DNA of 4,436 bases, taken from a virus. Its lineage: Duplodnaviria > Heunggongvirae > Uroviricota > Caudoviricetes. Where the stretch lies: the IMG/VR virus record IMGVR_UViG_2582580962_000008. One strand, written 5' to 3'. The translations under genes were made by a program, and so were the position numbers. The notes beneath the pieces are model-generated. The model searched no databases. It had not been told where the DNA came from and saw only the letters and a list, made by a program, of their open reading frames with translations. This document shows, in pieces, positions 1 to 4,436 of the stretch (positions are counted from its first letter, which is position 1; the number at the start of each line of letters is the position of its first letter).

Positions 1-1
1 A

Positions 2-220
2 GAGCAAGTGGCTGATTGTTACCGTCTGCGATGGCAAATTGAACTGGCTTTTAAGCGGCTCAAAAGTTTGCTGCACCTGGATGCTTTGCGTGCAAAGGAA
101 CCTGAACTCGCGAAAGCGTGGATATTTGCTAATCTACTCGCCGCATTTTTAATTGACGACATAATCCAGCCATCGCTGGATTTCCCCCCCAGAAGTGCCG
201 GATCCGAAAAGAAGAACTAA
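2..220 (+). CDS. insL: IS4-family transposase (IS186 InsL-like), C-terminal fragment; the 5' end is outside the window
   Basis: Frame is open from the window edge to TAA at 218-220. The translation ...VADCYRLRWQIELAFKRLKSLLHLDALRA... carries the Y-x2-R-x3-E-x6-K motif typical of IS4-family DDE transposases. The IS186 terminal repeat lies about 150 bp downstream. Confidence 0.8.
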   Translation, partial: EQVADCYRLRWQIELAFKRLKSLLHLDALRAKEPELAKAWIFANLLAAFLIDDIIQPSLDFPPRSAGSEKKN

Positions 221-368
221 CTCGTTGTGGAGAATAACAAAAATGGTCATCTGGAGCTTACAGGTGGCCATTCGTGGGACAGTATCCCTGACAGCCTACA
301 AAACGCAATTGAAGAACGCGAGGCATCGTCTTAACGAGGCACCGAGGCGTCGCATTCTTCAGATGGTT

Positions 369-391
369 CAACCCTTAAGTTAGCGCTTATG
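369..391. repeat. Right terminal inverted repeat of IS186 (23 bp)
   Basis: CAACCCTTAAGTTAGCGCTTATG is the reverse complement of CATAAGCGCTAACTTAAGGGTTG, the IS186 terminal sequence as I remember it. It is followed immediately by a GGG-TAAA-CCCC target-like sequence. Confidence 0.65.
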
Positions 392-630
392 GGGTAAACC
401 CCGAAACCATGCTGGAAGGTGTGAAACGCTACGCGGGCTGGGTATCTGCGATGGGCAATAGCGGCACACAATTTGTGAAACAGGCTGTCACGTTCTTTGG
501 TCCGGATCGTCATTTCGAAGAATCCTGGGAAGTTCCTGCGGTATCTGCAGCCAGACGCGAGGACCCGTACTTCAAAGCCAGTTACGACAACGTGGACTAC
601 AGCCAGATCCCGACAGGATTCAGGGGGTGA
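392..630 (+). pseudogene. Probable 3' remnant of a phage ORF interrupted by the IS186 insertion (hypothetical protein, C-terminal ~79 codons)
   Basis: Frame 1 is open from inside the IS end to TGA at 628-630. No convincing RBS precedes the internal ATG at 409. The stop overlaps the RBS and start of the next gene (GGGGGTGATCATG), a sign of a once-functional coupled gene. The translation (...GWVSAMGNSGTQFVKQAVTFFGPDRHFEESWEVP...YFKASYDNVDYSQIPTGFRG) matches no family I can name. Confidence 0.4.
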
Positions 631-632
631 TC

Positions 633-1121
633 ATGAGTCTGATGAACGATGTACAGAAATTCATTGAAGCCCATCCGGGGTGTACTTCAGGTGACATTGC
701 GGATGCTTTTGCTGGTTACTCACGACAGTGCGTTCTGCAGTCAGCAAGCAAGTTACGTCAGAGTGGCCGTGTGGCTCACTGTTGTGAAGGGAAAACACGC
801 AGACATTTCCCACACCAGGCTGAGATATCGCAGGAGGAGAAACTGCAACCTGTTCTTGAAACCATACCTGTGCGCAATTTCTATGTCGGCACTAACGATC
901 CCCGGGTGATTTTGTGCCTGACCCGCCAGGCGGAAGAACTGGAGTCCAGGGGCTTATACCGTCGTGCTGCAACCGTGTGGATGGCGGCATTCCGTGAAAG
1001 CCACTCCCAGCCAGAACGAAACAATTTTCTGGCGCGTCGTGAGCGGTGCTTACGGAAAAGCAGAAAGCGCGCTGTAGCGGGTGATGAGTGGTATCTGTCA
1101 GGGAATTACGTGGGGGCTTAA
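633..1121 (+). CDS. PerC-like transcriptional regulator family protein with an N-terminal extension (about 162 aa)
   Basis: ATG at 633 follows a GGGGG RBS (623-627); the track start at 627 is a GTG inside that RBS. The C-terminal half carries a PerC/Pch-type motif (AEELESRGLYRRAATVWMAAF), matched from memory against EPEC PerC and EHEC Pch proteins. The stop TAA at 1119-1121 overlaps the next start (TAATG). Confidence 0.55.
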   Translation: MSLMNDVQKFIEAHPGCTSGDIADAFAGYSRQCVLQSASKLRQSGRVAHCCEGKTRRHFPHQAEISQEEKLQPVLETIPVRNFYVGTNDPRVILCLTRQAEELESRGLYRRAATVWMAAFRESHSQPERNNFLARRERCLRKSRKRAVAGDEWYLSGNYVGA

Positions 1122-1774
1122 TGAGTAATAAATATTGCCAGGCGCTGGTGGAACTACGGAACAAACCAGCCCATGAACTGAAGGAAGTGGGCGATCAGTG
1201 GCGCACGCCGGACAACATTTTCTGGGGAATTAACACCCTGTTTGGCCCGTTTGTTCTGGATCTGTTTACTGACGGTGATAACGCCAAATGTGCCGCGTAT
1301 TACACGGCGGAAGACAACGCGCTGGCACATGACTGGTCAGAACGTCTTGCGGAGCTTAAAGGTGCTGCCTTTGGTAATCCCCCGTACAGCCGCGCCAGTC
1401 AGCATGAGGGACAATACATCACCGGCATGCGTTACATCATGAAGCATGCCAGTGCCATGCGTGATAAAGGCGGGCGCTATGTTTTCCTGATCAAAGCGGC
1501 CACCAGCGAAGTGTGGTGGCCGGAAGATGCAGATCATATTGCTTTTATTCGCGGGCGTATTGGTTTTGAACTGCCAGCCTGGTTTATCCCGAAAGACGAA
1601 AAGCAGGTGCCAACAGGTGCTTTCTTCGCTGGTGCTATTGCTGTTTTCGACAAGACCTGGAAGGGAGCGGCAATCAGCTACATCGGGCGCGATGAACTTG
1701 AGGCATGTGGTGAGGCATTTCTGGCGCAGGTTCGCCAGCAGGCGGAAAAACTGGTCAGGGAGATGGCGGCATGA
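1121..1774 (+). CDS. Phage Dam-family DNA N6-adenine methyltransferase (orphan)
   Basis: ATG at 1121 is preceded by a GGGGG RBS (1112-1116) and overlaps the upstream stop; the track start at 1088 is an upstream GTG. The protein has the (D/N)PPY catalytic motif of N6-adenine methyltransferases (AAFGNPPYS) and an N-terminal WRTPDNIFWG...FVLDLFTDGDNAKC region typical of the phage Dam family. The stop overlaps the next start (ATGA at 1771-1774). Confidence 0.85.
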   Translation: MSNKYCQALVELRNKPAHELKEVGDQWRTPDNIFWGINTLFGPFVLDLFTDGDNAKCAAYYTAEDNALAHDWSERLAELKGAAFGNPPYSRASQHEGQYITGMRYIMKHASAMRDKGGRYVFLIKAATSEVWWPEDADHIAFIRGRIGFELPAWFIPKDEKQVPTGAFFAGAIAVFDKTWKGAAISYIGRDELEACGEAFLAQVRQQAEKLVREMAA

Positions 1775-2097
1775 CGACATTAACTCAATGCCAGCAGCAG
1801 GTGCTGGATATGCTGATTTCTTATCAGAAAGAACGTGGCTTCCCGCCAACCAATCAGGAGGTGGCAACCATGCTGGGATACCGTTCGGTGAATGCAGCGG
1901 TGGAGCATCTTCGCGCACTGGAGAAAAAAGGTGTCATCACGATAAAGCGTGGCGTGGCCCGGGGTATCACTCTTCATACCGCGGTGAAGGACGACGACAG
2001 CGAGGCGGTCGGGATTATCCGCGCCCTGCTTGCCGGTGAGGCAAACGCCAGGCTGCGTGCAGCCCACTGGTTACATGAGAGGGGCCTGAAAGTATGA
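1771..2097 (+). CDS. LexA-like protein consisting of the N-terminal winged-helix DNA-binding domain only (108 aa; no S24 peptidase domain)
   Basis: A GGGAG RBS (1758-1762) precedes the ATG. The protein aligns by eye over about 65 residues with the E. coli LexA N-terminus (LTxxQQxVxDxI...GxPPTxxExAxxLGxRSxNAAxEHLxALxKKGVIxIxxGxxRGIxL), including the RS-NAA-EHL recognition-helix region. It ends about 40 residues after the DNA-binding domain with a LexA hinge-like LLAGEANA segment and no Ser/Lys catalytic core. The stop overlaps the rusA start (ATGA). Confidence 0.85.
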   Translation: MTTLTQCQQQVLDMLISYQKERGFPPTNQEVATMLGYRSVNAAVEHLRALEKKGVITIKRGVARGITLHTAVKDDDSEAVGIIRALLAGEANARLRAAHWLHERGLKV

Positions 2098-2489
2098 AGC
2101 TAATACTGCCTTTTCCGCCCAGCGTGAACACGTACTGGCGACACCCCAACAAAGGGGCGTTTGCTGGTAAGAGCCTGATAAGCGCGGCGGGGCGAAAATT
2201 CCAGAGCGCGGCGTGTGCAGCAATAGTTGAGCAGTTACGTCGTCTGCCGAAACCAACGTCGGCACCTGCTTCAGTGGAGATCGTGTTGTTTCCTCCGGAT
2301 AACCGGATCCGCGATCTGGACAACTATAACAAGGCGCTGTTTGACGCCCTGACCCACGCGGGTGTGTGGGAAGACGACAGCCAGGTGAAAAGAATGCTGG
2401 TGGAGTGGGGACCGGTTATCCCGGAAGGGAAGGTCGAGATCACTATCAGTAAGTACGAAAAAGCGAGTTGCAAATTAGCAACTCGGTAA
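2094..2489 (+). CDS. rusA: RusA-family Holliday junction resolvase (crossover junction endodeoxyribonuclease)
   Basis: The N-terminal LPFPPSVNTYWRH matches the RusA LPWPPSxNxYYRH motif. The catalytic block RDLDNYNKALFDALTHAGVWEDDSQV corresponds to E. coli RusA D70/D72/K76/D91 ([28 protein letters not shown]). ATG at 2094 overlaps the upstream stop; TAA at 2487-2489. Confidence 0.9.
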   Translation: MKLILPFPPSVNTYWRHPNKGAFAGKSLISAAGRKFQSAACAAIVEQLRRLPKPTSAPASVEIVLFPPDNRIRDLDNYNKALFDALTHAGVWEDDSQVKRMLVEWGPVIPEGKVEITISKYEKASCKLATR

Positions 2490-2534
2490 CGGAATTGAGC
2501 AACACCCTAAATTTGGGTATTACCTCGTTAAAGA

Positions 2535-2554
2535 TACTGTATTTATGAACAGTG
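2535..2554. promoter_or_regulatory. LexA (SOS) box-like operator: TACTGTATTTATGAACAGTG
   Basis: CTGT-N8-ACAG with an AT-rich spacer, matching the E. coli SOS box consensus TACTGTATATATATACAGTA at 16 of 20 positions, with both CTGT/ACAG half-sites intact. This is the only CTGT-N8-ACAG in the window. It sits in the intergenic region 98 bp upstream of the KilA-N gene start and directly abuts a -35-like TTGATA. Confidence 0.6.
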
Positions 2555-2559
2555 TATCC

Positions 2560-2588
2560 TTGATAACTATTAAAAATCGCAGTAAGTT
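2560..2588 (+). promoter_or_regulatory. Putative sigma70 promoter for the KilA-N/DUF968 genes (-35 TTGATA at 2560-2565, 17-bp spacer, weak -10 TAAGTT at 2583-2588)
   Basis: The -35 is a 5/6 match to TTGACA and the -10 only a 3/6 match to TATAAT. Placement is tentative; the promoter could equally overlap the SOS box itself. Confidence 0.25.
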
Positions 2589-2651
2589 CATCCTGCATCA
2601 ACGAAAAGGGAGTGCAGTCCCGCTCGTGGATAAAAATTTGTGGAGAAACCA

Positions 2652-3467
2652 ATGAATCAGTTGCTTGTAATTGATGGCGTTTCTGTGCGCCAGTACTTCG
2701 AATCTAACTACTGTCTTAACGACCTTCAGAAAGCTGCTCTTCTTGCCGCTGGTGAGAATCGCTCCTCCCGTTCGCTGGAAGTTCACGAGTTTATGCGTCG
2801 TCCTGAAACGAAGGCTCTTGTGGAATTATTGGAAGAAGAAACTACGGGAGATTCCCGTAGTATTCCTGTCATCACCATTCAGGGGCGCAATGGTGGGACG
2901 TATGTCTGTAAAGAGCTGGTCTATGCATATGCAATGTGGATCAGCCCGGCATTCAGCTTAAAAGTGATACGTACTTTTGATGCGCTTCATAATTCATCAC
3001 CAGAAGAAACCACATCCGACAAAATTAAATCCGGGGTCATTCTGCTTGAATCAGCAGCAAAGACTCTAAATCTGTCAAACTCCTCGAAACTTGGTGCATA
3101 CCAGAAATTATCAAAGGTAGCTGGTCTTCCTGAACTTATGCCGATCTATGCCATTGATGCACCTGCTGATGCGCCAGATGGTTCAAGCCGCCCTACGCTG
3201 TCGCTGAGTGCACTGCTGAAGCAGTATGGTATCCGCCTGACGGCTAATCAGGCATATCACCAGATGGCGAAGCTGGGGATCGTTGAACAACGCGAACGAT
3301 ACAGCCGTACCGCGATTAACAACATCAAAAAATTCTGGTCGCTGACAGCGAAAGGCTGCATGTTCGGCAAGAACATCACCAGTCCTGCAAATCCGCGCGA
3401 GACGCAGCCGCATTTCTTCGAATCCCGATTCCCTGAGCTGTTAAAGCTGCTCGATACCGTTCATTGA
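2652..3467 (+). CDS. KilA-N domain protein (antirepressor-like or Roi-like DNA-binding protein; C-terminal domain uncharacterised)
   Basis: ATG at 2652 follows a GGAG RBS (2642-2645) with a 6-nt spacer; the track start at 2640 is a GTG overlapping that RBS. The N-terminal domain has the KilA-N hallmark block GTYVCKELVYAYAMWISPAFSLKVI (family pattern GTWVHPxLAxxFAxWLSPxF) and the upstream YCLNDLQKAA segment. The stop TGA at 3465-3467 overlaps the RBS of the next gene. Confidence 0.8.
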   Translation: MNQLLVIDGVSVRQYFESNYCLNDLQKAALLAAGENRSSRSLEVHEFMRRPETKALVELLEEETTGDSRSIPVITIQGRNGGTYVCKELVYAYAMWISPAFSLKVIRTFDALHNSSPEETTSDKIKSGVILLESAAKTLNLSNSSKLGAYQKLSKVAGLPELMPIYAIDAPADAPDGSSRPTLSLSALLKQYGIRLTANQAYHQMAKLGIVEQRERYSRTAINNIKKFWSLTAKGCMFGKNITSPANPRETQPHFFESRFPELLKLLDTVH

Positions 3468-3474
3468 GGTGACC

Positions 3475-4436
3475 GTGAGAGCACTACTGACCCCTGAAAT
3501 TGCCCCGCGTATGGGGATCGTATTGTTCAGACCAGGTTCAGAGCTGATGCCCCTGTTTATGCAGGGGCGTGTCCTGCTGGAGCCTGAGCCGGAGCGTTAT
3601 TCATCTTTCGCCAGTGGTGCCGTTCCGGCGGCATCACAACCGCTGGCGGATGATCCTGCCGTTCGGGCCGTGTTCCGCAATGAGGCAGTGATCCGTCGTG
3701 CTGGTGGCGTGGAATGTCTTGAAAGCTGGTTACTTCGTGAAAAAGGCTGCCAGTGGCCTCATTCCGACTGGCACAGCGAGAACATGACCACAATGCGACA
3801 CGCTCCGGGTGCAATCCGTCTGTGCTGGCACTGCGATAATCAGCTGCGCGATCAGTTCACGGAACGGCTGGAATCAATGGCAACGGATAACTGTGCCCGC
3901 TGGGTGTTGTCTGTTGTGCGTCGGGATCTCGGTTTTGATGACAGTCACGTTGTGACAATGCCGGAACTGTGCTGGTGGCTGATTCGTAATGATCTGGCGG
4001 ATGCCTTACCGGAAAGTGCAGCCCGTAAGGCCCTGAGATTACCGAAGCCTGTTGTGCCGTCTGTCACCCGGGAAAGTGACCTTGTGCCTTCGGTTACTGC
4101 CACCAGCATCATCCAGGATAAGGCGAAAAAGGTGCTGGCGCTGAAAGTGGATCCGGAGTCGCCGGAGTCTTTTATGTTACGCCCAAAACGTCGTCGCTGG
4201 GTTAATGAAAAGTACACGCGCTGGGTTAAGACGCAGCCGTGTGCATGTTGTGGTAAGCCAGCCGACGATCCTCATCACCTGATTGGTCATGGTCAGGGTG
4301 GAATGGGTACAAAAGCGCATGACCTTTTTGTGTTGCCTTTGTGCAGAAAACACCATGACGAACTGCATGCGGATACCGTGGCATTTGAAGAGAAGTATGG
4401 TTCCCAACTGGAGCTGATATTTCGTTTTATCGATCG
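3475..4436 (+). CDS. DUF968-like prophage protein with a C-terminal Cys/His (HNH-like or zinc-binding) cluster; the 3' end is outside the window
   Basis: An uninterrupted frame-1 ORF runs from GTG at 3475 (GAGG RBS at 3466-3469, 5-nt spacer) to the window end, about 320 codons. It is absent from the track because no stop falls within the window. The C-terminal region CACCGKPADDPHHLIGHGQGGMGTKAHDLFVLPLCRKHHDELH is the conserved DUF968-type Cys/His block as I recall it (K-12 Qin YdfU is the family member I have in mind). The start codon choice (3469, 3475 or ATG 3511) is uncertain. Confidence 0.8.
   Translation, partial: MRALLTPEIAPRMGIVLFRPGSELMPLFMQGRVLLEPEPERYSSFASGAVPAASQPLADDPAVRAVFRNEAVIRRAGGVECLESWLLREKGCQWPHSDWHSENMTTMRHAPGAIRLCWHCDNQLRDQFTERLESMATDNCARWVLSVVRRDLGFDDSHVVTMPELCWWLIRNDLADALPESAARKALRLPKPVVPSVTRESDLVPSVTATSIIQDKAKKVLALKVDPESPESFMLRPKRRRWVNEKYTRWVKTQPCACCGKPADDPHHLIGHGQGGMGTKAHDLFVLPLCRKHHDELHADTVAFEEKYGSQLELIFRFID

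Follow-up and report, generated by a model that had tools for sequence, protein, structure and literature searches.

An IS186 element has very probably inserted by simple transposition in the replication-initiator gene of a prophage, splitting the gene. The window, the whole stretch of 4,436 nucleotides analysed here, is 100% identical over 4436 bases to the entire draft contig JJLQ01000119.1 (L011) of assembly GCA_000627315.1. It holds the final ~390 bp of IS186; the left terminus of the element and the left-hand duplication of the target lie outside. The window shows the right junction only because the draft assembly broke inside the multicopy IS, and the insertion accounts for the position where the draft contig ends. 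The features around the junction are as follows. Reference loci are E. coli CP027586 (L001, empty site), CP053731 (L002) and NZ_AP042598.1 (L003), both occupied, and the draft contig JHDJ01000045.1 (L019).

1 to 220, plus strand: 3' end of the insL transposase gene, last ~72 codons, stop codon TAA at 218-220 (K-12 IS186A at 100%, PF01609, NF033592, and a gene call at 1-220 in the source contig).
221 to 368, plus strand: right-hand non-coding part of IS186, from the transposase stop to the terminal repeat (100% identical to K-12 IS186A).
369 to 391, no strand: right terminal inverted repeat of IS186, 23 bp, CAACCCTTAAGTTAGCGCTTATG (complementary to the left end in L002 and L003).
391 to 402, no strand: right-hand copy of the target-site duplication, GGGGTAAACCCC (direct repeat in L002, left copy in L019, empty site in L001).
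391 to 630, plus strand: C-terminal 79 codons (249-327) of the replication-initiator gene (collinearity with L001, phrog_270, phrog_26426, SfV orf39 and mEp460).

The first-pass annotation had called the start of the window IS186 and had placed its right end at 369-391, and alignment to IS186 bore out both calls. Window 1-393 was 100% identical to positions 952-1344 of the 1345-bp IS186A feature of K-12 MG1655, which confirms the end, and the right arm CAACCCTTAAGTTAGCGCTTATG was 100% complementary to the left arm CATAAGCGCTAACTTAAGGGTTG in the full copies at the same site (L002 and L003). At a coverage of 80% or more, window 1-391 was found in 2682 E. coli records, and in 2680 the identity was ≥99%. 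The feature annotated at these places is "IS4-like element IS421 family transposase." ORF 8-220 encodes the C-terminus (70 aa) of the InsL transposase. It matched the profile PF01609 (DDE_Tnp_1) at 4e-10, above the cut-off, and the NCBIfam IS4 transposase profile NF033592 at 1.7e-15, under the full-length cut-off, as expected of a fragment. The full 370-aa transposase gene is present in L002, L003 and L019. On sequence identity, the element at the left end of the window is assigned to IS186 (isoform IS421) of the IS4 family.

Directly after the IS end the window reads GGGTAAACCCC, and with the terminal G the interval 391-402 becomes GGGGTAAACCCC. This is the single match to GGGG-N(3-7)-CCCC in the 4436 bases, and it is placed exactly at the IS end. 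Shuffled sequence gave 0.28 expected matches per shuffle and at least one match anywhere in 36 of 200 shuffles; the informative part of the motif is that its sole copy in the window coincides with the IS end. With the IS limits set at ATAAGC...GCTTAT (1337 bp) the duplication measures 12 bp; with C...G as the IS ends it measures 10 bp, GGGTAAACCC. The empty site in CP027586 reads GAGGGGGTAAACCCCGAAACC, and the target GGGG-TAAA-CCCC is made by the codons E-G-V-N-P (GAG GGG GTA AAC CCC) of the replication gene. The IS186 target has been defined as GGGG(N6/N7)CCCC, with cores of 6 bp at 41, 7 bp at 16, 4 bp at one and 5 bp at one of 59 sites; single sites are hit repeatedly, and the palindromic motif lets the element enter either way round (Lee et al., 2016, PMC5009759). 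The near-palindromic G-run/C-run target recognized in the first pass matches this published type, though the present site (N4, or N5 with the fifth G) is a minor class of it, in agreement with the published rule rather than an extension of it.

Among homologues of the replication gene, most close ones read ...REGIKPETML... where the window allele reads ...NEGVNPETML.... The GVNP string occurred in only 4 of the 120 cluster representatives listed, and the window form NEGVNPE in one of them, P0053. Read from these protein strings, it would then be only the NEGVNPE allele of this mosaic replication gene that carries the IS186 target.

Queries with window 300-1100 and with the whole window against complete E. 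coli genomes returned hundreds of loci in which the match starts at 391. All 49 of the 49 matching phage records also align from 391 on, which is the pattern of an empty site; they include mEp460, SfV (orf39, "replication protein"), Stx2c phages, 2H10 and Ayreon. In CP027586 the site lies inside a single 984-bp CDS (3257-4240) for a "replication protein" of 327 aa (WP_106913354.1). Window position 391 equals L001 position 4001, the first base of codon 249, and 391-630 is collinear with L001 4001-4240. In the window, a TAA at 376-378 in the IS repeat closes this frame; its open part starts at 379, four codons before the end of the IS, and stops with TGA at 628-630. The earlier description of a frame open straight out of the IS is correct, and the split phage gene proposed with it is seen in the empty-site orthologues as one continuous 327-codon gene with the junction at codon 249. 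The function that was hit had been placed upstream of the junction; here the proposal has to be corrected, as the gene hit is the replication gene itself.

Gene callers report a 73-codon ORF at 409-630, which is an internal-ATG remnant of the split gene. Since the junction falls at codon 249 of a continuous 327-codon gene, 409-630 is a gene fragment. The first-pass annotation had considered in the alternative that it is a complete gene starting at the junction, and the orthologues instead read through as 327 codons. By inspection, no Shine-Dalgarno-like sequence was found at a useful distance before the ATG at 409. The GenBank entries EYD91110.1, EYE08692.1, EYE10470.1 and EZJ32960.1 carry the 73-aa remnant under the name "paaX family domain protein," and the remainder of its cluster consists of "partial" fragments of the replication protein. 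The paaX label on 409-630 is a misannotation of a replication-gene fragment. The same stretch is matched by phrog_23060 (76 positions, function unassigned there), a family that may itself consist of replication-gene fragments.

The intact orthologue matched phrog_270 ("replication initiation protein") at 7e-76 over residues 2-326, and the window stretch 391-630 scored 1e-23 with phrog_270 and 2e-36 with phrog_26426. The C-terminal ~130 residues of the intact protein match phrog_26426, phrog_1701 ("DnaD-like helicase loader," covering residues 182-304) and phrog_9327 ("primosomal protein"). Searches of the replication protein against Pfam gave no family at E≤0.01, the best being HTH_36 at 0.055, and nothing usable at E≤10; among PDB sequences there was no relative at E≤1. 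As Pfam and PDB offered no relative, the replication label is carried only by the PHROG matches and the source annotation. The gene keeps its place in the early-right operon, with Rha/small ORFs before it and the PerC-like gene after it.

We examined the left side of the insertion in related records. In CP55_Sichuan (CP053731, L002), IS186 sits at this very base pair but reversed, flanked on both sides by GGGGTAAACCCC, and the repeats are spaced 1349 start to start, which is 1337 + 12. For a co-oriented insertion, the predicted left-junction protein has replication residues 1-252 followed by ISANLRVVVLRLI, 265 aa in all. An exact look-up found this 265-aa fusion on record as EYE09185.1 of E. 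coli 1-110-08_S4_C2; a homologue search with the fusion protein returned full-length or partial cluster representatives only, none with the IS-derived tail. The sibling draft contig JHDJ01000045.1 (L019, GCA_000601215.1) reads ...GAGGGGGTAAACCCC joined to ATAAGCGC..., then the complete IS, then ...GCGCTTAT, where the contig ends. In longer form its left flank is ...TTGAACGAGGGGGTAAACCCC joined to ATAAGCGC, and it carries the matching 12-bp duplication copy. The right-junction contigs of the same assembly matched the window at 100% (L005, starting exactly at GGGGTAAACCCC) and at 99.98% (L008). The left-end duplication that had been looked for is present in CP053731 and in the sibling draft GCA_000601215.1; from the window's own assembly, GCA_000627315.1, the left junction and the left duplication copy were not recovered. 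The repeats in L002, the fusion EYE09185.1 and the L019 junction led us to conclude that the event was a simple transposition with a 12-bp duplication.

L005 and L008, both from GCA_000601215.1, cover the same right-junction region with a one-base difference over 4.2 kb. The pair could represent two copies of the prophage region or a redundant assembly of one.

In complete E. coli genomes the site was counted ~2000 times, spread over 1623 genomes. It was occupied in 9 records, which fall in two lineages, CP55_Sichuan and the eight OkiPb isolates. Among draft and metagenome loci, the same orientation as in the window was seen in the window clone (five NCBI assemblies), in L006/L018 and in L004; further occupied contigs were L007, in the opposite orientation, and L013, whose contig does not fix the orientation. 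Where the orientation is known (six occupied loci), four share that of the window, and one metagenome sample with this orientation has both junction contigs (L006 and L018). A search for the exact junction gave 0 matches in viral contigs and 0 in GTDB species-representative genomes, and an exact-junction metagenome scan gave one short contig, L004. Over the 730 bases right of the junction there are three to four occupied haplotypes. One of them, type A, matches the empty L001 exactly and holds the IS in either orientation (the opposite one in L002 and L007), and mismatches over this flank numbered 44 in L003, 49 in L004 and 5 in L013. At least four independent hits at the site are probable, a number that inter-prophage recombination could lower. 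It adds to the natural cases a short-spacer (N4) target of IS186, hit repeatedly and in both orientations. The identity of the IS and the 730-bp flank to reference copies points to a recent event rather than long retention.

The eight OkiPb isolates have the same right junction, and their IS186 left end adjoins another G/C palindrome, GGGGTGATACCCC (region inspected: L003, NZ_AP042598.1, OkiPb01701, 2740-4100). In IS-free genomes GGGGTGATACCCC sits in a gene called anti-phage dCTP deaminase, beside the prophage integrase. OkiPb lacks the whole segment that begins with the dCTP deaminase gene, includes the immunity region and ends at replication codon 248. As read from these flanks, the OkiPb state is an IS186-associated deletion between two target-type sites.

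A similar history for the window's own genome is very unlikely; in it, IS186 would be what remains after an IS-mediated deletion or IS186 x IS186 recombination that removed the immunity region along with the gene's N-terminal part. The OkiPb strains show exactly such a state, with the right junction shared and the left end at GGGGTGATACCCC, and the window contig stops inside the IS, so that its left side is outside the contig. However, the sibling assembly with the identical right junction has the left junction in the replication gene together with the 12-bp repeat, and the co-oriented metagenome sample has both junction contigs, L006 and L018. A chimeric join made in assembly at a repeat, with 409-630 as a small gene in its own right, is scarcely credible, even though the short contig starts within a multicopy IS, gene callers give a 73-aa protein at 409-630, and phrog_23060 (~76-aa proteins) matches there. 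The junction recurs in five NCBI draft assemblies, in the complete OkiPb genomes and in independent metagenome assemblies, every empty-site orthologue reads through as one 327-codon gene, and the cluster of the 73-aa ORF otherwise holds only "partial" replication-protein fragments. We rejected the chimera and the independent gene because the junction recurs across assemblies and the orthologues are continuous. Simple transposition into the replication gene remains the preferred reading.

The window continues downstream of the split gene as follows.

627 or 633 to 1121, plus strand: PerC-family gene (YfdN-like), the first intact downstream gene (PF06069 at 4e-09; a PerC regulator in all orthologous loci).
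1121 to 1774, plus strand: Dam methyltransferase (PF05869).
1771 to 2097, plus strand: LexA-DNA-binding-domain protein (PF01726).
2094 to 2489, plus strand: RusA (PF05866).
2652 to 3467: KilA-N gene.
From 3475: DUF968 gene.

The PerC-like start overlaps the stop of the split replication gene, and the downstream genes are all full length with overlapping stops and starts. The order in SfV is cro, orf36-38, orf39 (replication), orf40 (PerC-like), dam, orf42 (LexA-like), orf43 (RusA), orf44 (KilA-N), orf45 (DUF968) and Q, and from this match in gene order the window is part of a lambdoid early-right operon. The Dam/LexA-like/RusA block (1121-2489) is phage early-right operon context and is outside the IS event.

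The first-pass annotation had raised the idea that read-through from the IS drives the PerC-like/Dam/LexA-like/RusA block. That the insertion persists since the co-oriented IS supplies read-through or outward transcription of this block in a repressed, immobile prophage is a reading we consider unlikely. The transposase and the downstream genes are co-oriented, as are 4 of the 6 occupied loci of known orientation, and the downstream ORFs are all intact and stop/start-overlapping. A terminator scan of 1-1200 gave a single weak terminator-like hairpin at 108-121, within the transposase gene, and no terminator-like site between the transposase stop (220) and the junction, which would leave the way open to read-through. 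Yet a promoter scan of 1-1200 gave no sigma-70-like site, and in the literature we found no paper describing an outward IS186 promoter. Insertions in the opposite orientation are present at the same base pair and on the same flank haplotype (L002 and L007), so the event can be explained whatever the orientation; target specificity by itself gives IS186 both orientations at its sites (PMC5009759). The identity of the IS and the 730-bp flank with reference copies, which indicates a recent event, also speaks against persistence by benefit. For SfV a putative dam promoter is annotated within the PerC-like ORF; it is a weak one, its -35 TTGCGC corresponds to TGGCGC here, and it was given no weight. 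No Rfam family reached the gathering threshold in the window.

The stretch 2490-2651 separates rusA from the KilA-N gene, and in it TACTGTATTTATGAACAGT at 2535-2553 on the plus strand fits the LexA SOS-box form TACTGT-N8-ACAGT. It is the sole such match in the window, with 0 in 200 shuffles, and it has 4 mismatches to what we take to be the 20-nt SOS-box consensus. This candidate box lies ~100 nt upstream of the KilA-N-domain gene (2652-3467), and the block also encodes a protein with a LexA DNA-binding domain only (1771-2097), which suggests that the KilA-N gene may be an SOS-controlled antirepressor-like gene. At 2463-2486, a 7-bp inverted repeat (GAGTTGC-AAATTA-GCAACTC) spans the last rusA codons, with no T-run after it.

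We propose that an IS186 copy of the K-12 type transposed into GGGG-TAAA-CCCC of the replication-initiator gene of an SfV/mEp460-like lambdoid prophage, with its transposase gene pointing the same way as the early-right operon, and duplicated the 12 bp GGGGTAAACCCC. What accounts for the choice of site is the known preference of the IS186 transposase for such targets, and not selection for a downstream effect. On this reading the N-terminal piece has 252 codons plus 13 IS-encoded codons (ISANLRVVVLRLI) and then a stop, and the C-terminal piece is the promoterless 79 codons of window 391-630. The cut falls in the middle of a conserved C-terminal module at residues ~198-326, the part matched by the DnaD-like helicase-loader and "primosomal protein" PHROGs. 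With the cut within the module (EFEQAWQEYPKRAGG...ARLNEGVNP followed by ETMLEGVKRYAGW...), neither fragment keeps it. The prophage is probably unable to start its own replication after induction, as judged from domain position only.

Nothing in these results departs from known biology, and the event is already known in kind. Its significance is slight beyond annotation, where the remnant ORF is relabelled and the prophage is marked as probably replication-defective. A wider role is a long shot, namely that the GGGGTAAACCCC codon string of this widespread replication-gene allele is a recurrent IS186 "grounding" site by which inducible SfV/mEp460-like prophages are made immobile, sometimes with larger deletions. 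If this were so, the PerC/Dam/LexA-like/RusA genes and the SOS-box/KilA-N genes would stay intact, a co-oriented IS might express them to the benefit of the host, and deletions of the OkiPb type would occasionally be seeded.

Compared with IS186A/B/C of K-12 (isoform IS421), the element itself is no different, with the same 23-bp repeat, a DDE transposase and 100% identity over 393 bases (IS186A); only its location in a prophage replication gene differs. The flanks of K-12 IS186A, GGGGATCACTCCC and GGGATCACTCCCC on the two sides of the IS, likewise show a 12-bp duplication with a G-run/C-run palindrome at its centre. The lon promoter of E. coli B is given as an IS186 hot spot in the statement of SaiSree et al. 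(2001) cited in PMC3045373, and fimA and menC were hot spots in mutation-accumulation lines (Lee et al., 2016, PMC5009759). The present site is like lon, fimA and menC in its GGGG...CCCC palindrome and in repeated independent hits at one base pair in both orientations. It differs in its spacer of 4 bp (5 with the fifth G) against the modal 6-7 bp of Lee et al. (PMC5009759), and in its low occupancy, 9 records in 2 lineages among ~2000 copies in complete genomes.

The intact form of the split gene is found in SfV (orf39) and mEp460, with the same PerC-like/Dam/LexA-like/RusA neighbours. The decayed counterpart of the window block is yfdO-yfdN-yfdM of the K-12 cryptic prophage CPS-53, where yfdO has just its final ~60 nt in common with the window gene and was truncated by a different history, not by IS186. 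K-12 yfdO was also considered as the 4-bp-core insertion of Lee et al. and was rejected, as it is without the GGGGTAAACCCC site. A further parallel is the insertion of IS186 in repF of the IncQ plasmid pQGS, which gave a non-autonomous replicon (PMC6925257). There too, IS186 entered a G4/C4 site in the replication module of a mobile element and autonomous replication was inferred to be lost. The pQGS case comes from laboratory evolution on a plasmid with measured consequences, whereas the present one is a natural prophage read from sequence.

What the first reader, a model, noticed from the sequence alone, without database searches (positions are those of the whole stretch)
627..2489. Four genes chained by overlapping stop/start codons
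The junctions are TGAtcATG at 628-635, TAATG at 1119-1123, ATGA at 1771-1774 and ATGA at 2094-2097. This links a regulator, an epigenetic modifier, a LexA-like DNA binder and a recombination resolvase in one translationally coupled unit, implying fixed stoichiometric co-expression. The RusA association with Dam and a LexA-like protein suggests a unit acting on DNA during induction or replication.
Basis: seen in the sequence. Interest (0 to 1): 0.35.

Follow-up and report, generated by a model that had tools for sequence, protein, structure and literature searches.

The report
Overlapping early genes of a prophage
The four head-to-tail overlapping genes are real, but they are an ordinary, already-annotated stretch of the early operon of a common E. 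coli/Shigella lambda-like prophage, and they are a swappable set of modules rather than a fixed four-protein machine.

Summary
[quoted passage not shown] The block is the distal half of the early-right, nin-like operon of an SfV/mEp460-type lambdoid prophage, between the replication genes and Q. It occurs at about 91% coverage in 484 complete E. coli genomes and 37 phage records, and was annotated in SfV as orf40-dam-orf42-orf43.

Overlaps of 4 or 1 nt are the rule in this operon. An intact relative has seven in a row, linking eight genes. Each of the four starts has its own strong Shine-Dalgarno sequence, so coupling is plausible but unproven.

A fixed four-gene unit is not supported. Dam is missing cleanly in 19 of 82 close relatives, and elsewhere it is replaced by unrelated methylases. 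PerC is sometimes truncated, and some RusA relatives lack the LexA-like gene.

In this window an IS421 insertion has cut the upstream replication gene. The first junction therefore follows a gene remnant and is a 2-nt gap, not an overlap.

One lead survives. The LexA-like to RusA overlap is present in 82 of 82 loci, and rare natural LexA-domain-RusA fusion proteins exist.

The parts
1..391 (+). Right end of an IS421 (IS186/IS4-like) insertion sequence; the transposase C-terminus is at 8-220 and the terminal repeat ends near 369-391
   Evidence: Pfam DDE_Tnp_1; NCBIfam IS4 family; 100% identical copies annotated as IS421 in over 2000 E. coli genomes; homology to prophages starts at 391
409..630 (+). 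Remnant (last 73 codons) of the phage replication-initiation gene, cut by the IS
   Evidence: PHROG replication protein families; 100% identical to the 3' end of the 984-nt gene at L001 11257-12240
633..1121 (+). PerC/YfdN-like protein, 162 aa (PGAP uses the alternative start GTG 627)
   Evidence: PF06069 36.9 bits against cut-off 22.6; phrog_1324; Shine-Dalgarno duplex -10.7 kcal/mol for ATG 633
1119..1123 (+). TAATG junction, 1-nt overlap between PerC-like and Dam
   Evidence: the same sequence in 57 of 58 relatives that have Dam
1121..1774 (+). Phage N6-adenine DNA methyltransferase (Dam), 217 aa, with an NPPY motif
   Evidence: PF05869 153.5 bits; TIGR01712 254 bits against cut-off 97; the NPPY motif is visible in the translation
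1771..1774 (+). ATGA junction, 4-nt overlap between Dam and the LexA-like gene
   Evidence: conserved in relatives
1771..2097 (+). Protein with only the LexA DNA-binding domain, 108 aa: a winged helix-turn-helix plus a C-terminal two-helix hairpin, with no peptidase domain
   Evidence: PF01726 69 bits; aligns to E. coli LexA residues 2-70 or 2-86, E about 1e-15; AF2 model with mean pLDDT 79
2094..2097 (+). ATGA junction, 4-nt overlap between the LexA-like gene and RusA
   Evidence: present in 82 of 82 close loci; ATGA or GTGA also in Citrobacter, Salmonella, Hafnia and Cronobacter
2094..2489 (+). RusA-family Holliday junction resolvase, 131 aa, with the catalytic residues conserved
   Evidence: PF05866 56.3 bits; aligned to PDB 1q8r with the R-D-L-D-N...K...DD motif kept; the residues are defined in PMC1636454
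2490..2651 (+). 162-nt spacer that ends the chain; it holds an SOS-box-like palindrome at 2535-2554 and weak promoter-like hexamers at 2560-2588
   Evidence: CTGT-N8-ACAG occurs once against 0.07 expected; 16 of 20 match to the consensus; the spacer variant is present in 17 of 79 loci scored and in SfIV and PhiR49_1
2652..3467 (+). KilA-N domain protein, the next gene of the operon
   Evidence: PF04383; annotated in L001
3475..4436 (+). DUF968/HNH-like protein, which runs off the window; Q antiterminator follows in relatives
   Evidence: PF06147 260 bits; L001 annotation

Best explanation
The four genes are the promoter-distal part of the delayed-early rightward operon of an SfV/mEp460/SfIV-type lambdoid prophage. 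This is the functional counterpart of the lambda ninR region, lying between the replication genes and the Q antiterminator.

In an intact phage they would be transcribed from the early rightward promoter next to cro after induction, as one long message (inferred). Genes in this operon are packed stop-on-start. A ribosome finishing one gene can restart on the next, and each start also carries its own Shine-Dalgarno sequence inside the upstream gene. This gives compact, correlated expression, not fixed ratios (inferred).

The products are independent accessory modules. They are a PerC-like regulator, a Dam methylase that would mark phage DNA, a LexA-domain DNA binder of unknown target, and RusA, which would cut branched DNA. 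The modules are gained, lost and swapped exactly at the ATGA/TAATG joints (shown).

In this window an IS421 insertion has cut the operon upstream. The block is therefore probably disconnected from its normal promoter (the insertion is shown, the consequence is inferred).
For: Position and orientation between cro/replication genes and Q are seen in L001, SfV, SfIV and in Citrobacter, Salmonella, Hafnia, Cronobacter and Klebsiella prophages.

About 91% of the window is matched at 97-99% identity in 484 E. coli genomes and in 37 phage records.

Shine-Dalgarno energies are -7.6 to -10.7 kcal/mol, in the top 0.6-3.7% of window positions.

There are no + strand promoter-like or terminator-like sites inside 627-2489. 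The promoter annotated for dam in the SfV record has weak hexamers (TTGCGC/TACGGA), and the -35 is further degraded to TGGCGC in the window.

Module swapping at the joints is shown, and the alternative methylases. The IS421 truncation is shown.

For precedent, lambda ninR genes are expressed from pR in the lytic cycle, and the region was described as 'a chain of interlinked genes' (Kroger and Hobom 1982, as cited in PMC7166090). Overlapping pairs are generally coupled (PMC6728339, PMC10666635).
Against: No transcript or translation data were available for this block. The promoter, antitermination and coupling steps are inferred from gene order and sequence signals.

RNA folding around the junctions shows no unusually stable structure (z from -0.93 to +0.67). 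Nothing therefore indicates that downstream starts depend on upstream translation, and coupling could be weak.

The invariant LexA-like/RusA overlap and the natural fusions suggest that at least this pair is more than two independent modules.
Confidence: 0.8

Rival explanations
1. One reading: the four genes form one translationally coupled functional unit. Their products would be made in fixed ratios and act together on DNA during induction or replication.
For: The overlapping junctions and internal Shine-Dalgarno sites are real. The gene order is conserved in several genera. Overlapping pairs are enriched for subunits of heteromeric complexes in general (PMC10666635). Three of the four products are DNA-directed.
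Against: Dam is cleanly absent in 19 of 82 close relatives and in the viable phage SfIV. Elsewhere it is replaced by non-homologous methylases. PerC is truncated or reduced to 78 aa in some loci. The LexA-like gene is absent or replaced upstream of close RusA relatives. The chain extends to eight genes in intact prophages.
Confidence: 0.05
2. Only the last two genes form a true pair. The LexA-domain protein would be a DNA-binding partner or regulator of RusA, made next to it by coupled translation. Its C-terminal two-helix hairpin would serve as the docking or dimerising element.
For: The 4-nt overlap is present in 82 of 82 loci. It is kept as ATGA or GTGA in relatives whose LexA-like protein is only about 65% identical to the window's.

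Five distinct 208-aa proteins join the LexA domain directly to RusA Met1. They lack exactly the hairpin, occur on at least 10 contigs, and their differences are concentrated in the linker.

The AF2 model shows the hairpin as a confident separate module after a floppy linker. RusA acts as a dimer (PMC1636454), which could pair two DNA-binding domains.
Against: RusA at 78-82% identity occurs with no LexA-like gene (Salmonella) or with an unrelated 75-aa ORF (Klebsiella).

The fusions are rare: each cluster has one member and all come from metagenome contigs. A Dam-RusA fusion also exists, so neighbours that overlap can fuse by simple deletion. No interaction was modelled or measured.
Confidence: 0.2
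3. The LexA-domain protein is a transcription factor of the GIL01 gp6 kind. As a non-cleavable LexA look-alike, it would bind SOS-box-like sites in the phage or the host.
For: It aligns with E. coli LexA residues 2-70, at 44% identity in the alignment. Four of the five DNA-contact residues listed for E. coli LexA are kept (S39, N41, A42, E45; E44 is V) (PMC13416735).

GIL01 gp6 is a truncated LexA homologue that activates a late promoter (PMC6182141).

A 16/20 SOS-box match lies 46 nt downstream of rusA in this window. L001 has 4 CTGT-N8-ACAG sites against 0.41 expected.
Against: The SOS-box spacer is absent from 62 of 79 scored loci that carry the LexA-like gene. The most divergent family member has G at position 45. 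There is no LexA dimerisation domain. Host LexA alone would explain the box. Two of the four L001 sites lie inside coding regions, and the one upstream of Rha lacks the usual TA flanks.
Confidence: 0.15
4. The overlaps are only a by-product of genome compaction. Every gene would be translated independently from its own ribosome-binding site, with no meaningful coupling.
For: All four starts have strong Shine-Dalgarno sequences of their own. There is no stable structure masking the starts. Modules can be exchanged at the joints without loss of the downstream start.
Against: In E. coli, 4-nt and 1-nt overlapping pairs tested with reporters were almost always strictly coupled (PMC6728339). The overlap geometry is kept even where the joint sequence changes (ATGA to GTGA).
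Confidence: 0.2

Closest known systems
Bacteriophage lambda ninR region ('a chain of interlinked genes', Kroger and Hobom 1982, as cited in PMC7166090)
   Same: It has the same place in the genome, between the replication genes and Q. It has the same strand and the same packing of small accessory genes. It includes a junction resolvase, and in lambda it is expressed from pR in the lytic cycle.
   Different: The gene content differs: PerC-like, Dam, LexA-domain protein and RusA here, against ninA-I, orf and rap in lambda (the lambda gene list is from my own knowledge). That the lambda ninR genes overlap stop-on-start is inferred from the paper's title and my own memory, because the 1982 paper could not be read here.
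Shigella phage SfV orf40-dam-orf42-orf43 (GenBank U82619.2) and the E. coli K-12 CPS-53 genes yfdN/yfdM
   Same: It is the same block. The proteins are 87-99% identical, and the TAATG and ATGA junctions are the same. yfdN is the K-12 PerC homologue (PMC5931665).
   Different: The window has a 131-aa RusA tail variant followed by a 162-nt spacer with an SOS-box-like site, where SfV has a 19-nt gap. The window also has IS421 inserted upstream. The K-12 gene order is from my own knowledge and was not checked here.
GIL01 gp6, a phage-encoded truncated LexA homologue (PMC6182141)
   Same: It is a small phage protein that consists mainly of the LexA winged-helix DNA-binding domain and lacks the cleavage domain.
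   Different: GIL01 is a Bacillus tectivirus, and gp6 is a shown activator of a late promoter. The protein here has an extra two-helix hairpin, always sits stop-on-start before RusA, and has no known target.
Termination-reinitiation coupling at -4/-1 nt overlapping gene pairs (PMC6728339, PMC10666635)
   Same: The ATGA and TAATG geometry is identical, and a Shine-Dalgarno sequence lies inside the upstream gene.
   Different: Coupling was measured for other E. coli gene pairs, not for these.

Membership tests
Lambdoid nin-type delayed-early operon | Lies between the replication genes and the Q antiterminator, on the same strand as cro | tested here: met
   L001 and SfV annotation, plus gene contexts in six genera
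Lambdoid nin-type delayed-early operon | Transcribed from the early rightward promoter after induction | not testable with these tools
   There are no internal + strand promoter or terminator matches. In this window IS421 separates the block from the promoter.
Termination-reinitiation coupled gene pairs | Stop and start overlap by 4 or 1 nt | tested here: met
   The three junctions between the four genes overlap. The upstream junction is a 2-nt gap if ATG 633 is used.
Termination-reinitiation coupled gene pairs | Downstream translation depends on upstream translation | not testable with these tools
   Only indirect evidence is available: Shine-Dalgarno sites within upstream genes and no masking structure.
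   Dam is absent, replaced or deleted; PerC is truncated; the LexA-like gene is absent upstream of close RusA relatives.
RusA Holliday junction resolvase | RusA fold with the catalytic residues equivalent to D70, D72, K76 and D90/91 | tested here: met
   PF05866; alignment to 1q8r keeps RDLDN...K...DD; residue list from PMC1636454. It scores below the NCBIfam exception model for K-12 RusA (71.5 against 200), so it belongs to a different subfamily.
Phage Dam (PF05869 / TIGR01712) | Model match above the cut-off and an NPPY catalytic motif | tested here: met
   254 bits against cut-off 97; NPPY is in the translation. GATC methylation was not tested.
LexA repressor (TIGR00498) | N-terminal DNA-binding domain plus a C-terminal S24 self-cleaving peptidase domain | tested here: not met
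   Only the DNA-binding domain is present in 108 aa. TIGR00498 gives 70.7 bits against cut-off 110.95 and matches profile positions 1-91 only.
GIL01 gp6-like truncated LexA homologues | LexA DNA-binding domain alone, encoded by a phage | tested here: met
GIL01 gp6-like truncated LexA homologues | Binds and activates a phage promoter | not testable with these tools
   Four of five LexA contact residues are kept (PMC13416735). No target is known.
PerC family | PF06069 domain above the cut-off | tested here: met
   36.9 bits against cut-off 22.6, residues 98-151. Activation of ler was not tested.

The most novel reading that the evidence does not exclude
The small LexA-domain protein may be a dedicated DNA-binding partner of the RusA resolvase rather than a repressor. 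It is made stop-on-start with RusA in every locus examined, and in one lineage it is fused to RusA, with loss of its C-terminal hairpin. This would be an accessory or targeting subunit for a RusA-family resolvase. I found no such subunit in the papers searched. It might link junction cutting to SOS-box-like sites.
Probability: 0.2. Interest if true: 0.45.

Novelty: already known. Interest (0 to 1): 0.13.

Why it matters
As a gene chain it matters little. It is a textbook-style example of the tight packing and module swapping in the early operons of lambda-like phages, and the same block is already annotated in many genomes.

Its use is as a clean illustration that phage modules are exchanged exactly at ATGA/TAATG joints without disturbing the neighbour's start.

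The only part that could repay bench work is the LexA-domain protein that always precedes RusA and is sometimes fused to it. If the two work together, that would add a new accessory factor to a well-studied resolvase family. It would also assign a role to a gene that the first protein search found mainly in Enterobacteriaceae prophage sequences and that remains uncharacterised.

Tried and rejected
Internal promoter for dam. The SfV record annotates -35/-10 signals inside orf40. The hexamers are weak (TTGCGC/TACGGA), the -35 is TGGCGC in the window, and the scan found nothing, so I rejected this as evidence against co-transcription.

RNA structure that would force coupling. Folding of 81-nt windows at each junction was no more stable than shuffles.

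Known RNA families. Rfam gave no match at E up to 1.

GTG 627 as the PerC start. I rejected it in favour of ATG 633 because of the Shine-Dalgarno strength and the free variation of the two bases between TGA and ATG.

Wider taxonomic sampling of the LexA-like family in species genomes. The scan returned only 7 loci because the patterns were strict.

Wider fusion survey. The representative-library search with the fusion protein mostly returned plain RusA. N-terminally extended hits had no recognisable LexA domain, and one was a Dam-RusA fusion.

Papers not held. Zhang et al. 2010 (LexA-DNA structure) and my guessed PMC id for Allison et al. 2002 (SfV genome) could not be read. LexA contact residues are therefore cited second-hand (PMC13416735), and SfV Dam activity is not claimed.

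Pas sRNA link. The preprint mentions RusA only as a neighbouring marker gene, with no bearing on this block.
Full report
**Observation**

They are TGA-tc-ATG at 628-635, TAATG at 1119-1123, ATGA at 1771-1774 and ATGA at 2094-2097. The ORFs they join are 633-1121, 1121-1774, 1771-2097 and 2094-2489 on the + strand.

These are PerC (PF06069), phage Dam (PF05869), the LexA DNA-binding domain alone (PF01726, 108 aa, no peptidase domain) and RusA (PF05866). NCBIfam and PHROGs agree. RusA keeps the catalytic R-D-L-D-N...K...DD residues when aligned to the E. coli structure (residues defined in PMC1636454). Dam has the NPPY motif.

**Two corrections to the observation**

The first junction is not an overlap if ATG 633 is the start, and I think it is.
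- Its Shine-Dalgarno pairing is -10.7 kcal/mol, in the top 0.6% of window positions. GTG 627, which PGAP uses, gives only -5.3.
- The two bases between TGA and ATG vary freely in relatives.

The ORF before that junction (409-630) is not a gene. It is the last 73 codons of a phage replication gene. Window 1-391 is the right end of IS421, inserted at a GGGGTAAACCCC target.

**What the block is**

About 91% of the window, everything except the IS, is matched at 97-99% identity in 484 complete E. coli genomes. It is also matched in 37 phage records. These include SfV, SfII, SfIV, mEp460, cdtI, several Stx2 phages and the PhiR phages.

In an intact prophage (L001) the gene order on one strand is cro, ymfL, Rha, two small ORFs, the replication gene, PerC, Dam, LexA-like, RusA, KilA-N, DUF968 and Q. 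The same order was annotated in SfV as orf40-dam-orf42-orf43.

This is the position of the lambda ninR region. Its genes are expressed from pR in the lytic cycle, and it was described in 1982 as 'a chain of interlinked genes' (citation and expression statement in PMC7166090).

**Is the chain more than chance?**

Not for this kind of DNA.
- In L001, 15 of 46 same-strand neighbours overlap, 12 of them by exactly 4 or 1 nt.
- The early-right operon has seven such junctions in a row, linking eight genes from Rha to RusA.
- Across prokaryotes, -4 and -1 nt are the commonest spacings of co-directional genes (PMC10666635).

**Signals for expression**

No sigma-70-like promoter or intrinsic-terminator-like site lies on the + strand within 627-2489. 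The putative dam promoter annotated inside SfV orf40 has poor hexamers and is further degraded in the window.

Each of the four starts has a Shine-Dalgarno sequence inside the preceding gene. The energies are -10.7, -8.4, -8.2 and -7.6 kcal/mol, all in the top 4% of positions. Folding around the junctions is no more stable than shuffled controls.

This geometry matches the gene pairs that were strictly coupled in reporter tests in E. coli (PMC6728339). Coupling is therefore a reasonable inference. It was not tested here, and the strong independent ribosome sites mean it need not be obligatory.

**Is it a fixed unit?**

No. Among 82 loci whose LexA-like protein is 95-100% identical to the window's:
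- 58 have an intact Dam.
- 19 lack it cleanly, with the PerC stop joined to the LexA-like start as TAATGA.
- 3 carry a deletion from PerC codon 103 into the end of dam.
- 2 have partial dam.

The cassette is bounded by ATGA at both ends. SfIV, an isolated infectious phage, has PerC followed directly by the LexA-like gene.

In other genera the same slot is filled differently.
- Klebsiella has an MT-A70 methylase.
- Salmonella has a D12-class methylase.
- A metagenomic lineage has Dam plus a C5 methylase.
- Citrobacter has nothing there.

PerC is cut down to 26 or 103 residues in some E. coli loci and is only 78 aa in Cronobacter. RusA relatives at about 78-82% identity are preceded by no LexA-like gene in Salmonella. 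In Klebsiella they are preceded by an unrelated 75-aa ORF.

Synteny is therefore conserved as a set of slots, not as four obligate partners.

**The one tighter link**

The LexA-like stop overlaps the RusA start by 4 nt in 82 of 82 close loci. It also does so, as ATGA or GTGA, in Citrobacter, Salmonella, Hafnia and Cronobacter. In Citrobacter the LexA-like protein is only about 65% identical to the window's.

The RusA homology search turned up five distinct 208-aa proteins that carry both domains.
- The LexA winged-helix domain (about 70 residues) is joined by a short linker straight to RusA Met1.
- The same neighbourhood surrounds them (Dam, C5 methylase, fusion, antirepressor-like gene, DUF968, Q).
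- Differences between the fusion variants fall mainly in the linker.

The AF2 model of the window protein (mean pLDDT 79) shows the winged helix-turn-helix, a low-confidence linker at 69-74, and then a confident two-helix hairpin at 75-102. The hairpin is exactly what the fusions lack.

This fits a model in which the hairpin tethers or dimerises the DNA-binding domain alongside dimeric RusA.

The evidence is modest.
- Each fusion cluster has a single member sequence, all from metagenome contigs.
- A Dam-RusA fusion also exists on one short contig.
- RusA clearly works in lineages without this partner.

I found no paper in the held library that links RusA with a LexA domain.

**Alternative role for the LexA-like protein**

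It aligns with E. coli LexA residues 2-70, at 44% identity in the alignment. It keeps S39, N41, A42 and E45 of the five contact residues listed for E. coli LexA, and E44 is V (PMC13416735).

The closest characterised analogue is GIL01 gp6. That is a phage-encoded truncated LexA homologue that activates a late promoter (PMC6182141).

In this window the chain ends in a 162-nt spacer with TACTGTATTTATGAACAGTG at 2535-2554. This is a 16/20 match to the SOS-box consensus. It lies 6 nt upstream of weak promoter-like hexamers and ahead of the KilA-N gene. That spacer variant is present in only 17 of 79 scored loci, and SfV-type loci have a 19-nt gap instead. Host LexA would explain the site without involving the phage protein.

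**Verdict**

The claim of a fixed, stoichiometric four-gene DNA-processing unit is not supported.

The feature is already known and ordinary. The LexA-domain/RusA pairing and the SOS-box-like site are side leads of modest interest.

Noticed in passing
window 2535-2554 (spacer 2490-2651): An SOS-box-like palindrome, TACTGTATTTATGAACAGTG, matches the consensus at 16 of 20 positions. It lies 6 nt upstream of weak promoter-like hexamers (TTGATA-17-TAAGTT, 2560-2588) and ahead of the KilA-N gene. This suggests an SOS-controlled antirepressor-like gene. The spacer variant is shared with SfIV and PhiR49_1 and is absent from SfV-type loci.
   Followed up: partly
L098-L102 (e.g. L098 5001-5627); proteins P0207, P0187, P0204, P0211, P0222: These are natural 208-aa fusion proteins of a LexA DNA-binding domain and RusA, in related lambdoid prophage contigs. 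They lack the C-terminal two-helix hairpin of the free LexA-like protein.
   Followed up: partly
L103-L106, L111-L114, L098-L101, L084, L115 (slot equivalent to window 1121-1774): The position between the PerC-like gene and RusA holds unrelated DNA methyltransferase families in different genera (PF05869, PF05063, PF02086, PF05869 plus PF00145), or is empty. It is a functionally conserved slot filled by non-homologous genes.
   Followed up: partly
window 1-391 and 409-630: An IS421 (IS186-like) element is inserted at a GGGGTAAACCCC target inside the phage replication gene. The prophage is probably replication-defective, and the downstream genes are cut off from the early promoter. All downstream proteins are still 99-100% identical to those of an intact relative, which suggests a recent insertion.
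   Followed up: partly
L001 9698-9713; L002 (SfV) 3464-3479 and 10290-10305: Further CTGT-N8-ACAG sites recur in these phages. L001 has 4 against 0.41 expected. One lies in the gap upstream of the Rha gene in L001. One good match (TACTGTAAAAATAAACAGTG) lies just inside the start of SfV orf48, downstream of Q. Their significance is unknown.
   Followed up: partly
RefSeq phage records NC_003444.1, NC_019716.1, NC_021857.1, NC_009514.1, NC_049941.1 (equivalent of window 1121-1774): The dam gene is labelled 'phosphoadenosine phosphosulfate reductase' in these RefSeq phage annotations. The label appears to be transferred from PHROG 33262, a family of longer fused proteins. The window protein is a clear phage Dam (TIGR01712, 254 bits).
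   Followed up: no
P0242 (319 aa, a 1.9-kb metagenome contig): A single Dam-RusA fusion is made of E. coli-type sequences, with the LexA-like gene deleted. It shows that neighbours in this chain can fuse by simple deletion.
   Followed up: no

Follow-up and report, generated by a model that had tools for sequence, protein, structure and literature searches.

The DNA analysed here (the window: 4,436 nucleotides from the IMG/VR virus record IMGVR_UViG_2582580962_000008, classified in the Caudoviricetes) is a run of genes on the same strand, of the kind usually seen in the early-right arm of lambdoid prophages (Table 1). The gene of main concern begins at ATG 633 and ends at TAA 1119–1121, and according to the ORF list it is an intact coding sequence for 162 amino acids. 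An intact relative of the locus, 99% identical to the window from position 391 on, is found in strain DETEC-S792. In that strain, a leftward gene for a cI-type repressor with an S24 peptidase is followed by cro, a CII-like ymfL, DUF4222, Rha/Ash, two small ORFs, a 327-aa replication protein and yfdN; on the 3' side of yfdN come genes for Dam, a protein consisting of the LexA DNA-binding domain (LexA-DBD), RusA, KilA-N, DUF968 and Q. A first-pass annotation of this DNA had placed the gene inside a prophage, and both the phage neighbours and the position of the intact version, between cI/cro and Q, bear this out.

Table 1. Features of the window, with the matching replication-protein ends at two related loci (L001, L011)
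Feature	Position	Strand	Details and basis
IS421 (IS186-like, IS4 family), 3' end	1..391	+	Transposase C-terminus to 220, terminal repeat to ~391
Phage replication gene, 3' remnant (last 73 codons)	409..630	+	PHROG 26426, 270, 1701 (replication protein / DnaD-like loader)
Conserved replication-protein C-terminus	window 559-627; L001 6166-6237; L011 4924-4995		
Translational-coupling junction	622-635	+	SD-like AGGGGG 622-627, GTG 627-629, TGA 628-630, ATG 633-635
yfdN-type CDS	633..1121	+	ORF list, K-12 YfdN identity, PHROG 1324, RefSeq annotation
Winged helix-turn-helix domain, residues 1-60 (predicted)	633..812	+	H3-13, H19-25, recognition helix H31-44, beta-hairpin wing 47-60
Linker, residues 61-89, acidic, disordered, length-variable	813..899	+	pLDDT, alignment gaps, dN/dS, pI 4.7
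PerC/ANR-type three-helix core, residues 90-145	900..1067	+	Pfam PerC match; helices 90-105, 109-122, 126-145
C-terminal tail, residues 146-162, motif WYLSGNYVG	1068..1118	+	Alignments A2, A3
Phage N6-adenine DNA methyltransferase, Dam type	1121..1774	+	Pfam Dam 153.5 bits, TIGR01712 254 bits
LexA-DNA-binding-domain-only protein, 108 aa	1771-2097	+	Pfam LexA_DNA_bind 69 bits
RusA	2094-2489	+	
KilA-N protein	2652-3467	+	
DUF968/HNH protein	3475 to window end	+	

The product of the gene aligns without gaps to K-12 YfdN (b2357, prophage CPS-53/KpLE1), with 142 of 162 residues identical (88%), and the nucleotide identity to K-12 yfdN is 91%. This identity over the full length, together with the common order replication gene–yfdN–dam, places the protein in the YfdN orthologous group; in K-12 the same order is seen in yfdO (a replication remnant), yfdN and yfdM (a methylase remnant). 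PHROG 1324 ("transcriptional activator") matches the protein from end to end (E 8.4e-75), and RefSeq names the gene "yfdN: PerC family transcriptional regulator". K-12 YfdN and the phage orthologues share this name, the gene order and the two-domain architecture described below. Judged by its sequence, the ORF is an ordinary yfdN allele of the SfV/CPS-53-type lambdoid prophages of Enterobacteriaceae. The first-pass annotation had implied something novel, but the allele lies in a gene whose name and PerC annotation are already standard, in RefSeq and PHROGs alike, and this is not a new kind of system. The approximately 20 substitutions that separate it from K-12 YfdN are concentrated in the linker (HQAEISQEEKLQPVLETI here, RLTERAQDPEPQPVRETR in K-12), and in the window the gene 5' of yfdN is interrupted by IS421.

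The gene is common. At a coverage of at least 80% it was found in 2547 of 5426 complete E. coli genomes (~47%), LEE-negative K-12 among them, in copies that are mostly 90–95% identical; the copy of strain 2012EL-2448 is identical to the ORF in the window. It is also present in 56 phage records, including those of SfV (orf40), SfIV (gp42), SfII, mEp460 (gp44), Ayreon and ST64B (Sb43), many Stx2c phages and some Stx2a phages. An exhaustive HMMER search yielded just 101 clusters (clustering at 50% identity), and some two dozen of these are full-length two-domain proteins with 27–47% identity. The named relatives belong to Escherichia, Shigella, Salmonella, Citrobacter, Enterobacter, Hafnia and Siccibacter, and a locus search of genome contigs with alignment A2 gave E. 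coli and Shigella loci only, plus fragments. There are also rare chimeras (P0033, P0096 and P0070, with 1–13 sequences per cluster), in which the HTH of the upstream replication protein or of an Xre-type protein is fused in frame to the YfdN body and part or all of the YfdN winged helix has been replaced. These are probably products of deletion or recombination. The idea raised by P0033 and P0096, that the winged helix of YfdN is itself a duplicate of the HTH of the upstream replication protein, was abandoned, as BLASTP aligned nothing between the two.

The stop codon of the replication gene overlaps an alternative, in-frame GTG start of yfdN at 627, which yields the 164-aa form annotated by RefSeq, and the SD-like AGGGGG lies 5 nt 5' of ATG 633. 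At the other end, the yfdN stop overlaps the ATG of the methylase as TAATG. (Both the SD-like element and this junction were read directly from the DNA.) No sigma-70-like promoter was found upstream of yfdN, the sequence between IS421 and the gene included. Given the overlapping stops and starts on both sides and the lack of a promoter-like site upstream, yfdN is read as a translationally coupled operon gene.

The element at the left end of the window gives matches to Pfam DDE_Tnp_1 and NCBIfam IS4. Over the 395 bases at its end it is 100% identical to copies annotated as IS421-family transposase, and homology to intact prophages begins at 391. The bases at 391–402, GGGGTAAACCCC, resemble the G-run/C-run target that IS186 presumably prefers, and look like the target of IS421. 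After the insertion, just 73 codons remain at the 3' end of the replication gene, and yfdN and the genes downstream of it are parted from the early promoter region. Replication of the prophage is probably defective, and with IS421 between yfdN and the early promoter region it is doubtful whether this copy is expressed. Is this copy, then, a silent passenger, with an early operon decapitated by IS421 and an ORF that is still intact since the insertion is recent? The truncation of the replication gene at ~391 and the lack of a promoter-like site between IS421 and yfdN are consistent with such a state, and among the best matches listed for the set of 5426 complete E. coli genomes none extends to the left of ~369, which suggests a recent insertion. 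On the other hand, the ORF is of full length and identical to the 2012EL-2448 copy, and read-through from IS421 or anti-terminated transcription from upstream is possible. A silent copy is conceivable, though not what we would expect, and it would concern the expression of one copy rather than the function of the protein.

The slot occupied by yfdN is kept in homologues of 25–39% identity from E. coli, Enterobacter and Salmonella, and in phages. At the distant loci, a Phg_2220_C-type replication protein is followed by the YfdN-like gene, an adenine methylase, LexA-DBD and RusA, and then by KilA-N or Rha/ANT and DUF968, with Q in the E. coli and Enterobacter loci. The methylase belongs to any of three Pfam families (Dam PF05869, MT-A70 PF05063 or MethyltransfD12 PF02086) at loci that are otherwise syntenic, which looks like non-orthologous replacement at a fixed position. 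In SfIV, Ayreon and 2H10 the methylase is missing and yfdN abuts the LexA-DBD gene; the case for an obligatory link between yfdN and the methylase is weakened by these three phages. Similarly, the replication proteins encoded 5' of yfdN-like genes are of at least two types that are unrelated save for their last 24 residues. Since both the methylase families and the types of replication protein vary, the constant feature is the slot, and not any particular partner gene.

Two side observations concern these neighbours. At the C-terminal end of the replication proteins, the final 24 residues (RED.YFKASYDNVDYSQIPTGFRG) are 58% identical between two proteins without other significant similarity, and could be either a conserved recombination joint between phage modules or a functional docking peptide; the C-terminus encoded by the remnant in the window recurs unchanged in the replication protein of mEp460 and in the product of the intact L001 gene. 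The methylase at 1121–1774 is called 'phosphoadenosine phosphosulfate reductase' by PHROG 33262 and several RefSeq phage records. This label looks like a propagated misannotation, as the Pfam Dam and TIGR01712 matches point to an N6-adenine methylase.

YfdN itself is predicted to consist of two domains joined by a flexible linker. AlphaFold2 was run twice, with 20 close homologues and with 23 sequences down to 24% identity, and returned the same architecture. In both runs, pLDDT was ~79–89 for the N-terminal domain (residues 1–60), below 50 for residues 63–82, 90–95 for the PerC core and low, ~52–66, for the tail. Structure prediction and a fold search gave residues 1–60 the topology H1-b1-H2-H3-b2-b3, superposable on solved winged helices, and the predicted model has the structural features of the MarR / BlaI-MecI / ArsR-like winged helix class. 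The corresponding sequence matches all lie below family cut-offs (PHROG 1687 MarR, 6e-5; BilQ, 0.058), as do those to Penicillinase_R, MarR_2 and HTH_24, which were obtained for 2–7 of 24 relatives (best E 3e-4), so that DNA binding by YfdN rests on the predicted structure. A PDB sequence search with the family profile gave chance-level matches only (E 0.47 or worse, e.g., YfiA) and no solved relative. The first-pass annotation had described an N-terminal extension of about 80 residues that resembled a winged helix: the winged helix is supported by the predicted structure and the fold search, but it is confined to residues 1–60, and the extension is longer, ~90–97 residues, as it also comprises the linker at 61–89.

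The second domain is the PerC-type core that the same annotation had recognised by the string GLYRRAATVW, and this identification was correct. The string occupies residues 107–116 (nt 951–980), within a match to Pfam PerC (PF06069) at residues 98–151 that covers model positions 5–58 of 90. The HMM search that had been proposed as a check is clearly significant, with 36.9 bits (E 4.4e-9) against a gathering cut-off of 22.6 bits, and the protein thus belongs to the Pfam family. The core is strongly basic (pI 11.3) and carries RRERCLRKSRK in addition to GLYRRAATVW. All 24 members of a diverse family alignment (25–47% identity) match PF06069, so the PerC match has not arisen by chance, and both domains and the tail are kept in all 24. 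The tail motif, WYLSGNYVG in the window, is L-A/S-G-x-Y/F-x-G in distant relatives, with G157 invariant and G161 nearly so in alignments A2 and A3, and it is absent from PerC/Pch.

Pairwise identity in the diverse alignment is 28% for the winged helix, 35% for the core and 32% for the tail, against 8% for the linker, where 43% of the alignment is gaps. Comparison with the K-12, SfV, SfIV and mEp460 alleles gave dN/dS values, all based on small counts, of 0.12–0.22 for the winged helix, 0.17–0.64 for core plus tail and 1.25–1.77 for the linker. By these comparisons, the winged helix and the PerC core are under purifying selection and the linker is not. As both domains are also kept throughout the family, the two-domain arrangement has been selected, and is not an annotation artefact or a chance fusion.

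How close is YfdN to the PerC homologues of pathogenic E. coli? For the comparison, pchA (104 aa, prophage Sp4) and pchE (ECs1588, 90 aa, P4-like Sp7) were taken from the genome of O157:H7 Sakai. The YfdN core of ~50 residues aligns to PchA 7–56 and PchE 1–52 only, with 40% identity in each case and BLASTP E-values of 2e-8 and 6e-10, respectively. The columns that are invariant in the alignment with PchA, PchE and YfdN spell LE..G.YRRAA..W and R..CLRK, so that the protein has the core motifs of functional PerC-family members; the residues in common with Pch include AE.LE..G.YRRAA..W. A tblastn search of 72,556 plasmids with the C-terminal 83 residues returned yfdN-type genes only and no pEAF perC, and the link to authentic PerC is thus visible just by profile or pairwise comparison. 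PchA/B/C of EHEC O157:H7 and PerC of EPEC, all activators of LEE1/ler, share with YfdN a homologous core of ~50 residues and carriage on prophages. They differ from it in most other respects. In Pch (104 aa) the core is N-terminal and is followed by a C-terminal part of ~48 residues without equivalent in YfdN (nothing aligned to PchA 57–104), whereas the core of YfdN is the C-terminal part of a 162-aa protein, with a winged helix and linker before it and a different, short tail behind. PerC homologues were reportedly classified by Porter et al. in 2005. The architecture of group 1 (PerC and PchA–C; ~90–104 aa, N-terminal core plus the Pch C-terminal region) is not that of YfdN. The genes are also placed differently: pchA is a moron of the late region, encoded on the opposite strand and flanked by the Q region and the lysis genes, while yfdN belongs to the early operon.

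PchE and the PerC homologues of PICIs (e.g., EcCIMP1_025) have a YfdN-like core as well (40% identity over 52 residues for PchE), but unlike YfdN they are single-domain proteins without a winged helix, encoded on satellite or PICI elements. They do not behave as LEE activators: PchE acts on curli and flagella, and EcCIMP1_025 represses LEE1 (PMC6265319, PMC7369912, PMC11773190). When assayed for ler activation, PchD had none and PchE gave less than 2-fold (PMC5931665), and the PICI-encoded homologues were reported as inactive, apart from the repressor EcCIMP1_025 (PMC11773190). Since the members of the PerC family include activators, neutral proteins and repressors (PMC5931665, PMC11773190), membership predicts little about function.

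What, then, does YfdN do? The literature search found no paper testing its function. The gene was deleted from MG1655 as a precaution, as "the K12 unique PerC homologue", before Pch assays (PMC5931665). Elsewhere, yfdN over-expression led to a glycogen phenotype in one screening study, a five-gene fragment of UTI89 that includes yfdN2 was enriched in a filamentation screen, and in CFT073 yfdN was seen to change together with other prophage genes; none of these gives an interpretable function. The reading that we favour, with a probability only slightly better than even (about 0.55), is that YfdN is an early phage DNA-binding protein that modulates transcription or nucleoid-protein complexes, by a mechanism that is proposed here from analogy. 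Upon induction or infection, YfdN would be produced together with the delayed-early genes; its production in the lysogen would not be constitutive. The winged helix of the predicted model would provide DNA targeting, and the tethered, basic PerC-type module could then remodel nucleoid-protein/DNA complexes, much as Pch displaces H-NS at LEE1. Pch binds DNA at many loci by ChIP and lowers H-NS occupancy at LEE1 (PMC4764244), and YfdN and Pch may have a common action on H-NS-bound DNA. Alternatively, the PerC-type module might contact a regulator, in the manner of ANR proteins. The effect would be on how phage genes, and incidentally host genes, are transcribed, and YfdN would not be a dedicated activator of ler or the LEE.

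ANR proteins such as Aar and Rnr consist of a small three-helix module of the same length as the YfdN core. They are stand-alone proteins of ~60–70 aa, usually paired with a gene for an AraC-family activator; no such gene lies near yfdN in the window. The YfdN core aligns to positions 5–52 of the 54 of the NCBIfam ANR model (NF033650), and at 23.2 bits (E 4.4e-5) outscores both PchE (17.9 bits) and PchA (13.6 bits), but the score is under the model's cut-off of 32 bits, and indicates a related fold rather than membership in the family. ANR proteins are reported to act by contacts with AraC-type regulators and H-NS (PMC5570504, PMC10148876). An ANR-like YfdN would be an anti-regulator whose C-terminal module binds H-NS, an AraC-type activator or a phage regulator (CII or Q, for instance) and blocks its oligomerisation, with the winged helix serving to localise or dimerise the protein. 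Besides the scores and the matching length, the PICI protein that is annotated as PerC but acts as a repressor, for which an ANR-like action was proposed (PMC11773190), speaks for such a mode of action. However, the basic nature of the core and the DNA binding of Pch by ChIP (PMC4764244) fit contact with nucleic acid equally well or better. An anti-regulator of this kind is an unlikely alternative to the DNA-binding modulator, although it retains some appeal. Comparably tentative is a broader proposal, that YfdN-type proteins are a separate and conserved class, each with a PerC/ANR module tethered to a DNA-binding winged helix of its own, and that the class keeps one and the same place in the early operon of SfV-like lambdoid phages throughout the Enterobacteriaceae. 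Such proteins would be site-directed anti-silencers or regulators of the replication/methylation region, and possibly ancestral to PerC, Pch and ANR, which would have lost the winged helix.

The fixed place beside the replication and methylase genes could also point to a role in DNA metabolism rather than transcription. YfdN might be an accessory protein that works with the upstream replication initiator, or that directs or regulates the adenine methylase downstream. The gene is always directly 3' of the replication gene, to which it is translationally coupled and which is the single recognisable replication gene in these phages, and a methylase, from whichever of the three families, comes next. 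Two family members also weakly match winged helices of the FaeA/PapI type, which act with Dam methylation. However, the phages that lack the methylase altogether (SfIV, Ayreon and 2H10) keep yfdN, and the upstream proteins, alike in their last 24 residues only, offer no fixed partner. Furthermore, YfdN lacks an ATPase motif and is not similar to helicase loaders, nor is its winged helix related in sequence to the upstream protein. Such an accessory role appears improbable, more so than an ANR-like one.

Least probable of all is the proposal of the first-pass annotation that YfdN, like Pch and PerC, activates ler and the LEE, or different virulence genes in the host, allowing the prophage to cross-regulate virulence: the significant Pfam match, the 40% identity to the PchA/PchE core with its shared motifs (LE..G.YRRAA..W and R..CLRK) and the homologues on Stx2c- and Stx2a-converting phages argue for it, but the similarity stops at the ~50-residue core, the C-terminal 45–50 residues of Pch are missing, pchA is an opposite-strand late moron whereas yfdN sits within an early operon, the results with PchD and PchE (PMC5931665) and with EcCIMP1_025 and the other PICI homologues (PMC11773190) run counter to it, and the presence of the gene in K-12 and in about half of E. 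coli genomes implies that LEE control is not its selected function. The PerC label should consequently not be read as "LEE activator" in a protein that has only the core in common with the activators, occurs in LEE-negative strains and is encoded in a phage early operon.

As a discovery, this common and already named prophage gene carries little weight. The literature search found no paper in which the combination of winged helix and PerC domain in YfdN, or the constant place of its gene, is described, and the architecture and the conserved slot are a small descriptive addition. YfdN is a tractable K-12 protein and could serve as a convenient model for a PerC/ANR module that is joined to a predicted DNA-binding domain; this would be relevant to the workings of Pch and ANR regulators.

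A last observation concerns the genes further downstream. The LexA-DBD protein encoded at 1771–2097 has no S24 peptidase, and its place beside RusA is conserved in every related phage; one possibility is that it mimics LexA but is uncleavable, and acts on a nearby SOS-box-like site. This site, TACTGTATTTATGAACAGTG at 2535–2554, agrees with the LexA/SOS-box consensus in 16 positions out of 20, has the core CTGT-N8-ACAG at 2537–2552, and lies in the sole AT-rich gap of the window (39% GC), directly 5' of the KilA-N gene. This core is seen once in the window, where 0.07 occurrences are expected, and it is present at the equivalent place in L001 (8147–8162) and in SfIV (L021, 5255–5270). These sequence features suggest that the KilA-N gene, whose product is perhaps antirepressor-like, is under SOS control. 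In the Salmonella loci, the CTGT-N8-ACAG pattern is found directly 5' of the LexA-DBD gene.

Follow-up and report, generated by a model that had tools for sequence, protein, structure and literature searches.

An orphan N6-adenine methyltransferase gene of the phage PF05869 (TIGR01712) family in a lambdoid prophage operon of Escherichia coli

Among the genes of a 4,436-nucleotide stretch of tailed-phage DNA (IMG/VR record IMGVR_UViG_2582580962_000008; the whole stretch is called the window below) is a predicted adenine methyltransferase gene in the midst of replication-associated neighbours, and the locus raises the question of what such an enzyme modifies, and for whose benefit. The answer was sought in the family of the protein and its motifs, in its relation to characterised enzymes, in the operon and its flanks, and finally in the weighing of alternative roles.

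Identity of the gene and its family

An uninterrupted open reading frame was confirmed exactly where the initial annotation had placed it, running on the plus strand from an ATG at 1121 to a TGA ending at 1774 and encoding 217 amino acids (Table 1). In the program-made list of open reading frames this frame starts earlier, at an in-frame GTG (1088); the ATG at 1121 is the RefSeq start of the identical protein WP_001409632.1, and the close homologues, which all start with MSNKY..., agree with it.

Table 1. Features of the window (+, plus strand; residue numbers refer to the 217-residue methyltransferase)
Feature	Position	Strand	Basis
Right end of IS421 (IS4 family), inserted in the upstream replication gene	1..390	+	
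12-bp target sequence of IS421, GGGGTAAACCCC	391-402		
Remnant of phage replication-initiator gene, last 73 codons, truncated by IS421	409-630	+	
PerC-family protein (YfdN-like), ATG start at 633	627..1121	+	PF06069, 36.9 bits; phrog_1324
G5 Shine-Dalgarno-like run (1112-1116) and TAATG overlap with the PerC-family gene (1119-1123)	1112..1123	+	
Phage N6-adenine methyltransferase gene (PF05869/TIGR01712)	1121..1774	+	Profile matches, RefSeq identity
N-terminal family motif D25-Q-W27-R-T29-P30 (DxWxTP)	1193..1210	+	Alignments
V45-LDLFTDGD-N54, strand beta-1 and loop, likely AdoMet-binding motif I region	1253..1282	+	
Catalytic motif IV, N86-P-P-Y89	1376..1387	+	Read from sequence
Residues 90-102, holding the subfamily-specific insertion of about 10 residues right after NPPY	1388..1426	+	Alignments
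Residues 151-177, holding the second subfamily-specific insertion of about 18 residues (about 160-177)	1571..1651	+	
ATGA start/stop overlap of the methyltransferase and LexA-like genes	1771..1774	+	Sequence
108-aa protein with only a LexA DNA-binding domain	1771..2097	+	PF01726, 69 bits
RusA Holliday-junction resolvase gene	2094..2489	+	Profile matches
KilA-N domain protein gene	2640..3467	+	Profile matches
DUF968/HNH-like protein gene, continuing past the window end	3475..4436	+	PF06147, 260 bits; weak HNHc_6

The 217-residue protein matched the Pfam profile PF05869, 'DNA N-6-adenine-methyltransferase (Dam)', with 153.5 bits against a cutoff of 28.1 (E = 5.4e-45, profile positions 3-167 of 169), and the equivalog TIGR01712, 'phage N-6-adenine-methyltransferase', with 254.4 bits against a cutoff of 97.05 (3.4e-76, positions 1-165 of 165). 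It also matched PHROG 111 ('DNA methyltransferase') and, from end to end (1-217 of 217), the PADLOC model 'Type II methyltransferase' with 520 bits. Four independent profile libraries agree on a methyltransferase, and chance is far exceeded.

The name 'Dam-family' given in the initial annotation is right for the phage family PF05869/TIGR01712, at exactly those coordinates, but it does not hold for the EcoDam/T4Dam family. At E <= 0.01, PF05869 was the sole Pfam family matched by the protein, and the classical Dam family (EcoDam/T4Dam/DpnM; PF02086, alpha class, with the order FxGxG...TRD...DPPY) was rejected for want of any PF02086 match; in the fold search of the structure model described below, EcoDam appeared as a weak, partial match (E 0.24, 97 columns). 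A methyltransferase of the MT-A70 type, which carries DPPW, was rejected as well, since the protein has NPPY and no MT-A70 Pfam match, and the fold matches of the model to METTL3/14 had a probability of at most 0.07. The label 'phosphoadenosine phosphosulfate reductase', seen in some RefSeq phage records, was traced to annotation carry-over from phrog_33262, because the protein matches only the Dam half (283-492) of this 495-position fusion profile.

Motifs, insertions and relation to characterised enzymes

All motifs of the characterised family members are kept in the window protein: D25-x-W27-x-T29-P30, L46-D47...N54, L68...W72, N86-P-P-Y-S90 and R146...F149. In alignment with the Dam enzymes of VT2, T1 and HP1, D25, W27, T29 and P30 were invariant, and in an alignment of 22 subfamily sequences D25, W27 and T29 were invariant and P30 nearly so; D47 and N54 were invariant in both alignments. 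NPPY was likewise invariant with VT2, T1 and HP1 Dam and was modelled immediately after a strand (82-85). The model places a strand (44-50) and then a loop in the V45-N54 region, which by analogy with the general methyltransferase fold likely binds the cofactor.

Two insertions set the protein apart, and by these it belongs to a distinct subfamily of PF05869. The first, directly after NPPY, is missing in VT2, T1 and HP1 Dam and conserved within the subfamily, G102 included; residues 90-102 are possibly a loop that contacts the substrate. The region of the second insertion is a gap in the same three enzymes, and in the subfamily alignment of residues 151-177 P152 was invariant and F176 nearly invariant.

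An AlphaFold2 model was calculated with 22 homologues as input (mean pLDDT 93.4, pTM 0.89). It consists of one alpha/beta, Rossmann-like domain and a long C-terminal helix (190-216), with no separate target-recognition domain in the 217-residue protein, and confidence was lowest at residues 161-170 (block mean pLDDT 78). A PDB sequence search with the 217-residue protein gave chance hits only (E above 0.5), and no solved PF05869 structure appears to exist. With Foldseek, the nearest entries in the PDB were the methyltransferase domains of PCIF1/CAPAM (top three entries, E 6e-4 to 8.5e-4, TM 0.44-0.51), followed by weak matches to the gamma-type DNA adenine methyltransferases M.TaqI, DrdV, LlaGI and EcoKI; a fold search of viral models (BFVD) returned phage N6-adenine methyltransferases (E about 1e-11) and also PCIF1 homologues of giant viruses. 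PCIF1/CAPAM is a eukaryotic mRNA cap m6Am methyltransferase that differs from the window protein in being much larger and multidomain, in acting on an RNA cap and in sharing 10-12% identity with it. The likeness is an already known, remote link, as Iyer et al. assigned PCIF1, together with the methyltransferase domain of the DIRS1 retrotransposon, to the EcoKI/TaqI-like group 2. The literature search on PF05869 also surfaced a paper about retrotransposons of the DIRS and Ngaro types.

The characterised members of the family are distant. T1 Dam (237 aa) and HP1 Dam (173 aa), both orphan phage enzymes that reportedly methylate GATC, share the family and the motifs of the window protein at 24-25% identity (24% for T1 Dam), and their genomic contexts, in a lytic siphovirus (T1) and in the P2-like Haemophilus phage HP1, are unlike that of the window. 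The initial annotation had mentioned a GATC-specific enzyme of an Stx-type phage, which was identified here as M.EcoVT2Dam (VT2-Sakai orf32), a PF05869 member recorded as GATC-specific.

M.EcoVT2Dam (175 aa; PF05869, 218 bits), whose GATC specificity is credited to Radlinska & Bujnicki (2001) by the sources citing that work, is likewise an orphan, lies in the nin region of a lambdoid Stx phage, and has DxWxTP, LD..N, NPPYS and GR..F in common with the window protein. Identity between the two is 31% over 144 residues only, however, and M.EcoVT2Dam has neither the insertion after NPPY nor the second insertion nor the long C-terminal helix. Its motif-I loop reads 'LDSAAS' in place of 'LDLFTDG' (in general, 'LDAAASxxN' in the characterised PF05869 enzymes versus 'LDLFTDGxN' in the subfamily), and its gene neighbours are NinB and NinE, which differ from those in the window.

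The caution of the initial annotation, that specificity could not be read from the sequence here, was justified by this 31% identity, and specificity is not transferable from enzymes that are 24-31% identical and separated by two subfamily-specific insertions; for comparison, one motif-linking pipeline requires 80% identity. The window holds 25 GATC sites against 16.4 expected, a number that is not depleted and says nothing either way on specificity. Searches of the literature on the YfdM-type subfamily (TIGR01712, PF05869, yfdM) found no data on activity, substrate or specificity, and those on ECOR phages such as PhiR49_1 found nothing relevant.

Several other bacterial adenine methyltransferases were considered as relatives and rejected. 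M.EcoGV/M.EcoPA8orf6770P and M.EcoGI/GII are orphan and prophage-encoded like the window gene (EcoDam is not prophage-borne), but the former belong to MT-A70 with DPPW and the latter are non-specific beta-class enzymes with an N-terminal DPPY. M.EcoGIX is plasmid-borne, single-strand-specific and unrelated, Hia5/Hin1523 are of the alpha class, and M.EcoMIV of ST131 is a PF02086 enzyme.

Operon, flanks and distribution

Every gene of the window reads on the plus strand. The PerC-family and methyltransferase genes overlap in TAATG, with the G5 run 5-9 nt upstream of the methyltransferase ATG; the methyltransferase and LexA-like genes overlap in ATGA, and a third overlap, again ATGA (2094-2097), joins the LexA-like gene to rusA. 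These three overlapping junctions indicate a single translationally coupled operon. The PerC/methyltransferase junction was identical in an intact E. coli prophage (L001), in Escherichia phage PhiR49_1 (L005) and in the Salmonella loci, and there were variants, consistent with one additional G in the G5 run, in which both reading frames are fused into 380-aa products. A scan for promoters and terminators near the methyltransferase gene gave nothing beyond shuffled expectation. The Pfam search detected no peptidase S24 domain in the 108-residue LexA-like protein.

Both in L001 and in PhiR49_1 the gene order is cI, cro, ymfL, replication gene, PerC, methyltransferase, LexA-like, RusA, KilA-N, DUF968 and Q, which makes the operon the delayed-early right operon of an E. 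coli lambdoid prophage, equivalent to the nin region of lambda. The adjacency of PerC and methyltransferase genes is kept in E. coli, Salmonella and Cronobacter, and in Salmonella the operon lacks the LexA-like gene. After Q, L001 carries a Dcm-like cytosine methyltransferase and an ATP-dependent nuclease on the opposite strand, 3 kb from the gene; the pair forms a distinct insert in which the nuclease has a methyltransferase of its own, and in PhiR49_1 the position is taken by an OmpD porin gene.

The statement of the initial annotation that no restriction endonuclease gene is adjacent stands: no open reading frame of the window matched such a model in Pfam, NCBIfam, PHROGs or PADLOC. The flanks, which it had suggested inspecting, were followed 5-20 kb to either side of the gene in eight related phage or prophage contexts, and no restriction endonuclease was found beside the gene in L001 (within 20 kb on each side), in PhiR49_1 (first 31.8 kb out of 45.3 kb, with packaging, head and tail genes from 17.6 kb onward), or in six further prophage loci, three each from Cronobacter and Salmonella. 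The methyltransferase is an orphan (solitary) enzyme without a restriction partner.

By megablast, positions 391-4436 of the window were 99% identical to prophages of many E. coli strains and, among phages, 94-97% identical to PhiR49_1 and to Stx2a-, Stx2c- and Stx2k-converting phages. Of 5426 complete E. coli genomes, 2120 (about 39%) carried the methyltransferase gene in identical or near-identical form, with identity nearly always reaching at least 95%, and the operon order PerC(YfdN)-methyltransferase-LexA-like-RusA-KilA-N-DUF968-Q recurred in hundreds of genomes. The gene was 100% identical in E. coli DETEC-S792 and 2015C-3121; L001 carries it as well, under the RefSeq name 'phage N-6-adenine-methyltransferase'. 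Subfamily members were found in Escherichia, Salmonella, Cronobacter and Enterobacter, in a Klebsiella phage and in Chi-like Salmonella phages. The yfdM gene of K-12 (prophage CPS-53) is a truncated remnant that matches only the first 267 nt.

The gene itself does not differ from that of the RefSeq cluster WP_001409632.1 (YfdM-type), and compared with the loci of this cluster the window differs by the IS421 that interrupts the upstream replication gene. It is an already known, correctly annotated, ordinary and very common prophage component, found also in Stx2 phages. Since IS421 has destroyed the replication gene, the prophage in the window is probably defective, and with this insertion upstream the methyltransferase may not be expressed normally here.

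By the Nei-Gojobori method, dN/dS came to 0.035 in the comparison with the PhiR49_1 allele and to 0.05 in that with a Salmonella homologue (dS 1.18). The methyltransferase gene is under strong purifying selection.

A homologue search among 1.8 billion cluster representatives returned proteins with 67-74% identity to the window protein in which the adenine methyltransferase is joined to a C5 cytosine DNA methyltransferase domain, and further homologues with a PAPS-reductase-like domain either before or after it. In Cronobacter prophages, a gene for a 660-aa C5-methylase-like protein (weak PF00145 match) directly follows the adenine methyltransferase gene. The C5 methyltransferase fusions and tandem genes argue for a DNA substrate and for a self-protection module of multiple specificities.

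Substrate and role

What was observed comprises the family assignment, the intact motifs, the purifying selection, the place in the operon and the lack of a restriction partner; the timing of expression, the DNA substrate, the protective role and the specificity are inferred, as follows. With a probability of roughly 0.7, the gene encodes an orphan AdoMet-dependent phage adenine methyltransferase that protects phage DNA. This would be a small, single-domain N6-adenine methyltransferase, encoded without a partner in the delayed-early operon between replication gene and Q. While the prophage repressor is active, its gene would be silent; upon induction or infection it would be transcribed together with the replication and nin-like genes and translated in coupling with its neighbours. 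The enzyme would then methylate the replicating phage DNA and incidentally that of the host, and progeny genomes would leave the cell fully m6A-marked and shielded, in the next host, from restriction that is sensitive to adenine methylation. Expression only after induction or infection is predicted from the operon position and agrees with the reports that other E. coli prophage adenine methyltransferases are silent or weakly expressed in lysogens. An anti-restriction or epigenetic role, as raised in the initial annotation, is likewise suggested by genomic context. As for the target, GATC is the precedent set by three distant characterised family members (VT2, T1 and HP1) and may apply here by analogy.

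Several points speak against this explanation. A GATC-specific enzyme in dam+ E. coli would add little beyond completing the methylation by host Dam; the characterised enzymes are no more than 24-31% identical, and two subfamily-specific insertions lie next to the catalytic motif; the best solved structural match of the model is an RNA cap methyltransferase, PCIF1; and a different 'DNA adenine methyltransferase' of an Stx prophage, from the MT-A70 family, turned out to prefer 16S rRNA once bound to a partner protein.

The finding as such matters very little, and the target sequence of this very common subfamily is the sole biochemical question. A GATC activity, if present, would be masked in dam+ hosts. 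Knowledge of the specificity would tell how these prophages cross the restriction barriers among E. coli, Salmonella and Cronobacter, and whether induction transiently rewrites the host methylome. It is conceivable, if doubtful, that the YfdM-type subfamily is no GATC Dam at all and has a different or relaxed adenine specificity, or a dual activity on DNA and RNA, which the insertions and the fusions to C5 methyltransferase and PAPS-reductase-like domains would reflect. If this were true, about 39% of the complete E. coli genomes would hold a latent broad-spectrum anti-restriction methyltransferase, and methylome surveys would have missed its activity because it is silent in lysogens.

It seems unlikely that the enzyme serves mainly as an epigenetic regulator, methylating defined sites (possibly GATC) in promoters of the phage or the host, or in a signal for packaging or replication, and thereby tuning the lysis-lysogeny decision, packaging or host expression. 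On either side the gene is translationally coupled to that of a predicted DNA-binding regulator (the PerC-family protein and the LexA-like protein), and the PerC-methyltransferase pairing is kept across genera; the LexA-like neighbour is nevertheless dispensable, as its absence from Salmonella indicates. Precedents for such control are found in the literature, in Dam-controlled phage promoters, in P1 pac and in the Dam/OxyR phase variation of P22-like phages, but no regulatory target is known for this enzyme, and the C5 DNA methyltransferase fusions and tandems are more typical of protection modules with multiple specificities. According to a preprint, the K-12 remnant YfdM affects the propagation of a T1-like phage; this fragment, however, ends at NPPY and is hence unlikely to be catalytic.

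That the enzyme is mainly an RNA adenine methyltransferase (acting, for example, on rRNA), perhaps in need of a partner, is very unlikely. Such a substrate is suggested by the fold of PCIF1, the closest one solved, and by the PCIF1 homologues among the viral fold matches, but the similarity is remote at 10-12% identity and is explained in the literature by shared descent from bacterial group-2 DNA methyltransferases. The model for a partner-dependent enzyme is M.EcoPA8orf6770P, a Stx-prophage enzyme annotated as a GATC DNA methyltransferase that prefers 16S rRNA when joined by its partner subunit, and the window gene is translationally coupled to small neighbours; M.EcoPA8orf6770P, though, belongs to the other family (MT-A70, DPPW). 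The PF05869 members of VT2, T1 and HP1 were moreover reported as DNA Dam enzymes, and near homologues are fused to C5 DNA methyltransferases. Protection of phage DNA is preferred over both of these readings.

The remaining alternative would make the enzyme one half of a restriction-modification or other defence system, with the nuclease encoded immediately beyond the window or by a neighbour such as the DUF968 gene. This reading is extremely improbable and already largely refuted: a weak HNH-nuclease match was seen for the DUF968 protein, which PHROGs names an HNH endonuclease, and L001 has its nuclease pair after Q, but the eight contexts contain no restriction endonuclease beside the gene, neither the DUF968 protein nor the other neighbours match a PADLOC restriction model, the pair in L001 is distant, inverted, supplied with its own methyltransferase and missing from PhiR49_1, and the PF05869 enzymes of VT2-Sakai, T1 and HP1 are encoded with no DUF968 gene nearby.

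Variant forms and annotation of the methyltransferase gene

At the junction between the PerC-family gene and the methyltransferase gene, a run of five G residues was located just 5′ of the TAATG stop/start overlap, and this run is an apparent hotspot for frameshifts. PerC-methyltransferase fusions of 379-380 aa were numerous among database entries, including the protein P0011 (found on 12 contigs), whose junction (...VGGLMSNKY) agrees with one extra G. The fusions may be genuine alleles or the product of sequencing errors in the homopolymer.

The match to K-12 yfdM (nucleotide-search match H46) was confined to the first 267 nt of the gene and ended at the catalytic NPPY motif, so that the yfdM product should be catalytically dead. 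In a preprint, a T1-like phage was activated by yfdM overproduction; this effect contrasts with the expected deadness of the product and is hard to attribute to methylation.

The stand-alone methyltransferase (window 1121-1774) was named 'phosphoadenosine phosphosulfate reductase' in several RefSeq phage records (including NC_049941 and NC_029045). This label was traced to PHROG 33262, a profile whose 495 positions represent a fusion of PAPS reductase and Dam. Since the window protein aligned with positions 283-492 only, the name is an erroneous carry-over of annotation.

Associated domains and the cytosine methyltransferase of L001

Close homologues carried a C-terminal extension of 80-110 residues, and tandem arrangements or fusions of such homologues with C5 cytosine methyltransferase or PAPS-reductase-like domains, in either order, were observed as well. 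Outside the window, after Q in the related intact E. coli prophage L001, the interval up to the tRNA genes carried genes for an 'ATP-dependent nuclease' and, next to it, a DNA cytosine methyltransferase, both read from the opposite strand. This pair is unrelated to the adenine methyltransferase and may be a prophage-borne defence insert.

Coordinates of features in the window and in related loci
Feature	Sequence	Position	Detail
IS421 (IS4 family) right end	window	1-390	terminus at 390
IS421 preferred palindromic target	window	391-402	GGGGTAAACCCC
G5 run and TAATG overlap	window	1112-1123	
Match to yfdM	window	1121-1387	
LexA-like gene	window	1771-2097	108 aa
AT-rich intergenic gap	window	2490-2639	
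SOS/LexA-box core	window	2537-2552	CTGTATTTATGAACAG
SOS/LexA box	L001	22147	
SOS/LexA box	phage PhiR49_1 (L005)	9939	
Cytosine methyltransferase and nuclease	L001	24456-27290	
Extended, tandem or fused homologues	L006-L008 (Cronobacter prophages)	5001-7843	also proteins P0126, P0128, P0130, P0133, P0143

SOS box and IS421 insertion

A perfect SOS/LexA-box core was detected inside the AT-rich gap immediately 5′ of the KilA-N gene, as the single match across the window (0.07 expected). The box was kept in L001 and PhiR49_1, and none was found in the Salmonella or Cronobacter versions of the operon. The KilA-N gene may be an SOS-controlled antirepressor-like gene. The LexA-like protein of the same operon consists of the LexA DNA-binding domain only, without the peptidase domain, and may be a competitor at SOS boxes.

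The exact IS421/prophage junction of the window was present in 0 complete E. coli genomes in the collection (best coverage, 92%). The window's prophage copy is probably replication-defective, because the IS421 insertion removed the phage replication-initiator gene up to its final 73 codons.

Follow-up and report, generated by a model that had tools for sequence, protein, structure and literature searches.

A phage-encoded LexA-type DNA-binding head without a protease domain in the nin region of lambda-like E. coli prophages

The LexA protein of E. coli dimerizes and contacts RecA* by way of its C-terminal domain (PMC3159453; PDB 8trg), and operator-bound LexA also has an extensive head-to-head interface (PMC3159453). 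The sole characterized truncated LexA of a phage is gp6 of the Bacillus thuringiensis tectivirus GIL01, a LexA homologue that has the DNA-binding domain without the cleavage domain and that activates the late promoter P3; it uses K38 and binds a non-LexA palindrome at -43.5 (PMC6182141). The gp6 gene lies in an early operon, and promoters of that phage also bear boxes for host LexA. Another useful comparison is with the head-only 1-84 fragment of E. coli LexA itself, perhaps the closest functional model for a stable head-only protein. The free N-terminal fragment is reportedly still able to bind the operator, and E. coli is said to clear it through ClpXP for full SOS induction, so that a stable protein of this kind could plausibly repress in vivo.

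The gene analyzed here encodes a phage protein of 108 residues that consists of a LexA-type head and a short helical tail, and gp6 is its nearest characterized analogue. The two proteins differ in several ways, since gp6 has only 66 residues and no C-terminal helical module, and since the protein described here lacks an equivalent of K38 and keeps the S39, N41 and A42 of LexA. Their settings differ as well, a tectivirus on the one hand and a lambdoid phage with a Q antiterminator on the other. BLASTP found no alignment between the two at E <= 100, so the two captures were separate events, and the source here was a LexA of proteobacteria and not of Bacillus. Other phages (Mycobacterium phage Wildcat, Tectiviridae and uncultured Caudovirales in the BFVD collection) encode free-standing LexA_DNA_bind proteins of 65-150 residues that share the head fold, with 16-42% identity over the aligned head. 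Among the 11 BFVD hits with E <= 0.001, ten aligned at low rmsd over no more than about 61-72 columns (the head), and the two-helix tail is thus not evidently shared with these stand-alone heads.

The gene and its neighbors

The window (the whole stretch of 4,436 nucleotides that was analyzed) comes from the nin region of a lambdoid prophage of E. coli, which agrees with the earlier note's description of the gene as phage-encoded. The operon is so tightly packed that the gene has hardly any intergenic DNA to itself, and the features of the window are as follows.

1121..1774, plus strand: phage Dam N6-adenine methyltransferase (PF05869, E=5e-45; TIGR01712, E=3e-76)
1757..1763, plus strand: putative Shine-Dalgarno-like AGGGAGA, read from the sequence, 7 nt before the ATG and within the end of dam
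1771..2097, plus strand: coding sequence of the LexA-head-only protein, 108 aa, stop codon included (ORF list, PF01726, PHROG 362, RefSeq homologue)
2094..2489, plus strand: RusA-family Holliday-junction resolvase (PF05866, E=6e-15; PHROG 34, E=6e-58)
2495..2523, plus strand: possible sigma-70 promoter, TTGAGC-N17-TATTAC, a weak match found by eye that ends shortly before the SOS box
2535..2554, no strand assigned: near-consensus SOS (LexA) box TACTGTATTTATGAACAGTG between rusA and the KilA-N gene, with an exact CTGT-N8-ACAG; candidate target
2652..3467, plus strand: KilA-N domain protein, the first gene past the SOS box (PF04383, E=1.3e-15; PHROG 129, E=4e-109)
3475..4436, plus strand: DUF968/HNH protein, which runs past the end of the window (PF06147, E=1e-77; HNHc_6, E=4e-6)

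The reading frame runs from an ATG to a TGA, and both codons are shared with the neighboring genes: the dam stop overlaps its start in the ATGA at 1771-1774, and the rusA start overlaps its stop in the ATGA at 2094-2097. Translation of the gene is coupled to that of dam on its 5' side and of rusA on its 3' side.

The close likeness to the LexA N-terminal domain claimed in the earlier note, which had suggested Pfam profiles and a model of the monomer as checks, was borne out, to a degree well outside what chance could produce. Residues 1-65 match the full 65-position profile of LexA_DNA_bind (PF01726, E=2.9e-19; score 69 bits, cutoff 23.7), and a phmmer search of PDB sequences matched the E. 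coli LexA DNA-binding domain 1lea (E=6e-16). Identity to E. coli LexA is 43% over 91 residues by BLASTP and 51% (35/69, ungapped) over residues 1-69, where the net charge of both heads is +4. The claim that the autocleavage domain is missing also stands, as the Pfam search gave no match to Peptidase_S24 in the protein, which ends at residue 108. The lexA equivalog model of NCBIfam (TIGR00498) was aligned over just positions 1-91 of 203, with a score (70.7 bits) below its cutoff of 110.95; by this score and the missing S24 domain the protein is not LexA proper.

The gene is very common and is not new as an object. Of 5426 complete E. coli genomes, 2233 carry it, as do phages SfV (orf42), SfIV and mEp460 (mEp460_046) and phages of the Stx2c and Stx2k kinds; annotated phage records show 96-98% nucleotide identity, mostly with the order dam - lexA-like - rusA. 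It is already annotated as LexA-like in many of these records and in RefSeq, where the homologue WP_000210152.1 ("LexA family transcriptional regulator") occupies the equivalent position in locus L001, so the novelty implied by the earlier note was overstated. The gene of the window is an ordinary member of PHROG 362 (the family of the phage genes just named), with nothing structural to set it apart; what marks this copy is the SOS box in the rusA/KilA-N spacer and an IS421 inserted upstream. Our search of the literature found no functional study of this enterobacterial family of LexA heads.

Gene orders were obtained by tblastn in 194 loci that fall into three subfamilies (34, 80 and 80 loci). 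In two subfamilies the LexA-like gene has RusA directly after it (80/80 and 78/80 loci), but 24 of the 34 loci of the third, the P0137 group, have no RusA, which can thus be rejected as an obligatory partner. Downstream, the gene that accompanies the family most steadily is DUF968/HNH (33/34, 77/80 and most of 80 loci in the three subfamilies). A set of eight divergent loci all preserve the nin position, 5' of RusA and/or DUF968 and of the Q antiterminator, and five of the eight have a DNA methyltransferase upstream, whose class varies. Cluster members labeled "N-6-adenine-methyltransferase" are not fusions but ordinary Dam proteins, grouped there by an artefact of clustering. A scan of genome contigs returned seven loci, mostly true LexA genes, and a viral scan with the P0189 query found nothing. 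PADLOC gave no defense-system link for the LexA-like protein, just a weak winged-helix match, and an Rfam scan of the window found no RNA family.

A functionless remnant of a full-length LexA or CI-type repressor gene, or a sequencing frameshift, could in principle explain a LexA head that stops short. HMM and BLAST alignments do run weakly past the head, to an "AGE" that aligns with the LexA cleavage site, and the prophage in the window is itself broken by IS421. This explanation is nonetheless effectively refuted. The protein matches PHROG 362 from end to end (residues 1-108 on profile positions 1-106 of 106, E=4.2e-59), and a length of 104-108 residues recurs in hundreds of independent sequences; together with the ATGA overlaps at both ends, these facts argue against a frameshifted full-length lexA, the outcome that the earlier note had named as fatal to its interpretation. 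Subfamilies that share 40-50% identity have kept both the length and the tail, dN/dS values of 0.05 and 0.21 point to purifying selection on the gene, with the tail constrained as well, and the DNA 3' of the gene is a bona fide rusA with no S24 debris. The presence of the gene in so many complete genomes, and in phages known to be viable (SfV and mEp460 among them), also speaks against decay or error.

Head, linker and tail

The protein can be divided into a winged-helix head, a flexible linker and a C-terminal helical module, as follows.

1771..1974, plus strand: winged helix-turn-helix, residues 1-68 (AlphaFold2 models, Foldseek)
1885..1926, plus strand: recognition-helix region, residues 39-52, SVNAAVEHLRALEK; S39, N41, A42 and E45 are those of E. 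coli LexA (alignments)
1975..1992, plus strand: flexible linker HTAVKD, residues 69-74 (low pLDDT, length variation in the family)
1993..2094, plus strand: C-terminal two-helix module and last residues, in place of the S24 domain (AlphaFold2, alignments, dN/dS)

In the AlphaFold2 models the head has helices at residues 6-22, 28-35 and 40-52 and strands at 56-58 and 66-68. Foldseek superimposes it on the LexA-DNA complex 3jso with an rmsd of 1.5 Å over 67 columns at 51% identity, and the likeness to E. coli LexA (1lea, 1jhh, 3jso) extends to the flexible linker that follows the head. The motif comparison in the earlier note (RSVNAAVEHL versus RSPNAAEEHL in LexA) proved correct in the alignments. 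Among 123 distinct family sequences, S39 and N41 are invariant (123/123 each) and A42 nearly so (118/123), and H46, K53 and the wing residues R64-G65-I66, likewise shared with E. coli LexA, are also invariant or nearly invariant. E45 is found in 84 of the 123, including the subfamily of the window. In LexA-DNA structures S39, N41, A42 and E45 are base-contact positions, and the (near-)invariance of the first three favors recognition of CTGT-type sequences. On the other hand, E44 of LexA is kept in none of the 123 sequences, the basic residues R28 and R34 are lost throughout, and position 45 is A or L in 33 members. The latter include 14 loci of the P0137 group in which the helix reads SSPNAVALHLR, with L at position 45, even though SOS boxes lie nearby in all 14, and the DNA specificity may therefore have drifted.

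The linker and tail part company with LexA. Residues 71-75 have pLDDT <50 in both AlphaFold2 models, and linker length differs within the family. Two tail helices follow (residues 75-88 and 93-102, pLDDT 91-93), which upholds the suggestion in the earlier note that the C-terminal tail is helix-like. The same note had also read the segment LLAGEANA as a hinge that retains a vestige of the LexA Ala-Gly cleavage site, and this claim finds no support here. The segment falls within helix 75-88, where pLDDT exceeds 90 and where LexA has a strand-loop; the A88-G89 pair stands in the same confidently helical context, the protein has no catalytic domain that could cut it, and AG is not conserved in the family. 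AGE is confined to the subfamily of the window, with LLTRKEN, LLSGGDM, MIDDQPG and LMADTPD in relatives. The phage protein thus has neither the strand-context Ala-Gly cleavage loop nor the Ser119/Lys156 S24 domain of LexA, and a two-helix module of 30 residues takes the place of the C-terminal-domain dimer interface.

The tail is still preserved in relatives of about 40% identity, A97 and L101 do not vary, and its dN/dS is 0.12-0.19. The conserved, helical and selected tail argues for a functional two-module design like that of LexA, with a head, a flexible linker and a second module. Searches with the tail alone matched nothing meaningful among PDB sequences or in Pfam, and hydrophobic moment calculations indicate that its helices are not strongly amphipathic. 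The module could be an alternative oligomerization surface. The 1-84 fragment of LexA differs in that it is short-lived and ends in ...VAA, which is recognized by ClpX, whereas the phage protein ends in ...GLKV after its helical module.

SOS boxes and SOS-linked neighbors

The box at 2535-2554 scores 20.6 bits on an SOS-box matrix, on which nothing else in the window reaches 9 bits, and sits 438 nt 3' of the stop codon of the LexA-like gene; the possible promoter at 2495..2523 was not called by a consensus scan. Of 78 related loci in the subfamily of the window, 16 have a rusA/KilA-N box at the equivalent place, and in the P0132 subfamily (80 loci) no SOS box was found within about 4 kb of the LexA-like gene. 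Linkage to an SOS box is therefore not general, and the box, missing from the P0132 group and from most close relatives, can be rejected as an obligatory partner. Even so, related loci hold far more SOS boxes of at least 17 bits than chance would give: 64 boxes in 874 kb and 42 boxes in 370 kb, versus 2 and 0 in three-fold shuffles.

The new observation here concerns the sister subfamily P0137, in which near-consensus SOS boxes lie ahead of the gene: 25 of 32 loci have boxes of 17-30 bits no more than 1.5 kb upstream. The operon opens with a DinI-like gene (PF06183, E=1e-23) in 19 of 34 loci, and eight loci also have a separately boxed UmuD-like gene. DinI-like and UmuD-like proteins act on RecA filaments. 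These operon starts and boxed genes suggest a neighborhood with the modulation of RecA and SOS as its theme. What such nearby boxes reveal is regulation by host LexA, not binding by the phage protein.

A possible role in SOS control

The best reading of these results, to which we would assign a probability of roughly 40%, is that the protein is a RecA-insensitive LexA surrogate acting at CTGT-type operators; the interpretation in the earlier note is supported in part. The winged-helix head would read CTGT-type (SOS-box-like) half-sites as LexA does, and the two-helix module on its flexible linker would stand in for the S24 domain as an oligomerization element. The gene would be expressed within the early-right (nin) transcript, coupled to dam and rusA, and the protein should therefore appear at prophage induction, presumably at a time when cleavage has removed host LexA. 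There it would occupy and repress LexA-controlled promoters, such as that of the phage box at 2535-2554 ahead of KilA-N, DUF968 and Q, and probably host SOS genes as well. Since DNA damage could not relieve this occupancy, the protein would either shut the SOS circuit off or feed back on it.

The example of gp6 weighs against this reading, as the sole characterized phage truncated LexA has a different operator and activates transcription. The same precedent, in which a truncated LexA homologue recognizes GaCACAnnTGTGaC and switches on a late promoter, suggests instead a phage transcription factor that owes only its fold to LexA and that activates or represses a phage promoter from its own, non-SOS operator. 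We consider this somewhat unlikely. Such a factor would fit the variable recognition-helix positions 44 and 45, the loss of several LexA basic residues, the P0132 subfamily with its lack of a nearby SOS box, and the frequency of free-standing LexA-head proteins in unrelated phages. It fits poorly with the (near-)invariance of S39, N41 and A42, which are as in LexA where gp6 instead relies on K38, and with the packing of the operon, which leaves so little intergenic DNA. No recurrent alternative palindrome was noticed, at least short of a systematic motif search. Moreover, the Q antiterminator already governs the late genes of these phages, so that an extra late activator is not obviously needed.

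Two further explanations invoke protein contacts. The overlapping start and stop codons shared with dam and rusA, the persistence of RusA in two subfamilies, of DUF968/HNH nearly everywhere (even without RusA) and of methyltransferases upstream, and a tail with no known homologue could all point to an accessory DNA-binding subunit for RusA, the DUF968/HNH nuclease or Dam, with the tail docked on one of them. This is unlikely. Lambdoid nin regions normally keep their gene order, which does not have to imply contact, most P0137-group loci lack RusA, and RusA and Dam homologues of other phages work on their own; the LexA-type head, whose base-contact residues are invariant, also argues for sequence-specific operator binding. 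More improbable still is a decoy or poison that pairs with host LexA heads on DNA or titrates RecA* and that is not itself a repressor. The extensive contact between LexA heads on the operator makes a mixed LexA/phage pair conceivable, and the DinI-like and UmuD-like neighbors in the sister subfamily have RecA filaments as their target. However, the regions of LexA that dimerize and that touch RecA* belong to the C-terminal domain, which the 108-residue protein lacks entirely.

If the protein is a LexA surrogate that binds SOS boxes, many E. coli strains, including lysogens of Shiga-toxin phages, would hold a damage-blind LexA head that is switched on during prophage induction. It could then shape the length and strength of the SOS response after antibiotics, and could affect mutagenesis, filamentation, the release of Stx and phage, and competition between co-resident prophages. 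It would also be the second independent capture of the host LexA head by a phage, after GIL01 gp6, and, unlike gp6, one that apparently retains the reading residues of LexA. With another operator or a partner, it would be an ordinary small phage regulator. A broader and more doubtful picture, which we put forward tentatively, is that about 40% of E. coli genomes carry an uncleavable LexA surrogate that re-imposes or rewires SOS-box control after host LexA has been destroyed, and that the gene of the sister phages, SOS-induced along with DinI-like and UmuD-like genes, forms part of a phage-borne SOS shut-off or feedback cassette. Such a cassette might set the timing of late genes through Q, dampen host mutagenesis and filamentation, and block the LexA-dependent induction of rival prophages. 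The boxes of the sister subfamily vary in sequence between loci, and in two of these (L013 and L016) the box coincides in part with a unit of terminator plus promoter.

The LexA-like protein and its family

Residues 1-65 of the 108-aa protein match the entire Pfam LexA_DNA_bind profile (E=2.9e-19), and 35/69 residues are identical to E. coli LexA over residues 1-69, with a net charge of +4 for both heads. In a search of PDB sequences, the DNA-binding domain of E. coli LexA and the full-length protein scored highest. Two AlphaFold2 models (pLDDT 77.7 and 85.1) show a winged helix like that of LexA, followed by a disordered linker (71-75) and a tail of two confidently modelled helices (75-88 and 93-102); over 67 columns, the modelled head fits DNA-bound LexA at 1.5 Å. 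There was no Pfam match to Peptidase_S24 in the protein, and the NCBIfam lexA equivalog aligned only over its first 91 of 203 positions, with a score under the cutoff. The earlier note had proposed a LexA paralog with the DNA-binding domain and without the autocleavage domain, and both halves of that proposal are borne out. Its further suggestion, that LLAGEANA is a hinge-like relic of the LexA VAAGEP cleavage region, is not supported, since the segment is helical (pLDDT >90) and AGE is limited to the window subfamily, one of the three subfamilies whose loci were examined (the others being P0132 and P0137, a sister of the window subfamily). HMM and BLAST alignments to LexA pass through this stretch weakly; given the helical structure and the confinement of AGE, we take the tail to be a small helical module in its own right. 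The tail alone found no relative in Pfam or among PDB sequences. By analogy with the head-linker-dimeriser plan of LexA, it is a plausible dimerisation surface.

The gene belongs to a prophage family that is extremely common and already annotated: 2233 of the 5426 complete E. coli genomes carry the gene, and so do 50 deposited phage genomes, among them SfV (orf42), SfIV, mEp460 and the Stx2c and Stx2k converting phages, under labels such as "LexA-like protein", "LexA DNA binding domain protein" and "LexA family transcriptional regulator". The protein matches the 106-position profile of its family, PHROG 362, end to end (E=4e-59); the identical protein occurs on at least 1000 contigs, and near relatives are 104-108 aa long. 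An exhaustive HMMER search added relatives of 106-135 aa (40-52% identical), with the alignment continuing through the tail, where A97 and L101 are invariant. Pairwise dN/dS is 0.05 in the window subfamily; another, more diverse one gives 0.21. Constraint extends to the tail (0.12-0.19) as well as the head. The full-length match, the conserved length and tail, and the dN/dS values rule out a frameshift or truncation artefact. Unrelated phages, too, commonly encode LexA heads as free-standing proteins. Several representative-library matches of 140-350 aa (among P0131, P0133, P0148, P0151, P0152 and P0154) have two tandem LexA_DNA_bind-like stretches, an architecture unlike that of LexA or of PHROG 362.

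Retention of residues of the reading head (E. coli LexA numbering; 123 distinct sequences out of 218 loci)
S39: 123/123
N41: 123/123
A42: 118/123
H46: 121/123
K53: 123/123
R64-G65-I66 (wing): 122/123
E45: 84/123 (A in 21, L in 12)
E44, R28, R34: 0/123

The structure of LexA on DNA and altered-specificity genetics indicate that CTGT is read by S39, N41, A42 and E45. The window subfamily is uniform in this region (RSVNAAVEHLR), and because the window protein keeps all four residues, it should recognise a CTGT-type half-site. The variation at position 45 suggests that affinity or specificity may differ across the family.

Gene order and SOS boxes

The window is the nin (early-right) region of a lambdoid E. 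coli prophage, with every gene on the + strand.

Features of the window
1-390: 3' end (~390 last bases) of an IS421 element, IS4 family; transposase C-terminus at 8-220
409-630, +: 3' stump of an interrupted gene
627-1121, +: PerC-family gene (Pch-like, yfdN-type transcriptional activator)
1121-1774, +: phage Dam methyltransferase
1771-2097, +: LexA-like 108-aa ORF
2094-2489, +: RusA resolvase
between 2489 and 2652: 162-nt spacer
2652-3467, +: KilA-N protein
3475-4436, +: DUF968/HNH protein, from 3475 onward

The ATG of the LexA-like ORF overlaps the stop of dam, and its TGA overlaps the ATG of rusA (ATGA in both cases); translational coupling therefore links the three genes within a single transcript. 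Where relatives are intact, the replication genes lie on one side of the block and the Q antiterminator on the other, and the block shares its strand with cro and the replication genes. Looking up exact proteins gave eight divergent loci, all with one order: often a DNA methyltransferase, then LexA-like, RusA, KilA-N or Rha/ANT, DUF968 and Q. The most constant companion across subfamilies is the downstream DUF968/HNH gene.

Neighbours of the LexA-like gene (194 IMG/VR loci)
Window subfamily: RusA next after the gene 80/80; Dam upstream 57/80
P0132: RusA next after the gene 78/80; DUF968 downstream 77/80
P0137: RusA next after the gene 10/34; DUF968 downstream 33/34

The PerC-family gene lies immediately 5' of dam and directly adjoins the LexA-like gene in dam-less relatives. 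IS421 was inserted in the early-right operon, cutting the upstream gene down to the 409-630 stump. E. coli OkiPb strains have the identical junction, with the IS directly after integrase; that prophage is therefore defective, having lost its region for immunity and replication, and LexA-like expression there cannot originate at PR. At the extreme end of rusA (2464-2485) is a hairpin with a perfect 8-bp stem, CGAGTTGC-AAATTA-GCAACTCG; its T-run is on the minus strand only, so it resembles a terminator of leftward transcription rather than of the operon. The DUF968 protein has an HNH motif (HNHc_6, E=4e-6); its match to the RecA-dependent nuclease family of P1 Ref (PF16786) is very weak (E=0.074).

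SOS boxes were scored with a position matrix of 20 E. coli operators. Only one site in the window reaches 9 bits: TACTGTATTTATGAACAGTG, at 2535-2554 in the rusA/KilA-N spacer, which is near-consensus (20.6 bits) with an exact CTGT-N8-ACAG. It is preceded by a candidate promoter, TTGAGC-N17-TATTAC, picked out by eye and not called by the promoter scan. The box would place KilA-N, DUF968 and possibly Q directly under the control of host LexA. Of 78 close relatives, 16 have this box; the gap from rusA to KilA-N measures only 20 nt in SfV, mEp460 and phiSTEC1575 and is box-less. No SOS box was found within ~4 kb of the LexA-like gene in the P0132 subfamily. Of 32 distinct P0137 loci, 25 have boxes that score 17-30 bits, lie 440-1465 nt 5' of the gene and vary in sequence from locus to locus; shuffled control sequences had essentially none. 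At two loci (L013 and L016) the box overlaps a promoter 3' of a terminator and heads phrog_1813, LexA-like, (phrog_1212), RusA, DUF968 and Q. A third, L127, has one box ahead of a UmuD-like gene and another after a terminator, followed by DinI-like (PF06183, E=1e-23), phrog_1813, LexA-like, phrog_1212 and DUF968.

SOS-box cassettes of the sister subfamily
L127: 4837-5900
L013: 5530-5961
L016: 5530-5951

DinI is upstream in 19 of 34 P0137-group loci. These boxes, with the DinI and UmuD-like genes, place the truncated LexA itself in a host-LexA-repressed, SOS-themed operon in at least one lineage. The cassettes also encode phrog_1813 (75-101 aa). Since the called immunity repressor of L013 has HTH domains only and no S24 domain, phrog_1813 could be a LexA-controlled antirepressor.

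Possible roles of the protein

The best-supported mechanism, with a probability of roughly 0.4, is that the protein is a RecA-insensitive surrogate for LexA. Made from the early-right transcript or an SOS-induced one, it would bind CTGT-type operators through its head, oligomerise through its helical tail, and occupy LexA-controlled promoters once host LexA is gone; candidate targets are the KilA-N/DUF968/Q promoter of the window and probably host SOS genes. The linkage to SOS boxes, DinI and UmuD-like genes gives this proposal concrete footing. Full de-repression in E. coli reportedly requires ClpXP degradation of the LexA N-terminal fragment, which is consistent with a surrogate. Counting against it are the drift of position 45 in part of the family, the many relatives without a nearby box, and the fact that a box beside the gene speaks for host LexA control and not for binding by the phage protein. 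The earlier note's functional interpretation, an SOS-insensitive repressor or a decoy, is a reasonable proposal. A surrogate would matter for how the SOS response runs in lysogens of Stx and other phages.

Next in rank, and a possible though less probable role, is a regulator with its own operator, as in the one characterised phage truncated LexA, gp6 of the Bacillus thuringiensis tectivirus GIL01, which binds its own palindrome and activates a late promoter that host LexA represses (PMC6182141). At 66 aa, gp6 has no detectable similarity to the 108-aa protein, and the two are therefore independent captures; searches of the literature gave no functional study of the enterobacterial family. A role as an accessory subunit that binds DNA for RusA, DUF968 or Dam is unlikely, and a decoy that acts on LexA or RecA through protein contacts is more doubtful still, as the LexA C-terminal domain that dimerises and contacts RecA* (PMC3159453) is absent. 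Last comes a dead remnant, which we consider very improbable.

Further SOS boxes in related loci

Boxes of 25-26 bits lie within the annotated coding sequence of an S24-type CI-like repressor, ~165-185 nt past the start codon.

SOS boxes in CI-like repressor genes
mEp460 (L003): 31970-31989
phiSTEC1575 (L004): 7725-7744
L015: 836-855

The commonest box among window-subfamily loci is TACTGTAAAAATAAACAGTG, with 18 occurrences; this strong box or a close variant lies at the annotated start, or just within it, of a DNA methylase gene after Q.

SOS boxes at the methylase start
SfV (L002): 34170-34189
mEp460 (L003): 41021-41040
L016: 8739-8758

Follow-up and report, generated by a model that had tools for sequence, protein, structure and literature searches.

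A candidate LexA-type operator next to a predicted promoter of a KilA-N/DUF968 gene pair in the nin region of a lambdoid prophage

Does a LexA-type (SOS) box lying outside the immunity region of a lambdoid prophage place phage genes under the control of DNA damage, and which protein would occupy it? The question is raised by a box that heads genes of the nin region, in the gap between rusA and a KilA-N gene, within the 4,436-nucleotide stretch of phage DNA analysed here (hereafter the window). An earlier note, made from the letters of the window, had proposed that the box controls a DNA-damage-triggered antirepressor module. The reading that we favour, with a rough probability of 0.55, is that the box is an SOS operator on an internal nin-region promoter, here called P_kil, which would drive the genes for a KilA-N domain protein, a DUF968 protein and probably the antiterminator Q. 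This reading was reached by sequence comparison and is set out below together with the alternatives that compete with it.

The window is part of the early-right (nin) region of a lambdoid prophage, with every gene on the + strand. An IS transposase remnant (8-220) is followed by the 3' end of a replication gene (409-630), a PerC-like gene (633-1121) and a Dam methylase gene (1121-1774), all assigned with Pfam. Next come the gene for a 108-aa protein with a LexA DNA-binding domain and no S24 domain (1771-2097; PF01726, 69 bits) and rusA (2094-2489; PF05866 and RefSeq annotation). The 162-nt gap between rusA and the KilA-N gene (2490-2651) is the only sizeable one between phage genes, in agreement with what had been noted of the intergenic region that holds the box. 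The earlier note was mistaken in describing the gene just upstream of this gap as the LexA-like one, as rusA lies directly upstream and the LexA-like gene is one further away. Downstream of the gap lie the KilA-N gene (2652-3467, 271 aa), whose coordinates agree with RefSeq, and the DUF968/HNH-type nuclease gene, which has a GTG start and runs off the window (3475-4436). Only 7 nt separate the two, which bears out the tight coupling that had been attributed to the pair. The box is located about 1.9 kb from the end of the replication gene. Folding analysis also predicted an 8-bp hairpin at the 3' end of rusA, before the box (2464-2485; -13.5 kcal/mol), with z = -3.7 and no U-tract on the + strand, and with z = -4.1 and CUUUUU after it on the - strand.

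The wider gene order was provided by a prophage of E. coli 2012EL-2448 that is 100% identical to the queried 361 bases (2400-2760). In this prophage the Q antiterminator gene begins 14 nt past DUF968, lysis genes come next, and the immunity region encodes a cI-type repressor. Because DUF968 and Q are only 14-17 nt apart in the three annotated prophages checked, Q is probably co-transcribed with the pair. The order methylase, LexA-domain gene, RusA, gap, KilA-N, DUF968, Q was also found in Citrobacter, Kluyvera, Cedecea and metagenomic contigs. The exact region was present in 186 of 5,426 complete E. coli genomes, and its carriers include the O104:H4 outbreak strain, strain S88, the serotype-converting Shigella phage SfIV and PhiR49_1. 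A link to Stx was considered and dropped, since the prophage that holds the O104:H4 copy has no stx and is distinct from the Stx2 prophage, and the Stx phages of the phage collection gave no match to the intergenic query.

The box itself, TACTGTATTTATGAACAGTG, is a dyad at 2535-2554, found on the + strand. It contains an exact CTGT-N8-ACAG motif (2537-2552), the sole such site in the window, as had been claimed. For this 8-base core, 0.07 occurrences are expected in the window, and 13 of 200 dinucleotide shuffles held at least one; chance is a much poorer explanation of the full 20-mer. The site agrees with the consensus TACTGTATATATATACAGTA at 16 of 20 positions, with four differences, and a scan of the window for that consensus at up to three mismatches returned no match. 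Heterology indices (HI) were computed with a symmetrised matrix rebuilt from 27 E. coli LexA sites, under which known sites ranged from 2.2 to 12.1 (e.g., uvrB 4.6 and recA 5.8). As a check on one site, umuDC scored 2.2 with the rebuilt matrix and 2.77 in the published calculation (PMC2994835).

The box obtained an HI of 5.1 (about 5.12), which lies between uvrB and recA and in the recA/sulA range; no other 20-mer of the window scored better than 14.2. Under a random-sequence model, the probability of an HI of 5.12 or lower is 1e-8 to 5e-8 per 20-mer, which corresponds to an expectation of 4e-5 to 2e-4 per window, and this value was reached in 0 of 3000 shuffles. Across 24 kb of the identical prophage, the box was the only site with an HI below 14. 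The flanks are of the TAC/GTA type, like those of E. coli chromosomal SOS boxes. Given this expectation and the outcome of the shuffles, the site is real and far beyond chance, and the 20-mer is, judged by its sequence, a genuine strong SOS-type operator. The description of the site as a near-consensus LexA box was in this way upheld by the matrix scoring that the earlier note had put forward as a check, with a value inside the range of known sites.

A sigma-70 scan of positions 2440-2660 on either strand, using consensus frequencies, returned TTGATA-17-TAAGTT as its best match, with a score of 10.7 against a 90th-percentile background of 9.3. A separate, stricter promoter scan found no promoter in the gap. 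Two other kinds of candidate from the region were set aside: a promoter overlapping the box (TTGGGT-16-TACTGT), with a score of 5.8 that falls under the background median, and leftward promoters with scores of 6.3-8.2 and poor -10 hexamers, which were retained only as a low-probability rival. The predicted -35 of P_kil (TTGATA, 2560-2565, + strand) is the -35-like hexamer already remarked on beside the box, and it occupies the same position in three related loci (L007, L128 and L172). In the predicted -10 (TAAGTT, 2583-2588, + strand), T1, A2, A3 and T6 are invariant in four diverged lineages. Transcription would start on the + strand at about 2595, 7 nt past the -10, beside an invariant TG and at the beginning of a conserved leader. 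Further downstream, a Shine-Dalgarno sequence, GGAG (2642-2645, + strand), forms part of a conserved GTGGAGA that precedes the start codon of nearly every orthologue.

In E. coli, SOS boxes mostly cover part of the core promoter (the -35 or the -10) or the start site. The box described here ends 5 nt before the predicted -35, spans about -60 to -41 relative to the predicted start and has no overlap with the predicted core promoter; repression from a position ahead of the -35 may be weak. The distance from the box to the KilA-N start codon, 97 nt, is long but within the range of Salmonella SOS genes, e.g., 105 for uvrD (PMC8072944).

Because the LexA site stands just upstream of the predicted promoter, DNA damage probably switches on the two phage genes, and LexA regulation of P_kil is probable on these sequence grounds. 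In a lysogen, host LexA would sit on 2535-2554 and impede RNA polymerase; the likely means are a block of the alpha-subunit/UP-element region and crowding of sigma region 4. Upon DNA damage, RecA-stimulated cleavage of LexA would free P_kil, and the freed promoter would allow transcription of the KilA-N and DUF968 nuclease genes that is independent of cI, with probable read-through into Q. The resulting transcript would open with a conserved 5' hairpin.

This leader hairpin (2602-2628, + strand) consists of an outer stem ACGA/TCGT, an inner stem GGGA/TCCC and a loop GTGCAG (2613-2618), and is placed between the predicted start and the ribosome-binding site. Its stems covary and still pair across many genera, and the TGCAG of the loop is invariant. 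In the hairpin alignment, 80% of the cells were paired, compared to 52% after shuffling, and the covariation score was 0.68 compared to 0.24; neither value was reached in 500 shuffles, and shifted registers scored far lower. In 481 kb, every covariance-model match with E<0.01 was located immediately before a KilA-N gene. The full window, scanned against Rfam 15 at E <= 10, returned only noise and no relevant match. As the hairpin is present even where the promoter is not, it belongs to the KilA-N gene and not to SOS control. It was also considered as an intrinsic terminator or a nut-like element and rejected in both roles, since it lacks a following U-tract and is found with KilA-N in all contexts.

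The conservation of the box was examined at several distances. The window, an IMG/VR phage (L128), a Kluyvera locus (L172) and a Raoultella locus (L007) can be aligned gap-free over the stretch from dyad to leader hairpin and have in common a layout of dyad, 5 nt, -35, 17 nt and -10 (TAAnnT). In these four lineages, 11 of the 20 dyad columns are invariant, compared to 4 of 20 columns of the promoter spacer; the part of the dyad that is invariant in this alignment is TG, not CTG. A pattern scan of IMG/VR for the layout identified 119 loci, all with the same TGCAG leader, 115 of which keep CTG-N10-CAG with an HI of 5.1, 8.9 or 10.0. Six dyad variants account for 118 of the 119 loci: TACTGTATTTATGAACAGTG (88 loci, HI 5.1), TGCTGGATGTTTGTTCAGTG (20 loci, HI 8.9), CGCTGGATGTTTGTTCAGTG (7 loci, HI 10.0) and three variants seen at one locus each, TGGTGGATAAATGAACAGTG (HI 10.1), TGGTGGATATATGATCAGTG (HI 11.1) and GGATGGATAAATGATCAGTG (HI 15.7), in which the left CTG is now GTG or ATG. 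The Kluyvera dyad, GGGTGTATGCATGAACAGTG, has an HI of 14.2. Among the lineages with the same layout, the left CTG has become GTG in L128, L172 and L272 and ATG in L198 (HI 10-16), and the left C was lost in three of six promoter lineages.

Altogether, the alignments indicate that one promoter family had a LexA-type dyad ancestrally, at a set distance from the promoter, and has mostly kept it. The window carries the best version of the dyad in this family, and the dyad is not universal for the KilA-N gene. Most KilA-N orthologues have neither promoter nor box; SfV and the commonest E. coli allele have KilA-N joined directly to rusA with no promoter, and a Citrobacter orthologue that is 80% identical has no box (HI 20). 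A loss of the half-sites from orthologous regions, which the earlier note had named as an outcome that would refute its proposal, was seen in part: in the boxless majority of orthologues and in the three same-promoter lineages with GTG or ATG.

Within E. coli and Shigella the gap is nearly invariant, with few variants and none in the core. The E. coli alleles are 88-100% identical, and among five that were aligned a single gap substitution falls in the box, at its outermost base; an allele of the gene that is 88% identical carries a gap that is 100% identical. In SfIV and strain AZ187 the last base of the box is changed from G to A, towards the consensus (HI 4.1). Variation within E. coli is too low to yield a usable signal of selection on the box.

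At larger distances, a LexA-like palindrome (HI <= 14) was found within 200 bp upstream in 8 of 41 full-length orthologues from other genera, compared to 17 of 1161 background windows (Fisher p = 6e-7), a figure that is inflated because in two of the loci (L004 and L012) a conserved (C)AGTGCA motif of the leader, at the predicted start, shares bases with the right half of the palindrome. The Erwinia, Serratia and Rahnella palindromes overlap a predicted -10 (e.g., TTGCCA-17-TATATT in L027). Six loci (L004, L011, L012, L013, L027 and L030) have the palindrome and no LexA-domain gene within 3 kb upstream.

The identity of the protein that binds the dyad is where the favoured reading meets its best-supported competitor. 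Host LexA is the likelier ligand in a lysogen, because the site is a strong match to the consensus and the phage-encoded LexA-domain paralogue should be silent there; on sequence grounds we regard host LexA as the likely ligand in that state. The paralogue, which the earlier note had also suggested as an occupant of the site, is a serious candidate for a second or alternative ligand. Over residues 1-87 of E. coli LexA the 108-aa protein is 43% identical, and its recognition helix retains S39, N41 and A42, with V44 where LexA has E44. It scores 70.7 against TIGR00498, below the cut-off of 110.95, and in place of the S24 domain it carries a conserved tail of about 35 aa. Because it has no S24 domain, it would not be inactivated by self-cleavage.

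It is possible, though we give it less credence, that the dyad is mainly the operator of this paralogue, which is encoded two genes upstream. As a product of the early rightward operon, it would re-repress or activate P_kil during lytic growth and thereby tune KilA-N, DUF968 and Q, and host LexA would be a second ligand where the consensus happens to match. The retained winged-helix domain and helix residues are consistent with this proposal, as is the finding that the invariant part of the dyad is TG. The paralogue gene is also present with all six dyad variants that have enough upstream sequence and, after deduplication, at 33 of 34 loci with the layout compared to 24 of 39 RusA-adjacent loci without it (Fisher p = 2e-4). 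Moreover, helix residues 44/45 follow the sequence of the half-sites: V,E occurs with CTGT/ACAG, A,T or A,S with CTGG/TCAG, and T,A or T,D with a GTG(G/T) half-site.

Linkage could, however, account for the co-occurrence as well as the covariation, given that only about 0.5-0.9 kb lies between the gene and the dyad. Co-inheritance alone could explain the pattern, which comprises six lineages with a binomial probability of 0.054 and is not clean, as L009 combines E45 with a GTGG half-site. Copies of the paralogue that are 95-98% identical occur in SfV, L010 and L146, where promoter and dyad are absent, and therefore must have other targets, and the six palindrome-bearing loci described above do without the gene within 3 kb. 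The 108-aa protein also has no LexA dimerisation domain, which makes its binding to a dyad putative, and it is expected to be absent from a repressed lysogen.

A combination of the two ligands is more speculative still. The dyad might be a shared operator that passes from host LexA to a non-cleavable phage mimic of LexA: host LexA would shut P_kil in the lysogen and, after its destruction, the paralogue made from the early operon would take the site, and possibly host SOS boxes too, resetting KilA-N, DUF968 and Q. Under such a scheme, the recognition helix of the paralogue and the half-sites of the operator would co-evolve between phage lineages, and the leader hairpin with its TGCAG loop would add control of the same genes at the RNA level. 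We consider this hand-over rather unlikely as a whole.

If host LexA does bind the box, the binding could still have little regulatory effect, the box being a passenger of a mosaic intergenic cassette and now decaying. Its position upstream of the -35 fits such a history, since a box outside the core promoter could be tolerated there. The degradation of the left half-site in three related lineages, the absence of the box from the 80%-identical orthologue and the silence of E. coli variation on constraint are in keeping with it as well, and the 88%-identical allele with its 100%-identical gap points to recent recombination and not to long-term selection. Against this, a chance origin at an HI of 5.1 is excluded, the dyad is more conserved than the neighbouring promoter spacer in four lineages, and CTG-N10-CAG recurs in three sequence families at exactly the same distance from the -35. 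A passenger is for these reasons unlikely, and LexA control of P_kil is the preferred interpretation.

The nature of the two proteins bears on the antirepressor role proposed in the earlier note. The KilA-N protein matches PF04383 over residues 10-114 (57.6 bits against a gathering cut-off of 23.8) and belongs to phrog_129, which PHROGs describes as 'transcriptional regulator'. At E <= 0.01, it matched no ANT/KilAC, AntA, Bro-N, P22_AR or DinI family in Pfam. In its AlphaFold model (mean pLDDT 77), a helical linker joins the KilA-N domain to a C-terminal alpha/beta domain. The PDB returned nothing when searched by sequence, and a Foldseek search of the model against the PDB returned nothing below E = 0.79 and only faint winged-helix resemblances. 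The DUF968 protein matches PF06147 with 260 bits and, more weakly, HNHc_6 with 26.8 bits; it falls in phrog_96 ('HNH endonuclease') and is, by family membership, an HNH-type (His-Me finger) nuclease. PADLOC and NCBIfam provided nothing useful for either protein. DUF968 follows KilA-N, at similar spacing, in most of the full-length orthologues from the genome scan, from Escherichia to Proteus and Gilliamella, and published work treats it as an HNH-type module in connection with Orf-family recombination proteins of phages and describes its fusion to recombinases (PMC4118853).

It is improbable, in light of these matches, that the pair forms a LexA-controlled antirepressor module like 186 Tum, N15 AntC or Gifsy GfoA/GftA, in which KilA-N made under SOS conditions, with or without DUF968, would inactivate the prophage repressor and perhaps act on other prophages in trans. 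The suggestion draws on features common to this locus and the Gifsy prophages, i.e., a LexA box, a place between the replication genes and Q and a preceding palindrome, and on the documented action of antirepressors on other prophages in trans (PMC3121763); KilA-N domains are also present in some phage regulatory proteins. However, the KilA-N domain was the only one matched, in a protein whose PHROGs family is labelled a transcriptional regulator and whose model shows two putative DNA-binding domains with no significant PDB neighbour, and its conserved partner is a nuclease of a type linked to recombination functions. Most orthologues, moreover, lack an SOS box and are reached by transcription from the early operon.

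The cI repressors of the 100%-identical E. coli prophage (L001) and of SfIV both carry Peptidase_S24 (88 and 93 bits, respectively); with such a self-cleavage domain they can cleave themselves, and an antirepressor is therefore unneeded in those prophages. Searches of a literature library found no mention of the site, KilA-N or DUF968 in an SOS context, and no SOS transcriptome data for O104:H4. The antirepressor role is thus unsupported, and our best guess is that the pair combines a DNA-binding protein and a nuclease in phage DNA metabolism.

Least probable is control of a leftward promoter (TTATCA-19-TACAGT) with its -10 inside the box, giving an SOS-induced RNA of about 75 nt antisense to the 3' end of rusA and ended at the 2485-2464 hairpin and T-run. 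In its favour, the terminator-like hairpin is followed by CUUUUU on the - strand, no leftward gene in the window would need such a terminator, and a box over the -10 is the classical SOS layout. However, the promoter scores 6.3, about the background median, with a 19-nt spacer; other lineages with the dyad and promoter lack the hairpin as well as the 45 nt that separate rusA from the box here; and Rfam holds no match.

If P_kil is controlled by LexA, DNA-damaging antibiotics would switch on a phage nuclease module directly, and the late-gene antiterminator Q might turn on as well, independently of cI cleavage; such switching of Q could alter when cells lyse and phage are released. The locus is also compact enough to serve for probing phage proteins that consist of a LexA domain only, and its RNA hairpin, a covarying element not described before, is linked to a widespread KilA-N/DUF968 phage gene pair.

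Comparison with known systems places the box as a probable new example of a known LexA/prophage strategy. With the E. coli chromosomal boxes (recA, sulA, uvrB, umuDC) it shares the CTGT-N8-ACAG dyad, the flanks and an HI within their range, and it differs in adjoining the -35 from upstream where most of those overlap the -35, the -10 or the start. A position of this kind reportedly has a precedent in the CTXphi promoter PrstA, where LexA is said to bind just upstream of the core promoter, at an SOS box ahead of the -35, and still to contribute to repression; CTXphi differs in being a filamentous phage, and its LexA site is said to act together with the phage repressor RstR. As to the proteins, LexA and the 108-aa paralogue have the N-terminal winged helix in common, and the S24 cleavage/dimerisation domain is found in LexA only.

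Phages 186 (p95-tum) and N15 (antC) have antirepressor genes repressed by LexA (cited in PMC3121763). Host LexA acts there directly on a single phage promoter and couples it to SOS, as is predicted for P_kil; the difference lies in the products, which are antirepressors in those phages, Tum with a DinI-like half, whereas KilA-N and DUF968 are dissimilar to the tested antirepressor families.

[quoted passage not shown] 2011, PMC3121763), in which a LexA box 1.3 kb beyond the replication genes, after a terminator-like palindrome, heads the operon. None of the three Gifsy genes (dinI, the small antirepressor gene and irsA) is present in the window; the distance from box to start codon is 19 bp in Gifsy (PMC8072944) and 97 nt here, where the box is also ahead of the -35; the Gifsy repressors are uncleaved, unlike the S24-type cI of the present prophages; and the hairpin that precedes the box here (2464-2485) has no U-tract on the + strand. 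By its place between the replication genes and Q, after a palindrome, the P_kil unit nevertheless appears to resemble the LexA-controlled Gifsy operon (PMC3121763): each would be an internal lambdoid operon headed by a LexA box downstream of the replication genes (1.3 kb in Gifsy and about 1.9 kb here), and each could be transcribed apart from the immunity region.

The segment upstream of the KilA-N gene carries a leader hairpin on the plus strand (2602-2628) with an invariant TGCAG loop (2613-2618) and covarying stems, located approximately 25-45 nt 5' of the KilA-N start codon; a conserved ribosome-binding site, GTGGAGA, comes after it. The same hairpin was observed directly 5' of the KilA-N genes in comparison loci L004, L005, L007, L008, L010, L012, L027, L030, L128 and L172, and it occurs both with and without the promoter. 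The FRIK944-type allele has an 11-bp deletion through which the outer stem loses its 3' arm, and the inner stem is kept. An Rfam scan of the window returned no match for this hairpin.

A stable 8-bp hairpin was also found at the 3' end of rusA (2464-2485), where it is restricted to the window-type intergenic allele. On the plus strand it is not accompanied by a U-tract; on the minus strand it is followed by CUUUUU, and no gene there needs a terminator. In one allele class, rusA extends across the TGCAG-loop hairpin as far as KilA-N, which it adjoins. To this class belong predicted proteins of 401-405 aa in which the RusA and KilA-N domains are joined (P0066, P0071, P0081, P0082, P0085, P0096, P0101 and P0102), and these could be genuine fusions, could result from read-through or could be artefacts of gene calling. 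Additionally, the KilA-N protein of loci L167-L169 (P0002) is only 88% identical to that of the window, yet the upstream region is 100% identical, which places a boundary of mosaic recombination within the KilA-N gene or just past its start.

Comparison of the LexA-domain paralogue of the window (1771-2097) with its homologues in L007 (Raoultella), L128 (an IMG/VR phage), L172 (Kluyvera) and L272 revealed that recognition-helix residues 44/45 differ by lineage, matching the half-site changes in the dyad upstream of KilA-N. This concordance could reflect co-evolution or mere linkage.

At the start of the window, what is left of a DDE_Tnp_1 transposase, its C-terminal part, adjoins, together with its IS end (8-408), a truncated replication gene (409-630). 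Because the IS end abuts this truncated gene, the replication module is interrupted in this copy of the prophage; the identical prophage of E. coli strain 2012EL-2448 has no IS at the corresponding point.

The prophage of E. coli O104:H4 C227-11 (L295) has, together with a window-type box, a very strong LexA-like site, TACTGTTTTTACATACAGTA (heterology index, HI, 3.4; lower values are closer to E. coli LexA sites), at position 8827, within an XRE-family repressor gene. Downstream of Q, phage SfV (L002, 9288), L295 (18436), L005 (6156), L013 (5951) and L032 (5460) have a further strong palindrome of the LexA type (HI 4.4-5.0), of which TACTGTAAAAATAAACAGTG is an example; it is missing from the prophage of 2012EL-2448, whose sequence is 100% identical to the window over 2400-2760. 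The palindrome of SfV and of the O104:H4 prophage falls inside the opening codons of a DNA methyltransferase gene in the late region. The site may be an actual operator, or the coding sequence may be what retains it.

Follow-up and report, generated by a model that had tools for sequence, protein, structure and literature searches.

The window analysed here, a 4,436-nt stretch of DNA from a virus of the Caudoviricetes, carries a gene for a KilA-N domain protein that lies directly downstream of a LexA operator (SOS box) and appears to open, as its first cistron, a compact KilA-N/DUF968/Q block situated in a nin-like part of a lambdoid prophage. The reading that we prefer, with a probability of roughly 45%, is that the encoded protein is a Roi-like DNA-binding lytic regulator heading a LexA-gated KilA-N/DUF968/Q operon, rather than a dedicated inactivator of CI. 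LexA-controlled prophage modules and regulators of the Rha/Bro/KilA-N kind are already known, and the locus does not represent a new category. What goes beyond the database label is the unnamed C-terminal module of the protein, which has 804 cluster representatives and six alternative heads and merits definition as a family, and the putative LexA-operated promoter directly upstream of a block whose last gene encodes the late antiterminator Q. If this promoter works, it would provide a second, CI-independent SOS input to lysis timing.

The SOS box, the putative promoter and the leader hairpin

The LexA operator TACTGTATTTATGAACAGTG was located at positions 2535–2554, 97 nt upstream of the KilA-N gene. 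It was the only exact CTGT-N8-ACAG site in the window, compared with 0.07 expected from shuffled sequences, and it matched the SOS box consensus at 16 of 20 positions, with an exact core. On a matrix compiled for this analysis from 24 E. coli boxes, the heterology index (HI) of the site was 4.7, which is within the range of those boxes (0.6–9.3), whereas the window averaged 37 ± 5.9. The first-pass annotation had described the KilA-N gene as the first one behind an SOS box, and this proved correct: it is the first ORF to follow the operator, which is the sole box in the window. A small ORF at 2545–2655 (36 aa), which begins within the LexA box and upstream of the probable transcription start, was rejected as spurious. 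Across 22–28 kb of sequence from two related prophages, L001 and L083, this LexA box was likewise the only site with an HI below 8.5. Further strong LexA boxes are present in related prophages, so that the phage group is clearly connected to LexA. The box is identical in at least 144 E. coli genomes and is kept in variants with 88–93% identity. In other genera, its position is occupied by a palindrome of the type CTG/GTG-N10-CAG with one degenerate half-site (GTGG for CTGT; HI 9–13).

A putative sigma-70 promoter was found on the plus strand at 2560–2588, with the −35 hexamer TTGATA (2560–2565), a 17-nt spacer, and the −10 hexamer TAAGTT (2583–2588). The −35 hexamer begins 5 nt past the LexA box, and the operator lies upstream of it, not over the core promoter. 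The hexamers are weak: the −10 matches at three of six positions, and the site fell below the promoter-scan threshold. Loci of Enterobacter, Superficieibacter, and Atlantibacter conserve hexamer pairs of the form TTGA(A/T)A-17-TAAG(G/T)T/TAATGT in the same alignment with the box. Transcription would probably start at about 2594–2597. The LexA box and the promoter sit together in a 162-bp spacer, and on these sequence features LexA control of the KilA-N gene is well supported, with LexA expected to bind the box and the promoter expected to be active.

The 3′ end of rusA overlaps a palindrome with perfect arms, CGAGTTGCAAA/TTAGCAACTCG (2464–2485), which is analogous to the palindromes ahead of the Gifsy LexA boxes; there is no T-tract on the plus strand, and a terminator role is only putative. 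Downstream of the promoter, a conserved 5′-leader hairpin is encoded on the plus strand at 2601–2627, with the outer stem ACGA/TCGT, the inner stem GGGA/TCCC, and the loop GTGCAG (2612–2617). Of the 31 loci scanned, 29 had it, at 24–45 nt ahead of the start codon, whether the SOS spacer was present or absent. The stems covary: 78% of the cells were paired, compared with 51% in shuffles, and the covariation score was 0.68, compared with 0.25 in shuffles (none of the 500 scored as high) and 0.07–0.31 in slid controls. The support is limited to this local hairpin, as the whole leader folded no better than shuffles (z 0.26), and Rfam gave no family match anywhere in the window, the hairpin included. 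The hairpin was also considered as an N-utilisation site, which was rejected because no similar hairpins occur beside pL or pR in L001 or L083. One copy of the hairpin upstream of yfdP is within chance expectation, and repeats in and around the KilA-N gene were only short matches at chance level.

Gene order and distribution of the cassette

In the Enterobacterales, the order rusA, KilA-N, DUF968 (His-Me nuclease), and Q antiterminator is locked. The usual upstream neighbour, the Holliday-junction resolvase gene rusA, occupies positions 2094–2489 of the window (plus strand). The DUF968/His-Me (HNH) nuclease-like gene begins 7 nt past the KilA-N stop codon (3475–4436, plus strand) and runs past the window end; its Pfam matches were DUF968 (1e-77) and HNHc_6 (4e-6). 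DUF968 was found at +790 to +845 after KilA-N in nearly all Enterobacterales loci. In full loci, Q lies 17 nt past DUF968, and it follows KilA-N/DUF968 in L001, L083–L086, and L090. The KilA-N/DUF968/Q junctions contain no intergenic terminator, and the KilA-N gene is probably co-transcribed with Q. An IS421 element lies immediately upstream, within a replication gene.

The gene preceding rusA (1771–2097, plus strand) encodes a 108-aa protein that consists of a LexA DNA-binding domain only (Pfam LexA_DNA_bind, 2.9e-19). The protein aligns without gaps to residues 2–70 of E. coli LexA and keeps the recognition helix RS-NAA-EHL; it is possibly a second ligand of the SOS box. A linkage of this gene to the box was considered and no clear link emerged, the gene being present in about half of the box loci and in several box-less loci. 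Proteins resembling RusA-KilA-N and LexA-domain-KilA-N fusions were frameshifted or deleted singletons and not true fusions.

The KilA-N gene is carried by 42% of complete E. coli genomes. The 162-bp SOS spacer was found in approximately 7% of the E. coli copies (186/5426 genomes); it occurs in prophages of the pathogenic strains O104:H4 C227-11 and O55:H7 CB9615, and also in the active phages SfIV and PhiR49_1. The remaining copies, approximately 93%, have no box, and most of them sit 17–45 bp behind rusA; such box-less copies also occur in active phages (mEp460, ST64B, and an Stx2k phage). The absence of the box from most copies indicates that LexA control is not intrinsic to the function of the gene. 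Although the cassette is very common, our literature search found no experimental work on it, that is, on the KilA-N protein or any close homologue, the function of DUF968, or the LexA box at 2535–2554.

Domain composition of the KilA-N protein

The KilA-N gene (2652–3467, plus strand) has an 816-nt CDS for 271 aa, with an ATG at 2652 preceded by a Shine-Dalgarno sequence GGAG (2642–2645) and a stop codon ending at 3467. An identical CDS is labelled “KilA-N domain-containing protein” in RefSeq. The first-pass annotation had placed a KilA-N domain protein at these positions and suggested a profile search as a check; the coordinates were correct, and Pfam gave a significant match to KilA-N (PF04383) with E = 1.3e-15 and 57.6 bits, well above the cut-off of 23.8, over profile positions 8–106 of 107. 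The domain comprises residues 10–114 (2679–2993, plus strand). The N-terminus shares 37% identity with P1 KilA (over residues 4–109) and 43% with the KilA-N head encoded by the P22-like immI “ant” gene of phage Emek. In the AF2 model, the head contains beta-beta-alpha...beta-beta-alpha elements with a pLDDT of approximately 80–89, and a Foldseek search of the full-length model against the PDB returned no APSES or KilA-N structure among its matches. In total, 2730 homologues of the protein were found, and it matches PHROG 129 over its full length (4e-109).

The remaining C-terminal residues, about 150 of them, had been described in the annotation as matching no recognised domain, and indeed residues ~120–271 matched no Pfam or NCBIfam model. 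Nevertheless, the tail is not random sequence: it is included in the full-length PHROG 129 match, and 804 cluster representatives matched it at E ≤ 1e-3. It is a widespread unnamed module, in which a helical hairpin is followed by a conserved motif predicted to be disordered and then by a winged-helix-like domain. According to the AlphaFold models and alignments, two long helices (residues ~118–157; 3003–3122, plus strand) carry the motif LNLSNSSKLG. They are followed by a conserved segment that is predicted to be disordered (residues ~160–182; 3129–3197, plus strand; LPxYAIDAP...GSSxPT; pLDDT 45–56), in which P164, Y166, D169, S178, S179, and T182 each show conservation of 90% or more across 103 aligned distant relatives; the segment is a candidate short linear binding motif. 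The C-terminal alpha/beta winged-helix-like domain (residues ~181–270; 3192–3461, plus strand) carries the motif FWxxTxxGxxYGKNxTSPxNPRETQPHxY, and the structural and profile affinities of the tail are to winged-helix proteins only.

The tail is conserved far above the head, and it hardly varies from host to host or with the N-terminal head to which it is joined. Among 103 representatives, the heads fused to it were Phage_pRha (34), Bro-N (19), KilA-N (15), AntA (8), ORF6N (6), and P22_AR_N (1). The ANT/KilAC profile (PF03374) did not match the KilA-N protein at E ≤ 0.1, and one of 41 family members matched the ANT profile, with E 0.11. Homology of the tail to Roi/ANT was rejected, as hhalign gave a probability of 0.2% and detected no similarity in a comparison with Roi itself rather than with the full ANT-family profile. 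Likewise, Pfam found no P22_AR_C domain in the C-terminal half of the KilA-N protein or in the family members scanned; the domain was found in Emek Ant, which was used as a comparator. An obligate partnership of the tail with DUF968 was rejected too: tail proteins of Chromatium, Burkholderiales, Pseudomonadaceae, and Arsenophonus have other neighbours and no adjoining DUF968/HNH gene, which indicates that the tail is independent of a DUF968 partner.

Possible role in the lytic programme

In the preferred reading, the KilA-N protein would act like HK022 Roi, as a DNA-binding factor of the lytic programme, with the variable head picking DNA sites and the invariant tail contacting a conserved partner or nucleic acid. 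In most relatives, transcription of the early rightward operon through rusA would be the only way in which the block is expressed. In the box lineage, a strong LexA operator abuts a weak putative sigma-70 promoter in the spacer, and LexA cleavage upon DNA damage should therefore activate the block directly, with neither CI nor pR involved. Since IS421 separates the block from pR in the window, the LexA-box promoter may be the main expression route.

Roi binds DNA in a sequence-specific manner and is required for lytic growth (see also the work cited in PMC3430580); no LexA box is known at roi. Like the KilA-N protein, the Roi proteins of HK022 and of Stx phages belong to the two-module Rha/Bro-N/KilA-N class, and their genes lie in the nin region immediately ahead of Q. 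The neighbours of both genes include RusA and a group-7 His-Me nuclease, YbcO in HK022 and DUF968 here; YbcO (DUF1364) and DUF968 have been placed in one His-Me finger group (PMC5714182). The gene order differs, being roi-ybcO-rusA-Q in HK022 and rusA-kilAN-DUF968-Q here, and the modules differ as well: Roi has a Phage_pRha head with an ANT/KilAC tail, whereas the KilA-N protein has a KilA-N head with an unrelated tail. The first-pass annotation had offered a Roi-like factor as one of two alternatives. The position and neighbours fit this alternative, as the two-module protein is encoded downstream of the replication genes and upstream of Q, with RusA and a group-7 His-Me nuclease adjacent; however, the tail has no detectable similarity to the ANT of Roi, and “Roi-like” is thus meant as an analogy in position and architecture and does not imply homology.

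The other alternative of the annotation, an SOS-regulated antirepressor, stood, on sequence grounds, in its regulatory part, since the SOS box is strong and fixed beside the −35/−10 pair in several enterobacterial genera, while a dedicated antirepressor role is not favoured. Such a protein would, after LexA cleavage, strip a CI-type repressor of its own or a co-resident prophage off the operators and so speed or coordinate induction, which we consider possible but rather unlikely. The box directly upstream of the gene is consistent with it. The annotation had likened the layout to that of LexA-controlled antirepressors, and a parallel does exist with the Gifsy loci, where the LexA box lies outside the immunity region, past the replication genes and with a palindrome ahead (PMC3121763). 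As is proposed here, a LexA box couples a prophage gene directly to SOS in Gifsy GfoA/GftA/GfhA, Fels-1 FsoA, 186 Tum, and N15 AntC. However, the Gifsy-type antirepressors are small, have no KilA-N domain, and belong to a dinI-antirepressor-irsA operon, and the proven examples (Tum, GfoA/GftA, and AntC) are unrelated to the KilA-N protein. Cognate repressors of the Gifsy/186/N15 type do not cleave themselves, whereas the CI proteins of L001, PhiR49_1, and O104:H4 C227-11 all have G-D-S-M and (V/F)K(K/R)L, the motifs of S24 catalysis, in intact form (Peptidase_S24 was confirmed by Pfam for the L001 CI only), and a VQAG cleavage-site-like motif was found in those of L001 and PhiR49_1. A self-cleaving repressor is in itself no bar, as Fels-1 has a repressor of that kind together with an antirepressor. 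In the CI-repressed lambdoid Stx phage Phi24B, moreover, efficient induction is promoted by the putative antirepressor Ant, whose C-terminus resembles that of P22 Ant (PMC3064807).

The composition of the protein bears on an antirepressor role in both directions. KilA-N heads occur in immI “ant” genes, the other heads of the tail (AntA, P22_AR_N, Rha, and Bro-N) are of the antirepressor class, and P22 Ant targets heterologous repressors. However, Emek Ant joins its KilA-N head to a P22_AR_C tail, and Phi24B ant, which resembles the KilA-N gene in its nin-region position in a phage with a CI repressor, encodes the same type of tail; control of P22 ant lies with Mnt/Arc in immI rather than with LexA. 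In addition, an identical cassette is paired with three heteroimmune CI types, which are 22–36% identical to one another, and most copies are box-less members of the pR operon that would be expressed only after CI had been inactivated. The tail is neither ANT nor P22_AR_C, and its near invariance in distant hosts would be unexpected for a partner of fast-diverging repressors.

An unlikely reading is that the KilA-N protein serves as a DNA-targeting or regulatory partner of the DUF968 nuclease (and RusA) in phage recombination, repair, or fork processing, made SOS-inducible in the box lineage as a DNA-damage function. The adjacency of KilA-N and DUF968 in nearly all Enterobacterales loci, the usual presence of rusA upstream, the pairing of Roi with the related YbcO and RusA in HK022, and the LexA control typical of repair genes all agree with it, and a role of group 7 in recombination, repair, and replication was hypothesised by the authors of the His-Me classification (PMC5714182). 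The same-tail proteins of the distant hosts that have no DUF968/HNH neighbour argue against such a partnership, as does the artefactual nature of the apparent RusA-KilA-N fusions. There is also a small chance that in the box lineage LexA, through a LexA-operated KilA-N/DUF968/Q operon, gates Q itself in addition to a regulator, such that DNA damage would license late transcription (lysis and virion genes, and the toxin region in Stx-type relatives) past CI. The 108-aa truncated LexA, which lacks the S24 catalytic domain and is encoded in the same early operon, might then re-occupy this box, the other strong boxes of the prophages, and the SOS boxes of the host after host LexA has disappeared, forming a phage-built SOS pulse generator, to which the leader hairpin with its (G/U)UGCAG loop could add a third, post-transcriptional layer.

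A host-directed effector made upon induction, with either a kil-type toxic or takeover function or an anti-defence activity in which the tail binds a conserved host protein, seems very unlikely. The head of the KilA-N protein is homologous to that of P1 KilA, which is lethal to the host when expressed; the C-terminal half of P1 KilA differs, carrying a KilAC tail, and kilA lies within the P1 lytic replicon, unlike the KilA-N gene here. The extreme conservation of the tail and its disordered motif across genera would suit a conserved non-phage target, but the sole PADLOC match involved a region resembling KilA-N in a single candidate system, and the presence of the gene in 42% of complete E. 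coli genomes fits poorly with a leaky toxin. Similarly little probability attaches to the SOS box being unused in regulation, either fortuitous or decayed or an operator for the phage LexA-domain protein only, with the gene purely delayed-early from pR. The weak hexamers, the location of the site upstream of the −35, and the degenerate half-site in other genera would agree with this, but the exact CTGT-N8-ACAG match has an AT-rich core and a chance expectation of 0.07, the register with the −35/−10 pair is conserved across genera, further strong LexA boxes are present in related prophages, and the box is identical in at least 144 E. coli genomes and kept in 88–93% identical variants.

The KilA-N gene and its C-terminal module

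From base 391 on, the 4436-base window showed 98–99% identity to lambdoid prophage DNA found in hundreds of E. coli genomes. Positions 1–390 correspond to the right-hand end of an IS421 (IS4-like) element. Since its insertion has left no more than the final 73 codons of a phage replication gene (409–630), the prophage of the source genome is probably defective, with its nin region severed from pR. The genes located 3' of the remnant, all on the plus strand, encode a PerC-like protein, a Dam-type methyltransferase, and a 108-aa LexA-domain protein, followed by rusA, a 162-bp spacer, the KilA-N gene, and the DUF968 gene (3475–4436), which runs past the window end. In intact relatives, the next gene after DUF968 is the Q antiterminator, and the immunity region (CI, Cro, and CII-like YmfL) lies approximately 5.5 kb leftward.

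The KilA-N gene (plus strand) starts at an ATG at 2652, preceded by GGAG at 7 nt, and its stop codon ends at 3467; the RefSeq annotation contains an identical CDS. The Pfam profile search proposed by the first-pass annotation placed the protein in the KilA-N family (residues 10–114, E = 1.3e-15). Its head is homologous to that of P1 KilA (37% identity) and shares 43% identity with the one encoded by immI "ant" of the P22-like phage Emek. A 36-aa ORF at 2545–2655 (plus strand), whose ATG lies inside the SOS box, is probably not a gene, as it lacks a Shine-Dalgarno sequence and lies 5' of the position where transcription is inferred to begin. Where an 11-nt deletion has shortened the leader, as in some E. 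coli variants, gene callers join it in frame to KilA-N (protein P0024).

Residues 120–271 matched no family in Pfam or NCBIfam. The AlphaFold model (pLDDT 77 for the full-length protein, 90.6 for the C-terminal half by itself) comprises the KilA-N head, two long helices (118–157), a low-confidence linker (158–180), and an alpha/beta domain with the order strand-helix-helix-strand-strand-helix-strand-strand-helix. Disorder is predicted for the linker, yet 90% or more of 103 distant relatives retain its residues P164, Y166, D169, S178, S179, and T182. The last domain bears the near-invariant motif YGKNxTSPxNPRETQPH, and the tail is the conserved half of the protein, while the head is variable. 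As a sole query, the C-terminal half matched 804 cluster representatives at E ≤ 1e-3. Among the 103 of them used for the tally, the N-terminal partners were Phage_pRha (34), Bro-N (19), KilA-N (15), AntA (8), ORF6N (6), and P22_AR_N (1). Given these six alternative partners, the tail is a swappable module of the phage "Rha/Bro/Ant" regulator class. Profile tests gave no match to ANT/KilAC or P22_AR_C and placed the protein outside the ANT/KilAC and P22_AR families; the module thus seems distinct from both named tail modules. It looks like a nucleic-acid-binding fold. An hhalign comparison of the tail with Roi found nothing, and the literature searched contained no description of the protein, its tail module, or the LexA box.

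The SOS box, putative promoter, and leader hairpin

The spacer contains a putative LexA operator, TACTGTATTTATGAACAGTG (2535–2554), with the only exact CTGT-N8-ACAG core in the window (0.07 expected from shuffles). Its heterology index (HI; low values are LexA-box-like) was 4.7, within the range of real boxes (0.6–9.3) and about five standard deviations off the window mean; HI values are approximate and come from a matrix built here on 24 E. coli boxes. Across 22–28 kb in two related prophages, it was the sole site with HI < 8.5. Thus, the placement of the ORF with its KilA-N match, the unique upstream box, and the unmatched C-terminal portion of about 150 residues confirmed all three parts of the original observation.

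We compared this spacer by alignment with its counterparts in Citrobacter, Kosakonia, Enterobacter, Superficieibacter, Atlantibacter, and Phytobacter prophages. A CTG/GTG-N10-CAG palindrome held a fixed position, followed by 4–5 nt, TTGA(A/T)A, 17 nt, and TAAG(G/T)T or TAATGT. The putative -35 and -10 elements of the window are TTGATA (2560–2565) and TAAGTT (2583–2588); both hexamers were too weak for detection by a consensus promoter scan. That both keep their register relative to the box across these prophages favours a sigma-70 promoter operated by LexA. The other genera often have one degenerate half-site (HI 9–13), and the window version is the strongest. At the sequence level, the locus has the features of a LexA-regulated promoter, with putative binding and induction.

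A hairpin (2601–2627, plus strand) with the loop GTGCAG lies between the inferred start at about 2595 and the Shine-Dalgarno sequence. Of the 31 loci scanned, 29 have a hairpin with a (G/T)TGCAG loop 24–45 nt upstream of the ATG, with or without the SOS spacer. Such hairpins occur in prophages of Enterobacteriaceae, Erwiniaceae, and Yersiniaceae (loci L001–L061 and L084–L086); Morganellaceae have T(G/A)TACGG loops instead. The stems covary: 78% of cells were paired versus 51% in shuffles, and the covariation score was 0.68 versus 0.25, equaled in 0 of 500 shuffles (slid controls, 0.07–0.31). No Rfam family matched the hairpin, for which a translational operator and a processing site are possibilities. 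In the leftward early operon of these prophages (L001, 7011–7026, and L083, ~3994–4009; both minus strand), a similar hairpin, CGACC-TTGCAG-GGTCG, occurs some 15 nt ahead of the yfdP start. As such hairpins occur within about twofold of chance per locus, this copy may be a coincidence.

Distribution of the predicted LexA control and the probable role of the protein

The C-terminal coding part of the gene was present in 2283 of 5426 complete E. coli genomes (2949 places), versus 186 genomes (204 places) for the SOS-box spacer, including O104:H4 C227-11 and O55:H7 CB9615. Within the phage collection, only PhiR49_1 and Shigella phage SfIV carried the spacer, which is not mentioned in the SfIV paper. 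Copies lacking the box begin 17–45 bp after rusA in mEp460, an Stx2k phage, ST64B, SfII-like prophages, Proteus, and Providencia. Since the spacer is confined to few genomes and most copies directly follow rusA, LexA control appears to be an add-on of one lineage and not a property of the gene family, for which delayed-early expression from the pR operon would be the default. In the window, the block is cut off from pR by IS421, and its expression may therefore depend on the LexA promoter alone. DUF968 begins 7 nt after the KilA-N stop and is followed after 17 nt by Q; it is found at +790 to +845 after KilA-N in nearly every Enterobacterales locus. No intergenic terminators were detected between the three genes, and weak terminator-like patterns occurred inside coding sequence only. 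Provided that the promoter is active, cleavage of LexA would increase the expression of KilA-N, DUF968, and Q at once.

By position and neighbours, the closest analogue is Roi of HK022 (Phage_pRha plus ANT), with the YbcO nuclease, RusA, and Q encoded next after it; YbcO/DUF1364 belongs to the same His-Me finger group as DUF968 (PMC5714182). Therefore, we prefer to all other explanations a Roi-like DNA-binding lytic regulator, with a probability of roughly 0.45. The first-pass annotation had proposed either a Roi-like factor or an antirepressor under LexA control, and the latter now seems unlikely. Its architectural argument is borne out by the layout, since in Gifsy, as here, the LexA box lies 3' of the replication genes and has a palindrome ahead of it (PMC3121763), and KilA-N heads do occur in bona fide ant loci. 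However, a non-cleavable repressor is one of the defining features of Gifsy/186-type antirepressor systems, and an identical cassette accompanies three CI repressors (22–36% mutual identity) of the cleavable type. GDSM and (V/F)K(K/R)L, the S24 catalytic motifs, are common to all three, and a VQAG cleavage-site-like motif occurs in two. A cleavable repressor does not in itself preclude such a factor: Fels-1 still encodes a trans-acting LexA-controlled antirepressor (PMC3121763), and Ant of Phi24B, a CI-repressed lambdoid Stx phage, promotes efficient induction (PMC3064807). Nevertheless, the gene lies in the pR operon of most phages and would therefore be expressed only once CI is inactivated, the conserved tail and variable head are the reverse of what is expected for a partner of fast-evolving immunity repressors, the tail's apparent fold points to nucleic acid, and proven examples of LexA-controlled antirepressors are small proteins unrelated to this one (PMC3121763).

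A partnership with DUF968 is less probable still, since the tail also occurs in distant proteins whose genes have different neighbours and the apparent RusA-KilA-N fusions are frameshift artefacts. A host-directed effector and an inert SOS box we regard as the least probable readings. The Roi-like regulator is thus retained as the preferred role.

Neighbouring genes and further LexA boxes

The 108-aa protein (1771–2097, plus strand) consists of a LexA DNA-binding domain and a short tail only. It aligned without gaps to residues 2–70 of E. coli LexA, keeping the recognition helix RS-NAA-EHL, and has a "LAGE" stretch at the position of the AG cleavage site; the S24 catalytic domain is absent. 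The protein may represent a LexA mimic made by the phage, with SOS boxes as its targets, among them the box two genes further downstream; across loci, the gene and the SOS box showed no clear correlation. A LexA-gated Q operon whose box is re-occupied by this truncated LexA after host LexA cleavage would be a doubtful extension of this reading. The C-terminal half of the DUF968 protein is His-Me/HNH-like (HNHc_6, E 4e-6; weak RecA_dep_nuc/Ref-like match, E 0.07), and the N-terminal ~160 residues of the protein matched no Pfam family. The label "antitermination protein Q" that the gene sometimes bears, as in mEp460, looks like a misannotation.

The late region 3' of Q (L090, the O104:H4 prophage, 10996–17491; L001, 16092–24227) has a layout typical of Stx phages, with a methyltransferase, tRNA-Ile/Arg/Arg, a nanS-like SASA esterase, and a holin; stx genes are absent from it. 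Directly after Q, L001 carries an insertion on the opposite strand that encodes a cytosine methyltransferase and an ATP-dependent nuclease. Near-perfect further LexA boxes (HI 0.6–3.4), e.g., TACTGTTTTTATATACAGTA, lie within the HTH-protease linker of the 230-aa S24-type CI gene in SfII-like and O104:H4 prophages (L014, 2371–2390; L011, 1865–1884; L090, 3830–3849) and are far too good for chance. In the O104:H4 prophage (L090, 13439–13458) and phage mEp460 (L085, 8300–8319), the DNA methyltransferase gene of the late region 3' of Q has another strong box at its 5' end (HI 4.4–5.1). Strong LexA boxes number up to three in this prophage group.

Follow-up and report, generated by a model that had tools for sequence, protein, structure and literature searches.

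The viral DNA analyzed here, a window of 4,436 nucleotides, ends within a gene. Positions 3475 to 4436 (+ strand) cover 97% of a genuine gene of the YdfU/DUF968 family, counted from its 5′ end (codons 1 to 320 of 329), identified from its reading frame, homologues, Pfam and PHROG matches, and codon position bias, and the product is almost certainly a DUF968/His-Me finger protein. The explanation that best accounts for the evidence overall, and that we regard as reasonably probable, is a two-module YdfU protein whose metal-dependent nicking of DNA would serve phage recombination or replication, with RecA possibly guiding or stimulating it.

The gene call itself matters little: thousands of genomes from E. 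coli, Shigella, and Salmonella have it annotated as “DUF968 domain-containing protein” or “HNH endonuclease.” Jablonska et al. (2017) placed DUF968 together with DUF1364/YbcO in group 7 of the His-Me finger proteins, naming YdfU, reported RusA, Q, and antirepressor genes as neighbors, and proposed a role in recombination (PMC5714182). Curtis et al. (2014) had described a zinc-finger HNH motif in DUF968 and fusions of the domain to Orf, Erf, Rad52, and RusA (PMC4118853). There is little new in the HNH assignment, therefore, as it was published in 2017. An earlier note on this DNA considered the function of the gene to be uncharacterized in lambdoid prophages and, in agreement with this, a search of the literature on DUF968, YdfU, PF06147, and pdcB turned up no study of how a lambdoid YdfU-type protein functions. 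The note underestimated how well known the gene is, given its annotation in thousands of genomes and the His-Me assignment of 2017 (PMC5714182). The biological role is a modest question, and it concerns many temperate phages, Stx-converting ones among them, in which the gene sits immediately ahead of that for the late-gene activator. The window adds a predicted LexA box 5′ of the KilA-N and DUF968 genes and, in the protein, what is probably a degenerate zinc ββα module in addition to the first.

Gene integrity and family membership

Translation of positions 3475 to 4434 gives 320 codons with zero stops, from a GTG at 3475 to the window end on the + strand, and a same-frame stop lies 10 codons 5′ of this GTG. 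The frame is missing from the program-made list of open reading frames (ORFs) because the ORF tool leaves out any that extend past the source. No gene in the window is longer; those for KilA-N (275 amino acids) and Dam (228 amino acids) come next. The earlier note had described just such an unlisted frame, the longest of the window and running off its end, and the 320 open codons seen here extend to 329 in relatives. It had also mentioned three antisense ORFs over the gene, and exactly three are listed at the default cutoff of 60 amino acids, all on the − strand, at positions 3557 to 3814 (85 amino acids), 3945 to 4217 (90 amino acids), and 4177 to 4407 (76 amino acids).

The missing 3′ end can be read from close relatives. 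Positions 391 to 4436 are 99% identical to E. coli prophages in many complete genomes, and the window is itself DNA of a lambdoid E. coli prophage; over positions 2490 to 4436, the best E. coli record has 98.5% identity, and there is no 100% match among E. coli records. The 99% identical prophage of strain DETEC-S792 carries the gene, annotated “DUF968 domain-containing protein,” with the same start base and 329 codons. Its stop lies 28 nucleotides past the position equivalent to the window end and is followed by the gene for antiterminator Q. As the DETEC-S792 copy has 329 codons and 320 are present here, all that is missing from the window is the last 9 codons with the stop.

Nucleotide differences from relatives fall mainly at third codon positions of the + frame, with counts at positions 1, 2, and 3 of 32, 20, and 143 for ST64B, 1, 2, and 38 for SfV, and 2, 2, and 32 for the relative L001, which shows purifying selection on the DUF968 frame. 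The earlier note had allowed for a stop or frameshift just beyond the window that would make the gene a pseudogene, but near-identical prophages carry an intact gene for 329 amino acids. For the lineage, a pseudogene is ruled out by these intact relatives and by the third-position bias; the final stop of the window gene itself lies outside the window. A broader version of this idea, that the gene either encodes a homing endonuclease and is mobile or is decaying as a pseudogene without function for the phage, draws on the frequency of HNH domains in homing endonucleases, the splitting of the ST64B copy into two coding sequences, and the lack of a stop codon in the window. We consider it highly improbable, as the gene occupies the same syntenic slot in phages that have diverged from 98% to 45% identity, is conserved at full length in hundreds of representatives, has a strong third-position substitution bias, and belongs to clusters with thousands of members of 329 amino acids.

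Family membership is clear from profile searches. Residues 160 to 320 match positions 2 to 165 of the 171 positions of the Pfam DUF968 profile (PF06147) with 260.4 bits, against a cutoff of 27.8 (E = 1e-77), which bears out the likeness to DUF968 noticed earlier. PHROG 96, “HNH endonuclease,” matches end to end (residues 1 to 329 on positions 1 to 334 of 334; E = 9.5e-177). The match to Pfam HNHc_6 (PF16784) is marginal (26.8 bits against a cutoff of 26.6; E = 4.4e-6) and places residues 251 to 308 on profile positions 123 to 184 of 204, the HNH core. The Pfam scan of the window protein gave no match to NinG (PF05766). The Ref family model (PF16786) had no match to the window protein at an E value of ≤0.01, and the paralogue YdfU reached 17.8 bits, below the cutoff of 26.9. 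Searches with the DUF968 protein returned no family from NCBIfam and no defense model from PADLOC.

The window gene is an orthologue of SfV orf45 and mEp460 gp049 and a paralogue of ydfU in the K-12 prophage Qin. The SfV orf45, SfII, and mEp460 copies have 98% identity to the window protein and the ST64B copy has 86%, while YdfU of Qin has 58% over its full length (329/349 amino acids). P1 PdcB and P7 Upf95.7 also match at full length, with 26% identity. The family is very large, with 1707 clusters in the 90% database, some of thousands of members (including proteins of the identical length of 329 amino acids), and 3106 representatives at 50% identity (E ≤ 1e-3). The gene is present in 187 phage records, among them many Stx2 phages and phages of Klebsiella, Pantoea, Hafnia, and Vibrio. 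Of 5426 complete E. coli genomes, 3965 have a match to part of the KilA-N/DUF968 stretch (window positions 2490 to 4436).

Domain organization of the protein

The protein is divided into an N-terminal module (residues 1 to 190; positions 3475 to 4044, + strand), a linker (residues 191 to 225; positions 4045 to 4149, + strand), and a C-terminal ββα-metal (HNH or His-Me finger) nuclease domain, recognized from profile matches and conservation, of which residues 226 to 320 of 226 to 329 are encoded in the window (positions 4150 to 4436, + strand). The linker is modeled with lower confidence and varies in length among homologues; the AlphaFold model as a whole has a mean pLDDT of 89.

The Cys/His cluster of the C-terminal domain (positions 4240 to 4368, + strand) reads C256-A-C258-C259-G...H267-H268...H272...H282...C290...H293-H294...H298, and the residues of the CxCCG...HH...H...C...HH...H spacing were found exactly where the earlier note had placed them. 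Conservation was counted per alignment column in 37 full-length homologues with identities down to 25%. Among the putative zinc ligands, C256 is invariant (37/37), and C259 and C290 are conserved in 30 and 32 homologues, respectively. Position 293 is His in 15 of the 37 and Cys in another 15, and it is read as the fourth zinc ligand because an exchange of His for Cys is typical of such ligands. The catalytic-type positions are similarly conserved: D283 in all 37 homologues, H268 in 34, and H267, H294, and H298 in 33 each. The domain further contains a basic RPKRRRW motif, in which K238 is invariant among homologues.

Several lines of evidence support the C-terminal cluster as a zinc-stabilized HNH domain, a reading that the earlier note had advanced from the spacing. 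First, the HNHc_6 match, the “HNH endonuclease” annotation of PHROG 96, and the conservation of ligand and catalytic residues agree with it. Second, the predicted domain has the ββα-metal fold by which the His-Me finger superfamily is defined, with a conserved His (H268) where strand β1 ends and conserved metal-binding residues of the helix (H294 and H298, together with D283). Third, the profile of the family alignment matches YbcO with 83.3% probability and Ref with 83.5% probability, although in the latter case the active-site residue H153 of Ref lies outside the aligned block. Searches of the PDB were less informative: Foldseek gave no significant match, and its weak matches were also HNH enzymes; in sequence searches, the family profile found nothing and the single protein had only a weak match to YbcO (E = 1.2).

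These residues suggest how the domain might work. C256, C259, C290, and H293 would hold a structural zinc. The general base would be H268, at the β1 end, and the catalytic metal would be bound by H294 and H298 on the helix, with the invariant D283.

Pfam contains no family for residues 1 to 159, but the N-terminal module has conserved, ligand-like columns of its own. A putative zinc knuckle, C92-Q93...[H/C]100...C117-W118-H119-[C/H]120-D121-N122 (positions 3748 to 3840, + strand), is suggested by conservation, with weak colinear and structural support. C92 (36/36) and C117 (37/37) are invariant, W118, D121, and Q93 are conserved in 36, 34, and 33 of the 37 homologues, and His and Cys alternate at position 100 (18 of each) and at position 120 (His in 24 and Cys in 13). 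In the AlphaFold model, the knuckle residues flank a β-hairpin (residues 104 to 109 and 112 to 117) and a helix (residues 118 to 124), giving a ββα arrangement over residues 104 to 124. Position 109, which closes the first strand and would be the place for a general-base His, is not conserved (Tyr in 10 homologues, His in 8, and Val in 4). A comparison of the N- and C-terminal subalignments with hhalign as an internal duplication was colinear but not significant (E = 0.013 to 0.018; probability of ∼2%), and this nonsignificant match pairs C117 with C290, position 120 with 293, D121 with H294, and L124 with L297. From its conserved columns and the structural model, the N-terminal half probably contains a degenerate, noncatalytic second zinc ββα module. 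The N-terminal ∼190 residues form a family-specific domain, which would bind DNA or a partner.

Position in the early operon and a predicted LexA box

The order of genes in the window, PerC-Dam-LexA_DBD-RusA-KilA-N-DUF968-(Q), is that of SfV orf40 to orf46 and of mEp460 044 to 050. LexA_DBD, encoded at positions 1771 to 2097, is a phage protein that has the LexA DNA-binding domain alone. The DUF968 gene is directly 5′ of a Q-like antiterminator gene in every lambdoid context examined (nine: SfV, mEp460, ST64B, AH07, yong2, HannyBb, K-12 Qin, and the relatives L001 and L002), and a RusA gene is often found just 5′ of it. In P1, the homologue is directly 5′ of lpa, which encodes the late promoter activator. 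Judged by gene order, the DUF968 gene is the last of a delayed-early “nin-like” operon, immediately 5′ of Q.

This position also bears on a possible role in packaging. Terminase-associated HNH proteins are widespread, and an HNH domain encoded by a temperate tailed phage might be that of a protein of the HK97 gp74 type, aiding cos cleavage. We find this scarcely credible, as the DUF968 gene lies in the early region before Q in all contexts examined and not beside terminase or portal genes, and SfV has a separate HNH gene, orf53, beside the packaging genes at the end of its genome. Both the terminase-HNH idea and that of a homing endonuclease were rejected on synteny.

The upstream KilA-N domain gene (positions 2652 to 3467, + strand) starts at the ATG at 2652, as in RefSeq, within an ORF that opens with a GTG at 2640. 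The junction with the DUF968 gene (positions 3465 to 3477, + strand), read directly from the sequence, is tight: the KilA-N stop, TGA at 3465 to 3467, overlaps a GAGG Shine-Dalgarno sequence at 3466 to 3469, and 7 nucleotides separate the stop from the GTG start at 3475 to 3477. Such close packing is compatible with translational coupling of the two genes. A second GTG is present two codons 5′, at 3469, but would overlap the Shine-Dalgarno sequence, while the start at 3475 is backed by the conserved N terminus of the homologues, MRALL... (M-R-x-L-L), and by a RefSeq start at the equivalent base. KilA-N is the 5′ neighbor in the window, SfV, and mEp460. L002 has an extra gene of 516 nucleotides between KilA-N and DUF968, and in Pantoea phage AH07 and Hafnia phage yong2 the 5′ neighbor is RusA, with overlapping stop and start codons. 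As the 5′ neighbor varies among phages, the pairing with KilA-N is local rather than a conserved two-gene system.

A predicted LexA (SOS) box, TACTGTATTTATGAACAGTG, is located at positions 2535 to 2554 (+ strand) in the intergenic region between RusA and KilA-N. By direct count, it agrees with the LexA consensus, TACTGTATATATATACAGTA, at 16 of 20 positions. Its CTGT-N8-ACAG core (2537 to 2552), ∼100 nucleotides 5′ of KilA-N, is intact; this pattern occurs once in the window, compared with 0.07 occurrences expected by chance, and as a control it recovered both annotated LexA sites of P1. The RusA/KilA-N spacer that contains the box is 162 nucleotides long in the window. The box is kept in L001 and L002 and is absent from SfV and mEp460, in which the spacer is 19 nucleotides. 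Apart from this spacer and an IS421 end upstream in the window, nothing substantial differs between the window and the two phages, and the two-module architecture is common to the window protein, SfV orf45, mEp460 gp049, and YdfU. No LexA box was found directly 5′ of DUF968 in other contexts, and the box is specific to the KilA-N module of the window type. A promoter scan near the box detected no consensus sigma-70 promoter, terminator-like sites were no more common in the window than in shuffled sequences, and Rfam and repeat scans of the window gave nothing relevant. The canonical box suggests, at the level of sequence, that DUF968 may be coregulated with KilA-N in the SOS response, in line with the shared control raised in the earlier note.

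A more far-reaching reading joins the predicted box with the probable second module. YdfU proteins would be tandem ββα-zinc enzymes in which an inactive N-terminal HNH-like module guides the C-terminal nickase to RecA-bound or branched DNA, and, in the prophage lineage of the window, KilA-N and YdfU would form a cassette under LexA control, switched on directly by DNA damage even where a defective prophage has lost its immunity region. We judge this to be distinctly unlikely. If true, the outcomes of the SOS response (prophage induction, recombination, and antibiotic lethality) would be modulated by a gene that most E. coli genomes carry, as P1 Ref does for ciprofloxacin.

Predicted function and characterized relatives

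The closest characterized relatives are P1 Ref and Gp16 of S. aureus phage ΦNM1. Gp16 itself passes the DUF968 cutoff and is matched by the family profile in hhalign with 95.3% probability (E = 2.4e-8; 127 columns). The two proteins have an identical CxxC-9-H...CxxHHxxxH motif, in which C145-xx-C148...H157...C181-xx-H184-H185-xxx-H189 of Gp16 corresponds to C256-xx-C259...H268...C290-xx-H293-H294-xxx-H298 of the window protein, and belong to the same HNH subclass. The gene for Gp16 is likewise expressed early in the phage and lies close to those for RusA and replication. Gp16 has an HNHc_6 C terminus, and its N terminus is NinB/Orf-like, whereas the N-terminal module of ∼190 amino acids of the window protein is unrelated and has no match to Gp16. 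Gp16 was shown in 2026 to be an early-expressed, RecA-interacting nickase that is stimulated by RecA, and its deletion severely impairs phage DNA replication (PMC12817073). Residues C148, C181, and H184 are required for growth inhibition by Gp16, and C181 is required for DNA cleavage (PMC12817073).

On the model of Gp16 and Ref, and in keeping with the RusA neighborhood, the window protein would be produced last in the delayed-early operon, before Q, and would act as a metal-dependent nickase or structure-specific nuclease on recombination or replication intermediates, possibly with RecA. We infer both its nuclease activity and its substrate. The prospects of its being catalytically active in such a role are even or slightly better. 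What points to RecA dependence is fold similarity and homology to Gp16, and an outright requirement for RecA appears doubtful. If YdfU-type proteins do act like Gp16, they would constitute a widespread link between the RecA/SOS status of the host and the replication or induction of lambdoid phages.

Other His-Me finger proteins differ from the window protein. P1 Ref (PDB 3plw; Pfam RecA_dep_nuc), which cuts only RecA-bound DNA (PMC4330346), has a disordered basic N terminus in place of a folded domain, a different genomic location, and control by C1. YbcO of the E. coli prophage DLP12 (PDB 3g27; YbcO/DUF1364) is a single domain of 96 amino acids with a CCCC zinc site and lacks the N-terminal module. 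The usual functional analogy is with lambda Rap (NinG), a structure-specific endonuclease of the His-Me finger type whose gene lies late in the nin region and which acts on recombination intermediates. Rap falls into His-Me group 24, whereas DUF968 is in group 7 (PMC5714182), and the window protein has no Pfam NinG match.

The main rival to the nuclease reading is a noncatalytic zinc-finger protein that binds DNA, RNA, or a partner and whose role, regulatory or architectural, would be linked to the activation of late genes, with HNH residues retained only in some branches. P1 PdcB has both modules in common with the window protein and keeps the zinc cysteines and D283, but Tyr, Gln, and Glu replace H268, H294, and H298, and owing to these replacements it is probably inactive as an HNH enzyme. 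As zinc cysteines are kept where the three His residues are lost, the conserved role of DUF968 may not need catalysis. The pdcB gene is dispensable for plaque formation and was nonessential in a CRISPRi screen (PMC10695390). A noncatalytic role would also agree with the resemblance of the N-terminal module to an inactivated ββα finger, with the identity of the most conserved neighbor, a late-gene activator (Q in lambdoid phages and lpa in P1), and with the behavior of Gp16, in which zinc-finger mutants lost the phenotype completely and catalytic His mutants only partly (PMC12817073). The position before Q may, however, merely mark the end of the early operon, and retention of H268, H294, and H298 in 33 to 34 of 37 sequences of the branch of the window protein is hard to explain without catalysis. 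We therefore consider the noncatalytic role unlikely and continue to favor metal-dependent DNA nicking.

A nuclease might alternatively be directed against the host or a competitor (as a toxin or in superinfection exclusion, defense, or antidefense) rather than serve in recombination. Overexpression of Gp16 arrests growth of S. aureus and condenses the nucleoid (PMC12817073). In addition, a very strong Rho-dependent terminator lies 5′ of ydfU in Qin, which its authors read as silencing of toxic prophage genes (PMC9160355), and ∼73% of complete E. coli genomes match part of the KilA-N/DUF968 stretch, often in defective prophages. Conversely, no PADLOC defense model matches, the gene is in a conserved early operon and not in a moron or defense hotspot, and there is no evident immunity or antitoxin partner; such a function is, in our estimation, very unlikely. 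Finally, ydfU, next to stx2 and Q, turns up incidentally as a hit in a genome-wide association analysis of hemolytic uremic syndrome.

Candidate LexA sites and a predicted LexA-like binder

A canonical LexA/SOS box, TACTGTATTTATGAACAGTG, lies on the plus strand at positions 2535 to 2554 of the window, within the 162-nt spacer between the RusA and KilA-N genes and ∼100 nt 5′ of the KilA-N start. Its CTGT-N8-ACAG core is intact, with 0.07 occurrences of the core expected by chance, and the box is kept in the prophages of Escherichia coli DETEC-S792 (L001) and OkiPb01701 (L002); the genomes of phages SfV and mEp460 lack it. The position of the box suggests that the KilA-N gene is under LexA control, and its product is possibly, by analogy, an antirepressor. 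Tum of coliphage 186 and the Gifsy antirepressors provide parallels for antirepressors under LexA control.

The window also encodes, on the plus strand (1771 to 2097), a 108-amino-acid protein made up solely of the DNA-binding domain of LexA (Pfam LexA_DNA_bind, 2.9e-19), with no S24 autocleavage domain; its counterpart in SfV is orf42. Such a domain composition would make it a phage-encoded, noncleavable LexA-like binder, and it could act on the LexA box, which is situated ∼440 nt downstream of its gene.

The DNA methyltransferase gene located 3′ of the antiterminator gene Q likewise has a perfect CTGT-N8-ACAG motif right at its beginning in SfV (L003, 6360 to 6375), mEp460 (L004, 7050 to 7065), and Hafnia phage yong2 (L013, 4730 to 4745). 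The motif could represent a conserved LexA site or just reflect conservation of the coding sequence. A second CTGT-N8-ACAG motif of the DETEC-S792 prophage (L001, 3698 to 3713) is located in the early region, between ymfL and the DUF4222/Rha genes.

The PdcB-like branch of the DUF968/YdfU family

Both zinc-ligand sets and D283 are retained in the PdcB-like branch (pdcB of phage P1, L009, 3001 to 4041; rows P0191, P0193, and P0251 of the alignment of full-length DUF968 homologues). Because the catalytic-type residues H268, H294, and H298 are replaced by Y, Q, and E, respectively, this branch is probably a catalytically dead form of the family. In P1, humD, which is LexA regulated, and phd-doc lie upstream of pdcB, and lpa lies just downstream.

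Gene integrity and modular surroundings

The DUF968 gene of Salmonella phage ST64B (sb47/sb48, L011, 3037 to 3991) is annotated as two overlapping coding sequences; either this copy is a pseudogene with a frameshift, or the 2002-era record contains a sequencing error. In OkiPb01701 (L002, 10750 to 12651), an additional 516-nt hypothetical gene between KilA-N and DUF968 and a second RusA gene between DUF968 and the antiterminator gene show that the surroundings of DUF968 are shuffled in modules. On the minus strand of the DETEC-S792 prophage (L001, 10456 to 13290), opposite to Q, genes for a DNA cytosine methyltransferase and an “ATP-dependent nuclease” lie between Q and the tRNA cluster; the pair looks like a defense or moron module inserted into the slot between Q and the lysis genes.

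The first ∼390 nt of the window (1 to 390) are the right end of IS421 (IS4 family), including the transposase C terminus (8 to 220). The upstream gene of the prophage is cut short by IS421 and survives only as its final ∼240 nt (open reading frame at 409 to 630). Bovine OkiPb strains of E. coli have exactly this junction (L002, 7036 to 8558). As IS421 directly follows the prophage integrase gene there, the OkiPb prophage is defective, with its immunity and replication region lost.
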